This document shows, piece after piece, positions 1 to 64,000 of a stretch of DNA of 64,000 bases. Made by a program: the position numbers and the translations under genes. Below the pieces are notes generated by a model. That model was not told where the DNA came from and made no database searches. It saw only the letters and a program-made list of their open reading frames with translations. The stretch spans positions 42,323 to 106,322 of the forward strand of contig JBBDYC010000003.1 of the NCBI GenBank assembly GCA_040901985.1, in the 5' to 3' direction. The stretch's first letter is position 1; each line of letters opens with the position of its first letter. The DNA is from Gemmatimonadaceae bacterium (lineage in GTDB: Bacteria; Gemmatimonadota; Gemmatimonadetes; Gemmatimonadales; Gemmatimonadaceae).

Positions 1-74
1 ACCTCGAGCACGCGGTGGACGAGTGCGAGGACGTGGCGAACGTGCTCGAGAGCATCTCACTGAAAAACTCCTGA
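1..74 (+). CDS. C-terminal end of a DUF47/PhoU-like phosphate transport regulator (partial, begins before window)
   Basis: Frame from base 3 reads LEHAVDECEDVANVLESISLKNS-stop (TGA 72-74). This resembles a DUF47 C-terminus, and it lies directly before a PiT transporter. Confidence 0.75.
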   Translation, partial: LEHAVDECEDVANVLESISLKNS

Positions 75-76
75 CC

Positions 77-1108
77 GTGGTCTGGTACATCCTGGCGATC
101 GTCGCGGTCGCCTTCATCTTCGACTTCATCAACGGGTTCCACGACAGCGCGAACTCCATCGCGACGATCGTCGGGACGCGGGTGCTGTCGCCGCTGACGG
201 CTGTGGCCTGGGCGGCGACCTTCAACTTCACCGCCCTCTTCATCTTCGAGACGCGGGTCGCCAAGACGATCGGCACCGGGATGATCGAGCTCGCCCTCGT
301 GAACCCCGACGTGATCCTCGCCGCTCTCATCGGCGCGATCGCCTGGAACCTGATCACCTGGTACGTCGGCATCCCGTCGAGCTCGTCCCACGCGCTGATT
401 GGTGGCTACGGAGGTGCGGCGCTGGCCAAGGCCGGGTTCGCGGCACTGATCCTCCCCGGCTGGGTGAAGCCGATCCTCTTCATCATCCTCTCGCCGATGC
501 TCGGCATGCTCGCCGGCTGGTCGCTGATGGTCGGCACCAGTTGGCTCTTCCGGAAGGCGCGGCCGGCCACCGTCGAGCCGCTCTTCCGCGTCATGCAGAT
601 CACGAGTTCGGCGCTCTTCTCGCTTTCCCACGGCGCCAACGACGCCCAGAAGACCATGGGCATCATCGTGTCGCTCCTCGTCACCGCCCAGGCGTATTTC
701 ATCAATGAGACCGGTTTCCTGAACCACTTCTATCTTGCCAACGGCGACGAAATCCCGTTCTGGATCAAGCTCGGCGCGCACCTCGCCATCGCGCTCGGCA
801 CGTTGATGGGCGGCTGGCGGATCGTGCATACGCTGGGCTCGCGAGTGACCAAGCTGCGGCCGATCGGCGGCTTTTGCGCCGAGACCGGCGGTGCGTCGGC
901 GATCTTCCTCGCCACCGCGTTCGGGATCCCGGTCAGCACGACGCACTCCATCTCCGGCGCGATCGTCGGCGTCGGCGCCACGCACCGGCTTTCCGCCGTC
1001 CGTTGGGGACTCGCCGGACGGATGATCTGGGCCTGGGTGCTCACCATCCCGGCGTCGGCGACGGTCGCCGCACTCTCCTACTGGGCGGTCGCCGCCCTCC
1101 GCGGCTGA
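77..1108 (+). CDS. pit: PiT-family inorganic phosphate transporter
   Basis: GFHDSANSIAT and HGANDAQK signature motifs, PVSTTH and multiple TM helices. GTG start at 77 chosen because it follows the DUF47 stop. Confidence 0.93.
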   Translation: MVWYILAIVAVAFIFDFINGFHDSANSIATIVGTRVLSPLTAVAWAATFNFTALFIFETRVAKTIGTGMIELALVNPDVILAALIGAIAWNLITWYVGIPSSSSHALIGGYGGAALAKAGFAALILPGWVKPILFIILSPMLGMLAGWSLMVGTSWLFRKARPATVEPLFRVMQITSSALFSLSHGANDAQKTMGIIVSLLVTAQAYFINETGFLNHFYLANGDEIPFWIKLGAHLAIALGTLMGGWRIVHTLGSRVTKLRPIGGFCAETGGASAIFLATAFGIPVSTTHSISGAIVGVGATHRLSAVRWGLAGRMIWAWVLTIPASATVAALSYWAVAALRG

Positions 1109-1114
1109 CGACCG

Positions 1115-3304
1115 ATGTCTGACCTCGTCTCGAGGAACCCCGGCTACCTCAACCGCGAGCTCTCGTGGCTCGAGTTCAACGCGCGCGTCCTCCACGAGGC
1201 GGAGGACGAGCGGACGCCGCTCCTCGAGCGCCTCAAGTTCCTCGCGATCTTCGGGTCGAACCTCGACGAGTTCTATATGGTGCGCGTCGCCGGCCTGCGG
1301 CGGCAGCTCTCGGCGGGCGTGTTGCAGACGCCGGCCGACGGCCTCACCGCGGCCGAGCAGCTTGAGCTCGCCGACGTGCGCGTGCGCGCGCTCAGCGCCC
1401 GCGCCCGCGTCCTCCTCCACGACGTGCTCCTGCCGCGCCTCGCCGAGATCGGCGTGGACATCCTCCGCCCCGAGCAGCTGACCTCCGACGAGCGCGCTCG
1501 GGTGGACGATTTCTTCGACCAGCAGGCGTTCCCGGTGCTGACGCCGCTCGCGGTGGATCCGGGCCACCCGTTCCCCTACATCTCGAATCTCTCGCTCTCC
1601 CTCGCCGTCGAGCTGCGCGACCCCGAACGCGGCGAGGTGCGATTTGCCCGCGTGAAGGTGCCGAAGAGCCTCCCGCGGTGGGTCCCGACCGGCCGCCCGA
1701 ACGCCTTCGTCCCGCTCGAGGCGGTAATCGGCGCGCGGCTCGACGCGCTCTTCCCGGGGATGGAGGTGCTGGGCTGCTACACCTTCCGCATCACCCGCTA
1801 CTCCGACCTCGAGATTTCGCACACCGAGGAGCCGGAGGACCTGCTGGCGATGATCGAGGAGCAGCTCTTCCAGCGGCGCTTCGGCGAGGTGGTGCGCCTC
1901 GAGGTCGAGACCGGCACGCCCCACCACTTGCGGGCGCTGCTGCTCGACGAGCTCCGCGCCAGCGAGGCGCCGGAGATGGCGCCCCTCTCGGAGCGCGAGG
2001 TGTACGAGCCGGGCCCGCTGCTCGACGTGAGCGACCTGATGGTGCTCTCGGCGCTCGACTTCCCCGAGCACCGGGAGGTGCCGCTGATCCCGGTCGTTCC
2101 CCCCGAGCTCCGGGACACCACGCGCTCGATCTTCGACGTGATCCGCGAGCACGAGATCCTGCTTCACCACCCGTTCGACTCGTTCGGCGCGTCGGTCGAG
2201 ACGTTCATCGAGAGCGCGGCGCGCGACGAGCACGTGCTGGCCATCAAGATGACGCTCTACCGCACGTCGGGCGACGGCGCGATCGTCCAGGCGCTGACCG
2301 AGGCGGCACAGCGCGGCAAGCAGGTCGCCGTCCTGGTCGAGCTGCAGGCGCGGTTCGACGAGGTGAACAACATCGCCTGGGCGCGGACCCTCGAGTCGTT
2401 CGGCGTCCACGTCGTCTACGGCCTTCCGGGGCTGAAGACGCACACCAAGACCGCGCTCGTCGTGCGGCGCGAGGCCGACGGGATCCGCCGCTACGTGCAC
2501 ATCGGCACTGGCAACTACAACACGCGCACCGCGCGCCTCTACACCGACCTCGGACTCATCACCTGCGACGAGAGCATCGGGGCCGACATCAGCGACCTCT
2601 TCAACGCGCTCACCGGCTACTCGCGTCAGCGCGACTACCGGCGGCTCCTCGTGGCGCCGGTGAACATGCGCGAGCGCCTCCTCGCGCTCATTGACCGCGA
2701 GACCGCCCACGCGATGGCCGGCCGCCCCGGGCGCATCATCGCCAAGATGAACTCGCTGGTGGACGAGGAGTGCATCAACGCCCTCTACCGCGCGTCCACC
2801 GCCGGCGTCGAGGTGGACCTCGTCATCCGCGGCATCTGCTGCCTCCGCCCCGGCGTCGAGGGGATGTCCGAGCGGATCCGGGTCACCAGCATCATCGGCC
2901 GCTTCCTCGAGCACTCGCGCCTTTGGATGTTCGGCAACGACGGGGACCCCGAGTACTACTTCGGCTCGGCCGACTGGATGCCCCGCAACCTCGACCGGCG
3001 CGTCGAGGTCGTCACCCCGGTGGAGAACGCGACCTTCAAGGAGCGTCTGCAGTCGGTGCTCGAGATCTGCCTCGCCGACAACCGCCAGGCGTGGGAGCTC
3101 CGGCCGGACGGGAGCTACGTCCAGCGCGACCCGGGCGAGCGCGGCGAGCGCGCCACCCACCGGATGCTCCTCCGCGACTCGTGGGGCGCCAGCCGCGAGA
3201 GCGGCGCCTACTCGATTCAGGCGAGCCCGCTGCGGAGGGACGCCGCAAAGGCGCCCGGCAGGCCGCCCTCCTCGACCGCCGAGCACGCCGCGTTCAAGTC
3301 GTAG
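1115..3304 (+). CDS. ppk1: Polyphosphate kinase 1
   Basis: NRELSWLEFNARV, SNLDEFYMVRVAG, LLHHPF, LKTHTK, GRFLEHSR and SADWMPRNLDRRVE motifs. Confidence 0.97.
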   Translation: MSDLVSRNPGYLNRELSWLEFNARVLHEAEDERTPLLERLKFLAIFGSNLDEFYMVRVAGLRRQLSAGVLQTPADGLTAAEQLELADVRVRALSARARVLLHDVLLPRLAEIGVDILRPEQLTSDERARVDDFFDQQAFPVLTPLAVDPGHPFPYISNLSLSLAVELRDPERGEVRFARVKVPKSLPRWVPTGRPNAFVPLEAVIGARLDALFPGMEVLGCYTFRITRYSDLEISHTEEPEDLLAMIEEQLFQRRFGEVVRLEVETGTPHHLRALLLDELRASEAPEMAPLSEREVYEPGPLLDVSDLMVLSALDFPEHREVPLIPVVPPELRDTTRSIFDVIREHEILLHHPFDSFGASVETFIESAARDEHVLAIKMTLYRTSGDGAIVQALTEAAQRGKQVAVLVELQARFDEVNNIAWARTLESFGVHVVYGLPGLKTHTKTALVVRREADGIRRYVHIGTGNYNTRTARLYTDLGLITCDESIGADISDLFNALTGYSRQRDYRRLLVAPVNMRERLLALIDRETAHAMAGRPGRIIAKMNSLVDEECINALYRASTAGVEVDLVIRGICCLRPGVEGMSERIRVTSIIGRFLEHSRLWMFGNDGDPEYYFGSADWMPRNLDRRVEVVTPVENATFKERLQSVLEICLADNRQAWELRPDGSYVQRDPGERGERATHRMLLRDSWGASRESGAYSIQASPLRRDAAKAPGRPPSSTAEHAAFKS

Positions 3305-3972
3305 GGCACCCGCACCTGGTCCACCCGCGGCGCGCCCTCGCCGAGCGTGAGCAGCGCGTACCCGGCACGCGGGTCGCCGTCCTTCGGCCGGCCCACCGAG
3401 CCGGTGTTCACGAAGAGCACGCCGTCCACCGTCCGGTGCCACGGCTTGTGCGTGTGGCCGAACGCAATCACGTCGCCGTCGCCGGCGCCCGCAGCGGCCG
3501 CCATCTTCCGCAGAAAATCGTCCGACCGGTCCTCGGTCACGTACACCAGGTTGTTCTGCGGCGTCGCGTGGAGGAGGATCACCGTCGGGCCGGCCACGTG
3601 CCCGCCGAGCGGGCGCAACTCGAGCCGGAACGGCAGCGCGGCCAGCGCCGCGCGCGTGGCCTCGGTCACGTGGGCAAGCGTCCAGGTGAAGCTCTCGTGC
3701 GCCAGGGCCTCCTGCTCCGCATTCTCCGAGCGGCACCCGCAGTGCTTGTAGCGATGCGCGACGGTGGAATCGTAGTTGCCCGCCACGCCAGGAATTCCCT
3801 CGGCAACGAGCCGCGCGACAACCTCGTTGGGAAAGGCGTGGTAGCCGACGAGGTCGCCGAGGTGGTAGCGGCCGGCGATGTCCGGCCGGCGCGCGATGTC
3901 GGCGAGCACGGCGTCGAGCGCGTGGAGGTTCGCGTGGACGTCGGAGAGGAGGGCGAGCCGCACGGCGGCCAT
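3217..3972 (-). CDS. Calcineurin-like metallophosphoesterase, arsenic-cassette associated
   Basis: From ATG 3972: SDVHAN, LGDLVGY, GNYD, HCGC, GHTHKP and NTGSVGRPKDGDPRA. Start overlaps the arsR stop (TGATG). Confidence 0.85.
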   Translation of the reverse strand: MAAVRLALLSDVHANLHALDAVLADIARRPDIAGRYHLGDLVGYHAFPNEVVARLVAEGIPGVAGNYDSTVAHRYKHCGCRSENAEQEALAHESFTWTLAHVTEATRAALAALPFRLELRPLGGHVAGPTVILLHATPQNNLVYVTEDRSDDFLRKMAAAAGAGDGDVIAFGHTHKPWHRTVDGVLFVNTGSVGRPKDGDPRAGYALLTLGEGAPRVDQVRVPYDLNAACSAVEEGGLPGAFAASLRSGLA

Positions 3973-4355
3973 CAGCAGGGCGCCGTGCGCCGGCGGCCGG
4001 CGGCGGTGGCGGCGGCGGCGCGGGCCCGCCGCAGCGTGGTGTCGGCGCCGGCGAGCCGCTTGAGGAGGGCGTCGAGTTGGTGCTGCGCCGCGGCGGGGAG
4101 GCGGGCGAGCCGATAGTACGCGAACGTGCCGCGGCGCTCGACGGTGACGAGCGCCGCGCGGCGGAGCCGCGCGAGATGGCGCGACACGAAGGGTTGCGAG
4201 AGGCCCGTGAGCGCCACGAGGTCGCAGACGCAGAGTTCGCCGCCGGCGAGGAGGTTGAGCAGGCGGAGCCGCGCCGGGTCGGCGCAGGCCTCGTGCAGGC
4301 CGGCGATCGCGAGGAGCGCCGATCGCGCGGCTGGCGGCAGGGCGGTCGCGGGCAT
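3972..4355 (-). CDS. arsR: ArsR/SmtB-family As(III)-responsive repressor
   Basis: ADPARLRLL, ELCVCDL (alpha3 As-binding motif) and SQPFVSRHLARL wHTH. Divergent from acr3. Confidence 0.9.
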   Translation of the reverse strand: MPATALPPAARSALLAIAGLHEACADPARLRLLNLLAGGELCVCDLVALTGLSQPFVSRHLARLRRAALVTVERRGTFAYYRLARLPAAAQHQLDALLKRLAGADTTLRRARAAAATAAGRRRTAPC

Positions 4356-4371
4356 ATATATGATATACCAT
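4356..4371. promoter_or_regulatory. 16-bp AT-rich divergent promoter/operator between arsR and acr3
   Basis: Sequence ATATATGATATACCAT. TATGAT (4359-4364) lies 7 nt before the acr3 ATG. Palindrome CATATATATG at 4353-4362. Confidence 0.65.
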
Positions 4372-5475
4372 ATGCAAGATGCGTTGCGCCAGCCCCCGCC
4401 GCCCGTGGCCCCCGTGACCGCCCCGATCCTCGCGCGGCTCGGCGCCCTCGATCGCTTCCTCCCCCTCTGGATCTTCGCCGCGATGGTGCTCGGCCTCGGC
4501 CTCGGACGCGCCTGGCCCGGACTCGGCGCCGCGCTCGACGCCGTGCAGGTCGCCGGCGTTTCGGTCCCGATCGCCGTCGGCCTGCTCTGGATGATGTATC
4601 CGGTGCTCGCCAAGGTCCGCTACGAGAGCATCGGCCGCCACGCCGCCAACCCGCGGCTGCTCGGCACCTCGCTGTTCCTGAACTGGGTGGTCGGGCCGCT
4701 GGTGATGTTCGGCCTCGCCTGGCTCTTCCTGCCCGACCTCCCGGAGTACCGCAACGGGCTGATCCTGATCGGGCTCGCGCGCTGCATCGCGATGGTCCTC
4801 ATCTGGAACACGCTCGCCTGCGGCTCGAACGAACTCGCCGCCGTGCTGGTGGCGCTCAACTCGGTCTTCCAGATCCTGACCTACTCGCTCCTCGGGTACC
4901 TCTTCCTCGCCGTGATCCCGGGGTGGCTCGGCGCCGAGACCGCGGCGCTCGACGTCTCGATGGGCGAGATCGCCAAGAGCGTGGCAATCTTCCTCGGGAT
5001 TCCGCTCTTCGCCGGCTGGCTCACGCGACGCACGCTCGTCCGCCGGCGCGGCGCGGCCTGGTACGACGGAGTCTTCATTCCGCGCATTGCGCCGACCGCG
5101 CTCATCGGCCTGCTCTACACGATCGTCCTGATGTTCGCGATGCAGGGGGACCGGATCCTCGCCTCGCCGTTCGACGTGCTGCGGATCGCGCTGCCGATGG
5201 TCGTCTACTTCGGCCTGATGTTCGCGCTGGCCTTCGCCCTCTCCCGGCGCCTCGGGTTCGACTACCCGACGACGGCGGCACTCTCGTTCACGGCGGCCGG
5301 CAACAACTTCGAGCTCGCCATCGCAGTGGCCATCGGCACGTTCGGGATCGCCTCCGGCGAGGCGCTGGCGGCGGTGGTGGGCCCACTGATCGAGGTGCCG
5401 GTGCTGGTCGCCCTCGTCTACGTCTCGCTCTGGGCGCAGCGGCGCTACTTCCCGGCGGCGGCCGTCGCGGCGTAG
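4372..5475 (+). CDS. acr3: Acr3-family arsenite efflux transporter
   Basis: LDRFLPLWI, MMYPVLAKV, GLARCIAMV (conserved Cys), AGNNFELAIAVA and GPLIEVPVL. Confidence 0.95.
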   Translation: MQDALRQPPPPVAPVTAPILARLGALDRFLPLWIFAAMVLGLGLGRAWPGLGAALDAVQVAGVSVPIAVGLLWMMYPVLAKVRYESIGRHAANPRLLGTSLFLNWVVGPLVMFGLAWLFLPDLPEYRNGLILIGLARCIAMVLIWNTLACGSNELAAVLVALNSVFQILTYSLLGYLFLAVIPGWLGAETAALDVSMGEIAKSVAIFLGIPLFAGWLTRRTLVRRRGAAWYDGVFIPRIAPTALIGLLYTIVLMFAMQGDRILASPFDVLRIALPMVVYFGLMFALAFALSRRLGFDYPTTAALSFTAAGNNFELAIAVAIGTFGIASGEALAAVVGPLIEVPVLVALVYVSLWAQRRYFPAAAVAA

Positions 5476-7047
5476 TCAGTCCGTGTCGTCGTCTCCGTCG
5501 TCCGGCGTGTACACCTCGCCGCTGGGCGCGACCACCTCGACCGGCACGTCGGCCATCTCGGCAAGGAGCGCCGCCTTGCGGCTGGCGCCCCAGAGTTCGA
5601 GTCGCAGCACCCCGTTGGCCCGGCGCGCCACCGGGGTCAGCCGGAGCGCGCGCTCAAGCCAACGCACCTTGATCCGGTCCACCGCGTTGACGTGGCCGCG
5701 GTCGAACCCGTCGGCCACGCGCAGGATCGCGCTGAGGCGGCGGATGCGCTCGCGGGTGCCGCGGTCGAGCGCCCAGAACGCTTCGTGCCGGCGCGCCGGC
5801 TCGGCGCCGCGGTGATACCGCGCCACGTGCGCGATCACCAACTGCTCGTCCGGCGCGATTCCCAGCAGGTCGGCGTGCTGGATGAGATGGAACGAGTGCT
5901 TGTGGTGTCCCTGATAGTTGATGTGGTAGCCCACATCGTGGAGGAGCGCCGCGTCGGCGAGGGTCGCGCGGTCGGCCGGCGCACAGCCAATCCGCGCGCC
6001 GATCGCGTCGAACAGCTGCAGCGCGAGCCGCTGGACCGTCCTCGCGTGGCCCTCCTCGTAGTGGCAGCGTTCGGCGAACGCGACGACTGAGCGCTGGCGC
6101 GCCTCGCCGGGGTCGGCGATCACCGGCATCACGCGCGCCGTCTCGAGCAGGAGTCCCTCGCGGATCCCGAATGCCGACGCCGACACCTCGCGCGGCTCGA
6201 CTCGCGCCAGCACCTCCGCCACCACGGCGAGTCCGGCGACGATGATGTCGGCGCGTCCGGGGTTGAGCCCCTCGACGTCGAGCCGCTCGGCCGGCGTCAG
6301 CGCCGCGAGCTGCTCGAGGATGTGCTCCAGGTCGTGGCGCGGGATCCGCGTCCCGTGCACGCTGCGGACGCGGATCCCCTGCCGTGCGAGATGCATCCCC
6401 GCGAGGTTAGTGAAGGTGCCGCCCGACCCGATGACCTCGGCGCCGCGCCAGTCGCGGACCGGGAGCGACTTGCGGATGGCGCCGCGGACGTGCTTGCGGA
6501 GCTTCTTCACGCCCTTCGGGATGCTGCGGTCGGTGAGGAAGCGCTCGGTCAGCCGGATGGCGCCGAACGGGAACGAGAGGAGGCGTTCGACGAGTCCCTC
6601 GGCGACGAGCGCGAGCTCGAGCGATCCGCCGCCGATGTCCATCACTACCGAGCGCCCGACGCCGAGTTCGAAGTGGGCGAGCGCCGAGCGGTAGGCGAGC
6701 CGCGCCTCCTCCTCGCCGGCGAGGAGCCGCACGCGCACGCCGGCCTCGCGGCGGAGCCGCGTGAGGAACACCCCGCCGTTGGCGGCGTCGCGCACGGCGC
6801 TCGTGGCGACGACCTCGATCCGCTTGGCGCCAAGCTGGCGCGCAAGGTCGGCCATCCGCGCGACCGCCTCGACCGCCTCGCCCATCCGCTCCTCGTCGAG
6901 CGCGCCGGCCTCGGCGAGTCCGGCGCCGAGGCGCGGCGCGGCCTTCATCTCGTCCACCACGCGGATCGCGCCCTCGGGCGAGATGTCGGCGACGATCTGG
7001 CGGATCGAGTTGGAGCCGATGTCGATCGCGGCGATCCGCTGGTCCAT
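5476..7047 (-). CDS. ppx: Ppx/GppA exopolyphosphatase with C-terminal HD domain
   Basis: AAIDIGSNSIR, ATSAVRDAANG, DIGGGSLE, GIREG, LLHDVG and ADGFDR. Confidence 0.93.
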   Translation of the reverse strand: MDQRIAAIDIGSNSIRQIVADISPEGAIRVVDEMKAAPRLGAGLAEAGALDEERMGEAVEAVARMADLARQLGAKRIEVVATSAVRDAANGGVFLTRLRREAGVRVRLLAGEEEARLAYRSALAHFELGVGRSVVMDIGGGSLELALVAEGLVERLLSFPFGAIRLTERFLTDRSIPKGVKKLRKHVRGAIRKSLPVRDWRGAEVIGSGGTFTNLAGMHLARQGIRVRSVHGTRIPRHDLEHILEQLAALTPAERLDVEGLNPGRADIIVAGLAVVAEVLARVEPREVSASAFGIREGLLLETARVMPVIADPGEARQRSVVAFAERCHYEEGHARTVQRLALQLFDAIGARIGCAPADRATLADAALLHDVGYHINYQGHHKHSFHLIQHADLLGIAPDEQLVIAHVARYHRGAEPARRHEAFWALDRGTRERIRRLSAILRVADGFDRGHVNAVDRIKVRWLERALRLTPVARRANGVLRLELWGASRKAALLAEMADVPVEVVAPSGEVYTPDDGDDDTD

Positions 7048-7140
7048 TGGCGGGAGAGAGGGACGTGACTCTCCCGAAGTTGGGTGATCGCCCGGGGCAG
7101 GGCAACGGGCGAGCGCCGCAGACGGTTCCCCGCCTGCCCC

Positions 7141-8856
7141 CTACGCCCGGTCGCCTGGGAAGTACGCCGTCATCGTCGTGCCGACATCCACTTCCGACGA
7201 CGCGCGGATGCGCCCCCCGTGGGCCTCGACCAGATGCTTGACGATCGCGAGGCCGAGGCCGGTACCGCCCTCGCCGCGCGCGCGGCCCGAATCCACGCGG
7301 TAGAACCGCTCGAAGAGGCGCGGCAGGTGCTCGACGGCAATCCCCGTGCCGGTGTCCCGCACGCCCACCACCGTTCCGCGGTCGCGGCGCTCCGAGAACA
7401 GGGTCACGCTCCCGCGCGACGTATGGCGCACGGCGTTGTCCACGAGGTTGCCGAGCACCTGGCGCAGCGCGGTCGCGTCGGCATACACGGTGCGCGCGTC
7501 GGGCGCGACCTCGCTCGCCAGCGCCAAGCCCTTGGCGACCGCCGCGTCGCGCGCCGCCGCCATCACCTCAGCGGTCATCGCCGTGAGATCCACCTGCTGC
7601 GGATTGGGCACCCACCCCCCCGACTCGATCCGCGAGAGGTCGAGCAGGTCGTCCACGATCCGCTGCATACGGCGCGTGTTGCCGAGGATCCGCTCGGCGA
7701 ACAGGCGCTGGGCGTCCCCCGGGACGTCGCCTTCGGCCAGCGTCTCGGCGAATCCGCCGATGATCGTCAGCGGCGTGCGCAGCTCGTGCGACACGTTCGC
7801 CACGAAGTCCCGGCGCACGCCCTCGAGTCGCCGCACGCGGGTGAGGTCGAACAGCGCCAGCACGGCGCCGCCCCCGGTGAGCGGGCGCGCGGTCACGTTG
7901 AGCGTGCGGCCGGCCACCACCAGTTCGGCCCCCTCGGTGGTCGCGCCGGCAAAGGCGTCGTCGAGCGCGTCGCGCAGCGCCACGTCGCGCGGCAACTCCT
8001 CGGCCGGGAAGGGGAGTGGCGCGCGCGTCCCGAGCAGGCGCCGCGCCGTCTCGTTGATCCGCACGACCCGCCGCCGCGTGTCCACGGCGATCACGCCCTC
8101 GTTGAGCGACTCGGTCAGCTGCCGGAGGATCGTCTCTTCCGTCTCGAGCGCCTGCAGGCGCGCGGACAGCTGCTCGGCAAGGCGGCGGAGTGCGACCGCA
8201 AGTTCGCCGACCTCGGCCGGCGCGTCGAGCGTCGGCCGCCGGTTCAGGTCGCCGTCGGCGATTGCTTGGGCGACGTCGCGCAGCTCCGCGATCGGGCGGG
8301 AGACCGTGCGCGAGAAGAGCCAGGCGATCGCGAGCGCGCCAAGGAGCGCCAGCAGCGAGGCGCCGAGCACGTCGCGCCGCGCGTCCCCGGTCATGGCGTC
8401 GAGGCTCCGCGTCGGGAGCGAGACCCGCGCCACGCCGCGCCCGGGCACGACGGTCGCCACGTACAGCTCGAGGTCGCCGGTGGACGGCGAGGGGCGCCGC
8501 GCCGATCCTGATGCCCCCGTTGCCAGCGCCTCGGCGACCTCGGGACGCGATAGATGGTTCTGCAGCGCGGCGAGGGCATCGCCGTCGAACTCCGAATCGC
8601 CGACCACCACGCCGTCCGGCGCCACCAACGTCACCCGCCGGCCGAGCGCCGCCCCGATCCGGTCGGCGAGGGAATCAGGAAACGCGCCGTCGCGCGACCA
8701 CAGCACGCCCGCCAACTGCGCCTCGCGCGTGAGGTACCCGACGGCATCCGCGCGCAACCGGTCGCGCAGTTCGCGATTCCCGACCGTGACGATGAAGACA
8801 GCGAGGAACCCCACGACGATCAGGGCGCCGAGGAGGAGGCGTTGCGTCAGTCTCAC
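7141..8856 (-). CDS. phoR: PhoR-like sensor histidine kinase (TM-HAMP-PAS-HisKA-HATPase)
   Basis: RRDFVANVSHELRTPLT, NLVDNA and RLFERFYRVD..R..GGTGLGLAIVKH. Adjacent to phoB and ppx. Confidence 0.88.
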   Translation of the reverse strand: MRLTQRLLLGALIVVGFLAVFIVTVGNRELRDRLRADAVGYLTREAQLAGVLWSRDGAFPDSLADRIGAALGRRVTLVAPDGVVVGDSEFDGDALAALQNHLSRPEVAEALATGASGSARRPSPSTGDLELYVATVVPGRGVARVSLPTRSLDAMTGDARRDVLGASLLALLGALAIAWLFSRTVSRPIAELRDVAQAIADGDLNRRPTLDAPAEVGELAVALRRLAEQLSARLQALETEETILRQLTESLNEGVIAVDTRRRVVRINETARRLLGTRAPLPFPAEELPRDVALRDALDDAFAGATTEGAELVVAGRTLNVTARPLTGGGAVLALFDLTRVRRLEGVRRDFVANVSHELRTPLTIIGGFAETLAEGDVPGDAQRLFAERILGNTRRMQRIVDDLLDLSRIESGGWVPNPQQVDLTAMTAEVMAAARDAAVAKGLALASEVAPDARTVYADATALRQVLGNLVDNAVRHTSRGSVTLFSERRDRGTVVGVRDTGTGIAVEHLPRLFERFYRVDSGRARGEGGTGLGLAIVKHLVEAHGGRIRASSEVDVGTTMTAYFPGDRA

Positions 8857-9569
8857 TTGGCGCGGTCGCTCGGCGCCTTGAGCCGGTAGCCGAAGCCCCG
8901 AACCGTCTCGATCAGGTCGCCGGCCGGGTGCAGCTTGGTCCGCAGCCGCTGGACGTGCATATCCACCGTCCGCGTCTGGATGTCGGGCGCGGCGGCCCAG
9001 ACCGTCTCGAGCAGGTGCCCCCGCGCCTGGACCCGGCCGCGGCGCTCGGCCAGGGTGAGCAGGAGCTTGAACTCGGTCGGCGTCAGCTCGATCTCGTGGT
9101 CGTTCACCGTCACGCGATGCGCCGTCCGGTCCACCCGGATCGGCCCGATCTGGAGCACGTCGCCCTGCTCAGCGGCCGTCGAGACCCGCCGGAGAATGGC
9201 GCCGACCCGCAGTACCAACTCTTGGGGGCTGAACGGCTTGGTGAGGTAGTCGTCGGCGCCCAGCTCGAGCCCCTTGATGCGATCGGGCTCCTCCTTCCGC
9301 GCCGTGAGCATCAGGACGGCGAGCTTCGCCGTCGCGGCGTCGTCGCGGAGCTTGGCGAGGACCTCGAACCCCGACATCCCGGGCAGCATCAGGTCGAGGA
9401 CAACCAATGATGGCGGGTCGCGCCTGGCGAGGGCGAGCGCGTCGGGGCCCGACGAGGCCGACGAGACGCGGTAGCCGGCCTTCGCGAGGTGGTAGACGAC
9501 CAGGGCGACGATGTCGGGCTCGTCGTCCACGACGAGGATCCGCTCGGCGTCGGCGGCGCGTTGCTTCAC
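8853..9569 (-). CDS. phoB: PhoB/OmpR-family response regulator
   Basis: ILVVDDE, LDLMLPG, GADDYLTKPFS, TRTVDMHVQRLRTKL and ETVRGFGY. 4-bp overlaps with both neighbours. Confidence 0.88.
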   Translation of the reverse strand: MKQRAADAERILVVDDEPDIVALVVYHLAKAGYRVSSASSGPDALALARRDPPSLVVLDLMLPGMSGFEVLAKLRDDAATAKLAVLMLTARKEEPDRIKGLELGADDYLTKPFSPQELVLRVGAILRRVSTAAEQGDVLQIGPIRVDRTAHRVTVNDHEIELTPTEFKLLLTLAERRGRVQARGHLLETVWAAAPDIQTRTVDMHVQRLRTKLHPAGDLIETVRGFGYRLKAPSDRAK

Positions 9570-10192
9570 GCCACGCTGTCGGCGAAGCGCCGCACGATGG
9601 ACGCGAGGAGCAGGTCCACCGCAATTGTGTTCTCGCCCCCCCGCGGGATGATCAGGTCGGCGTAGCGCTTGCTCGGCTCGACGAACTGCAGGTGCATTGG
9701 CTGCACCGTGTTGAGGTACTGGTCGAGGATTTCCTCGAGCGGCCGGCCGCGGACCGCCATATCCCGGCGGATCCGCCGGATCAGCCGGATGTCGGCGTCG
9801 GTCTCCACGAACACCTTGACGTCGCAGTGGTCGCGGATCCGCGCGTCCACCAGCAGCAGGATCCCGTCCACGACGATCACATCGGCCGGCTCGACCCGCT
9901 CCGGTGTCGGCGCGCGGAGGTGCGTCACGAAGTCGTAGACCGGCTTGTCAATCGGCCGGCCGGCGGCGAGTTCGCCGAGGTGGTCGGCGAGCAACTGGAG
10001 GTCGAAGGCGTCGGGGTGGTCCCAGTTGACCACGCGGCGCTCGGCGAGCGTGAGCTCCGGACGGTCGCGGTAATAGGCGTCCATATCAATGAACGCCACC
10101 CGCAGGCCGGGGAGCGACTCGGCGATCCGCTTGGCGACGGTGGACTTGCCGGAGCCGCTCCCGCCGGCGATGCCGATGATCAGCGGGCGCAT
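9566..10192 (-). CDS. udk: Uridine kinase
   Basis: From ATG 10192: IIGIAGGSGSGKST, DAYY, NWDHPDAFD, RRIRRD and QFVEPSKRYADLIIP. Confidence 0.94.
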   Translation of the reverse strand: MRPLIIGIAGGSGSGKSTVAKRIAESLPGLRVAFIDMDAYYRDRPELTLAERRVVNWDHPDAFDLQLLADHLGELAAGRPIDKPVYDFVTHLRAPTPERVEPADVIVVDGILLLVDARIRDHCDVKVFVETDADIRLIRRIRRDMAVRGRPLEEILDQYLNTVQPMHLQFVEPSKRYADLIIPRGGENTIAVDLLLASIVRRFADSVA

Positions 10193-10376
10193 CAGCGGTC
10201 GTCGGAGGGGGTGCGCACCCGTGAAATCTGCCCGACGGCGGCGTGGGCGTGAAGCATCGGGGCTGTCACGGTACTGTATCGGGCGGCTGGAGGGATGGCG
10301 AACGTTGGGGTGTGGCTCGCGGGGCGTCAACCGAATGGCCCTCCCGGTCGCCCCCGACGGGGCGGTATTCTTCCTG

Positions 10377-13300
10377 ATGGCCCAACGACTTGCCCCACTC
10401 GCGGTCGCCCTCCTTCTCGGGGCCGCGCTCGCGCCGCTTCCGGTTGCCGGCCAGGACCGGCTCGACCTCAAAATTGCCGCGACGACCGACGTCCACGGCC
10501 GGCTGCGCGCCTGGGACTACTCCACCGGGCGCCCCGACTCCCTCCGCGGCCTCACGCGCATCGCCACGATCGTGGATTCGCTCCGGAGCGCGGCCCGCGG
10601 TCGCGTGGTCCTGGTGGACGCCGGCGACCTGCTGCAGGGGAACGCGATGACCTACGTCGCCGGTCGCGTGGACTCGCTCGCCCCGAACCCGGTGATCGTC
10701 GCGATGAATGCCATGCGCTATGACGCCGCCGCGGTCGGGAACCACGAGTTCAACTACGGCGTGGACCAGCTCGACCGGGCGCTCTCGTCGGCTCGCTTCC
10801 CCTTTCTCGCCGCGAACACGCGCCGACTCGACGGCGGCACGCCGTTCGCCGGTCGCACGATGGTCGTTCGCTCGGGTGTCCGCATCGCCATCATCGGCGT
10901 CACGACGCCGGGCTCGATGGTCTGGGACCGCGACCACCTGCGCGGGCGCTTCATCGTGGACGACATCGTGGCCGCCGTCCCGCGCGAGGTCGCGGCGGCG
11001 CGCGCCGAGGGCGCCGACGTGGTGGTCGTCGTCGCCCACTCCGGCCTCGGCGAATTGACCTCGTACGACACGCTCGCCACCGGGCTGCCGAGCGAGAACG
11101 CGATGGCCCGTGTGGCGCGCGAGGTGCCCGGCATTGACGTGATGGTGATCGGCCACTCCCACCGACAGGTCACCGACAGCACGATCAACGGCGTCCTCGT
11201 GGTCCAACCGCGCAACTGGGCGACGAGCCTGGCCGTCGCGACGGTCTCGCTCGAGCGGCAGGGCGGCCGCTGGCGCGTGGCCGCCAAGCGCGGAGAGACC
11301 GTGCAGGCGCAGGGCTGGCCCGAGCATCGCGCCCTCGCGCGCGCGCTCGAGGGCCCGCATCGCGCGGCAATCCGCTACGCCACCACGGCCATAGGCACCA
11401 CCGCCGCCGACTGGCGCGCCGACTCGGCGCGCGTGACCGACACGCCGATCATTGACCTCATCCAGGACGTCCAGCGCCGGGTCTCTGGGGCCGAGCTCAG
11501 CATCGCCTCGGTCTTCTCGCCCAACGCGCGCTTCGAGCCGGGCGCAATCACGGTCGAGCGCGTGGTGGACCTCTACCCGTACGAGAACACGCTGCGCTCG
11601 CTGCGACTGAGCGGCGCGCAGATCCGTGCCTTTCTCGAGCAGAGCGCGCGCTACTGGGTGGTCGAACGGTCGGCCGACGGCGCGCTGCGCTTCGGGCCCG
11701 ACCGCACGATCCCCGGCTATAACTACGACCTCCTCGCCGGCCTCGACTACGTGATGGACCTCTCGCAGCCGATGGGGCGCCGCATCACCGTCCTCGCCAA
11801 GGGGGGCGTGCCGGTCGCCGACCACGACTCCTTCACCGTCGCCGTGAACAGCTATCGCGCGTCGGGCGGCGGCGGGTACGACATGCTGCGCGGCGCGCCG
11901 GTGATCTACCAGGGCACCGCGGAGATCCGCGAGCTGATCGTCGAGGAGATCCGGCGGCGCGGTACGATCTCTCCCGAGGACGTCTTCGTCCGGAACTGGA
12001 CGCTCCTGCCGCCCCGGCGGTCGCTGCGGGTCTTGGCGATCAACGACCTGCACGGTGGGCTCGAGAAGCGGCCCGACGGCACCGCCGGGAATCGCGGCGG
12101 CGCGGCCGAGCTCGCCGCGATGCTGCGCGACGCGGCAGCCGAGTGCGCGCCGGTCTGTACGCCGCTCGTGCTCCACGGTGGCGACCTCTTCCAGGGAACT
12201 CCCGCCTCCAACCTCGCCTACGGGTCGCCGGTCGTGGGGATCCTCCAACAGCTCGGCGTCGCGGCCGGCGCGCTCGGCAACCACGAGTTCGACTGGGGCC
12301 AGGACACGTTGCGCGCGCGGATGCGCCAGCTCGGCGCGCCGATCCTCGGCGCCAACGTCACCTACGCCGACGGGACCGACGTGCCCTGGATCCCCGACGA
12401 CACGCTGCTCGTCGTGGACGGCGTGAAGGTCGGCGTCATTGGGATCGCCGACCCGGCGACGCCACGGACGACGATGCCGACCCACGTCGCCGACCTGCGC
12501 TTCGTGGACCCGGCGCCGGTGGTGCGCCAGCGCGCCCCCGCGCTCCGCGCGCGGGGCGCCCAGCTGGTGATTGTCGTCGCGCATCTTGGCGGGTTCTGCG
12601 ACCGCGCGGCACCCGACGACTGCCGCGGCGAGATCTTCGCCGTCGCCCGCGCCCTCGACCCGGGGACGGTGGACGCGATCGTCAGCGGCCATACCCACTC
12701 CGAGGTGCGCGCCATCGTGAATGGGATCCCAATCGTCCAGGCCCGCTCCAGCGGCCGCGCGCTCGGCATCATTGACCTGCCGCTGACCAGCGGGCGCGCG
12801 GTGCCGCGCCCCGAGGTCCGGGCGGTGGTCAGCGACAGCGTCACGTCGGATCCCGCCGTCGCCGCGATCGTCGCGGCGGCCGTTGACGCCGTCGCCGACC
12901 GCACCGGCGCGCTCGTCGCCACCACCGACGTCCGTTGGCCACGCGACGGCGCGCAGTTTGCGCTCGGCAATCTGATTGCCGACGCGCAGCGCTCGGCGGG
13001 GCGGGGCGACGTCGGCGTGATGAACAACGGCGGCATCCGCGCCGAGCTCGGCGCCGGCGAGATCCGCTGGTGGTCGCTCTACGAGGTGCAACCGTTCGAG
13101 AACCGGCTGGTCGTCGTGACCGTGCGGGGCGACGCGCTCCGCCGCTACCTCGAAGGGATTGTCGGCGGCAACTCCATCCGCCATCACCTGAGCGGTGTCA
13201 CGGTGGACTACGATCCGTCTGCGCCGGCCGGCCGACGGATTGTGCGCGTGGTGATAGCCGACGGCGCGCGCCTCGACGACCGGCGCCGCTACCGTGTGGT

Positions 13301-13478
13301 GATGACCAACTTCCTCGCCGCCGGCGGGGACGGCGTCTCCCTCGCGGCCGACGCCCCGGTGGAGGAACTCGGGAGCCTCGACCTCGACGCGATGATCGCC
13401 TATCTCCGTGCCCTCCCCGGCGGGCGGCTGGTGATGACCGACGCACTGCGCGCGCCGCGCATCCGGGCGGCGCGATGA
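10377..13478 (+). CDS. Secreted tandem 2',3'-cyclic-nucleotide phosphodiesterase / 5'-nucleotidase (two metallophosphoesterase + 5'-nucleotidase C modules)
   Basis: Signal peptide. Module 1: TTDVHG, DAGDLLQG, GNHEFNYG, GHSH, YPYEN. Module 2: NDLHG, GGDLFQG, GNHEFDWG, GHTH, NNGGIRA, QPFEN. Confidence 0.9.
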   Translation: MAQRLAPLAVALLLGAALAPLPVAGQDRLDLKIAATTDVHGRLRAWDYSTGRPDSLRGLTRIATIVDSLRSAARGRVVLVDAGDLLQGNAMTYVAGRVDSLAPNPVIVAMNAMRYDAAAVGNHEFNYGVDQLDRALSSARFPFLAANTRRLDGGTPFAGRTMVVRSGVRIAIIGVTTPGSMVWDRDHLRGRFIVDDIVAAVPREVAAARAEGADVVVVVAHSGLGELTSYDTLATGLPSENAMARVAREVPGIDVMVIGHSHRQVTDSTINGVLVVQPRNWATSLAVATVSLERQGGRWRVAAKRGETVQAQGWPEHRALARALEGPHRAAIRYATTAIGTTAADWRADSARVTDTPIIDLIQDVQRRVSGAELSIASVFSPNARFEPGAITVERVVDLYPYENTLRSLRLSGAQIRAFLEQSARYWVVERSADGALRFGPDRTIPGYNYDLLAGLDYVMDLSQPMGRRITVLAKGGVPVADHDSFTVAVNSYRASGGGGYDMLRGAPVIYQGTAEIRELIVEEIRRRGTISPEDVFVRNWTLLPPRRSLRVLAINDLHGGLEKRPDGTAGNRGGAAELAAMLRDAAAECAPVCTPLVLHGGDLFQGTPASNLAYGSPVVGILQQLGVAAGALGNHEFDWGQDTLRARMRQLGAPILGANVTYADGTDVPWIPDDTLLVVDGVKVGVIGIADPATPRTTMPTHVADLRFVDPAPVVRQRAPALRARGAQLVIVVAHLGGFCDRAAPDDCRGEIFAVARALDPGTVDAIVSGHTHSEVRAIVNGIPIVQARSSGRALGIIDLPLTSGRAVPRPEVRAVVSDSVTSDPAVAAIVAAAVDAVADRTGALVATTDVRWPRDGAQFALGNLIADAQRSAGRGDVGVMNNGGIRAELGAGEIRWWSLYEVQPFENRLVVVTVRGDALRRYLEGIVGGNSIRHHLSGVTVDYDPSAPAGRRIVRVVIADGARLDDRRRYRVVMTNFLAAGGDGVSLAADAPVEELGSLDLDAMIAYLRALPGGRLVMTDALRAPRIRAAR

Positions 13479-13708
13479 CGGAGCCGCTGCGCGTCTTCGT
13501 GAACGGCGCCGGCGTGAGCGTGCCGGCCGGCAGCACGGTGCTCGAGGCCATCGCCGCCGCCGACCCGGACGCCGCCGCGGCCATTCGCGCTGGCAAGCGG
13601 CTGGTGGCCGACAGTCGCGGAATCCCGGTGGCGCCGGAGACGCCGCTCTCGGGCGGCTTCGTGATGCGCGTCATCGGCAATCGCGCCGGTCGCGAGGAAG
13701 TCCCGTAG
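13475..13708 (+). CDS. Small beta-grasp (ThiS/MoaD-like) hypothetical protein, 77 aa
   Basis: MTEPLRVFVNGAGVSVPAGSTVLEAIAA. ATGA overlap with the nucleotidase; stop abuts add. Confidence 0.65.
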   Translation: MTEPLRVFVNGAGVSVPAGSTVLEAIAAADPDAAAAIRAGKRLVADSRGIPVAPETPLSGGFVMRVIGNRAGREEVP

Positions 13709-14752
13709 GTGCCGATGATCACGAGCGACCTCCTCCGCCGGCTGCCGAAGGCCGAGCTCCACTGCCATCTCGACGGCTCGGTGCGCCCGGCGACGATGCT
13801 CGAGCTTGGCCGCGACCAGCGAGTCGGAATGCCCCACGACGACGCCGAGGCGCTCGGCGACCATATGCGCGTGGACGATGCGCACAACCTCGAGGAGTAC
13901 CTGGAGCGCTTCCGGGTCACGCTCAGCGTGATGCAGACCGCCGAGGCGATGGAACGGATTGCCTACGAACTCGCCGAGGACTGCGCCCGCGAGGGCGTGC
14001 GCTATCTCGAAACGCGCTTCGCGCCAATCCTGAATCTCGCGAAGGGCCTGACGATGGCCGAGGCGGTCGAGGCGCCGCTTCGCGGGCTCCGGCGCGCCGA
14101 ACGCGAATACGGCATCGTCGCGCGCGTCATCATCTGCGCAATCCGCAACCGGGCGCCGGAGGATTCGCTTGCCCTCGCGCGCCTCGCCGTGGATTTTCGC
14201 GCCGACGGGGTCGTCGGCTTCGACCTCGCCGGCGGCGAGGCGGGGCACCCGGCGTCGGACCACGCCGCTGCCTTTGACCACGCGCAGGCCCACGGCCTCC
14301 CCTGCACCTGCCACGCCGGTGAGGGCGCCGGCGCGGACTCGGTGGCCGAGGCGATGCACCGCTGCCACGCGCACCGGATCGGCCACGGCACGCGGCTGGA
14401 GGAGGACCCGGTGCTGCTCGGCGAGGCGCGCGACCGCGGCGTCGCAATCGAATGCTGCCTGACGAGCAATCTCCAGACGCACGCGGTGGAGTCGTACGAC
14501 ACGCATCCGCTCCGCCGCTACTTCGAGGCGGGCCTGCAGGTCTCCATCAACACGGACAACCGCCTGATGAGCGGGACCGACCTCGTGACCGAATACGGCC
14601 TGGCCGCGAAGCACCTCGGCTTCACGTTCGATGAGCTCAGCCAGGTGGCGCGTACCGGGTTCCGCAACGCCTTCCTGCCGCCGGTCGAGCGCGACGCGCT
14701 GATCGCGCGAGTGGACGGCGAGTTCAACGCCCTGCAACGGAGTGTCGGATGA
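13709..14752 (+). CDS. add: Adenosine deaminase
   Basis: PKAELHCHLDGS, GFDLAGGE, HAGE, RIGHG and INTDN. Start is GTG 13709 or ATG 13715. Confidence 0.93.
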   Translation: MPMITSDLLRRLPKAELHCHLDGSVRPATMLELGRDQRVGMPHDDAEALGDHMRVDDAHNLEEYLERFRVTLSVMQTAEAMERIAYELAEDCAREGVRYLETRFAPILNLAKGLTMAEAVEAPLRGLRRAEREYGIVARVIICAIRNRAPEDSLALARLAVDFRADGVVGFDLAGGEAGHPASDHAAAFDHAQAHGLPCTCHAGEGAGADSVAEAMHRCHAHRIGHGTRLEEDPVLLGEARDRGVAIECCLTSNLQTHAVESYDTHPLRRYFEAGLQVSINTDNRLMSGTDLVTEYGLAAKHLGFTFDELSQVARTGFRNAFLPPVERDALIARVDGEFNALQRSVG

Positions 14753-15585
14753 CCGCCACGCCCGCCCCCCACGGCGCCGCCGCCGCGGCGGTCGCCGCCG
14801 ACGCCGTGCGCGCGACGCTCGGCGTCCGCTCGCCCGCTGCCGCAATCATCCTCGGCTCGGGCCTCGGCGCCCTCGCCGAGAGCGTGACCGACGCCACCCG
14901 CGTGCCCTACCGCGAGATCCCCGGCTTCCACCAGCCGCTCGTCGAGGGCCACCGCGGCGAGCTCATCCGCGGCACGCTTGGCGGACGCGAGGTGCTCCTG
15001 CTCGCCGGTCGCTTCCATATGTACGAAGGCCACGGCGCCCACGCGGCGGCCTTTCCGGTCCGCCTGGTGCACGCGCTCGGCGCGCGCGTCCTCTTCGTGT
15101 CGAATGCCGCCGGGGGGATTTGTCGCGACTTCGAACCGGGGACGCTGATGGTGATCACCGACCACCTCAACCTGCAGTTCCGGAACCCCCTCATCGGACC
15201 CGTCGAGCCGGGCGATGTGCGCTTCCCCGACCTGAGCGCGCCCTACTCCCCACGGCTCCGACTGCTGCTCGAGGCGGCGGCGGGCGAGGCGAAGGTGAAA
15301 CTCGCGCAGGGCGTGTATGCCGGATTGCTCGGGCCGAACTACGAGACGCCGGCCGAGGTGCGGATGCTCGAGCGCCTCGGTGCCGACGCGGTCGGGATGT
15401 CCACTGTGCCGGAGGTGATAATGGCCGCCGCGCTCGGGATGGAGGTCGCTGGCGTCAGCTGCATCACCAATCCCGCCGCCGGTATCTCGCCCACCCCGCT
15501 CAGCCACGACGAGGTCATCGAGGTCGGGAAGCGCGCGTCAACGGCCTTCTGCGGACTGGTCGAGCGCTGGGTCGCGCGGCTCTGA
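14749..15585 (+). CDS. Purine nucleoside phosphorylase (trimeric type)
   Basis: ILGSGLG, GRFHMYEG, NAAGG, GPNYETPAE, GMSTVPE and SCITN. Confidence 0.93.
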   Translation: MTATPAPHGAAAAAVAADAVRATLGVRSPAAAIILGSGLGALAESVTDATRVPYREIPGFHQPLVEGHRGELIRGTLGGREVLLLAGRFHMYEGHGAHAAAFPVRLVHALGARVLFVSNAAGGICRDFEPGTLMVITDHLNLQFRNPLIGPVEPGDVRFPDLSAPYSPRLRLLLEAAAGEAKVKLAQGVYAGLLGPNYETPAEVRMLERLGADAVGMSTVPEVIMAAALGMEVAGVSCITNPAAGISPTPLSHDEVIEVGKRASTAFCGLVERWVARL

Positions 15586-15630
15586 CGGCCGCGCCGCCCG
15601 CGCCCGCCGCGCCCGCCGCCCCTCACCCAC

Positions 15631-16434
15631 TCAGCGCGAGGCCGGCGAGGGCGGCGGCGGCGGGAGCGCTGCCAACCGGCGCTTGAACGCCTGGAAGTTC
15701 GGCGAGTCCCGGGTGAGGCCCACCAGCGCCGAGGGCGGATACTTGGCGATCCGGGACCGCGCCGCGGCAATCCGCGACTCCTCCAGCGGGTGCGTCCGGA
15801 ACCAGGCCTCCAGCGCGTCGGGCTGCCGCGTCCGTTCGGCCAACAGGATCTCGAACATCTCGGGAATCCCGTTCGGGTCAATCCGCGACCGGACCAAATA
15901 GTCCACCCCCGCGGCATCGGCCTCGTCCTCGTCGGAGCGGCTGAAACTCGCCATCGCCGCGTTCGCGCCGAGCCCGACGACCGCCTGGCCGGTCTCGCTG
16001 CCGCAGATCGAGGTGAAGATGCAGATCCCGAGGATGCCGGCGTTGGCCCGCTGCGCCTGTTGCATCTGCTTCACCGAGTGCCGCATCACCACGTGGCCGA
16101 TCTCGTGCCCGAGCACGCCCGCGACCTGCGACAGGTTCTGGGCCCGCTCGATCAGGCCGCGATTGATATAGACGTACCCGCCCGGGACGGCGAACGCGTT
16201 CACGTCCTTGCTGTCCACGATGAAAAAGCTCCAGTCGCGGGCCCGCGTGTCGGCGATGCGGGCAATCGAGTCGCCGAGTACGTTGATGTACCGATTGAGC
16301 TCGGCATCGCGGACGAGCGGGATTTCCGCGTTGATCTGGGCGGAGAAGTCGGCGCCCATCTGGGCTTCCTGCTGGTGCGAGATGGCGCAACCGCTGACGA
16401 ATGCCGCGAGGGCGAGGACGGGGAATGCACGCAT
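15631..16434 (-). CDS. M48-family Zn metalloprotease lipoprotein
   Basis: From ATG 16434: lipobox VSGC, VNAFAVPGG, GHEIGH, E.EAD and THP. Confidence 0.88.
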   Translation of the reverse strand: MRAFPVLALAAFVSGCAISHQQEAQMGADFSAQINAEIPLVRDAELNRYINVLGDSIARIADTRARDWSFFIVDSKDVNAFAVPGGYVYINRGLIERAQNLSQVAGVLGHEIGHVVMRHSVKQMQQAQRANAGILGICIFTSICGSETGQAVVGLGANAAMASFSRSDEDEADAAGVDYLVRSRIDPNGIPEMFEILLAERTRQPDALEAWFRTHPLEESRIAAARSRIAKYPPSALVGLTRDSPNFQAFKRRLAALPPPPPSPASR

Positions 16435-16438
16435 GGGG

Positions 16439-17194
16439 ATGCTGACCGTGGCGAGGGACCTGGTGCGCCGCAAGGCGCGAGAACGGAGTGGGCTCTTCGT
16501 CGCTGAAGGGGTCCGGGCCGTCGAGGAACTGCTCGCCTCCCCGCTCCCGATCCGCGGCGTGCTCACTACCGACCTTCTTGATCGTACCCCGCGGGGGGCG
16601 GCCTTGCATAGTCGCCTGAAAGAGCGAGGCCTCGACCTCACCCATCTGAGTGAGGCCGAGTTCCTTACGGCGTGCGATACGGACCAGCCGCAGGGCGTCC
16701 TCGCCGTCGCCGAGGTGCCCGACCGGTCGCTTGACGGGCTGGAGCTTGCGCCGGCCGCCCGGCTCCTGGTGCTGGATGGAATCCAGGACCCCGGGAACGT
16801 CGGGACGTTGCTCCGGACCGCGGCTGCCCTCGGGGTCGCGGCCACCCTGGTCCTTCCCGGGACCGTGGATCCGTGGAACGCGAAGGTCGTGCGGAGCGCG
16901 GTCGGGATGCAGTTCACCCACCCGACCATCGCGTGCACAGAGGTGGCGCTCGCCGCCTTCCGCGGCGCGCAGCGGATCGCCCTCTGGGGGGCCGACACGG
17001 ACGGCACCGCCATTGACGCGCCGCCGGTGGGCCGCATCGCACTCGTAGTGGGGAACGAGGGCGCCGGGCTCAGCGCGACGGTGCGCGCGGCCTGCGACCG
17101 GATGGTCGGCGTGCCGATGGCCAAGGGCGCGGAGTCCTTGAATGTCGCGGTCGCCGCAGGCATCCTGCTCCACGCGCTCCGTCCCTCCACCTGA
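16439..17194 (+). CDS. TrmH/SpoU-family RNA methyltransferase
   Basis: FVAEG, DGIQDPGNVGTLLRTA, GNEGAGLS and ESLNVAVAAGI. Start is ATG 16439 (or 16433). Confidence 0.9.
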   Translation: MLTVARDLVRRKARERSGLFVAEGVRAVEELLASPLPIRGVLTTDLLDRTPRGAALHSRLKERGLDLTHLSEAEFLTACDTDQPQGVLAVAEVPDRSLDGLELAPAARLLVLDGIQDPGNVGTLLRTAAALGVAATLVLPGTVDPWNAKVVRSAVGMQFTHPTIACTEVALAAFRGAQRIALWGADTDGTAIDAPPVGRIALVVGNEGAGLSATVRAACDRMVGVPMAKGAESLNVAVAAGILLHALRPST

Positions 17195-17199
17195 CTGCG

Positions 17200-18033
17200 A
17201 TGGAACTCCTTCTCCTCTCGACCATCTGGGCGACGATCTTCCTGATTGGCGCGAGCCTCGGCTCGTTCCTCAACGTCTGCATCGCGCGCTGGCCGGCCGA
17301 GCAGTCGGTCGTCGCGCCGCGGTCGCGCTGCCCGCGCTGCGAGACGCCAATCGCCTGGCACGACAACATCCCGGTGCTTTCGTGGCTCCTCCTGCGCGGC
17401 CGGTGCCGCAGTTGCGCGCTCCCGATCAGCGTCCAGTATCCGCTGATCGAGCTCGCCGGCGCCGCCATCTGGGTGACGGCGTTCTGGTACTTCGACCTCT
17501 CGTTCACCGCCGTGCGAGTCGGCGTGGCGGCGACGATCCTGCTCGGCGTGGTGATGACGGACCTGCGGCACTACGTGATTCCCGACGGGTTCACGGTCAC
17601 CGGATTCCTCTTTGCGATGGCCGCCGCGCCGGTGGCGCTCTTCCTCGGCGATCTCGGCCCCTTTGCCGGCCCGCTCGACGCGCTCCTCGGGGCGTGCGCC
17701 GGCGCCGGCCTGATTGCGATCGTCGGCTGGCTCGGCGAGGTCGCGCTCGGCAAGGAGGCGATGGGGCAGGGCGACGTGACCCTGATGGCGATGATCGGGG
17801 CGATGGTCGGGCCGTGGCGCGGCTTTCTCACGGTCTTTGTCGCGGCGGCGCTCGGCGCGGCGGTCTTCCTGCTGGTCGTCGTGCCAATCGGGGCGTGGCG
17901 CGCCAAGCGCCGGGGCGAGGAGTTCGCGCTTCCCCTCGTGCCGTTCGGCGTCTTCCTTGCGCCGGCCGGGGTGGTGACCTTGCTTTGGGGAGACGCCCTG
18001 ATTGCGTGGTACATCGCCCAGCTCGTGCCCTGA
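17200..18033 (+). CDS. pilD: Prepilin peptidase (A24)
   Basis: GSFLNVCI, two CxxC pairs, NIPVLSW, TD..HYVIPD, MGQGD and PFGVFL. Confidence 0.9.
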   Translation: MELLLLSTIWATIFLIGASLGSFLNVCIARWPAEQSVVAPRSRCPRCETPIAWHDNIPVLSWLLLRGRCRSCALPISVQYPLIELAGAAIWVTAFWYFDLSFTAVRVGVAATILLGVVMTDLRHYVIPDGFTVTGFLFAMAAAPVALFLGDLGPFAGPLDALLGACAGAGLIAIVGWLGEVALGKEAMGQGDVTLMAMIGAMVGPWRGFLTVFVAAALGAAVFLLVVVPIGAWRAKRRGEEFALPLVPFGVFLAPAGVVTLLWGDALIAWYIAQLVP

Positions 18034-18087
18034 GCGGCGCGCGGTCGCCGACCTTCCGTCCTTCCTTCCCTCCCTCGTCCTGAGCCC

Positions 18088-19365
18088 ATGCGACGCTGGC
18101 TGCGCCGCCGGACCCTCTGGCCGTTCCTCGTGTCCGCGCTCGCCCTCGCCGCGTGCGGCGGCGACCGGACGGGCTACGAAGGCCCCTTCCGGGCCGAGGT
18201 GCGGCGCGCCATCCCGGCAATCGAGTCGTCCTTCGGCCGGCCCTTCAAGTCGCCGCCCCGCCTCGAGCTCCGGGACCGGGACCAAGTTCGGGAGTTTCTC
18301 GAGCAGCAGTTCAACGAGCAGCTGGCGCCGCTCGAGCTCGCCGGCATCGAGCGGGCGTACAAGCTCTTCGGCCTGCTCCCCGACTCGCTCGACCTGCGCC
18401 GTTTCCTCCTCGACCTCCTCACCGAACAGGTGGCGGGCTACTACGACCCGGCGACGAAGGTGCTCTACGTGGTCGAGGGTGCGGCGCCGGAGATCACGGG
18501 CATCACGATCAGTCACGAGCTCGTGCACGCGCTGCAGGACCAGTACTTCCCCCTCGACTCGGCGCGTGGGCTGAAGGGCGACAACGACCGCCAGGTGGCG
18601 ATGCAGGCGGTGATTGAGGGGCAGGCGGTCTACGAGCAGATGTCGAGCATGCTCGGCGGGGCGGACTTCGGGCTCCGGCTTCCCGGCGGCTGGGAACAGG
18701 TGCGCGAGATGATCCGCAGCGAGCAGGCCTCGATGCCGCTCTTCGCCAACGCGCCGATGCTGATCCAGGAGACCTTGCTCTTTCCGTATCTCAGCGGGGC
18801 CGAGTTTGCGCGGCAGTTCAAGCGGCTGCGGCCCGGCGAGATCCCCTTCTCGCCGATCGCCAGTTCCACGGAGCAGATCCTCAATCCGAACAAGTATCTC
18901 GACTCGATTCCCGACGTCCCGACCCGCGTGACCCTTCCCGCGCCGCGCGGCGGGACGCTGGTCCACGAGGACAACCTCGGCGAGTTCGAGACGCGACTCT
19001 TCCTGTACCACCACCTTGGCGACGTGTCGCTCGCCGCGCGCGGCGCGTCGGGATGGGACGGGGACCGCTATCAGGTGGTGGAGACGCGCGCCGGACCGGG
19101 GATTGCCTGGTTCACGGTCTGGGACTCGGCGGCGGATGCGGCCGAGTTCCGCGACCTGATGGAGCGGGCCGTGGAGCGCCGGTTCGGCGTGGCGCCGCGC
19201 ACCGGCGGCACCGGCGACGCGCGCCACTGGATGGCACGCGGCCGGCGGATCGCGCTGACGGCGGCGACGGTCGCCGGCCGCCCGGCCGTGGTCTTCGAGG
19301 ACGTGCCGGCCGCTGCCGCCGGCGGGATCATTGACCTGCGCCGGGTGACGCTGCGTGAGGACTGA
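18088..19365 (+). CDS. Lipoprotein, putative zincin metallopeptidase
   Basis: Lipobox LAAC; AGYYDP, SHELVHALQDQ (HExxH), IEGQA, FPY, STEQIL and GWDGD. Confidence 0.7.
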   Translation: MRRWLRRRTLWPFLVSALALAACGGDRTGYEGPFRAEVRRAIPAIESSFGRPFKSPPRLELRDRDQVREFLEQQFNEQLAPLELAGIERAYKLFGLLPDSLDLRRFLLDLLTEQVAGYYDPATKVLYVVEGAAPEITGITISHELVHALQDQYFPLDSARGLKGDNDRQVAMQAVIEGQAVYEQMSSMLGGADFGLRLPGGWEQVREMIRSEQASMPLFANAPMLIQETLLFPYLSGAEFARQFKRLRPGEIPFSPIASSTEQILNPNKYLDSIPDVPTRVTLPAPRGGTLVHEDNLGEFETRLFLYHHLGDVSLAARGASGWDGDRYQVVETRAGPGIAWFTVWDSAADAAEFRDLMERAVERRFGVAPRTGGTGDARHWMARGRRIALTAATVAGRPAVVFEDVPAAAAGGIIDLRRVTLRED

Positions 19366-20650
19366 GCACCTGCTCCGGCTCGCGCGCGCGGCGTGCGCCG
19401 TGGGCGTCCTCGCCCTGCCGCCGGACGTTCGCGCGCAGGACCGCGAGGCCGAGCCGCGGAGCGCGACGACCACCGTCTTCGCGCGGTACGCGTCGCGGAT
19501 CCTCAAGATCCAGGTCGTCGAGGTCGCCTCGGCGGCCAAGGTCGCGACCGGCACGGGCTTCTTCGTCGCCGCCGACGGGACGATGATGACGAACTATCAC
19601 GTCATCTCCGACTGGATCCACGAGCCGGAGAACTACCGGATCGAGGTGCTCGACGACGCCGGCGACCCGACGGTCGCGAGCGTCCTGACGGTGGACGTCA
19701 TCGCCGACCTCGCGATCCTCGCCACGGGAAAACCGGTGCCCCAGCACTTCACGCTCGGGCCGGCCGAGCTCCTGCAGGGCGACCGGCTCTACTCGCTCGG
19801 CCATCCCGGCGACCTCGGTCTCAGCATCGTCGAGGGCACCTACAACGGGCTGCTCCGTCACACGCTCTACCCGAAGATCCACTTCACCGGGTCCATCAAC
19901 CCGGGGATGAGCGGTGGCCCGACGATCACCAGCGCCGGTCGGGTGGTCGGCGTGAACGTCTCGACGATGGGCAACCAACGGAGCTTTCTGGTGCCGCAGG
20001 ATCGGGCCTCGGCGCTGCTCGCGAAGGCCCAGGCGGCGGGATTCACGCCGCCCGAGCGGTTCCTCGACCTGGTCGCCGAGCAGGTGCGCGCGTTCCAGGA
20101 AGCGTATCTCTCGACGATGTTCGACGGCGAGGTGCCGAACGTCGAGGTCGGGCGGTTCCGCGTGGTGACCGAGCCGACCGACATCTTCCGCTGTTGGGGC
20201 GATGCCGATCGCGAGCCCGACCGGCTGTACGAGACTCTGGATCACTCCTGCTCCACCGACGATTACGTCTACATCGCCGATCGGCAGGGCTCCGGCGTGA
20301 TCCGCTTCCGCCACCAGGTCATCCGCTCGACCGGCCTGAGCGCGCGGCGATTCACCAACTACTTCCAGAGCGTCTTCCAGCGGGACCACACGCCGGGCGG
20401 CTCCGAGAAGCACGTCGCGCCGTGGGAATGCACGTCCCGCAACGTCCGGGTGGCGGAGACGACGATGCGCGCGGTCTACTGCCTGCGGAAGCTGCGCAAG
20501 CTCGGCGAACTCTACGATGCGGTGGTGAAGGTGGCCGTGCTCGGCGACGCGCAGACCGGGCTCATCTCGACGCTGACCCTCTCCGGCGTCTCGGCGGCGA
20601 ACGCCGAACGGCTCTCGACGCGCTACCTGGAACTCGTCTCGTGGCGCTGA
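19355..20650 (+). CDS. Secreted trypsin-like (S1C-type) serine protease with Cys-containing C-terminal domain
   Basis: Signal peptide; GTGFFV, TNYHVI (His), DLAIL (Asp) and NPGMSGGP (Ser). No PDZ domain evident. Confidence 0.82.
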   Translation: MRTEHLLRLARAACAVGVLALPPDVRAQDREAEPRSATTTVFARYASRILKIQVVEVASAAKVATGTGFFVAADGTMMTNYHVISDWIHEPENYRIEVLDDAGDPTVASVLTVDVIADLAILATGKPVPQHFTLGPAELLQGDRLYSLGHPGDLGLSIVEGTYNGLLRHTLYPKIHFTGSINPGMSGGPTITSAGRVVGVNVSTMGNQRSFLVPQDRASALLAKAQAAGFTPPERFLDLVAEQVRAFQEAYLSTMFDGEVPNVEVGRFRVVTEPTDIFRCWGDADREPDRLYETLDHSCSTDDYVYIADRQGSGVIRFRHQVIRSTGLSARRFTNYFQSVFQRDHTPGGSEKHVAPWECTSRNVRVAETTMRAVYCLRKLRKLGELYDAVVKVAVLGDAQTGLISTLTLSGVSAANAERLSTRYLELVSWR

Positions 20651-21627
20651 TTCTCGAGCGCCTCGACGGCCGTCGGGCCGAGCCGGTGGAGCGGGTGGCG
20701 CTCGACCGGCTTCCGCTCACGATTGGGCGCGCGCTCGACAACGACCTCGTGCTCGACGATCCGCACGTGGACCCGCATCACGCGCGCGTGGTCGCCGCCG
20801 GGGATGGCACGGCGGTCCTCGAGGACCTTGGCAGCGTCAACGGCATCGCGCTCCACGGCGGCGACCGCGCCGACCGCCTCCCGCTCGTCGCGGGGACGAT
20901 GCTGCGCCTCGGGCGGACGGGCCTGCGCGTCCGGGACCGCGCCGAGTCCGTGGCGCCGGCGTTGCCGCTGACCCGGTTCGCGCCCGCTCGCCACTGGCTC
21001 GACCACCGACGCTGGCAGCTCGCGTTGATTGCCGCCGCCCTCGGCGCGGTGGCCGACGCTTCGTGGACCGGGACGAGCACTCGCGACGGCCTGAGCGAGA
21101 CGCTGGGGATCGTCGTGGCGGCGACCGCTTTTCTGGCGATCTGGGCTGCCGCGTGGGCGGTCGTCGGCAAGCTCGTCGTCCGCCGGGCGGCGTTCCTGAA
21201 CCACGCGGCGATCGCCGCGGCCACCGTGCTCGCCGTGGCGCTGCTCGAGGCCGTGACGTCGTGGGGCCAGTTTCTCTTCCCGGCCGCAGCCCGCGTGTTC
21301 GACGGCGTGGACTGGGTGATGATGATCGCGATCACCTGCGTGATGCTCTCGGCGCATCTCGTCTTCTCGACCGCGCTCACGTCCCGCGCGCGGTGGGTCG
21401 GCGTGCTTTCGGTGGTCGGCGGGTTCATCGTCCTCAGCGGCGCCTTTGCGCTCGTGAAGGACGACGCCTTCACCGATGTGCCGGAGTTCGTTGGCGAGCT
21501 CAAGCGGGCGCCGGCGGCGCTCATCCCGGCGGGCGACCTCGAGTCGTTCCGCGCCGCCGCCGCGGCGACCCGCGTCCGCATGGACTCGCTCAAGCAGCGT
21601 CCCGCGGCGGACGCCCGCGAGGAGTGA
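20641..21627 (+). CDS. FHA-domain membrane protein
   Basis: From GTG 20641: TIGRALDNDLVLDDPHVDPHHA and DLGSVNG, followed by about 5 hydrophobic helices. Confidence 0.78.
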   Translation: MALILERLDGRRAEPVERVALDRLPLTIGRALDNDLVLDDPHVDPHHARVVAAGDGTAVLEDLGSVNGIALHGGDRADRLPLVAGTMLRLGRTGLRVRDRAESVAPALPLTRFAPARHWLDHRRWQLALIAAALGAVADASWTGTSTRDGLSETLGIVVAATAFLAIWAAAWAVVGKLVVRRAAFLNHAAIAAATVLAVALLEAVTSWGQFLFPAAARVFDGVDWVMMIAITCVMLSAHLVFSTALTSRARWVGVLSVVGGFIVLSGAFALVKDDAFTDVPEFVGELKRAPAALIPAGDLESFRAAAAATRVRMDSLKQRPAADAREE

Positions 21628-21630
21628 CCG

Positions 21631-22737
21631 TCAGCCGATCAGTCGGCGGCCGAGGAAGGTGAGTGTGCCGATGATCGCGCCGAGGAGGTAGCCGAGGTTC
21701 ACGATCGTCGTCAACTCGCGCTGCGTGACGCCGCGGATGATCTCCTCGATCCGTGCCGTGCTGAAGCCGAGCACCTTGCGCTCGACCATCGCTGGAATGT
21801 CGAGTTGCTCGACGAAGCGCGGCAGTTCGTTCTCGAGCCACTGCCAGAGCGCCGGGCCGCCGACCGCAGCGAGCCGCGCCGCCGCGTCGTCGGCGAAGAA
21901 GCGGGCCGGCCGGCCGATTGGCCGGTCGAGCAGCGCGGTCGCGCCCTTGGCGGCGCCCTCGGCGGCGAGCGCGTGCACGCGGGGTGTCCGCGCGCCCTCG
22001 AGGATCCAGCGGACCACCACGTCCTCGCCGATCGTGTCGAGCACGTCGGCCCAGGTGCGTGTCCCCGCGCGCCCGAGGGCATCGGAGACCGTGCGCTCGA
22101 CGAAGTTGCGCGTGCGCTCGGTGCCGGCCATCCGCAACAGCAGGTCGCCGACGCGCGCCGCCGCCGTGCGATCGTCCGAGGTGCGCGCCTCCTCGAGGAG
22201 TTCGGTCGCCAGCTCGGCCGCCTGCGCAGAGAGCTCGGCCCGCCGTTCGCTGGTCAGCACCTCATTCACCGCGCGCCCGCCGACCTCGGCGCGCAACCGC
22301 GCGAGTGCCTCGCGCACGTGCACCTCGAACGCCGGCGTCGCCGTCCAGGCGTCCACACGGTCGGCGACCGCCGGGCCAAGGCCTTCGAGGGCGCGCTCCA
22401 CCTCGGTGACCACCGCCGGCGGCAGGAGCTCGCGCAGCGGGCCGCGCTCCACCTCGAGCGCCGACTGGATCAGGCCCGCCAGGCGCGTGTCGAGCGTCTC
22501 CCGGAAACCGGCGCGGCGCAACTCGTCGAGCAGGTCCTTCGGCGTGAGGAGCTTCTCACCCACCGTGCGGCCGATGCTTTTGGCGAGCCGCGCCTTGTTC
22601 TTGGGGATCGCGCCGTGCAGGCCGTACCGGCGGTCGTAGGGATGAAAGAGCATCCAGACCGCGACCGCGTTGGTCACGCCGCCGGCCACGGTGCCGATGG
22701 CGACGCTGAGCAAAAACTCCTGCCAGAGGGGGCTCAC
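21631..22737 (-). CDS. DUF445-family membrane protein
   Basis: N-terminal GGVTNAVAVWMLFHP/GAIPKNK and C-terminal IEEII...ELTTIVNLGYLLGAIIG. Confidence 0.85.
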   Translation of the reverse strand: MSPLWQEFLLSVAIGTVAGGVTNAVAVWMLFHPYDRRYGLHGAIPKNKARLAKSIGRTVGEKLLTPKDLLDELRRAGFRETLDTRLAGLIQSALEVERGPLRELLPPAVVTEVERALEGLGPAVADRVDAWTATPAFEVHVREALARLRAEVGGRAVNEVLTSERRAELSAQAAELATELLEEARTSDDRTAAARVGDLLLRMAGTERTRNFVERTVSDALGRAGTRTWADVLDTIGEDVVVRWILEGARTPRVHALAAEGAAKGATALLDRPIGRPARFFADDAAARLAAVGGPALWQWLENELPRFVEQLDIPAMVERKVLGFSTARIEEIIRGVTQRELTTIVNLGYLLGAIIGTLTFLGRRLIG

Positions 22738-22747
22738 GCGGTACCGA

Positions 22748-25201
<2,454 letters not shown>

Positions 25202-25295
25202 GTCCACTAATGTATGGTGCTTGCTCGCTTTCGCGCACCCGTCACCCCGGCGGTCGCGTCGGCGACCGAGGTGGTGGTTGGTACGACTCCGCGCC

Positions 25296-25324
25296 TTGGC
25301 CGAGAGCCCCGAAGTGGTTATGCT
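25296..25324 (+). promoter_or_regulatory. Sigma70-type promoter of ffh
   Basis: TTGGCC-N17-TATGCT, ending 10 nt before ATG 25335. Confidence 0.55.
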
Positions 25325-25334
25325 TCAAGGCTCT

Positions 25335-26636
25335 ATGTTCACGGAACTCTCCGAGAAGCTGGAAGCCACGTTCGCGAAGCTGCGCGGTCGTGGCGTCCTT
25401 TCTGAAGCCGACATCAAGGAGGGCCTGCGCGAAGTCCGCCGGGTGCTGCTTGAGGCCGACGTCAGTTTCCAGCTGACCCGCGAGTTCCTCGAACGGGTCG
25501 AGAAGCGCGCCGTCGGTGTGGCGCAACTCCGGACCGTCTCGCCGGCACAGCAGCTCGTGAAGATCGTCTACGACGAACTCACGGTAATGCTCGGCGAGCG
25601 TCGTGAGGGACTCAAGCTCTCGTCCGTTCCGCCGACTGTCGTGTTGATGGTTGGTCTGCAGGGGTCGGGCAAGACGACGACCGCGGCCAAGCTGGCGCGC
25701 AAGTTGAAGGGCGAGGGGCGGCAGGTGCGGCTCGTCGCCGGCGATGTCTACCGTCCGGCGGCGATCGACCAACTCGAGACGTTGGGGAAGGAGATCGGCG
25801 TCCCGGTCTTTGCGGACCGTTCGACCACCGACGTGGTGCGGATCGCGCGCGCCGGCGTCGAGCAGGCAAAGCAGGGGCGGGACCGCGTGGTGATCGTGGA
25901 CACGGCGGGCCGCCTGCAGATTGACGAGGCGATGATGGACGAACTGCGTCGGGTGAAGGACGCGGTGCGGCCTGACGAGATCCTCCTCGTCGCCGATGGG
26001 ATGACCGGACAGGACGCCGTGCGGATCGCGCAGGGCTTCGACCAGGCGCTCGGCGTGACGGGGGTGATCCTGACGAAGATGGACGGGGACGCGCGCGGTG
26101 GCGCGGCGCTCTCCATCTACGGGGTGACGAAGAAGCCGATCAAGTACATCGGCGTGGGGGAGAAGTCCGACGCGCTTGAGGAGTTCCATCCGGATCGTAT
26201 GGCCGGCCGGATCCTCCAGCAGGGCGACGTGCTCACGCTGGTGGAGAAGGCGCAGGCATCTTTCGACAACGACGAGACCAAGCGACTCGAGAAGAAGGTG
26301 CGCAAGGAGGGGATGGACCTGCAGGACTTCCTCGGCGCGATGAAGCAGATGGAGAAGCTGGGTTCGATGCAGAACGTGCTGAAGATGCTCCCCGGGATGA
26401 ACAGCAAGATGTTGAAGCAGGCGAGCCAGGTGGATCCGAAGCGGATGCGGCACCTCGAGGCGATCGTGCTCTCGATGACCGCCGAGGAGCGCCGGAAGCC
26501 GGAGGTGATCAATGGATCGCGACGGGCCCGCGTGGCGAAGGGGTCGGGGCGGCCGGTGAGCGAGGTGAATCGCCTGCTGGAGCAGTTCCGGGAGATGCAG
26601 AAGATGATGAAGAGGATGGCGCAGAAGCAGCGATGA
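25335..26636 (+). CDS. ffh: Signal recognition particle protein Ffh
   Basis: MFTELSEKL, GLQGSGKTTT, DTAGRL, TKMDGDARGG and M domain (SMT.EER, SRRARVAKGSG). Confidence 0.97.
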   Translation: MFTELSEKLEATFAKLRGRGVLSEADIKEGLREVRRVLLEADVSFQLTREFLERVEKRAVGVAQLRTVSPAQQLVKIVYDELTVMLGERREGLKLSSVPPTVVLMVGLQGSGKTTTAAKLARKLKGEGRQVRLVAGDVYRPAAIDQLETLGKEIGVPVFADRSTTDVVRIARAGVEQAKQGRDRVVIVDTAGRLQIDEAMMDELRRVKDAVRPDEILLVADGMTGQDAVRIAQGFDQALGVTGVILTKMDGDARGGAALSIYGVTKKPIKYIGVGEKSDALEEFHPDRMAGRILQQGDVLTLVEKAQASFDNDETKRLEKKVRKEGMDLQDFLGAMKQMEKLGSMQNVLKMLPGMNSKMLKQASQVDPKRMRHLEAIVLSMTAEERRKPEVINGSRRARVAKGSGRPVSEVNRLLEQFREMQKMMKRMAQKQR

Positions 26637-26729
26637 CGTGAAGGACCCGAGTGCGATCCGGAAACGCCGGATTTCGCGATGAGCTCGGCGCAGGTTCTCT
26701 ACCCGTAACCCGAAGATTCGAGGAACCAA

Positions 26730-27035
26730 ATGGCCGTTCGCATCCGTCTCCGCCGTCAGGGCCGCAAGAAGGCCCCCACGTATCGCATCGTCGTCGCCGA
26801 TGGCCGGTCGCCGCGCGATGGCAAGTTCCTCGAGATCCTCGGGCAGTACGCCCCGCGCTCGGGGGAGACCGCGCTGCAGCTCAACGTGGAGCGCGCCAAC
26901 TACTGGCTCGACGTCGGCGCCCAGCCGTCAGACACCGTCCGCTCGCTCCTCCGGAAGGCCGGCGTGCTGAAGACGCGCCACGAGACCCGCCTCGCCGCGA
27001 AGCTCGCCGACAAGGCCGTCCCGGTGAAGGGGTAG
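26730..27035 (+). CDS. rpsP: 30S ribosomal protein S16
   Basis: MAVRIRLRRQGRKKAPTYRIVVAD, RDGKFLE and GAQPSDTV. Confidence 0.97.
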   Translation: MAVRIRLRRQGRKKAPTYRIVVADGRSPRDGKFLEILGQYAPRSGETALQLNVERANYWLDVGAQPSDTVRSLLRKAGVLKTRHETRLAAKLADKAVPVKG

Positions 27036-27043
27036 ACCAAGGC

Positions 27044-27589
27044 GTGCCGCTCCCCGACTGCGCGAGTGTGGGGCGGATCCGCCATCCGCACGGCGTGCGG
27101 GGAGAACTGGTGGTGGAAGCGCTGACCGGCGAGCCGGATGCGATCTTCGCGCCCGGCCGCCGCGTGTTCCGCGGCACCGACGAGGGGGCGCTCTGGCTCG
27201 ACCCCAAGTCGCGCGAGCCGCGCGAGCTCACCGTCACCGCGCTTCGGCCGTTCCGGGAAGGATGGCTCATCACCTTCGACGCCATCACGGACCGCACGGA
27301 GGCGGAGCGTTGGAACGGGCGACATCTTCTCGTGCCGGTCACGGAGCTGTCCGAGCCCGCGGAGAATGAGGTCTTTGCGCACGAGCTGGTCGGGATGATG
27401 CTGGTGGACGCCGAGAGCGGAGAGGAGATTGGCCCGGTGGTGGAGTTCTACGAGGTTCCGCAGGGGATCCTCCTCGAGTTCCGCACCGCGACCGGCATCG
27501 CGAGCGTCCCCTTCGTGGACGAGTTCGTCAGCTCGGTGGACCGGGAAGGGAAGCGCATCGCGGTGACCCTGCCGGACGGGCTAATGTAG
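27044..27589 (+). CDS. rimM: Ribosome maturation factor RimM
   Basis: From GTG 27044: VGRIRHPHGVRGEL, ELVG, VPFV and LPDGL. Lies between rpsP and trmD. Confidence 0.9.
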   Translation: MPLPDCASVGRIRHPHGVRGELVVEALTGEPDAIFAPGRRVFRGTDEGALWLDPKSREPRELTVTALRPFREGWLITFDAITDRTEAERWNGRHLLVPVTELSEPAENEVFAHELVGMMLVDAESGEEIGPVVEFYEVPQGILLEFRTATGIASVPFVDEFVSSVDREGKRIAVTLPDGLM

Positions 27590-27623
27590 TTCCGTTCTCC
27601 TCTCCCCTTTCAACTCTCGCCAG

Positions 27624-28283
27624 TTGTTACAGATCAACATCGTCTCGATCTTCCCGGAGTTCTTCACCGGCCCGCTCGCGCTCTCGATCCCCAAGCGCGC
27701 GGCGGAGGCGGGGCTCGTCTCGTACCGCTGCGTGGACCTCCGCAGCTTCGCGACCGACAAGCACAAGACGGTGGACGACGCGCCCTTCGGCGGCGGTCCT
27801 GGGATGGTGATGAAGCCGCAGCCTTTCTTCGACGCGGTCGAATCACTGGGCGCCAGGGCGCCGATTGTCCTCCTCTCGCCACGTGGGAAGATCTTCACGC
27901 ACGCCGACGCCGAGCGCTTCGCCGCGGGGGCCGAGCTCACGCTCCTCTGCGGGCACTACAAGGACGTGGACCAGCGCGTCGCCGATCACCTCGCCACCGA
28001 GGAGCTCTCGCTCGGCGATTTCGTCCTCTCCGGCGGGGAACCGGCGGCGCTCGCGGTCGTGGACGCCGTGGTCCGGCTCCTGCCCGGCGCGATGAGCGAC
28101 ATCGAGAGCGCGCGGACCGACTCGTTCTTCGACCGCGGACTCTCGGCGCCGAGCTATACGCGGCCGGCGGAGTACCGGGGACACGCGGTGCCGGACGTCT
28201 TGCTCTCGGGCAACCACGCGGCGATTGAGAAGTGGCGGAAGGAGGAAGGCGAGCGGCTGACGCAAAAGCGCTCGGAGTCGTAG
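27624..28283 (+). CDS. trmD: tRNA (guanine37-N1)-methyltransferase
   Basis: VDDAPFGGGPGMVMK, LLCGHY, SLGDFVLSGGE, YTRP and VLLSGNH. TTG start. Confidence 0.96.
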   Translation: MLQINIVSIFPEFFTGPLALSIPKRAAEAGLVSYRCVDLRSFATDKHKTVDDAPFGGGPGMVMKPQPFFDAVESLGARAPIVLLSPRGKIFTHADAERFAAGAELTLLCGHYKDVDQRVADHLATEELSLGDFVLSGGEPAALAVVDAVVRLLPGAMSDIESARTDSFFDRGLSAPSYTRPAEYRGHAVPDVLLSGNHAAIEKWRKEEGERLTQKRSES

Positions 28284-28293
28284 CTTCACTGCG

Positions 28294-31200
28294 ATGCCAG
28301 ACGACCTCGGCCCGCGCCTCCAACGATCGCTCGGCGACGCCTTTGCCATTGAGCGCGAGCTCGGTGGCGGAGGAATGGCGCGGGTGTATTTGGCGCGTGA
28401 TGCCGCGCTGGACCGTCGCGTGGTCATCAAGGTCCTCGACCTCGAAGGCGCGATCGCCGCCAGCGGCGAGCGCTTCCGTCGCGAGATCAAACTCATCGCG
28501 CAGTTGCAGCACCCGCACATCGTGCCGGTGCTCACCGCTGGCGGCGACGACACGCTGCTCTGGTATGCGATGCCGTACGTGGCCGGCGAGTCGTTGCGGG
28601 CGCGCTTGGTGCGCGAAGGTGCACTGCCGCTCGCGGACGCACTGCGCATTGCCCGTGAGCTCCTCGATGCGCTCGCGTTTGCCCACGAACACGGTGTGGT
28701 GCACCGCGATGTGAAGCCGGAGAACATTCTGCTCGAGGGCCGCCACGCGGTGGTGGCGGACTTCGGTGTGGCCAAGGCGCTCTCGGAAGCCGGCGTGTCC
28801 GGTGCAGGGCTCACGTCGGTCGGGCTGGCGCTCGGCACGCCAGCGTATATGGCGCCTGAGCAGGCGATGGCCGACGCGACGACCAACCATCGCGCCGATC
28901 TGTACGCGGCAGGCGCGGTGATGTACGAGATGCTGGCAGGTGCCGCGCCGTATACTGGCGCGGCGCAGGCGGTGGTGGCCGCGCACCTCACAGCGCCTAT
29001 TCCGCGGATCGAGGAGCGACGGAATGACGTGCCGCCAGCGGTGGCCTCGCTGATCTTCCGGCTGCTGGCAAAGAACCCGGCCGAACGTCCGCAGAGTGCG
29101 CACGAGGTGGCCGTCGCGCTCGAAGGCGTGACCACGCCGGGCGGCGGTTTCGTTACGACGCCAACGCCGAGTCCGGCGACGGTCACTGGCGCGTTCCTCG
29201 CGTCGATCGGCGCTGTGCCACTGCCTAACGCATCGCGCGCGAGCACCTGGCGCCGACGGTCGATTGCCGCGGCGAGCGTGGCAGCTGTTGTGGTTGCCGG
29301 AGTATGGTTCAAGTCTCGCGCTGAGGCGGCACCGGTCGTTGAGGGGGCCGATGTCATTGCCGTCGTGCCGTTCGGTAGCACGGGCGACTCCGTACTCGCG
29401 CGGCTCGGGCGCGACCTCGTCGTGACGATGAGCACGAACCTCGACGGCGTCGGTTTGCTCCGCGCCGTGGATGCGATGAGCGTGCTGCAGCGGGCCCAGC
29501 AGCTTCCGCAGCCGGTGCCGCTCGCCGACGCCCGCGCGCTCGGCGAAGCCCTCGGCGCACGCAGTGTGCTGCACGGTTCGCTCGTGCGTGAAGGCGCGCT
29601 CGTTCGTGCCAATCTTGGCCTGTACCCGGTGGGCGAGGGCGACGCGATCGCGCGCTTCTCGACAATCGGCTCACCGGACAGTGTACGCGCCCTGACCGAC
29701 TCGCTGAGTGCCGCGCTCCTGCGTCTCGTCTGGACGCGTGGGAAGCCGCCTTCGCCACTCTTGGCCGACGTGGCGACGGCGTCGGGTGACGCGCTCCGTG
29801 CCTTCTTGGCCGGCGAAGCGGCGTTCGGCCGCTCGGACATCCCCGGCGCGATTGCTGCGTACGAGCGCGCCGTCGCGGCCGATTCGCTGTTCGCCCAGGC
29901 ATGGCTGCGGATTGATTATTCGCGGGCGCTCTTCCTCATGGGACCAGACACGATCGTCCGTCGGAAGGTCCGCGAACTCAGTGGCCGGCTGCCCGCGCGC
30001 GACCGCGAACTCCTTGAGTTGCGCATCGCCACCGGGATCACGACGCGGGAGCGGATCGACTCCGGCCGCGTCCTCGCCGCGCGCTATCCGGATTACCACA
30101 CCGCGCAGTATGAGGCGGGGGACGACATCATTCACGGCGGACCGCTGGTTGGCATTCCCATCAGCGAGGCGCTCCCGTATCTCCAGCGCCTCGAGGTGCT
30201 GGCGCCGAACCACGCCGACAACGCCCTCCACCGCGCGATGGTCGCCCTTGTCCTCGGCGATACGGTGGAACTTCGTCAATCGGCTCTCGATGTAGTCGCG
30301 CGTGCGCCCAACCAGCTCGGCGAATTCGGCCGCTCGATATTGCGAGTTCTCGAAGGGCGGAGGACTGGTCGTCCTATTCCGTTGGACTCGCTGGTGGCGG
30401 GGTTGCCAGGCATCGCAGATCTCCTCTCCCAGAATCCAGATTTCGCCTGGTTCCCGGGCCAGTTCTGGGCGCCCGGTGGTGCGCCTGGGGAATCCGAGGC
30501 GCACCTGGTGGCGGCCCGACGCTCAGGTATGTTCGCCGGACACCGCGGCGCGATGCTCCACAGCGAGGGATCGCTCGATGTGTCGCGCGGAAACGTCGCG
30601 AAGGGCGTCGAGACGCTCGCGGCGGTAGAACTGTTCAACGCTCCGACGTCCGCCCGACTCGCCGCAGCGCGCGCGGCGGCGCAGGGGGCCTGGTTGGGAC
30701 TGCTGCCGGCGGCGGACGCAGGCGCGGCGGTCGCTCGCGCCCGGGAACGCCTCAAGGACCTGCGCGGCATCGATGCGATCGAGCTCGCCTGGGCTGAGGG
30801 CGTCGTTGCCATTGCCGCTGGCGACTCGGTCCGCCTGCGCCGAGCCATTGCTCAGGTGTCAGACACGACCGCGTTCAGGGCCAACGTCTCCCGGGGACTG
30901 CGCGCGCTCTGGCGTGAGCGTGCCACCGGCCTCACCGACAGTCTCATCGCGTCGGAGGACGCGGCGATGGTGGCGTCCACGACCTTCACGCCGGCGATCT
31001 CACTCAATCGCCTTGCCATCGGCCGCGACCTGACGCGCCGCGGCAATCCCGAGCGCGCCGAGCATTACCTGCAGTGGACCGACGCTGTCGGGACCTCGAC
31101 GAGGAACGTCGCGGTCGTCAGTACGATGCTCGGCTACAACAGCTATGACCGTGGCCTGGCGCGCGAGGCCGCCGGCGACCGCACGGGAGCGATCCTGCAC

Positions 31201-31302
31201 CTCCAGCGCTTCGTCGAGCTGGTGGACCAGCCCACACCGGCACTCCAGCCGCAGCTGGACGACGCCAAAGCGCGGATCAAGCGTCTCACGGCAAGGGACT
31301 AG
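28294..31302 (+). CDS. Hanks-type Ser/Thr protein kinase with TM helix and large helical (TPR-like) C-terminal region
   Basis: LGGGGMARVY, VVIK, HRDVKPEN, DFG and GTPAYMAPEQ. Hydrophobic segment SIAAASVAAVVVAGVWF. Confidence 0.92.
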   Translation: MPDDLGPRLQRSLGDAFAIERELGGGGMARVYLARDAALDRRVVIKVLDLEGAIAASGERFRREIKLIAQLQHPHIVPVLTAGGDDTLLWYAMPYVAGESLRARLVREGALPLADALRIARELLDALAFAHEHGVVHRDVKPENILLEGRHAVVADFGVAKALSEAGVSGAGLTSVGLALGTPAYMAPEQAMADATTNHRADLYAAGAVMYEMLAGAAPYTGAAQAVVAAHLTAPIPRIEERRNDVPPAVASLIFRLLAKNPAERPQSAHEVAVALEGVTTPGGGFVTTPTPSPATVTGAFLASIGAVPLPNASRASTWRRRSIAAASVAAVVVAGVWFKSRAEAAPVVEGADVIAVVPFGSTGDSVLARLGRDLVVTMSTNLDGVGLLRAVDAMSVLQRAQQLPQPVPLADARALGEALGARSVLHGSLVREGALVRANLGLYPVGEGDAIARFSTIGSPDSVRALTDSLSAALLRLVWTRGKPPSPLLADVATASGDALRAFLAGEAAFGRSDIPGAIAAYERAVAADSLFAQAWLRIDYSRALFLMGPDTIVRRKVRELSGRLPARDRELLELRIATGITTRERIDSGRVLAARYPDYHTAQYEAGDDIIHGGPLVGIPISEALPYLQRLEVLAPNHADNALHRAMVALVLGDTVELRQSALDVVARAPNQLGEFGRSILRVLEGRRTGRPIPLDSLVAGLPGIADLLSQNPDFAWFPGQFWAPGGAPGESEAHLVAARRSGMFAGHRGAMLHSEGSLDVSRGNVAKGVETLAAVELFNAPTSARLAAARAAAQGAWLGLLPAADAGAAVARARERLKDLRGIDAIELAWAEGVVAIAAGDSVRLRRAIAQVSDTTAFRANVSRGLRALWRERATGLTDSLIASEDAAMVASTTFTPAISLNRLAIGRDLTRRGNPERAEHYLQWTDAVGTSTRNVAVVSTMLGYNSYDRGLAREAAGDRTGAILHLQRFVELVDQPTPALQPQLDDAKARIKRLTARD

Positions 31303-31329
31303 GGAGTCTGCCCCGAGTGGTCGCCCCCG

Positions 31330-31358
31330 TTGCACAAGGCCGCCAGCCACACTAACTT
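31330..31358 (+). promoter_or_regulatory. Sigma70-type promoter of rplS-rnhB
   Basis: TTGCAC-N17-TAACTT. Confidence 0.65.
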
Positions 31359-31410
31359 ACAAGGCTCACCACGACCCCTTGACGGGCCGCCGCGCGGCCC
31401 GGAGCCCGAT

Positions 31411-31791
31411 ATGAATCCGTTCTCCGAGACCCAGAAGGAATTCCTGAAGGACGTCCCCGCGTTCCGGGCCGGCGACACGCTCCGCGTGAACGTCCGCGTC
31501 AAGGAAGGCGAGAAGGAGCGCCTCCAGGCCTTCGAGGGCGTCTGCATCGCCCGCCGCGGTGCCGGGGTCGGTGCGACCTTCGCGGTCCGCAAGATCTCCA
31601 ACGGCGTCGGCGTCGAGCGGATCTTCCCGCTCCACTCGCCGATGCTCGCCGAGATCAAGGTCGTGCGCCGCGGCCGGGTGCGCCGCGCCAAGCTCTACTT
31701 CCTCCGCAACGTGACCGGCAAGGCCGCCCGGATCGCCGAGAAGAAGGTCCGCGTGCAGGTGCCGGTGACGGGCGAGGCGGTCGAGGCGTAA
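31411..31791 (+). CDS. rplS: 50S ribosomal protein L19
   Basis: [36 protein letters not shown] and [12 protein letters not shown]. Confidence 0.97.
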
Positions 31792-31800
31792 GCCCCCGAC

Positions 31801-32424
31801 GTGGCCGGCGGCTGGAGCGCGATCGAGAAGTCGCTGCGCGCCGCCGGCGCGGTGCACATCGCCGGTGTGGATGAGGTTGGACGGGGCCCCCTCGCGGGCC
31901 CCGTCGTCGTTTGTGCCGTCGTGATGCCAGTGGACCGACGCGCCATCCGGGGCGTGACCGACTCCAAGCAGCTCACCGCCGCCGAGCGCGAACGGCTGGC
32001 GGGGCGCATCCGCGAGCAGGCCGTCGCCCTCGCGCTCGCCGCCTCGTCGGTGGCCGTGATCGGGCGCTGGAACATCTACGAGGCCACGACGCGGGCGATG
32101 GCGCGCGCCATCGCCCGGCTTGCGGTGGTGCCCGATCACGTGCTGGTGGACGGCAAGCCCATCCGCACGCTCGGCGTCCCCCACCAGGCCATCGTCGGGG
32201 GGGATGCCAAGTGCTACAGCATCGCCTGCGCCAGCATCGTCGCCAAGGTGGTACGCGACCGCCTGATGACGCGGCTCTCCGGACGGCACCCGGTGTATGG
32301 CTGGGAGGCCAACGCGGGGTACGGGACGCCGGCACATCTTGCCGCGCTCCGGTCCGCTGGGCTGACCGCCCACCACCGAATCACATTCTGCCGGACGGCG
32401 CTCGGCGCGCAGCTCGAACTCTGA
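31801..32424 (+). CDS. rnhB: Ribonuclease HII
   Basis: GVDEVGRGPLAGPV, DSK, LVDG, IACASIVAKVVRD and GYGT. Confidence 0.95.
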   Translation: MAGGWSAIEKSLRAAGAVHIAGVDEVGRGPLAGPVVVCAVVMPVDRRAIRGVTDSKQLTAAERERLAGRIREQAVALALAASSVAVIGRWNIYEATTRAMARAIARLAVVPDHVLVDGKPIRTLGVPHQAIVGGDAKCYSIACASIVAKVVRDRLMTRLSGRHPVYGWEANAGYGTPAHLAALRSAGLTAHHRITFCRTALGAQLEL

Positions 32425-32490
32425 CGCGATCGCCCGGCGCGCCGGCCGCCACCCGGCGCCGGTGACGCCACCGCTCATTGCTGGAGTCAT

Positions 32491-33045
32491 ATGACCATGG
32501 ACGGGTTGAGTGACGCGGAGCTGGTGGCGGCGACCCGTGCGGGGAATACCCAGGCCTTTGCGCAGTTGGTGAGGCGGTATCGGGACCGACACGCGCGCTT
32601 TGCCTCGCGGATGCTGGGCGACCGCGACGACGCCGAGGATGTGTTGCAGTCGGCATTCCTGCGGGCGTATCGGGGACTGGCGCGCTGCGAGGACTCGACG
32701 CGATTCGGGGCCTGGCTGCACGCGATCGTGGTCAACGAGTGTCGGACCTTCGCGACGCGACGAGGTGTGCGGGAGCGGCGGCTGGTTCGGGACCCGATGG
32801 TGATTGACGGAGTGGCGAGCGCCGGCGCGCCGGCAGCCGACAGCGCGCTCCGGCGAGCGATCGAACGGGCGCTCGAGGAGTTGCCGGTGGACCAGCGCGA
32901 GGCGTTCGTACTGAAGCACGTCGAGGAGCTGGAGTACGAGGAAATGGCGGAAGTGACCGGGGCAGGGGTCTCGGCGCTCAAGATGCGGGTGAAACGCGCG
33001 TGCGAGCGGCTGCGGGAGCGGCTGCAAGGAGTGGTGGATGACTGA
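32491..33045 (+). CDS. ECF-family RNA polymerase sigma factor
   Basis: AFAQLVRRY, DAEDVLQSAF, WLHAIVVN and region 4 LP..QREAFVLKHVEELEYEEMA. Confidence 0.9.
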   Translation: MTMDGLSDAELVAATRAGNTQAFAQLVRRYRDRHARFASRMLGDRDDAEDVLQSAFLRAYRGLARCEDSTRFGAWLHAIVVNECRTFATRRGVRERRLVRDPMVIDGVASAGAPAADSALRRAIERALEELPVDQREAFVLKHVEELEYEEMAEVTGAGVSALKMRVKRACERLRERLQGVVDD

Positions 33046-33598
33046 TTGGATGAACACCGAGGAATTCGCGGCGCGCGTGGCGACGCCGCTCAAGGCGCCG
33101 GTGACACTCGACGCCGGATTCGAGGCGCGCGTGATGCGCGCCGTCGAGGAGGCGTCGCGCCCGTGGTGGCAGCGGTCGCGTACCTTCACGCTCTCGCCGA
33201 TCGGCGGCCTTGCGCTCGCCGCCGGCTTCGCCGGCCTGATGGTCCTCGGCGCGCTGGGTGGCGCCCGGATGCTCGGCGATGCCCCGGTGGTCGCCGCCGC
33301 CGCTCCCGACACGGTGCACGTGGTGCGCTTCATCTTCGTCGAGCCGACCGCTCGGTCGGTCGCGCTGGCCGGCGACTTCAATGGTTGGTCTCGCACGGCG
33401 ACGCCGCTCAGCCCTGCCGATGGCTCGGGGGCGTGGACCGTCACCGTCCCGATCACTGCGGGCAGACACGAGTACTCGTTCATCGTGGACGGCGAGCGCT
33501 GGGTGGCCGACCCCTATGCGTTGGCATCGCTGGTGGACGAATTCGGGATTGCCAGTTCGGTGCTCCTCGTCGGCGGAGACGAACGACGCGGCACTTGA
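33038..33598 (+). CDS. Putative anti-sigma factor with TM helix and CBM48/AMPK-beta-like glycan-binding domain
   Basis: Overlaps the sigma stop; single TM; VRFIF, VALAGDFNGW, GRHEYSFIVDGERWVADP. Confidence 0.75.
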   Translation: MTDWMNTEEFAARVATPLKAPVTLDAGFEARVMRAVEEASRPWWQRSRTFTLSPIGGLALAAGFAGLMVLGALGGARMLGDAPVVAAAAPDTVHVVRFIFVEPTARSVALAGDFNGWSRTATPLSPADGSGAWTVTVPITAGRHEYSFIVDGERWVADPYALASLVDEFGIASSVLLVGGDERRGT

Positions 33599-33605
33599 TC
33601 GCCCG

Positions 33606-33878
33606 CTCCTCAACTATTCACCCGAGCTGACGCAGACCGCGTATCGGGTGGGCGACAGCCTCACCAACATCATCACGCCGCTGAGCTCGAACTTTCCGCT
33701 CGTGTTGATGTTCTTCCAGCGCTATCGCTCGACGGCGGGGATCGGGACGCTCACCGCGACGATGCTGCCCTACTCGGTGGCGAACTTCGTGGCGTGGACG
33801 GTGATGCTCATCGCCTGGGTGCTCCTGGGGCTGCCGACCGGGCCGGGCGCTCCGCTCTTTCTTGCCGGCCAGCCCTGA
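33606..33878 (+). pseudogene. C-terminal remnant of an AbgT-family transporter
   Basis: LLNYSPELTQTAYRVGDSLTNIITP...GIGTL.ATMLPYS...LGLPTGPG resembles an AbgT C-terminus. No start codon or N-terminal part present. Confidence 0.75.
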
Positions 33879-33951
33879 CTCGGCATTCAGCGTGGGCGGC
33901 CGCTAGATTGCGGGTCGGCGGCGGCTCGGGAACCCCTCGGACCGACGTTCC

Positions 33952-34024
33952 GACCCGGTAGCTCAGCTGGTAGAGCAACGGACTTTTAATCCGTAGTGCG
34001 TGGGTTCGATCCCCACCCGGGTCA
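33952..34024 (+). tRNA. tRNA-Lys (TTT)
   Basis: Acceptor GACCCGG/CCGGGTC, D arm GCTC/GAGC, anticodon arm ACGGA-CTTTTAA-TCCGT, T arm GTGGG-TTCGATC-CCCAC. CCA not encoded. Confidence 0.96.
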
Positions 34025-34078
34025 CTCGCAACGCCCGACGGCGCGCCGCAGCGGCCCTGAACGAGTAACCGAGAATTT

Positions 34079-35908
34079 ATGTACCTGCTCCGGAGCGCGT
34101 TTGCGCTGGGTCTCTGGGCCACCATTGCCCACGCCCAGACCGATTACTACAACACCGACCGCGGGCGCCCGCTCGCCGTCGAGGACGCCGTGGTCGTCGA
34201 GCGGCGCGCCTTCGAGTTCCAACTGATGCCGCTGCGCTTGGAGCGCCCGACGCCGGGGCTCACCGTGTGGGGGTACGCGCCGGCGTTCGCCTGGGGGATC
34301 CTCCCGCGCACGCAGGTCGAGGTGGAGTTCCCGCTGCTCCTGCGGGCGGTGGAGGGATTGCCGAACACCGGTCCGGGCGGCGCTGGGATCGAACTCGAGC
34401 TGCTCCACCAGCTGAACACCGAGTCGTTGCCCTTTCCTGGGTTCGCGCTCGGCGCCGGCGTCCATCTGCCGACCGGTCCGTTCGGGCCGTCGCGGGCGAT
34501 TCCCGTGCTCCGCGGTGCGGCGACGCGCACGCTCGGCTGGGGACGTCTCCACGCGAACGTCGCCTACTCGCCGGGGCAGGCGCTCGCGCCAGCGGACAAC
34601 GGCGGTTCGTCGCGGTGGTTCGCCGGATTCGCTGTCGACCACACCTTCGCGTTGCGCCAGCTCCTGGTCGGCGTGGACCTGACCGCCGAGGAATCATTGC
34701 GCGACGACGGCGTCGTCGTCTGGCGGAGCACGGTCGGCGTCCGGCGGCAGATGACCTCGCGGCTCGCGATGGACCTCGGACTCTTCCAGCGGCTTGCGAC
34801 CGGCGACCCGGAGTGGGGCCTCACGCTGGGCGGCGCCTTCGCGTTCGGGCAGCGCACGGTGCCGTCGCGTCCCTCGTCACCGCGCGTCTCGACTGGCGCC
34901 TGGAGCACCGTCTACGAGCAGCATCAGCTCCAGGCCCCACACAACTTCGCGTTCCGGCGCCGCTATCCGAACGCGGACCGGCTCTTCAACGCCTTCGACT
35001 ACGGGCACGCAATCCTCTACGAGACGCTCTATCGGTCGCTCGACGAGGCGCCCCAGCTGCTCGAGGACCGGGAGTATAGGTTCCTGACCGAGGAGCTCCT
35101 GGTGCGGCCGCCCCGTCTCCCGGTGGCGGAGGACGCAATTGAGCCGATCTACGCGCGCCTCGCGCCGGAGGCCAAGGCGATGTTCGAGTGGGCGCACGTC
35201 CTGCATCGGCAGGTCTACGACATCCTTGCCGACGAGCGCCTCGACGCCGCGGCCAAGGGGCGCGAGATGGCGCGGCTCGAGGCGTACTACCTCTCGCGCC
35301 GCGACCTCGCCTTCAGCACGCACCCGAAGACGATGGCGCTGATGCAGGAACAGCCCTACTCGCTCGCCTTCCGACAGGGATTCCCGAAGTTCAACGGCCT
35401 GATCTGGGCGTACCACTGGCTCCAGGTGGGGCTGTACGAGCCGCTCCTCGTCGGGCGCACGGCCGAGGAGCGGCAGGCGCTGGTGGCGGCAACCGTGGCG
35501 CGCTTCCGGCAGATGCTTCCCGATGCGCCGAACGGGTTCCCGGTCGTGATGCCGATGACGGCGGCCATCGCCCCGCGATTTGCCGAGCGCTGGCCGACCC
35601 TCGCGATCATCTTCGACAACCTGCACTCGATGCACGACGTGATCTCGGACATCCTGGCGAATCCGGCGGTCGCCCCCGGCGAGAAGCGCTCGAAGATCCT
35701 CAAGGCGGCGGCCGCGTTTCGCGACGACACCACGGAGGTGATGACCGTGGCCGGTTGGCGCCGGATGTCCGAGATGATGGGTCTGCACAACCAGGGGGGG
35801 CCGGCCGTCGGGTTCGCGCCGGAGCTCCCGACACCCACCGTGCCGCGGGGCTTCGTGATGCGGCACGACAAGGACGGGAATCCGATCGGGGCGCACGACC
35901 ACCCCTAA
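34079..35908 (+). CDS. Secreted two-domain hypothetical protein: putative outer-membrane beta-barrel fused to a helical His-repeat domain
   Basis: Signal peptide ending AHA-Q, amphipathic beta-strand N-half, Pro/Ser linker and four His-containing helical repeats. Confidence 0.7.
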   Translation: MYLLRSAFALGLWATIAHAQTDYYNTDRGRPLAVEDAVVVERRAFEFQLMPLRLERPTPGLTVWGYAPAFAWGILPRTQVEVEFPLLLRAVEGLPNTGPGGAGIELELLHQLNTESLPFPGFALGAGVHLPTGPFGPSRAIPVLRGAATRTLGWGRLHANVAYSPGQALAPADNGGSSRWFAGFAVDHTFALRQLLVGVDLTAEESLRDDGVVVWRSTVGVRRQMTSRLAMDLGLFQRLATGDPEWGLTLGGAFAFGQRTVPSRPSSPRVSTGAWSTVYEQHQLQAPHNFAFRRRYPNADRLFNAFDYGHAILYETLYRSLDEAPQLLEDREYRFLTEELLVRPPRLPVAEDAIEPIYARLAPEAKAMFEWAHVLHRQVYDILADERLDAAAKGREMARLEAYYLSRRDLAFSTHPKTMALMQEQPYSLAFRQGFPKFNGLIWAYHWLQVGLYEPLLVGRTAEERQALVAATVARFRQMLPDAPNGFPVVMPMTAAIAPRFAERWPTLAIIFDNLHSMHDVISDILANPAVAPGEKRSKILKAAAAFRDDTTEVMTVAGWRRMSEMMGLHNQGGPAVGFAPELPTPTVPRGFVMRHDKDGNPIGAHDHP

Positions 35909-35983
35909 GGGTCGGGGAAACCCTTACGGAAATTCCGAACCTTCCTTATGGTTGGCGGGAATGGCCAAGTCCACCTTCCGCCT

Positions 35984-36643
35984 ATGACAGACGACCTCAT
36001 CCGAGTGATTCTCGCCGACGACCATTCCGTCGTCCGGGCGGGCCTGAAGGCCGTGCTGGGGGCGGCCAAGGACATCCACGTGGTGGGCGAGGCGTCGAAC
36101 GGTCCGGACGCGGTGGCCCTCGCCGAGCGCCTCAAGCCGCACGTCGTGGTGATGGACCTCTCGATTGGCGAGGTGGATGGCGGGCAGGCGACGAAGATGC
36201 TGATCGAGAAGGGCATCCCGTCGCGGGTGCTGATCCTGACGATGCATCCCGAGGACGAGTACCTCGTGCCGATGCTCGAGGCCGGCGCCTCGGGCTTCCT
36301 GCCGAAGACGGCGGCGGACCGCGAGTTGCTCGAGGCGGTGCGGACGGTGGCCCGGGGAGAGATCTTCGTCCGCCCGGAGGCGGCGCGCATCCTCGCCAAG
36401 GGCTATCAGCGCAAGGACCCGATGCACGAGGACCGGACGCGTTACGAGAAGCTCACCGAGCGCGAACGCGACGTCCTGCGGCTCGTCGCCCAGGGGTACT
36501 CGGCGCCGGAGATCGGCGAGCAGCTCTTCATCTCGCCGAAGACGGTGGACACGTACAAGCAGCGGATCCAGGACAAGCTCGGGCTCTCGCACCGCCACGA
36601 GTACGTGCAGTTCGCGTTGCGGCTGGGCCTGCTGCACGTCTGA
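35984..36643 (+). CDS. NarL/LuxR-family response regulator
   Basis: ILADDHSVVRAG, VMDLS, GASGFLPK and LTERERDVL...ISPKTVDTY. Confidence 0.92.
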   Translation: MTDDLIRVILADDHSVVRAGLKAVLGAAKDIHVVGEASNGPDAVALAERLKPHVVVMDLSIGEVDGGQATKMLIEKGIPSRVLILTMHPEDEYLVPMLEAGASGFLPKTAADRELLEAVRTVARGEIFVRPEAARILAKGYQRKDPMHEDRTRYEKLTERERDVLRLVAQGYSAPEIGEQLFISPKTVDTYKQRIQDKLGLSHRHEYVQFALRLGLLHV

Positions 36644-36692
36644 GCGGCGTCACCCTCGCTGAGGCGCCGTCCGCCGGGCATATTCCGGCCCG

Positions 36693-38534
36693 ATGCCCTC
36701 GACCCTCGCGAAACTCCGTTACATCGTCGGCGCCGGGGTGCTCTCGCTCGTCGTCGTGGCGGGGATTGCGTTCGTGGCCACCGGACGGATGGTGGACGCC
36801 GGTGCGGATGACCAGTCGCTGCGCCTGACGCAGGGCCTCGTGGCCCTCTTGATGGTGCTCGCGCTGGTGCTGGCCTGGTTCGCCTACGCGAGCCTGCACG
36901 ACGACCTGCGGCGGCGCGCCGAGGCGGAGGCCGCGCTCCGCGCCTCGGAGGCGAAGTTTTCCGGGATCCTCGAGATTGCCGCCGACGCGATCATCTCGGT
37001 GGATTCGCGCCAGCGGATCGTCCACTTCAACCGGGGCGCCGAGCAGATCTTTGGCTGGTCGGCGGCCGATGCGCTGGGCAAGGAGCTGGCCTTCCTCCTG
37101 CCGTCGCGGCACCGCGGCGTCCACGCGCAGCACGTGGCGGGCTTCGGCCGGTCGAGCGAGTCGTCCCGCGTGATGGGAGAGCGTCGGGTGATCTCGGGCC
37201 TCCGTCGCGACGGCTCGGAGTTCCCGGCGGAGGCATCCATCTCCAAGCTCGCGCTGGCCTCGGGCGAGCATCTCTACACCGTCCTCCTCCGCGACATCAC
37301 CGAGCGGCGGCTGCACGAGGCGGCGCAGGAGCGGCTCACGCGCGCGGTCGCGATGCTTGGCGAGACGCTCGAGGTGGACGCCACCGAGCGTTCGATCGTC
37401 CATCTCGCACTCCCGTGGCTCGCCGATGGGGCGCTGCTCGACGTCGTGACGGGGACGCACCAGCTGCGCCGCGTCCCGGCGCAGGTCGCGGACGCCGGCC
37501 TGACGGCGGCGCTCACCGCCCTCGCCGCGGCTCCGCTCGATATGGACTCGCCGTCGCGGGTCGTGGACGTGTTGCTCCGCGGAGAGCCGGAGTACGTCCC
37601 CGAGGTCAGCGACGAATGGTTGGAGGCCCACAGCAGTGACCGGGACGAGTTCGAACGGATGCGCGCGCTCGGGATGCGCACGGTGCTCCTGCTCCCGCTG
37701 GTGGCGCGTGAACACGTCCTTGGCGTGCTCAAGCTGTTTCGCGTCGCCGGTGGTGAGCCGTTCAGCGAGGCGGAGCGGGCGGTCGCGCGCGAGGTGGCGC
37801 TGCGGGCGGCGTTCGCGCTCGACAACGCGCGGCTCTACGAGCAGGCGCGGCAGGCGACGATCGCGCGGGACCACGCGCTGGGCGTGGTCTCGCACGACCT
37901 GCGCAATCCGATCTCGGCGATCGGGATGTGCGCGCGTGCCCTCCTCGCGGCAACCGCCGCCGACGACACCGAGCGGCGGGGCCTGGTGACGACGATCGTG
38001 GACTCGACCGAGCTGACGCAGCGGATGATCCGCGACCTGCTCGATGTGGCGAGCATCGAGGTGGGGCGGTTGGCCGTGGAGCGGCGGACCGTCGCGGTCG
38101 CGCCGCTGCTCGAGCGGGCGATGGCGCTCTTTCGCCGCGAAGCCGACGACCGCGGCGTCGCCTTGCGCGTGCAGCACGAGGCCGACCTGCCGGAGGCAAC
38201 CGGGGACGAGGAGCGGCTGGTGCAAGTTCTCTCGAACCTGCTCGGCAACGCGCTGCGGTTCTCCGACCGCGGCGATGAGGTGACGCTCGGGGCGCGGCGC
38301 GTCGGCCGGGTACTCGAAATCGCCGTGCGCGACACCGGCGCCGGGATCCCGCCGTCGGAGCTCCCACGGATATTTGAGCGCTACTGGACCGTACGGCGGA
38401 GTACTCCAAAAGGGGGAACCGGGCTCGGCCTCGCCATCGCCCGCGGAATCGTCGAGGCACACGGTGGGCGGCTCTGGGCGGAGAGTGTCCTCGGACAGGG
38501 CAGCACCTTCCGGTTCACGGTGCCAGTGGCCTGA
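36693..38534 (+). CDS. Membrane PAS-GAF sensor histidine kinase
   Basis: Two TM helices, PAS (DAIIS, FNRGAEQIFG, RRDGSEFP), GAF, SHDLRNP, NLLGNA and GTGLGLAI. Confidence 0.9.
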   Translation: MPSTLAKLRYIVGAGVLSLVVVAGIAFVATGRMVDAGADDQSLRLTQGLVALLMVLALVLAWFAYASLHDDLRRRAEAEAALRASEAKFSGILEIAADAIISVDSRQRIVHFNRGAEQIFGWSAADALGKELAFLLPSRHRGVHAQHVAGFGRSSESSRVMGERRVISGLRRDGSEFPAEASISKLALASGEHLYTVLLRDITERRLHEAAQERLTRAVAMLGETLEVDATERSIVHLALPWLADGALLDVVTGTHQLRRVPAQVADAGLTAALTALAAAPLDMDSPSRVVDVLLRGEPEYVPEVSDEWLEAHSSDRDEFERMRALGMRTVLLLPLVAREHVLGVLKLFRVAGGEPFSEAERAVAREVALRAAFALDNARLYEQARQATIARDHALGVVSHDLRNPISAIGMCARALLAATAADDTERRGLVTTIVDSTELTQRMIRDLLDVASIEVGRLAVERRTVAVAPLLERAMALFRREADDRGVALRVQHEADLPEATGDEERLVQVLSNLLGNALRFSDRGDEVTLGARRVGRVLEIAVRDTGAGIPPSELPRIFERYWTVRRSTPKGGTGLGLAIARGIVEAHGGRLWAESVLGQGSTFRFTVPVA

Positions 38535-38726
38535 GGCGACGGGACGACGGGCCCTGGCGCGTGACGCTACGGGCGGGACCTGCGTCACAATGAAACGCGC
38601 AGTCAGGGCCGAAATCCCGCGCCGGGGTAGACTACAGGAAGGTTCATCCAGATATTGGGTTGGCCAAGGCATCGGGTCCCGCTGCGCGACGGCGCTTTGG
38701 GGACCCGACCCGAGTGAGGAGTGTTG

Positions 38727-40145
38727 ATGGCAGCAAGGCGAGTGCTGGTGCTTTCCGGGATTGTTGTTCTCTCCGCCTGCGGCACGGGGGTGTTTACGCG
38801 CGCGGCGTCGGCGCCGGGACCGGCAGTTGCCGCGCCCGACGTCGCCGCGACGCCCGAGGGCGACTCCGTCGCGTCGAGCTCCCCGGTCAGCGAGGGGTCG
38901 CTGACGCCGGTGGTCCCGACGGCGGCGGCCGAAATCCCGGTGGACACCGGCCCCCTCCCTCCCGCCTGGGACATTGACGTCGGCCCCTACGAGACGCACG
39001 CGCGCGTCGAGTACTTCATCGAGCGATTCCGCGGGCCGATCAAGGCCACCTTCGAGCTCGCGCTCGAGCGGCAATCGCGCTACGCGCCGATGATTCACGA
39101 GCGCCTGCGCGCCGGCGGTCTTCCCGACGACATGATCTTCCTGCCGCTGATCGAGAGTTGGTACGATCCCCACGCCTACTCGGTGGCGGCCGCCGTCGGG
39201 ATGTGGCAATTCATGACCGCGACGGCCAAGGGGGTTGGCCTCCGCGTGGACTGGTGGATTGACGAGCGCCGCGACCCGGTGCGCTCCACCGATGGGGCGG
39301 TGCGCTACCTGAACGAGTTGCGCGGCAGCTTTGGCTCGACCTACCTCGCCGCCGCGGCGTACAACGGTGGGCCGGGGCGCATCGCCCGCGGGCTGTTGGC
39401 GCACTCCGCAACCCTCGAGGGCTCGGTCGGCGACGACCTCTTCTTTGCACTCTCCGACAACACTGGCGCCCTTCGTGCGGAGACGCGCGATTACGTGCCG
39501 AAGCTGATTGCCGCGGCGCTGGTCGGGAAGGATCCGGGGCGTCACGGCGTCGAGGCGCGCACGGTGCTGCCGTTCACCTGGGACTCGGTCTCGGTGCCGC
39601 CGGCGACGCCGTTGGCCGCCGTGGCAAAGGCCGCCGGCGTCCCGCTCGACACCGTGCTCGACTACAACCCGCAGGTCCTGCGCGGGATGACTCCGCCGTC
39701 CGGCGCGCCGGTCTGGCTACGGCTGCCGGTCGGCTCGACCGACGGGTTTGCGGCGGCGCTCGCCGCGCTGCCGGAGGCGGAGCGCACCGCCTTCCGGCGG
39801 GTGGTGACCAAGGAAGCCGACTTCATCACGAGGATTGCCCGCGCGAACGGCCTGACCGCGCAGCAACTCAACTGGTACAACCCGCAGGCCACGCGTCAGG
39901 CCAATGGCAACCTCCACGCCGGCCAGCGGATCCTCGTGCCGCGCGCCGACGTCGTGCGCGCCGCACGCGACGTTCCGAACCCGGCCATCGAGCGCTATGG
40001 CGCCTCGAACTTCTATGTCGTGAAGCGCGGCGAGCACCTCTCGCTGATCGCCCGCAAGCACGGCACCACGGTCGCCCGCCTCAAGCAGCTCAACCGGCTC
40101 CAGTCCGACGTGATCCGGATCGGGCAGCGGCTGCGGGTCCGCTAG
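38727..40145 (+). CDS. MltD-like lytic transglycosylase lipoprotein with LysM domains
   Basis: Lipobox [30 protein letters not shown] and C-terminal LysM. SD GAGGAG precedes ATG 38727. Confidence 0.88.
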
Positions 40146-40615
40146 CCGCTCTTCCCGCCGGCCTTCGCGACCACCCGGATTCCCTCGATCCGCATCCCCC
40201 GGTCGGCACTCTTCGCCATATCGTAGACGGTGAGGAGGGCGACCGAGACCGCAGTCAGCGCCTCCATCTCCACGCCGGTCGGGCCGACGCAGCGCACCTC
40301 GGCCTCGCAGCTGACGCCGGGGAGTGCGTCATCGAGCGCGAACCGCACCTGGACGTCGGTCAGGGCGAGCGGATGGCAGAGCGGGATCAGCTCGGCGGTG
40401 CGCTTGGCGGCGAGCACGCCGGCGATGCGTGCCGCGCCGAGGACGTCGCCCTTCGTGAGCTGCCCGTCGCGCACTGCGGCGAACGCGGCGCCGCTCATCG
40501 TGATCCGCCCCTCGGCGACGGCACGCCGCGCCGTGGCCGGCTTGGCGCTCACGTCCACCATTGATGCCTCGCCGCCCGGGGCGAGGTGCGAGAGCTTCCG
40601 TGGGCCCTCGGTCAT
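40142..40615 (-). CDS. moaC: Cyclic pyranopterin monophosphate synthase
   Basis: [27 protein letters not shown] and YDMAKS. Confidence 0.95.
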
Positions 40616-41673
40616 CGCGCGCCCCCGGCAATCACCTCGAGGAGCCGGGCGGTGACCAGCTGCGGGTTGGCGTTGCCCTCGGCGGCGCGCTTGGCGTCCT
40701 CGACCGCCGGCACGACCCGCGCCGCTCGGCGCGCGGTGGTGCCGTCGCCACGCGAGGCGGCCTCGCGCACGCGCTCGTGAAGGAGGACGGTGAGCGCATC
40801 GAGGACATCGGTAAAGGCGCCGCGTGCCCGTGCCGAGCCCGACGTGAAGGCGGCGCGGAGCCGCTGCTCCGGGCCGCCGTCGGCCGCCGCGAGCAGGGCG
40901 CGCGCCCGGATGATCGCCGCCGCGCGCCCCTCGGCGCCGATCAGCGCGCCCGGCGCGCCTGCGGCGAGCCGCACGAGTGCCGCAGTGCCGTCGGTCGGCA
41001 GCGATGGCGCCACCAGCGGGTCGGTGACGAACGCGCGCACCACCGCCTCCGGCACCGGCGCGACGCGCACGGCCACCACGCGCGAGCGGATGGTCGGGAG
41101 GAGCGCCCCGGGTTCGCTCGACGTCAGGATGATCGTCGTGTCGGCGGGAGGCTCCTCGAGCAGCTTCAGGAACGCATTGGCCGCTTCCGGCGATGCCGAT
41201 TGCGGGACCATCCGCTCGGCGTCGCCGATCACGAGGACCTTCCGCCTGGCAATCGCCGGCGTTCGCGACGCGAGTTGCACGAGCAGACGCGTTACGTAAA
41301 TGAAGATCCCCGCCGACCCGTCGGGGCGCGGATAAAGGCCGTGCGCCTCGGCGCGCTCCTGCAGTGCCTCGTCGTATTCCTCCTGCACCTTGTCGAGCGC
41401 GATGTCGCTGGAGTTGGCAATCCGTGGTCGCGGGAAGAACCAGCGCAGGTCGGGGTGTTGCAGCGCGAGGACGTAGCGGCAGGCCTGGCACTCGCCGCAG
41501 GGGCGCGAGGCGCCGTCGCAGAGCACGCGCTGGCCGAGCCAGAGGGCGAGGCGTTGCTTGCCCACGCCGGCCGGACCGTGGAAGAGCAGCCCGGCCGGGA
41601 GCGCGCCGCGGTCGGACTGCGCGGCAAGGCGTTCGCGAAGGGCGTCGTGGCCGTATAGTGGGATCAGGGGCAC
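40612..41673 (-). CDS. holB: DNA polymerase III delta' subunit
   Basis: [13 protein letters not shown] Zn motif, [16 protein letters not shown] and LPTIRSR. Confidence 0.85.
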
Positions 41674-41678
41674 CGGCG

Positions 41679-41685
41679 TAAGATA
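41679..41685. promoter_or_regulatory. Overlapping bidirectional -10 elements for holB and the DmpA-family gene
   Basis: TAAGAT (+) is 7 nt before ATG 41692; TATCTT (-) is 6 nt before GTG 41673. Confidence 0.6.
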
Positions 41686-41691
41686 GTCCGT

Positions 41692-42891
41692 ATGGGAAGA
41701 CGACGCCTTGCCTCCACCGCGCTCCGGCTTGCGATGGCCGTCAGCACCGCCGCCATTGCGGTGGCGCCTCCGTCGCGCCTCGATGCACAGCTGACCGAGC
41801 GCGTCCGCGCCCGCGCACTCGGCGTTGCACCGGGCATCTTCCCGACCGGCGCGCACAATGCCATCACCGACGTGATCGGCGTGCGCGTCGGGCAGGTGAC
41901 GTTGCGCGAGGGCGAGACGGTGCGCACCGGCGTGACCGCCATCCTGCCGCACGGCGGCAACGTGTATCGGGCGCGTGTGCCGGCCGCCCTGCACGTGGGG
42001 AACGGGTTCGGCAAGTTCATCGGCGGTACGCAACTCGCCGAGTTGGGCGAGCTCGAGACGCCGATTGTGCTCACCTGCACCCTCTGCGTCTGGAAGGCCG
42101 CCGACGCGATGGCGGCGTGGATGCTCGAGCAGCCGGGGATGGAGCAGGTGCGCTCGATCAATCCGGTGGTGGGCGAGACGAACGATGGGGCGCTCAACGA
42201 CATTCGCGCGCGCCCGGTCACGGCGGGCGACGTCCGCCGGGCGCTCGACGCCGCGGCCGACGGGCCGGTGGAGGAGGGAAGCGTCGGCGCGGGCACGGGT
42301 ACGAGCGCGTTTGGGTGGAAGGGCGGCATTGGGACCTCGTCGCGCGTCCTGCCGGCCGCACTCGGCGGCTGGACGGTGGGCGTGCTCGTGCAGAGCAACT
42401 TCGGCGGCGTGCTGCAGGTGCTCGGGGCGCCAGTGGGCCGCGAGCTCGGGCGCTTCGCGTTCCAGCGCGCGGTGTCGGTGGACGATCGCGGCGACGGGTC
42501 GGTGATCATCGTCATCGCGACCGACGCGCCGGTCGGCGACCGCAACCTCGGCCGGGTGGCGGCACGGGCGATGATGGGATTGGGCCGCACGGGGAGCTCG
42601 GCGTCCAACGGCAGCGGCGACTACGCGCTCGCGTTCTCGACCGCGGAGTCGGTGCGGCGGGCCTACGATGCGCGGCGGCTCGTCACGACCGAGCTGGCCA
42701 ACGAGGAGATGAGCGCCGTGTTCCAGGCGACGGTAGAGGCGGTCGAGGAGGCGATCTACAACTCGCTCTTCATGGCGACGACGGTGACGGGGAACGGCCG
42801 GAGCGTCGAGGCGATCCCGCTGGACCGGGTGCGGGAGATTCTCGCGCGGTACGGGATCCCTAGGCGTGACGACCGCGACTCGCCTCGGTGA
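41692..42891 (+). CDS. P1/S58 DmpA-family aminopeptidase (secreted)
   Basis: NAITDV.GVRVG, RTGVT, GETNDG, GAGTG, KGGIG, DG-SVII autoproteolysis site and NGSGD. Confidence 0.88.
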
Positions 42892-42909
42892 GCCGCGCTG
42901 GCCGACGCT

Positions 42910-43359
42910 TCACTTGGTGGTCGCGGCCCGTCCGGTGATCTCGTCCACGTGGATGCGAAAGAGGATCGCGCGCTCGGGGAGCGGGTCGTCGGGCGTCAGG
43001 GTCTCGGGGATGAGCGTGCGCAAAAGCCGGACGCCCTTTTGGTAGACCGCCTGCTCCACCTTGCTGCCCTCGGGCCGCAGCAGGTAGATCCCGCCCTTCA
43101 CGACCACCGATTCCCACTCAAAGAGCCCGCGCACGTCGTCCACCTCGAACGCCACCCAGCGGTTGTGGCTGGCGAGCTCGAGCTTGGTCCCGGCCGCGGT
43201 GCGGCCGTAGAGCCAGCCGTCGTCGTACACGTAGTGGATCGGGACGATTTCCACACGGTCCCGATGGGCCAGCGCCAGGCGACCGACGTTGTGCCGGGCC
43301 AGCAGGGCCTGGCACGCCGCCGAGTCGAGTTCGTGGAAGGTCGGTCGAGGCGTTCCCAT
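42910..43359 (-). CDS. Pyridoxamine 5'-phosphate oxidase-like FMN-binding protein
   Basis: VGRLAL, VPIHY, GTK, VAFEVD, WESVVVKG and ITGR. Confidence 0.82.
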   Translation of the reverse strand: MGTPRPTFHELDSAACQALLARHNVGRLALAHRDRVEIVPIHYVYDDGWLYGRTAAGTKLELASHNRWVAFEVDDVRGLFEWESVVVKGGIYLLRPEGSKVEQAVYQKGVRLLRTLIPETLTPDDPLPERAILFRIHVDEITGRAATTK

Positions 43360-43375
43360 CGGACGGTCTCCGGGA

Positions 43376-44524
43376 TCAGCGACTGAGCGCACGGTAGGCC
43401 TGCAGCACGCGGTCGAGCGCCTCCTCAGGCGTCGCCCCGTCGGCGGAGAGATGCCCCATCTTCCGCCCCCGACGCGCCTCGCGCTTCCCGTAGAGATGCA
43501 CCCGGACGCCGGGAATCGCCAGCGCGCGCGTGAAGTCTGGCGCGGCGGGCTCCCAGAGATCGCCGAGCAGGTTGTGGATCGCCGCCGGCCGCACGACCTC
43601 CACCGCGCCGAGCGGGAGATGGCAGATCGCGCGCACCAGTTGCTCGAACTGGCTCGTTGGATGCGCGCGCTCGGAGTGGTGATAGGTGTTGTGCGGTCGC
43701 GGCGCGAGCTCGTTCACCAGGAGGGTGTCGTCGCCGAGGATGAACAGCTCCACCGCGAGTAGCCCGACGACGCCGAGGCGCTCGGCGATCTCCCGCGCGA
43801 GGTCCTGTGCGCGGGCGGCCAGCTGGGGGGCGATGCCCGACGGCGTCACCGCCCAGGTGAGCACGCCATCGGTGTGCAGGTTGCGCGACGGAGGGTAGGC
43901 GACGCTGACGCCGTCGGCGCGCCGGGCGACGAGCACCGAGATCTCGGTGGCGATGTCGAGGAAGGACTCGACGACACAGACCGGGGCGCCAAGGCGCGCG
44001 AATGCCGCGCGCGCGTCAGCGGCCGTTCGCACGCGGCACTGTCCGCGGCCGTCGTAGCCGCCCATCGCGCTCTTCACGATGCTCGGCCCGAGCCGCCCGA
44101 CGGCCAGGCCGGCGCCGTCGGCGTCGATGACGACCTCGAACGCGCCGAGCGGAAAACGGTGCTCACGCAGCCACGCCTTCTGCCGCGCGCGCTCCTGCAC
44201 CGTCACCACCGGCTCGACACCCGGGTGGAGCGGCGCGACGCGGGCCGCCGCCTCGAGCGATTGCCGGGGAATCTGCTCGATCTCGAGCGTGACCACCGCG
44301 CAGCCCTCGGCGAGCCGGGCGGCGGCCTTGTCGTCATCCCACGGTGCGGTGATTGTCGTGGTGGCGACGCCGCGCGCTGGGCAGTCCTTGTCCGGGTCGA
44401 GCACGCGCACGTCGTAGCCAAGCGTGCGGGCGGCCATCGCCGCCATCCGGCCGAGCTGGCCGCCGCCGAGGAATCCGATCGTGGCGCCCGGGAGGACTCC
44501 CGCCGGCGCCGCCCCGCCGGTCAC
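43376..44524 (-). CDS. purK: N5-carboxyaminoimidazole ribonucleotide synthase
   Basis: [30 protein letters not shown] and HLYGK...GRKMGH. GTG overlaps the purE stop. Confidence 0.94.
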
Positions 44525-45015
44525 GGGAGGGTCTGGGCGCGCACGTCGGCGGCGCGGCTGGCACGCCACGCGCGGAGTTTTTCGCGGACCTCGGGCCGGT
44601 GCGTGCCGACGATCTCCGCGGCGAGGATTGCCGCGTTGGTCGCGCCTGGCTTGCCGATGGCCAGCGTGCCGACGGGCACGCCGGCCGGCATCTGGACGAT
44701 GCTGAGCAGCGCGTCGAGGCCGTTGAGCGACGTTGCCGGCACGGGGACCCCGAGCACCGGGACGAGCGTCTTGGCGGCGACCATCCCCGGGAGGTGCGCG
44801 GCGCCGCCGGCCGCCGCGATGATCACCATCAGCCCGCGCCGCTCGGCCCCGGCGGCGTAGTCGAACATCTCGTCGGGCGTGCGGTGCGCCGAGACCACCT
44901 TGGCCTCGTACGGTATGCCGAGATGCGCGAGCAGCTCGCAGGCCGGCGCGAGAAACTCGTAGTCGGACTTCGAGCCCATAATGACGCCGACGAGGGGATC
45001 GCTGGACGCGGTCAT
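44521..45015 (-). CDS. purE: N5-CAIR mutase
   Basis: [22 protein letters not shown] and [11 protein letters not shown]. Confidence 0.97.
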
Positions 45016-45031
45016 AGGGGAAATATGGGCG

Positions 45032-45547
45032 TCAGGCGTCGCCGTTCGCCATTGCGATGAGCGCGCGCACGGTGTTGAGGTTTCGCCCCGTGCCGATGTC
45101 GGCGAGCGGCGTCCGGAGTCTCGACTTCCCCATCCCGTCGGGATAGTGGATGTAGAGTTCGCGGCCGATCAGCGTGAGACGTTCCTTCCCCGGGATCCTC
45201 ACGGCCTTGAGCGACGACTTTGGCGGCGCCTCGTCGAGGAAGATCACGAGGAGATAGCCCGGCGGCGCGTCAGGGAAGGGGTTCCGCCGCTCAACGGCTT
45301 CCAGCTCGGCGAGCGAGCGGACCAGGACGCGGCAGGGCTTCCCCAACCGCCTGAGCAGGGCCTTCTCGAGCCTGGCCTTGATTGCGGCGCTCGCGAGCGG
45401 ACTCGCGCCCACCACATTCCCACTGGCGATGTAGGTGCGGACGGCCTTGAGGCCGGCCTTCGCGCAAAGCGCGCGCAACTCCGCCATCGGGAGCTTGCCG
45501 GTGCCGCCCACATTCACGGCACGGAGGAGGGCGATATGGGTCGGGAT
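45032..45547 (-). CDS. DUF1697-family protein (start codon position reads ATC)
   Basis: In-frame [24 protein letters not shown] and TGRNLNTV. Homology extends upstream of the track's GTG (45517) to an ATC at 45547. Confidence 0.75.
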
Positions 45548-45550
45548 AAG

Positions 45551-45623
45551 CTCCCGCGACAGGACTCGAACCTGTGACCCGGTGATTAACAGTCACCTGC
45601 TCTACCAACTGAGCTACGCGGGA
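45551..45623 (-). tRNA. tRNA-Asn (GTT)
   Basis: Acceptor TCCCGCG/CGCGGGA, anticodon arm GGTGA-CTGTTAA-TCACC, T arm ACAGG-TTCGAGT-CCTGT. CCA not encoded. Confidence 0.96.
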
Positions 45624-45681
45624 AGGAACGCGCAATCTAACCCGTCCGCGCACCGCCCTTCAAGGCTCGACGTGATCTTGG

Positions 45682-45960
45682 CTACTTCTTGTTGCGGCGC
45701 GTTGCGGCGACGGCAATGGCGGTGCCGACCACGACGACGGCGGCCGCCGCCGCCCGCACCCGCTTGTTCTTGCTCGCCGCGACCACGGCGTCCTTCGCCC
45801 GGCCGCCAGCCGCCCGGACCTTCGTGCCGGCGCGCGACGCCGCGGCCTTGGCACCCCGGAGTGCGCCGCGCGCGCTACGCTTGGCGCTGTTCTTCGTGGC
45901 CTTCGCCTTCCGGACCGCTTTTCTCGTGGCGCGGGACGCCTTCTGCATTGTGCTGGCCAT
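45682..45960 (-). CDS. Small Lys/Arg/Ala-rich protein with C-terminal membrane anchor
   Basis: SD CAGGAG before ATG 45960; very basic body; AAAAAVVVVGTAIAVAA followed by TRRNKK. Confidence 0.7.
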   Translation of the reverse strand: MASTMQKASRATRKAVRKAKATKNSAKRSARGALRGAKAAASRAGTKVRAAGGRAKDAVVAASKNKRVRAAAAAVVVVGTAIAVAATRRNKK

Positions 45961-46006
45961 CGGTGGTTGCTCCTGAGTGGAAAGTGGGGCGATGTGCTGC
46001 GTTCTC

Positions 46007-48844
46007 CTACCCGCCTGTCGCGCCAACGGATGCGCGAGCGCGGTCCACCAGCAGCGGGCCGAGGAATCGGCCGGTGTGCGACCCGGCGACCTTCACGACT
46101 GTCTCGGGCGTGCCCATCGCCACCACCCGTCCGCCGCCGTCGCCTCCATCGGGGCCGAGGTCCACGATCCAGTCGGCGCGCTTGATGACGTCGAGGTTGT
46201 GCTCGATCAGGATCACCGTGTGACCGGCGTCCACCAGCCGGTCGAGCACACCGCAGAGCACCTCGATGTCCTGCAGGTGCAGGCCGGTGGTCGGTTCGTC
46301 GAGGATGTAGAGCTTCTTGCCGCCCTTCTTCGCGGCCAGGGCGAGTTCACGCGCGATCTTGAGTCGCTGCGACTCGCCGCCGGAGAGAGTCGTCGCCGGC
46401 TGTCCGAGGCGGAGGTAGCCGAGCCCGACCTGCTGCACCTGCCAGAGCGCCTGGCCGAGCCGCTCCTCCCTGGGAAAGAAGCGAATGGCCTCGTCCACCG
46501 TCATCTCGAGGACGTCGGTGATCCGCTTCCCGCGGTACGTCACCTCGAGCACGGCCGGCTTGTAGCGCGACCCGCCGCAGGTCTCGCAGGGCACGAAGAC
46601 GTCGGCCATGAAGACCATCTCCACCTCCAGCGCCCCCGCGCCCTCGCACGTCTCGCAGCGGCCGCCCTTCACGTTGAACGAGAAGGTGCCCGGCGTGTAG
46701 CGGCGCTGCCTCGCGAGCGGCACCTCGGCGAAGATCCGCCGGATCTCGTCGAACGCCTTCACGTAGGTCACCGGATTGGAGCGCGGCGAGCGGCCGATCG
46801 GCTCCTGGTCCACCAACACGACCTCGTCGAGCGCCTCCCAGCCGGTGAGCGTGCCGTACTCGCCGACGCGTTCGCCGAGGTGCTGGCGCGCGGTGTGCTC
46901 GCCGGTGAGGTGGCGCTCGAGTGCCCGAAAGAGGACGTCGTGGATGAGGGTGCTCTTGCCGCTCCCCGAGACGCCGGTCACGCAAGTGAGCGCGGCGAGC
47001 GGGATCCGGGCAGTGGCGTCGCGCAGGTTGTGCTCGCGCGCGTCGGTGATGGTCAGCCACTTGGGGCCGGCGCGGCGGCGCTTCCCCGGCACCGGGACGC
47101 GACGTGCGCCGGTGACGTACTGGCCGGTGAGGGGACTCTGGCCGGCGGTACTCGTCGGACCCGAAAACACGAGTTCGCCCCCCTGCTCGCCGCTCCCCGG
47201 GCCGAGCTCGAGCATCCAGTCCGATAGCCGGATCGCCTCGAGGTCGTGCTCGACCATCAGCACCGTGTTGCCGCTGTCGCGCAGGCGGCCGAGCAGGGCG
47301 AGGAGCCGGCCGAGGTCGCGCGCGTGGAGGCCGATGCTCGGTTCGTCGAGCACGTAGAGGGTGTCCACGAGGCGCGCGCCGAGCGAGTTGGAAAGGCCGA
47401 TCCGCTGGGCCTCGCCGCCAGAGAGGGTGCGCGTCGCGCGGTCGAGCGAGAGGTAGGTGAGCCCGACGTCGCAGAGGAAGGAAATGCGGTCGCGGGCCTC
47501 GCGGAGGATATGCGCGGCGATCTCGCGCTCCCGCTCGCCAAGGGCGAGCGAGTCGAGCCACGGCTTGAGCAGGCCGACAGGCATCGCCGCCACCTCGGCG
47601 ATTGTGCGGCCGTCGACCTTCACGTGCAGGGCATCGGTCTGGAGCCGCGTCCCGCCGCAGGCGCCGCAGCGCTGCGCCGTCTGGTACTGCCGCAGGAAGA
47701 TCCTGATGTACTGCTTGTACTTCTTTGGCTCGAGCGCGACGAGAAAGGGAATCATCCCCACGTACCCCTTGGCCCGTCCGCGGAGGAGCCGCTCGTGCTG
47801 GGCGCGCGGGAGGTCACGCCAGGGGCGGTCCATCGGGATCCCCTCCTTTTGCGCGAACTCGGCGAGGGCGCGGCGCTTGGTGTCGTAGCGTGGCTTGGTC
47901 CAGGGGTCGAGCGCGCCGTCGCGCAGCGACCGCTCGGGGTAGGGGACGATCAGCGCCTCGTCGAACTCGAGCGTGGCCCCGAAGCCGTTGCAGGTCGCAC
48001 AGGCGCCGCGCGGATTGTTGAACGAGAAGAGCTGGGGCGTCGGCGCGGGGGCCACGTGGCCGTCGTCCGGGCAACGAAAGCTCGTGGTGAAGCGATGCCG
48101 CGCCCCGTGCGCGCCCAATCCGTCCCCGGCGACGACGACGGCCTCGCCGTCCCCCTCGCGGAACGCGGTCTCCAGCGCATCGGTGAGGCGCGAGCGCGCG
48201 TCGTCGGTGATGGCGAGGCGGTCGGTCACGACGAGAAGTTCGGTGGCCTTCGCGAGGTCGGGCACCCGGCCGGTGAGTTCGTCGAGGTGGTGCACCGCGC
48301 CGTCGGCGACGATGCGCACGAAGCCCTTGGCCCGGAGGTGTTCGAGGATCCGTGCGTGGGTGAGCTTCGCCGAGCGCGCGAACGGGAACGTGACGTGCAG
48401 CCGCGTCGCCGCCGGAAGCGCGAGGATGAAGTCGGCGGCCGATTCCGGCGAATCGGGGCGCAGCTCGCGGCCACAGACCGGACAGAGCGTCCGCCCGACG
48501 CGCGCCCAGAGCAGGCGCAGGTAATCGTAGATCTCGGTCGCCGTCCCGACGGTCGAGCGCGAGGTGCGGGTCGGATTCTTTTGCTCGATCGCCACGGCGG
48601 GAGAGAGGCCGTCAATGCTGTCCACGTCCGGTTTCGGCATCCGCTCGAGAAACTGGCGGGCGTACGCCGACAGGGACTCGACGTACCGCCGCTGGCCCTC
48701 GGCGTAGATCGTGTCGAACGCGAGGGTGGACTTCCCCGACCCCGACGGACCGGTGATGACGGTGATCGCGCGCCGGGGGAATTCGACCGCGATGTTGCGC
48801 AGGTTGTGCTGGCGCGCGCCGCGGACGACGATGCGGTCTTTCAT
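46007..48844 (-). CDS. uvrA: Excinuclease ABC subunit A
   Basis: GSGKSTLAFDTIYAEGQRRYVES, LSGGEAQRI, GVSGSGKST, LSGGESQR and Zn fingers. Confidence 0.95.
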   Translation of the reverse strand: MKDRIVVRGARQHNLRNIAVEFPRRAITVITGPSGSGKSTLAFDTIYAEGQRRYVESLSAYARQFLERMPKPDVDSIDGLSPAVAIEQKNPTRTSRSTVGTATEIYDYLRLLWARVGRTLCPVCGRELRPDSPESAADFILALPAATRLHVTFPFARSAKLTHARILEHLRAKGFVRIVADGAVHHLDELTGRVPDLAKATELLVVTDRLAITDDARSRLTDALETAFREGDGEAVVVAGDGLGAHGARHRFTTSFRCPDDGHVAPAPTPQLFSFNNPRGACATCNGFGATLEFDEALIVPYPERSLRDGALDPWTKPRYDTKRRALAEFAQKEGIPMDRPWRDLPRAQHERLLRGRAKGYVGMIPFLVALEPKKYKQYIRIFLRQYQTAQRCGACGGTRLQTDALHVKVDGRTIAEVAAMPVGLLKPWLDSLALGEREREIAAHILREARDRISFLCDVGLTYLSLDRATRTLSGGEAQRIGLSNSLGARLVDTLYVLDEPSIGLHARDLGRLLALLGRLRDSGNTVLMVEHDLEAIRLSDWMLELGPGSGEQGGELVFSGPTSTAGQSPLTGQYVTGARRVPVPGKRRRAGPKWLTITDAREHNLRDATARIPLAALTCVTGVSGSGKSTLIHDVLFRALERHLTGEHTARQHLGERVGEYGTLTGWEALDEVVLVDQEPIGRSPRSNPVTYVKAFDEIRRIFAEVPLARQRRYTPGTFSFNVKGGRCETCEGAGALEVEMVFMADVFVPCETCGGSRYKPAVLEVTYRGKRITDVLEMTVDEAIRFFPREERLGQALWQVQQVGLGYLRLGQPATTLSGGESQRLKIARELALAAKKGGKKLYILDEPTTGLHLQDIEVLCGVLDRLVDAGHTVILIEHNLDVIKRADWIVDLGPDGGDGGGRVVAMGTPETVVKVAGSHTGRFLGPLLVDRARASVGATGG

Positions 48845-48921
48845 CGAGGGGGAAAGTTAAGCCGGGGGTGGCGCGCGCGGTGGTCGCCGTGCGAGCTTGC
48901 GGCGACCCTTTGGAGGCCGGT

Positions 48922-50058
48922 ATGGCGCGTTTCGCCCCGTCGTTCCCACACCGTCTCGCCTCAGCCGCCGTTTGCGGCGCGCTCGCGCTGCCGGCGGCTG
49001 CGCAGGCCCAGCCACCCGCCGCCAACCGGCCGACGATGTCGTTCGAGGAGTACGACCCGGCGTCAATGCTCAGGGTGCCGGGGGCGCCGGTCGTGCGCGC
49101 GCGCTTTCCGTTCATTGATGTCCACAACCACCAGCGCCGGCACACCGACTCCACCGTCACGGCGCTGGTCGGCCAGATGGACGCGCTCAACATGGCGGTG
49201 CTGGTGAACCTGAGCGGGGGCAGCGGCGACGCGCTGCGCGCCAACGTGGCCACGCTGAAGGCCCGCTACCCGAGCCGGTTTGCCGTCTTCGCCAACCTGA
49301 GCTTCCAGGGGATTGACGATCCGGCGTGGGGCCGCAATGCCGCGGCGCAACTCGAACGCGACGTCCGCGAGGGAGGCGCCCAGGGGCTCAAGATCTTCAA
49401 GAACCTCGGGATGGACCTGCGCGACGGCGCCGGTCGCCGCATTCCCACCAATGACCCGCGGTTCGACCCGGTCTGGGCCAAGGCGGGCGAGCTCGGCATC
49501 CCGGTGTTGATCCACACGGCGGAGCCGCCGGCCTTTTTCCTTCCGGTGGACAAGCGCAACGAGCGGTGGCTCGAGCTGACGCTCTTCCCCGGCCGCGCGC
49601 GGCCGCCCGACCGATATCCGTCGTTCGACTCGCTGATGGCCGAGCAGCACGCGGTGTTTCGCCGGCATCGCAACACGACGTTCATCAATGCCCACCTCGG
49701 CTGGTACGGCCAGGACCTGGCGCGCCTCGGCCAGCTGATGGACGAGTTGCCGAATATGGTGACCGAACTCGGCGCGGTGATCTACGAACCGGCGCGGCAG
49801 CCGCGGGTCGCCCGCGCGTTCTTCATCAAGTACCAGGGCCGGATCCTGATGGGAAAGGATTCGTGGGTCCCCGCCGAGTACGGCACGTACTTCCGCGTCC
49901 TCGAAACGGCGGACGATTATTTCCCGTACCACAAGAAGTACCACGCGTTCTGGCCGATGTACGGACTCGACCTGCCGGACTCGGTGCTGCGCAAGGTGTA
50001 CTTCGAGAACGCCCTGCGCGTCGTCCCCGGGCTCGACCGGTCGCTCTTTCCGCGCTGA
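48922..50058 (+). CDS. Secreted amidohydrolase_2-family protein
   Basis: SD GGAGG; signal peptide; IDVHNH, GLKIFK, PVLIH, NAH and GKD. Confidence 0.82.
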   Translation: MARFAPSFPHRLASAAVCGALALPAAAQAQPPAANRPTMSFEEYDPASMLRVPGAPVVRARFPFIDVHNHQRRHTDSTVTALVGQMDALNMAVLVNLSGGSGDALRANVATLKARYPSRFAVFANLSFQGIDDPAWGRNAAAQLERDVREGGAQGLKIFKNLGMDLRDGAGRRIPTNDPRFDPVWAKAGELGIPVLIHTAEPPAFFLPVDKRNERWLELTLFPGRARPPDRYPSFDSLMAEQHAVFRRHRNTTFINAHLGWYGQDLARLGQLMDELPNMVTELGAVIYEPARQPRVARAFFIKYQGRILMGKDSWVPAEYGTYFRVLETADDYFPYHKKYHAFWPMYGLDLPDSVLRKVYFENALRVVPGLDRSLFPR

Positions 50059-50139
50059 GGCGCGGCGAACCCGTATGCGCCGCTTTCGAACGCGCAAGTG
50101 CGAGAGCGGCGCGCGATGTTCTGGGCGTGCGCACGACGC

Positions 50140-50168
50140 TTGCCGACCCCCCGGAGCCCCGGTAGTTT
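50140..50168 (+). promoter_or_regulatory. Sigma70-type promoter of the FHA-PP2C operon
   Basis: TTGCCG-N17-TAGTTT, ending 10 nt before ATG 50179. Confidence 0.6.
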
Positions 50169-50178
50169 CCGACCACTG

Positions 50179-51552
50179 ATGCCCTACTTGCAGCTGCAGG
50201 ACCGGCAAATCCCGCTTCCCTCCGGCGAGGCGACGATCGGGGCCTTTGACGGCGCCGTGGTGCGGCTGCCGACTGGTGACCCCGGTCACCGGGCGGTGAT
50301 TGTCTCTGGGCCGAGCGGCGTGATCATCCGACGCGGCTCGGCCGACGCCGTCGTGATGGTGAACGGCGTGCAGCTGGGTGGGGAACCGAGCCCGCTCCTG
50401 CACGGCGACCGGATCGAGCTGGCCGGGCACGAGCTCCGACTCGGCGATGACCAGAAGGTCGGCAGCACGCAGTTCGTCAGCGCGGCGGACGTGGCCGCGA
50501 TGGTGGCCGCGGGCAAGCCGGCCGGAGCGCCGAAGAAGCCGACGACCGCCACCGGCGGGCGGCTGGTGTCGCTGATGGATGGGCGCGAGTACGCGGTGCC
50601 CGACACCGGAATAAGCTTCGGGCGCGAGGTCGGGAACGACGTGGTGCTCGCGTCCAACGAGGTGTCGCGCAAGCACGCCTCGATCGCGCCGGCCAACAAC
50701 GGATACGTCCTCAGCGACCACAGTACGAACGGGGTCTGGGTGAATGGGTTGCGCGTCGCCCAGTCGCAGGTACTCGGCCGCGGCGACGTGATCAAGATGG
50801 GCACGGAGGAGTTCCGCTTCTACGCGGACGTGGCCAAGGCGGCGCCGGTCGCCCCCGCACCAGCGTCGGCGCCCCCGGCGCCGCCTGCTCCCGCTCCGCC
50901 GCCGCCCGCTCCGGAGAACGCGCCGCCGCCGCCCGCTCCGACTAGCGCTCCGGAGAGCGCTGCACCGTCGCCCGCTGCCGCCCGCACCGTCCGGGTGCCC
51001 CTCGCCACACTCGCGGTGATCGCCGAGGGCCCGCTCAAGGGGATGAAGTTCGAACTGCACTCGGCGCTCACCAACATCGGCCGCGGCGACCACAACGACA
51101 TCGCCATCCGCGACGAGTCCATCTCCGACTCGCACGCCAAGCTCCAGAAGCGCGCCGACGGGTGGTGGATCGTGGACCAGGGCTCGACCAACGGCACCTA
51201 CGTCGGCGGACGGCGCGTCCAAGGCGAGCAGCGACTCGAAGGTGCCCCGGACATCCGATTCGGCGGCATCAAGATGACCTTCCGGCCGATTCAGGCCGGC
51301 GCCGAGGCCGGCGGCTCGACGCGCGCCATCGCCGCCGTGACGCCGGAGGGGGCGCGCCGCTCGATGGCCGCCAAGACGCCGGAGGGAGCGCGCCGCTCGA
51401 CGGCCGCCAAGACGCCTGCCTTGGCCAAGGCGCCGGCGGTCCCCAAGGCGCCGGAAAAGAAGAAGGGCTGCGGCGCGATGATCGCCTTTTTCGTCACGCT
51501 CGTCGGCGCCGGCGCCGGGTTCCTCGCCCTCCTCCTCGTCGCCGGACGTTGA
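50179..51552 (+). CDS. Multi-FHA-domain protein with Pro-rich linker and C-terminal TM anchor
   Basis: Degenerate FHA1; FHA2 GRE...SRKH...STNG; FHA3 GRG...SDSH...STNG; C-terminal hydrophobic helix. Confidence 0.85.
   Translation: MPYLQLQDRQIPLPSGEATIGAFDGAVVRLPTGDPGHRAVIVSGPSGVIIRRGSADAVVMVNGVQLGGEPSPLLHGDRIELAGHELRLGDDQKVGSTQFVSAADVAAMVAAGKPAGAPKKPTTATGGRLVSLMDGREYAVPDTGISFGREVGNDVVLASNEVSRKHASIAPANNGYVLSDHSTNGVWVNGLRVAQSQVLGRGDVIKMGTEEFRFYADVAKAAPVAPAPASAPPAPPAPAPPPPAPENAPPPPAPTSAPESAAPSPAAARTVRVPLATLAVIAEGPLKGMKFELHSALTNIGRGDHNDIAIRDESISDSHAKLQKRADGWWIVDQGSTNGTYVGGRRVQGEQRLEGAPDIRFGGIKMTFRPIQAGAEAGGSTRAIAAVTPEGARRSMAAKTPEGARRSTAAKTPALAKAPAVPKAPEKKKGCGAMIAFFVTLVGAGAGFLALLLVAGR
51340..51416 (+). 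repeat. In-frame 36-bp tandem duplication (TPEGARRS[M/T]AAK x2)
   Basis: ACGCCGGAGGGGGCGCGCCGCTCGATGGCCGCCAAG then ACGCCGGAGGGAGCGCGCCGCTCGACGGCCGCCAAG then ACGCC. Confidence 0.9.
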
Positions 51553-51554
51553 AC

Positions 51555-52307
51555 ATGCAGATCGCGGTAGGCGCCCGGACCGACGTCGGGATGATCCGCT
51601 CCGGCAACGAGGACAACTTCTTTGCCGAGGCGGACGACAAGCGCGGTGTCTTTGTCGTTGCCGACGGGATGGGCGGGCACGCGGCCGGCGAGGTCGCCAG
51701 CGAGATGGCCGTGCAGATCGTCGCCCGCCAGCTCCTCCCGATGTCGTCGGCCAGCGAGGCCGGGGCCGCGGCACTGATGGCCACCTCGCTCCAGGACGCC
51801 AACAAGGCAATCTACGAGCGGATGCTCGCGGAGACCGACAAGCAGGGGATGGGCACGACCGCCTCGGTGATGGTCCTCTCCGATGATGGCTACCTGATCG
51901 GCCAGATCGGCGATTCGCGCGTGTACCTCCTGCGCGACGGAGCGCTCACGCAGCTCACCAAGGACCACTCGTACGTGCAGGAGCAGGTGGACGCGGGGCT
52001 GCTGACGCCGGAGCAGGCGCGCTACCACCCCTACAGCAACGTGATCACGCGTTGCGTGGGGGCGAGCGAGGAGGTCGAGGCCGACATCTACTCGGGCGAG
52101 GCCAAGGTCGGCGACGTGTTCCTCCTCGCCTCCGACGGGTTGACCGGGATGGTGGACGACCGCCGGCTGCAGCAGCTGCTTCTCGCGCGTTCGGGTCCCG
52201 GCCGGATCGTGGATTCGTTGATCGCCGAGGCGAACGGCCGCGGCGGTCTCGACAACATCACCGCGATCGTCATCCAGGTGACCGCACTCGAAGGCGCCGG
52301 TGGCTAA
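51555..52307 (+). CDS. PP2C/Stp1-type Ser/Thr phosphatase
   Basis: TDVG..R..NED, VADGMGGH, GMGTT, IGDSRVY, DHS, SDGL and GGLDNIT. Confidence 0.93.
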   Translation: MQIAVGARTDVGMIRSGNEDNFFAEADDKRGVFVVADGMGGHAAGEVASEMAVQIVARQLLPMSSASEAGAAALMATSLQDANKAIYERMLAETDKQGMGTTASVMVLSDDGYLIGQIGDSRVYLLRDGALTQLTKDHSYVQEQVDAGLLTPEQARYHPYSNVITRCVGASEEVEADIYSGEAKVGDVFLLASDGLTGMVDDRRLQQLLLARSGPGRIVDSLIAEANGRGGLDNITAIVIQVTALEGAGG

Positions 52308-52500
52308 GGAAGACCAACCGGAGACGGTCGGCGGGATCGCCGAGCTCTACCTCGGCAACATTCTCTACGCGATCGAGCGCTGCGCGCTCTCGATGGCCGA
52401 GGAGGGGCGGACCGCCGACGCGGCGTTCTATCGCGGGATCGGCCGGATGCTCGCCGAGGCGCACGGCAAGCACCGCCCGCCGGTCACGCGTCAGGACTGA
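52300..52500 (+). CDS. Small hypothetical protein, 66 aa
   Basis: GTG overlaps the PP2C end; host-like codon usage; helical-looking sequence. Confidence 0.55.
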   Translation: MAKEDQPETVGGIAELYLGNILYAIERCALSMAEEGRTADAAFYRGIGRMLAEAHGKHRPPVTRQD

Positions 52501-53714
52501 GCGAGCGCGGCGAGCACGGCGTCACGCGGGATGGCGTGCCGCTCCGCGGTGAAGACCCGCAGCCAGCGTGCCGACTGATACAGCTCCTCGGCGAGGATCG
52601 GCAGGTTGAGCGCCCCGATGATCCCGGCATCGGTCAGGCGCCGGACCGTGCCGTCGCGGGCGAGCAGCGGCAGGTCGAGCCCCAGCATCCGCTCCTTGCG
52701 CGGGTAGTCGAGCAGGAGCGCGCCGGGCGCGACGCCGTGGGCCTTCGCGAGGGCGTCCTCGGCGCGGCGCGCGCGCGGACGGTCCTCGGCGAGCCAGTCG
52801 AGATCCAGCGCCGTGAGTTCCGCGGCGGGGATCTCCAACGCGCGTTTGTGCAGCCGGCGCTGGCGGATCGCGTCGAGGAGCGGCCGTGCCGGCCGGCGCT
52901 CCATCGCGTGGAGGATCCCCTCGTCGGTGTATTCGACGAGCGCCGCGACGTCGAGATGCCCGTCGGCGATCGCATCCTCGACCAGGCGCTTGTACATCGC
53001 CGTCGCGCTGCGCACCGCGTGATGCCAGTACACGTTGCGGTACATCTGGTACTTGGCAAAGAGCAGCGACTCGAGGGCCGAGAGCCCTTTCTCACGCAGA
53101 CCGATCGCGTGACGCCCGGACGTCGGGTCAACGACGAGGACCAGCGCGTGGCGCAACCGCTCGACGTCAATCTCGCCATAGGCGACGCCGGACATCAGCG
53201 CATCGCGCTTGAGGTAGTCAATCTTGTCGAGGTCAATCGAGCCGGAGATCAGCCCCTGGAGGGGCGAGGCGCTCGCGCCGCGGACGAGCGCGAGAATCCG
53301 CTCGGGGGCGTCGGGGGCGAACTCGGCGCGGAGGATCGTGCCGATCTCGCCGCCGGTGATCAGCGGGCCGGCGACCGACTCGTGGTGCGGGACGCCGAGT
53401 TCCTCGAGCGCGTGGGAGAACGGATAGTGCCCGATGTCGTGGAGCAGCGCGGCGGCGACGACGATCGCCGGTTCGTCGGCGCCGAGGTGGTCCCCGGCGC
53501 CCGCGGCAAGGAGCACCCGCACGGTCTCCTGCGCGAGCTGGAACGCTCCGAGGGCGTGCTCAAAGCGCGAATGCGTCGCGCCGGGATAGACGAGATGCGC
53601 GAGCCCCAGCTGCCGGACGTAGCGCAACCGCTGAAACGCCGCCGTGTCGAGCAGCCGGACGAACGGCCCCTCGACGTGGATGCTGTTCCAGAGCGGGTCG
53701 CGGATCGTGGGCAT
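52491..53714 (-). CDS. HD-domain phosphohydrolase (SAMHD1/dNTP triphosphohydrolase-like)
   Basis: IRDPLW, FQRLRYVRQLG, HSRFEHALG, LLHDIGHYPFSH, DLDKIDYLKRD and VYWHH. Alternative GTG start at 53756. Confidence 0.88.
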   Translation of the reverse strand: MPTIRDPLWNSIHVEGPFVRLLDTAAFQRLRYVRQLGLAHLVYPGATHSRFEHALGAFQLAQETVRVLLAAGAGDHLGADEPAIVVAAALLHDIGHYPFSHALEELGVPHHESVAGPLITGGEIGTILRAEFAPDAPERILALVRGASASPLQGLISGSIDLDKIDYLKRDALMSGVAYGEIDVERLRHALVLVVDPTSGRHAIGLREKGLSALESLLFAKYQMYRNVYWHHAVRSATAMYKRLVEDAIADGHLDVAALVEYTDEGILHAMERRPARPLLDAIRQRRLHKRALEIPAAELTALDLDWLAEDRPRARRAEDALAKAHGVAPGALLLDYPRKERMLGLDLPLLARDGTVRRLTDAGIIGALNLPILAEELYQSARWLRVFTAERHAIPRDAVLAALAQS

Positions 53715-53752
53715 GGTGATTGTGTTGCGAGTGCGGAGGGCGACTTGCCCGG

Positions 53753-56665
53753 TCACGGCATCCGGACGCAGTCGGTCGAGACGAAACCGGGCTTCACTTT
53801 TTCTCCCAGCGGAAACCCTGGTCCGGTGATTGCCTCACCGCGCGCCTCTCGCGTTGCGCACTCGGCGTTGAGTCCGGCGAGCGCAGCGAGGATGTCCTTC
53901 TTCGCGGAGAACCCGTACGCCTCGCGAACGGCGAGGTCAAGGCGGGCCTGGGCGTCGTTCAGCGGATGCTTGCCCGGCTTCTCGGCGGCGCGGTAGAGCT
54001 CCCGGAGCGAGAGTCCGTGCTGTTCGCGCAGTGACGCGCGCAGTGCGCGCAGCTCACGCGCCGCGTCGGCAACGGCCCTGACGGCACGTGCGGTTGGCGC
54101 CTGCGGCCACGGGAACGTGTCGAAGACCGTGTTGGACGTGTAGCGAAAATCTCCCTTCATGGTTGAACACCGCTGAACGAACCACTGCCAGTGAGCGCCC
54201 GACTGCAGGATGCCGAAGGAGTAGTCGTCGTCGAAGGGGAACACCATCAACGCGTCGTTCGGATGAATGGCCGGACTGATGAACTCAAAGATCGGACGCT
54301 TCGTGACGCGGCCGCAGGCGATGTAACGGGGCAACGACGAGATCTCACGCATTAGTTCCTGGCGACTCCAGAACAGCAGCCACCACGCCCTGAGCGCCTG
54401 CGAGTGGTGCTTCCCACCTGCGTCAGCGGCGTCGGCACTTGCCGCCTCGGTGTTGCGCAGAGATTCCGCGGAGGCCTTCGCCAGCTTTGCCGGCAGCACC
54501 AGGCGTTCGACCCGAGCAAAGAGTTCCTTGTGGGTCTGCGCCGCCAGGAGGTCGCGCGTTCCAAAGTCAATCACATACCGCGTCGGCAACGAGTCCTCGG
54601 CGCCAATGAGCTCGTTCGCAATCAGAAACGGAAAGAGCACGGCCTTGTCGCGCGGATGACTCGCGAGGTGCGCCTCCGCCTCCTTGCGCGGCATCAGGAA
54701 GCCCTCGTGTCCGTGCGTCTGCCCCTGATAGCAGTTTCCCGACTCCGCATTCGCGCGCAGCACCTCGACATCCGTCACATCCGTCTCAAACGAGAGTGCC
54801 GAGTTGATGCTCTTCGGTGCGGTCGCCTCCCACGGCGAGTCCTCGGCGTCGCCGACCTGGCGCATCAAGCGCTTCGGCCCGTCCGACTCCCCCTTGACCC
54901 AGTTCACGATCGAGACGTGCACGGCGGCATCCCCTGACCAGACCTGGGTGGAGACCGCATCAGTGATCGTACCGCCGGTTCGCACGATGTGATCCAGTCC
55001 GCCCTCGCGACTGTAGTTCTGCCGAATGGTGTTGGTGCCGACGAGGCCGGCGCGTTGGCCCAGCTTGAGCTCATCGTGTGCGCGCCGAAACCAGTACACG
55101 CAGTAGTCCGCGCGGCCGGGAACGTCGGGATACCGCTTGCGCACGCGATTCACATACGCACGCCCCAGCTCCACCTGCATCTTGTTCTTGCTCTGAAACG
55201 GCGGGTTCCCAATGATTGCGTGAATCGTTGGCCATTCGGCGAACAGCGCGTCCTCGCGGCGCAGGTTGTCATCGAGATTCTCGAGCGGGAGGGCGTGGTC
55301 ACCCTGCAGGTCGAGGTCAATCTGAGCGCGATCCAACGCGTCGTGTACCTCGTCCAACGCGAGCTTCTTCCCGAATACCAACGTGACCTTGGCGAGCTCG
55401 ACGGCAAACGGGTCGATGTCAAATCCGAAGAACTGGCGCGGACTGACGAGTGACAGCGTCTGCACCTGTTTCTTGAACACAGCCGGTGTCACGAGCGATT
55501 GCATTCGCAGCAGAAGGACGATCTCCAGACGAATCAGCTCGCGGAACGCCAAGTAGAGGAAGTTGCCACTGCCACAGGCCGGATCGAGCACACGAAACGC
55601 GAGCAGTTCCTCGCGAATGCGCGAGAGCTCCTTGAGCGTCTTTGCTCCCGCAATCCGCGCTTCCCAGGGCCGAGAGACCGTGGGCGTGATGACCTTCATG
55701 ATGTCGCGCTCGGCCGTGAAGTGCGCCCCGAGCGCGTGGCGTCGCTCGGCGTCCATACTCGACTGAAACAGTGTGCCGAAGACCGCCGGGTTGATCCTGG
55801 CCCAGTCGGTGTCTGCGGCTTCACCGATTGCCGTGAGCTCCGTGACGCCGAGATCAATCGGGTCAATGGTCGCGAACAGGCCACCGTTGAAATAGGGCAC
55901 GCCCTTGAACCGACCAGCGGAGGCCGGAGTCGTGCTGTTCATCTGGCGGAACAGTCCACCCATCAGATCGAAGCTGCTTGCGCCGGCGAAGCAATCCTTC
56001 ACGATGCGGCTCATCGTCCCGGCCGGCATCAGCCCCACGTCCTCGGCGAACATTGCCACGACCATCTGCAGTACGAAGCGCTGCGCGCGTTCACGATCCT
56101 CGCCCTTCGCCACAAGCGAGCGAAAGACCTCCGCAATCCGTTCAGCCGCCTCGCGAGTGACCGCTTCGCGGTCGTTCCCGAATAGCGGGTCTGGGTTCTC
56201 CGGGAACAGGAAGCTCAGCGCGAGGTGACGTCGCGGCAGCTCCTCGATCCGAACGACATCGACCGGCTGGTCAATCTGCTTGTCGAAGTCGTAGATCCAG
56301 AACTCGTCGAAGTTGCAGAGCACCACGTATCGCGGTCGGTTGGGGACGAGGTTGACCCAGTAGTCGAACGCCTGGCGGAAGTGCAGTTGCAGGCGCTCGC
56401 CGCGCTTCTTCATCTCGATCAGGACGCGCGGCTTCCAGACAAGGTCGGCGAACTGCGTGCCGGTTGACACACCCTTCCGTTTCACTCGGTGCTCGAGCGT
56501 GGCGCCGGCCTCCTTGTACCCAGCGTGACCGAACGCACGGAAGAGACGATCGCAGAAGACCTGGGCCTCGCCCTTTTCGTCGCCCGCGAGGCCGCGCCAG
56601 TACTCGACGAAGGCCTTCAGACGGTCGGCAGTGCTTGCTTCGGCGTGGTTTGACAGAGCGTTCAT
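53753..56665 (-). CDS. MmeI-like type IIL restriction-modification enzyme (nuclease + N6-adenine MTase + TRD)
   Basis: FADLVWK..LIEMK (PD-(D/E)xK), FNGGLF, GAHFT, VLDPACGSGNFL, IIGNPPF, ADYCVYWF and FDTFPWP. Codon usage is visibly AT-richer than the flanks. Confidence 0.88.
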   Translation of the reverse strand: MNALSNHAEASTADRLKAFVEYWRGLAGDEKGEAQVFCDRLFRAFGHAGYKEAGATLEHRVKRKGVSTGTQFADLVWKPRVLIEMKKRGERLQLHFRQAFDYWVNLVPNRPRYVVLCNFDEFWIYDFDKQIDQPVDVVRIEELPRRHLALSFLFPENPDPLFGNDREAVTREAAERIAEVFRSLVAKGEDRERAQRFVLQMVVAMFAEDVGLMPAGTMSRIVKDCFAGASSFDLMGGLFRQMNSTTPASAGRFKGVPYFNGGLFATIDPIDLGVTELTAIGEAADTDWARINPAVFGTLFQSSMDAERRHALGAHFTAERDIMKVITPTVSRPWEARIAGAKTLKELSRIREELLAFRVLDPACGSGNFLYLAFRELIRLEIVLLLRMQSLVTPAVFKKQVQTLSLVSPRQFFGFDIDPFAVELAKVTLVFGKKLALDEVHDALDRAQIDLDLQGDHALPLENLDDNLRREDALFAEWPTIHAIIGNPPFQSKNKMQVELGRAYVNRVRKRYPDVPGRADYCVYWFRRAHDELKLGQRAGLVGTNTIRQNYSREGGLDHIVRTGGTITDAVSTQVWSGDAAVHVSIVNWVKGESDGPKRLMRQVGDAEDSPWEATAPKSINSALSFETDVTDVEVLRANAESGNCYQGQTHGHEGFLMPRKEAEAHLASHPRDKAVLFPFLIANELIGAEDSLPTRYVIDFGTRDLLAAQTHKELFARVERLVLPAKLAKASAESLRNTEAASADAADAGGKHHSQALRAWWLLFWSRQELMREISSLPRYIACGRVTKRPIFEFISPAIHPNDALMVFPFDDDYSFGILQSGAHWQWFVQRCSTMKGDFRYTSNTVFDTFPWPQAPTARAVRAVADAARELRALRASLREQHGLSLRELYRAAEKPGKHPLNDAQARLDLAVREAYGFSAKKDILAALAGLNAECATREARGEAITGPGFPLGEKVKPGFVSTDCVRMP

Positions 56666-56776
56666 TCTCGAATGGGCGATGCTTGCGGCCGGTCAATGCA
56701 ACTGGCTCGGCGTGTCATGGTCACGGAACTAGCGTCCAAACGTAAGTTATTGTGAACAATAGTGTTAGTATCTGTT

Positions 56777-56872
56777 TGCGGCGATTATAGCCACATTCAC
56801 CGCAAAATATGCGTCAAATACTTGCCCCAATCGCCGCACCACCGTATATTCACCGCAACTTCTGCGGTGAAC
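56777..56872 (+). promoter_or_regulatory. Fic promoter with six 10-bp operator-like boxes (consensus AWTCRCCGCA)
   Basis: TTGCCC(56822)-N17-TATATT(56845). Boxes at 56777(-), 56795(+), 56810(-, degenerate), 56829(+), 56848(+) and 56863(-). Confidence 0.75.
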
Positions 56873-57996
56873 AATGCCATACATCCACACCCTCCCAAAC
56901 TGGCCAAACTTGACTTGGCGGGCCGAACTCCTCGCTGACCGCTTGGCGTCGGTTCGCCACCGCCAAGGAATCCTGACCGGGAAGCTGCAATCACTCGGGA
57001 TCGAGATCCGGCGTGAGGCGAGCCTTGCGTCCCTGACCACCGAGGTCGTGACGTCGTCGGCAATCGAAGGCGAGCGACTTCCGCCGGACGAGGTGCGCTC
57101 CTCAATCGCCAGACGCCTCGGGCTGGACGCGGCAGGACTCGTGCCCTCCGCTCGTCGGGTGGACGGCGTGGTGGAGATGATGCTGGATGCCACGCGAGAA
57201 TATCAAGCGCCGCTCACGGCCGAGCGACTCCTTCGCTGGCACTCGGCCCTCTTTCCGACGGGCCTGACGGGGATGCGACCAATCACCGTGGGCGCGTGGC
57301 GCACGGACGCGCTGGGGCCGATGCAGGTGGTGTCCGGGCCACTGGGGAACGAGCGCGTCCACTTTGAGGCACCCGCTGCAGCGCGACTCCCGTTGGAGAT
57401 GCAGCAATTCCTCGACTGGTTGAATGCCGCCGAGCCGATGGACCCGGTGATCAAGGCCGCGGTCGCGCACTTCTGGTTCGTGACCATTCACCCCTTCGAC
57501 GACGGCAACGGTCGCATCGCGCGTGCGATTGCCGAGCTGGCGCTGGCGCGGTCCGACGGAACGCCGGACCGGTTCTACAGCATGTCCGCACAGATCGAAG
57601 CGGAGCGGAACGACTACTATCGCGCGCTCGAGTTCTCGCAACGGGCGGACCAGGACATCACGCGCTGGATCGAATGGTTCCTCGGCTGTCTCGGCCGCGC
57701 GTTCGATCGGGCGGAGGGAACGCTCGCACGGGTCTTTCGAGACGCTGCGATCTGGGAGCTCGCCAACCGGTCCGGCGTGAACGAGCGGCAACGGCGCGTG
57801 CTCACGCGCGTGTTGGGGGCGTGGGAAGGCCAGCTTACGACGTCCAAGTACGCGATGATCGCGAAGTGCTCGAGCGACACGGCGCTCCGTGACATCCAAG
57901 CGCTGGTCGAGCACCGAATCCTCGCCAAGAACCCAGCGGGTGGGCGGAGTGTCAGCTATCGCCTTGCTGACACTCTCCCCGATGATACTTCCGCGC

Positions 57997-59615
<1,619 letters not shown>

Positions 59616-59619
<4 letters not shown>

Positions 59620-61880
59620 GACTTCTCGGGTGTGCGCGTGCGCTGTTGGGCATCAATCACGGCGACCGCCGCCATGTTGACGATCTCCTCGACGTCGGCG
59701 CCCTGTTCCAGCACGTGCACCGGATGCTGCATACCGACGAGAATGGGGCCGATCGCCGTGGCCCCGCCCAGCTTGGTGAGCAATTTATACGCGATGTTGC
59801 CCGCGCTGAGATTGGGGAATATCAGCACATTCGCGGCCTCCTTCAATGCGCTGAACGGAAAACGCGATGCGAGGATATCGGCGCTGAAGGCGGTGTCGGC
59901 CTGCATCTCGCCGTCCACCACGAGTTCCGGGTCGCGGAGCCGCAGCAGCCGGACGGCCTCCGCCACCTTCTCCGTCTCCGGGTGCTTGACCGAGCCGAAG
60001 TTGGAGAAGGAGAGCATCGCGATCCGCGGCGAGACGCCGAAGGTGCGCGCCAGCCCGGCCGCCGAGATCGCGATCTGGGCCAGCTGCTCCGCCGACGGGT
60101 CGATGTTCACCGTCGTATCCCCGAAGAAGACGATGTGCTTCTCGAAGACCAGCATATAGAGGCCCGAGGCGAGGCCGATCCGGCGGTCGGCGCCGATGAC
60201 CTCGAGGGCGGGCCGCACCGTCTCCGGGTAGTGCTTGCCGAGCCCGCCGAGCAGGGCGTCGGCGTCGCCGCAGGCGACCATCACCGAGCCGAAGACCGTC
60301 GCGCGGGTGACGCGGTTGCCGGCCTCGACGAGCGAGAGTCCCTTGCGCTGCCGGCGCTGCCAGAGGTAGTGCGCGTAATGTTCGCGGCGCGGACTCGAGG
60401 TCGGGTCCTCGACCGTGATGCCGTCGAGTTCGATGCCGAGCCCCTCGGCGGTGGCGTAGACGCGCTCCTTGCGGCCGAGGAGGATCGGGATGGCGATCCC
60501 CTCGTCGTGGAGGATCTGCGCCGCGCGCAGGATCTTCGGGTCCTCGCCTTCGGGGAAGACCACGCGCCTGGGGTCGCGGCTGGCCCGCGAGGCGAGGCCG
60601 CGCATCAGTCCGCGGGCCCGGCCGAGCCGCGCCTCGAGTTGGTCGCGGTACTCGTCGAGCTCGATGAACTCCTTGGCGACGCCGCTCGCCACCGCCGCCC
60701 ACGCCACCGCCGGGGCCACGCGGAGCAACGCCCGGGGGTCGAACGGGAAGGGGATCAGGTAATCGGCCCCGAACTTGACGTTGCTCAGCCCGTAGAGCGC
60801 CGAGACGCTGTCCGGCACGTCCTCCTTGGCGAGGGCGGCAAGGGCGCGCGTCGCCGCCATCTTCATCTCCTCGTTGATCTCCGTTGCCCGAGCGTCCAGC
60901 GCGCCGCGGAAGATGAACGGGAAGCCGAGGACGTTGTTCACCTGGTTGGGATGGTCGGAACGCCCGGTGGCGATGATGGCATCCGAGCGGACGGCACGGA
61001 CCTCGTGCGGCTGGATCTCCGGTACCGGGTTGGCCAGCGCGAAGATGATGGGCTGCTTGGCCATCGTGGCCACCATCTCGCCGGTGACGGCCCCCGCCAC
61101 CGAGAGCCCGACGAACACGTCGGCCCCGACGAGCGCGTCGGCGACGGTGCGTGCCTTGGTCTTCCGGGCGAAGCGCGCCTTGTACGGGTCCATCCCCGTC
61201 GTCCGGCCGTCGTGGATCACGCCCTCGCGGTCGCACAGCAGGATGTGCTCGCGCCTGACGCCGAGGCGCACGTAGTGCTCGGCGGTCGAGATGGCCGCCG
61301 CGCCGGCGCCGGAGAAGACGATCGTGATCTTCGTGATGTCCTTGCCGGTGACCTCGAGCGCGTTGAGCAGCGCCGCCCCCGAGATGATCGCCGTCCCGTG
61401 CTGGTCGTCGTGGAAGACTGGGATCTTGAGCGTCTTCCGGAGCGTCTCCTCGATGTAGAAGCACTCCGGCGCCTTGATGTCCTCGAGGTTGATCCCGCCC
61501 ACCGTCGGCTCGAGCAGTTGGCAGAATCGGATCACGTCCTCGGGGTCCTCGGAACCCACTTCCAGGTCGAAGACGTCAATGTCGGCGAATTGCTTGAAGA
61601 GGTTCCCCTTGCCCTCCATCACCGGCTTGCCGGCGAGCGCGCCGATGTTGCCCAGGCCGAGCACCGCGGTGCCGTTGGTGACGACGGCAACCAGGTTCCC
61701 CTTGGCGGTGTACTTGTAGGCATCCTCCGGGGTCGCCTTGATCTCGAGGCAGGGTTCGGCGACGCCGGGGGAGTAGGCGAGCGCGAGGTCGCGCTGGTTG
61801 GCCAGCGGCTTGGTCGGGACGACGGCGATCTTGCCGGGTCGGCCGCGGGCGTGATACTCGAGGGCATCCTCTCGCTTCAT
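59616..61880 (-). CDS. maeB: NADP-dependent malic enzyme with PTA-like domain
   Basis: [35 protein letters not shown], then VFPEGE and DGEMQAD. ATGA overlap with pckA. Confidence 0.96.
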
Positions 61881-61964
61881 CGGGCGGAATCTAGCGCATC
61901 CGGCTGGGTGCCGGAGGCGCGCGAGGGCTTGTCATCCTCCCAAGCGGACGCTACGCATTCACCA

Positions 61965-62348
61965 ATGGCCGTCGTTGCCTCGTCCTCCAGTGTGATCACG
62001 CGCGTCCCCCGGCGTGGCCGTTGCGCGCGCGTGATCGCGGGCCTCTGGCTCTTGGCCCACGTGGGCGTGGTGGCGGCGGTGCCGGTAATCGACGCGCGGG
62101 CCGGCCATGCCGACCGCGTGGTGGCGCACTGGGAGGACGCCAACGACACCAGTTGTCCGGCGCAGCACGACCTCGCGGCGTGTCAGCTCTGCCAGCAGGT
62201 GGTGGCGGCCGGAAAAGTCACGGGGGCGACGACGGCACTGGTGGGGGTCCTGACGCCGGCCGAACGACCGCCGGTGGACGTGCGCGAGCGTCCACATCGG
62301 TCGGTCGCGAGCGCAAACCCCTCGACGCGGGCGCCACCGGCCATCTGA
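61965..62348 (+). CDS. DUF2946/CruR/CutF-like leader protein with CxxC and C-terminal RAPP motif
   Basis: Hydrophobic N-terminal segment, HWED...CPAQHD..ACQLCQ and a terminal STRAPPAI. Directly upstream of a TonB receptor. Start is ATG 61965 or GTG 61992. Confidence 0.78.
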   Translation: MAVVASSSSVITRVPRRGRCARVIAGLWLLAHVGVVAAVPVIDARAGHADRVVAHWEDANDTSCPAQHDLAACQLCQQVVAAGKVTGATTALVGVLTPAERPPVDVRERPHRSVASANPSTRAPPAI

Positions 62349-62410
62349 GTCAGCGCCGCGCCCACTCGGGGCCGTGCGCCGGTGTGTCACTCCTGACTCG
62401 GTATCGCCAC

Positions 62411-64000
62411 ATGACTCGTTGCCCTTCCGACCGCCTCCTGCGGTCCGTCCTTGCATTCACGGTGCTGGCCGTCTCTCCTGCATCACTTCGCGCATTGCCG
62501 TCCTCGACGCCCGACGCCGGGGCGCCGGCCGTCATCGGCACGGTGTTGGACAGTGCCGGCGCTCCGCTGGCCAACGCCTACGTGGTCGTCGCCGAGGTCG
62601 GTCGCACGACCTCGACGAACGCGGCGGGCGTCTTCGTCCTGCGCGGGCTCCCGCCGCGCGAGTACCATCTCAATGTCATGCTCCTCGGTTACGCGCCCGG
62701 GCACGCCGTGGTCACCGTGCCGCCCGAAGGCGAGGACGTGCTGGTCACGATCCGACTCGTGGCGACGCCGCTGCGCCTGACGTCCATCATTGTCAGCGCA
62801 TCGGCCACTGGCACCGAGGCCGACCGGCTCACCCAGGCAGCGCTGGAGCTCTCCGGCCGCGCGCTGGCGCGCTCACTCGGGTCGTCGGTGGCGTCAACAC
62901 TTGCCGGCGAACCCGGTGTCAGCCAGCGCTACGCCGGTCCCGCCGCGAGCATGCCGGTGATCCGGGGGCTCACCGGCGACCGCATCCTGGTCCTGCAGGA
63001 CGGCGAGCGCTCGGGCGACCTCGCTGCGTCGGCCTCGGACCACGCGGTCTCGGTTGATCCCCTCGCTGCGCAGCGCATCGAGGTTGTTCGCGGTCCGGCG
63101 TCGTTGCTCTACGGCAACAGCGCGCTCGGCGGTGTGGTCAACGTGGTCTCCAACGATATCCCGACGGTGGTACCGTCGCACCTCGAGGGCCAGATTGGCG
63201 CGCAGGGCGAGTCAGCCACGCCGGGCGGCGCAATCAGCGCCGGAATCACGGCAAAGGCCGGTGCGCGTGGGGCGGTCTCGGTCCGCGGCGGCCATCGCGA
63301 CATGGGCGCGTTGCGCACCGGCGGCGCGGTCACGCTCGGCGGCACCGATTCGCGCGCCTCGAATGCGACCGTCGGCTACGGCTTCATCGGTGAGCGCGGG
63401 AATGTGGGGGTCGCCGTCCGCCTGTTTGACTTCAACTACGGCCTCCCGGCCGAGGCGGGGGACCCGGAGTCGGGCGTGCGGATTGACGGGCGCCGCGTCG
63501 GCGTCAGCGCGCGCGGCGGGATCCAGTTCGGCAGCGTGTCCCTTCCGTACCTCCGCGTCGAGGGTACCGCCCAGGACTACACGCACGACGAGGTCGAACC
63601 CGACGGCGAGATCGGGACGACCTTCAAGCTCCGTACGCAGACCGCGAATGCGCAGGCGACCACGGCCTTTGGCCGAGTGAAGGGCGCGATCGGGGTGCAG
63701 GGACTGTTCAAACAGTACAACGCCACCGGCGAGGAGGCGCTGACGCCCGGCGCGAACTCGACCGGCATCGGGGTGTTCCTCTATCAAGAGCTACCGCTCG
63801 GAGGGAGCGACGCGGCCGAGGGCGGGACGCAGCTGCAGGTCGGCGCCCGCTGGGATGGCTATGGAATCGCGTCCGAGACCGGGGAGGCGAAATTCGGTCC
63901 CGGGCGCACGGTCAGCTTCGGCAACGCGTCGGGGTCGCTTGGGCTGAGTGTGCCCGTGGGGACACAGGTGACGGTCAGTGGCTCGGTGGCGGGGGGGGGG
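62411..64000 (+). CDS. TonB-dependent receptor, ZnuD-like (partial, runs off window)
   Basis: Read from ATG 62411 (absent from the ORF track): signal peptide, carboxypeptidase-regulatory-like domain, plug PVIRGL...SDHAVSVDPLAAQRIEVVRGPASLLYG..ALGGVVNVV, and DYTHDEVE. Confidence 0.88.
   Translation, partial: MTRCPSDRLLRSVLAFTVLAVSPASLRALPSSTPDAGAPAVIGTVLDSAGAPLANAYVVVAEVGRTTSTNAAGVFVLRGLPPREYHLNVMLLGYAPGHAVVTVPPEGEDVLVTIRLVATPLRLTSIIVSASATGTEADRLTQAALELSGRALARSLGSSVASTLAGEPGVSQRYAGPAASMPVIRGLTGDRILVLQDGERSGDLAASASDHAVSVDPLAAQRIEVVRGPASLLYGNSALGGVVNVVSNDIPTVVPSHLEGQIGAQGESATPGGAISAGITAKAGARGAVSVRGGHRDMGALRTGGAVTLGGTDSRASNATVGYGFIGERGNVGVAVRLFDFNYGLPAEAGDPESGVRIDGRRVGVSARGGIQFGSVSLPYLRVEGTAQDYTHDEVEPDGEIGTTFKLRTQTANAQATTAFGRVKGAIGVQGLFKQYNATGEEALTPGANSTGIGVFLYQELPLGGSDAAEGGTQLQVGARWDGYGIASETGEAKFGPGRTVSFGNASGSLGLSVPVGTQVTVSGSVAGGG

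Follow-up and report, generated by a model that had tools for sequence, protein, structure and literature searches.

A divergent DUF2946 leader ending in RAPP precedes ZnuD-like receptor genes in Gemmatimonadota and is a candidate zinc-sensing ribosome-arrest switch

Two leaders of this protein family have been worked out so far; both respond to copper, with opposite logic. CruR (Bp2923) of Bordetella pertussis, the leader of cruR-bfrG(crtA)-bp2921, is described as carrying a CxxC and a RAPP motif whose 45-residue spacing is functionally constrained; copper releases the arrest, Rho terminates, and the effect of zinc is only moderate (PMC9426467). In CutF of Rhodobacter capsulatus (cutFOG), whose motifs are a CxxxC and a run of prolines (bioRxiv 10.1101/2025.02.05.636593), it is the copper-induced stall that opens a Shine-Dalgarno (SD) hairpin (PMC9973294; bioRxiv 10.1101/2025.02.05.636593). 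An earlier sequence-only reading of the DNA analysed here had ascribed the CxxC-plus-RAPP layout to both leaders, which is right for CruR and wrong for CutF. Arrest in vitro is reported for CruR and seven Streptomyces RAPP/RGPP peptides in a study that calls RAPP/RGPP upstream ORFs before TonB receptors universal in Gram-negative bacteria (PMC12992588), and CutF-like proteins are described as common in Bacteroidota (PMC9973294). The non-proteobacterial host to which the same reading had pointed is thus not new. Orthologues of cruR have been linked to copper receptors (PMC12914433), and in Caulobacter the first gene of the Zur-activated czrCBA-zntA efflux operon belongs to DUF2946, a zinc context given without a mechanism in the accessible text (PMC4176598). 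The upstream-ORF survey describes the same arrangement as ours, a small secreted protein with a C-terminal RAPP or RGPP and a TonB receptor next, and as far as its accessible text goes it leaves the receptors unsorted by substrate (PMC12992588). The words 'zinc' and 'Gemmatimonad' are absent from its main text, and its source data may list Gemmatimonadota leaders; Gemmati, Bacteroid, Acidobacter and ZnuD are absent from three text supplements of PMC9426467. RAPP leaders before TonB receptors are already published; a search of the literature outside subscription journals turned up no arrest leader that senses zinc and none that precedes ZnuD-like or ZnuA genes.

The window, the whole 64,000-nt stretch analysed, belongs to a Gemmatimonadaceae genome (GCA_040901985.1, contig JBBDYC010000003.1, positions 42,323 to 106,322). 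On its plus strand, a leader gene of 127 codons extends from an ATG at 61965 to a TGA ending at 62348, its product terminates in RAPPAI, and a 62-nt spacer separates its stop codon from the ATG (62411) of a TonB-dependent receptor gene. The coordinates first proposed for the 127-aa leader, its CQLC (62181-62192), its RAPP (62328-62339) and the spacer were all reproduced on the window sequence. The spurious 900-aa ORF at whose end the leader had been said to lie also exists (59646-62348), antisense to the malic enzyme gene maeB, which occupies 59616-61880 on the minus strand opposite most of it. A codon-usage model of the host genome scored the leader frame at +17 and the other five frames at -3 to -85. 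The conserved small ORF before the receptor is confirmed as a real gene. Directly upstream, a sigma-70-type promoter is predicted on the plus strand at 61929-61958, with a -35 element at 61929-61934, a 17-nt spacer and a -10-like element at 61952-61958 that ends 6 nt before the leader ATG. The same layout lies upstream of 29 of 136 leaders, compared with 40 of 949 background genes, and suggests that the leader mRNA may be leaderless or nearly so; a strict consensus promoter scan returned nothing upstream of the window's leader. The receptor gene indeed has no clear SD sequence, as had been remarked, yet this is ordinary for the host genome, where GGAG, GAGG or AGGA occurs at -16 to -4 in only 447 of 1478 ATG-starting genes. 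We found no intrinsic terminator in 61800-62500, only two matches, both at chance level, in an Rfam scan of 61700-62600, and no operator palindrome by eye across 108 regions upstream of leaders.

The kinship with DUF2946 proposed from the sequence was borne out by a Pfam scan, in which PF11162 was the sole family match, though at 21.1 bits (E 5.5e-4) it fell under the curated cut-off of 23.7 bits; related leaders reached at most 23.1 bits, also below it. Some more distant leader matches bear a precomputed PF11162 mark, a leader member from Gemmatimonas groenlandica is named DUF2946 by UniRef, and an Atlas search returned Gemmatimonadota clusters with 11-13% DUF2946 members. By these comparisons, the leader family is placed as a divergent branch at the edge of DUF2946. 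A hydrophobic export segment at residues 24-42 (62034-62090, plus strand), followed by a conserved P40-x-x-D43, is the best 19-residue hydrophobic stretch of the leader (mean hydropathy 2.2) and falls within a helix at residues 19-47 of the AlphaFold2 model. Such a segment was found on hydropathy grounds in 130 of 140 leaders, and could be either a signal peptide or an uncleaved anchor.

The predicted metal site comprises H55, E57, C64, H68, C73 and C76 (62127-62192, plus strand) and the RAPP arrest motif stands 45 residues past CxxC, two codons before the stop (62328-62339, plus strand). The His/Cys cluster described earlier is therefore present, although the span then quoted, 62181-62192, covers CQLC alone. 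Among 149 distinct leaders, a set partly chosen by motif and profile and hence biased towards conservation, the residues were kept in 142 (H55), 142 (E57), 133 (C64), 148 (H68), 148 (C73) and 118 (C76) members, which bears out the claim that the leader has extra His/Cys ligands. The C-terminal motif in this set is RAPP in 119, RGPP in 26 and TGPP in 4. Homologue searches with the leader gave 7 and 71 matches, and an alignment took in 75 of 77 proteins, the two omitted being a fragment and a protein of 3180 aa. In the 75 aligned leaders, H55, C64, C73, P124 and P125 are invariant, P40, D43, E57, P65, H68 and R122 are conserved at 90% or more, and C76 falls below 90%. The anticipated conservation of CxxC and RAPP in syntenic homologues thus holds for both prolines of RAPP and only partly for CxxC, whose second cysteine is lost in about one-fifth of leaders. 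The conserved core of the family is H55/E57/C64/H68/C73, its most constant elements are H55, H68 and C73 rather than CxxC, and the second cysteine of CxxC is the most variable ligand. The AlphaFold2 model of the metal site is of low confidence (pLDDT about 65, pTM 0.38), and a fold search with the leader model returned no match.

These patterns bear on two readings in which the leader would not act as a metal switch. The leader could monitor export or disulfide formation, as SecM or ApdP does, with its cysteines probing redox state or folding. In favour of this, sec genes are reported to be regulated by RAPP peptides that carry export signals (PMC12992588), and the published CutF model involves disulfides (bioRxiv 10.1101/2025.02.05.636593). 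However, conservation of H55, E57 and H68 matches that of the cysteines, His takes the place of C64 in 5 and of C76 in 4 of the 149 leaders, swaps of the kind seen at metal ligands, and metal transporter genes lie downstream, so that we regard such a monitor as very unlikely. The leader could also simply be a secreted peptide that binds metal and shares a transcript with the receptor, with an incidental RAPP and no regulation in cis; its combination of export signal and metal ligands would fit a chaperone of the periplasm, and 4 of 58 related receptors lack a leader. This is hard to reconcile with a 45-residue linker that is fixed in length though unconserved in sequence (43-46 residues from C76 to the Arg in 138 of 140 leaders measured), with R[AG]PP lying 1-5 codons ahead of the stop in 145 of 149 leaders, and with a leader that is always the first gene of its unit, and we consider the explanation scarcely probable.

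The gene behind the leader (62411-64000, plus strand, and on to contig position 107022) encodes a TonB-dependent receptor of ZnuD-like type that carries a carboxypeptidase-regulatory-like domain at its N-terminus. It outruns the window; just after 64000 begins a scaffold gap of 10 N with G runs on either side, and the last 230 receptor codons lie beyond it. Its best NCBIfam match is NF038289 (ZnuD), at 126.5 bits for the window fragment and 171-236 bits for five full-length relatives, far below the cut-off of 950. ZnuD is also the best solved-structure match (4rdr, E 5.9e-40; next 6e-15). In Neisseria ZnuD, the buried zinc ligands are Asp99, His100, Glu340 and His499 (PMC4557270). When we counted along the receptor-4rdr alignment, with the deposited sequence offset by +14, these aligned to D210/H211 (63038-63043), E394 (63590-63592) and a His beyond the window. 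The ZnuD likeness claimed for the receptor therefore stands: it has the best family and structure matches and keeps all four zinc ligands, and it appears to retain the functional residues of ZnuD while failing the family cut-off. It differs from the Neisseria meningitidis protein in its low overall similarity (about 200 bits of the 950-bit cut-off in full-length relatives) and its extra N-terminal domain, and the long His/Asp-rich loop 3 of ZnuD was not seen in the aligned Gemmatimonadota receptor. Taken together, the sequence comparisons support the earlier reading of a metal-type DUF2946 leader before a ZnuD-like receptor.

Because a search that starts from the receptor is not circular, we counted leaders upstream of related receptors, which come from Gemmatimonadota records. 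A leader was present upstream of 54 of 58 distinct related receptor loci; a further 8 loci, which offered less than 350 nt of upstream sequence, were set aside. By comparison, the pattern H-x(2-5)-C-x(38-55)-[RT][AG]PP near a stop and at most 400 nt upstream occurs before 3 of 2288 genes of the host genome, the window's receptor included. Seven RAPP-type frames are listed in this genome, the window's leader alone has the His/Cys layout, and no further RAPP leader there matches the family profile. A profile built from 59 leader sequences matched 258 of 401 Gemmatimonadota genomes, one of the 258 being unpublished and entered as a count only, which indicates that the family is phylum-wide in Gemmatimonadota. 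A metagenome scan found only 4 leader loci. Gemmatimonas groenlandica (WP_171224031.1) is a cultured carrier.

To the sensed metal, the genes behind the leaders are the main guide. The leader-anchored survey comprised 90 loci, made up of the 30 best matches (the window's own included) and a further 60 stretches chosen among 150 listed (about 305 matches in all), with preference for genomes that have two; a few of the loci overlap. It contained 99 leader matches, and the next gene encoded a TonB receptor in 74, a porin-like protein in 15 and a TolC-like protein in 1; none was called in 7 and another gene followed in 2, and lipoproteins occur among the downstream genes. Behind the 15 porin-like genes come a gene for a ZnuA/AztC-type binding protein in 13 cases and one for a ZnuB/AztB permease in 12. 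At locus L043, a receptor unit and a porin-ZnuA unit lie adjacent in one genome, each with its own leader. The ZnuA/AztC-type proteins are closest to zinc-binding AdcAII/AdcA/ZnuA structures, and 11 of 13 have a His at the third ligand position, which in such proteins marks zinc rather than manganese binders. The ZnuD tetrad is complete in every receptor-anchored protein (55 of 55); among the leader-anchored full-length receptors it is intact in 28 of 47, the other 19 forming a distinct 'GSLNE' plug class with no match to the ZnuD ligands and no PDB match. Leaders that are almost identical are followed now by a ZnuD-like, now by a GSLNE receptor. In a poorly resolved leader tree (107 columns), used only to show the interleaving of receptor classes, the porin-ZnuA label needs four changes, at least two of them forced by well-supported branches. 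Since the receptor keeps the ZnuD ligands and paralogous leaders head porin-ZnuA-ZnuB units, zinc is favoured as the sensed metal, as a best guess by association with downstream genes. The Zn/Ni/Co-responsive leader first envisaged is thereby narrowed towards zinc.

His/Cys sites also bind Cu, Ni, Co and Cd, and the same arrest leader might sense copper, nickel, cobalt or manganese, or several metals. Both characterised family members sense copper, the CxxC and spacing of the window's leader match CruR, and His-rich CutF-like proteins have been linked to nickel/cobalt transporters (PMC9973294). The 19 of 47 receptors that lack the ZnuD tetrad and the manganese and iron also carried by cluster A-I binding proteins point the same way. 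The one leader before a TolC-like efflux gene likewise sits poorly with zinc uptake. Against this, no copper family gene, be it a copper chaperone, an oxidase or an OprC-type gene, was recognised downstream of the 99 leader matches in the 90 sampled loci, the TonB-copper model scored 15.9 bits on the receptor compared with 126.5 for ZnuD, and the same leader family serves two unrelated zinc-type uptake systems. We therefore judge a metal other than zinc to be unlikely.

Regulation of the Neisseria gene differs, as znuD there is Zur-controlled and no Zur-like gene was found in the host genome, whose single Fur-family gene best matches Fur. The idea of a Zur-free phylum was unsupported: a third, short Fur-family type, unclassified by NCBIfam, occurs beside ZIP or MerC-like genes among 20 Fur-family loci from relatives, and may be Zur-like. 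In the host genome, ZnuA was not found and a ZIP transporter gene is present.

We propose that the leader is a zinc-sensing ribosome-arrest switch that turns the receptor on at zinc scarcity, a model to which we give an even chance of being correct. Under zinc limitation, a ribosome translating the leader would arrest at RAPP with the two proline codons (62334-62339) in its P and A sites, by analogy with CruR and other RAPP peptides. It would then cover most of 62345-62353, so that a predicted stem would open and free the receptor start region. During arrest, C73 and H55 would lie 51 and 69 residues from the P-site proline, outside the ribosome, whose tunnel is described as holding roughly 30 residues (PMC4571824), and the metal site would be at or beyond the translocon. 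Zinc binding could then fold the site, at the translocon or the periplasmic face, and by pulling the chain relieve the arrest; translation of the leader would run to its end, the stem would re-form and receptor synthesis would drop. The direction, with metal switching synthesis off, is suggested because the downstream genes are importers. Zinc-driven folding has been reported to release SecM arrest in an engineered construct at 24-26 residues, inside the tunnel (PMC4571824), in contrast to the Gemmatimonadota leader, whose site would lie about 50 residues out.

In these terms, the leader is CruR-like in layout and probably CutF-like in output. As with CruR, it comes first in its unit, has an export signal and a CxxC 45 residues before a C-terminal RAPP, precedes a TonB-dependent importer, and is predicted to let metal switch uptake off. 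It differs in its core, H-x-E...C-x3-H...C, from which the second CxxC cysteine is often lost, in a receptor that is ZnuD-like rather than CrtA/OprC-like, without copper-homeostasis genes recognised downstream, and in a 62-nt spacer with a predicted start-region stem in the window, compared with the 162-nt spacer and Rho termination of CruR. The resemblance to CutF lies in an exported leader whose stalling, predicted here, would melt a stem hiding the initiation region of the next gene. Unlike CutF, the Gemmatimonadota leader has C-x3-H, CxxC and RAPP and an importer as its target, whereas CutF targets a detoxifying oxidase; furthermore, copper induces the CutF stall, whereas metal is predicted to release the stall of the Gemmatimonadota leader.

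Folding of the spacer predicts a closing stem whose 5' arm (62345-62353, plus strand) overlaps the leader stop codon and whose 3' arm (62393-62401, plus strand) lies at -18 to -10 from the receptor ATG, in the 30S landing region, with an inner hairpin at 62353-62379 (plus strand) in the centroid structure. The helix is in both the centroid and the minimum-energy fold; the window spacer gave folding z-scores of -0.09 and -1.39, its global fold being no better than shuffles. The core helix was found in 16 of 20 spacers scored, mostly from the closest clade. Among these 16 helices, the first stop base pairs as U-A in 9 and U-G in 7 and the preceding base as C-G in 8, U-A in 3 and G-C in 1, in a table that leans towards pairing because the best register was taken for each sequence; the 3' arms of the 62-128-nt spacers did not align with MAFFT. 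In other clades, RAPP and the subsequent codons themselves form an anti-SD. A simple duplex test was rejected: cognate arms reached -17.4 kcal/mol compared with -15.6 for permuted arms (0/10000), but the true arms were equalled or outdone by arms displaced by -90, +33 or +63 nt, and the test was therefore replaced by ensemble tests with genomic controls.

For these tests, we assumed that a stalled ribosome covers positions -12 to +18 relative to the P site, which corresponds to 62322-62351 in the window, and co-directional gene pairs of the host genome served as controls. Ensemble folding gave at least four expected footprint-to-start pairs in 75 of 117 leaders and 43 of 214 control pairs; 32 of the 149 leaders were omitted, 25 because no ATG lies at 55-140 nt and 7 because they lack a downstream gene. 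Such pairing was found in 15 of 15 porin-ZnuA leaders, 31 of 47 in the window's receptor group and 6 of 23 in the second receptor group; the window itself has only 0.7 expected pairs in the long fold. With a stalled ribosome, the cost of opening the start region fell on average by 2.4 kcal/mol in leaders compared with 0.5 in controls, and by at least 3 kcal/mol in 45 of 117 leaders (1 of 13 in the weak clade) compared with 22 of 213 controls; the window's drop was 0.1-1.9 kcal/mol, depending on the upstream RNA included. Related leaders are not independent, so the pairing and opening-cost counts overstate significance. In these models, the stem is absent from one receptor clade, which does no better than controls, and modest in the window.

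The clade without a stem is one reason to weigh a different output for a zinc-sensing leader, in which the stalled ribosome would shield a rut site and its release would let Rho terminate transcription before or within the receptor gene. Rho is present in the host genome, the last 150 nt of leaders have a C-over-G skew of +0.09 (n = 141) compared with -0.03 in controls, and 78-nt stretches of the window between 62355 and 62492 are C-rich (C/G 32/22, 31/17 and 33/18). On the other hand, the window's leader as a whole contains more G than C (132 C, 148 G), its spacer is short (62 nt compared with 162 in CruR) and structured, and start-region pairing is conserved in most clades. We regard this output as distinctly unlikely, and note that Rho termination and stem opening can coexist.

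A broader proposal, which is tentative and as a whole a possibility rather than an expectation, is that in Gemmatimonadota one leader family acts as a nascent-chain sensor of periplasmic zinc for ZnuD-like, porin-ZnuA-ZnuB and GSLNE units, that the GSLNE receptor is a new zinc importer, and that the leader is the main zinc switch in the host genome, where no Zur-like gene was found. A zinc-released leader, if real, would mean that the same scaffold of export signal, metal site, fixed linker and RAPP is retuned to other metals through its ligands, that periplasmic zinc can be read without a transcription factor, and that a natural zinc-released arrest peptide exists. The invariant ligands, the variants lacking the second cysteine, the fixed linker and the cultured carrier offer handles on how distant metal binding releases RAPP arrest. 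As a marker, the leader flags the GSLNE receptor class and the porin as probable parts of zinc uptake.

Behind closely related leaders, TonB receptors of an uncharacterised class, named for its 'GSLNE' plug motif, stand in place of the ZnuD-like receptor (positions 3623-5959 of L108 and 816-3206 of L125, both loci from related genomes, and 17 more). These receptors had no match in the PDB, and the class is a candidate new metal importer. In about half of the genomes of the window's genus, a different ZnuD-like receptor was observed (32-36% identity; L018-L031), which occupies the same site beside the malic enzyme gene maeB, lies behind the same leader clade and is followed by a gene for a 152-aa lipoprotein. 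This reads as replacement of the receptor in place. The window receptor gene itself contains a 10-N scaffold gap, which lies just beyond the window on the contig (G000:C3) and is bordered by the G run at window positions 63993-64000. Because related receptors are continuous across this position in sequence comparison, the gap and G run are likely an assembly artefact.

Other genes are also headed by leaders. A porin-like gene of ~420 aa was observed behind the leader as the first gene of ZnuA/ZnuB operons (L043:3886-8174; L107-L113, L116, L117, L119, L122, L136 and L146). No good family match was obtained for this gene, and in several of these operons an ABC ATPase gene was not among the called genes. 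At L101, the leader-receptor unit lies back to back with a TolC-like outer-membrane efflux gene that is headed by a second, divergent leader (1036-1365, minus strand). Efflux may thus also be under control of the same leader type, possibly with its logic reversed.

A short Fur-family type (L184:1965-2336, L187:2091-2417, L190:1954-2280, L191:1976-2350 and L195:1931-2323) may be the Zur of the Gemmatimonadota. In three of the five loci it lies beside a ZIP or MerC-like gene; it was not found in the window's genome.

Elsewhere in the window, an MmeI-like restriction-modification gene (53753-56665, minus strand) and a Fic/DUF4172 gene (56874-58055, plus strand) probably form an inserted defence islet (53753-58055), since pckA and the HD-domain gene that it separates lie next to each other in the related loci L035, L036 and L042.

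The receptor at L053 was observed to have no intact leader. A short ORF resembling the first residues of a leader persists upstream of 6016, which suggests that the leader was lost through deletion. In one leader clade (L023, L024, L028 and L090), TGPP replaces the usual C-terminal R[AG]PP, and these leaders lack the second CxxC cysteine wherever that site was seen. This clade provides a natural test of the arginine requirement.
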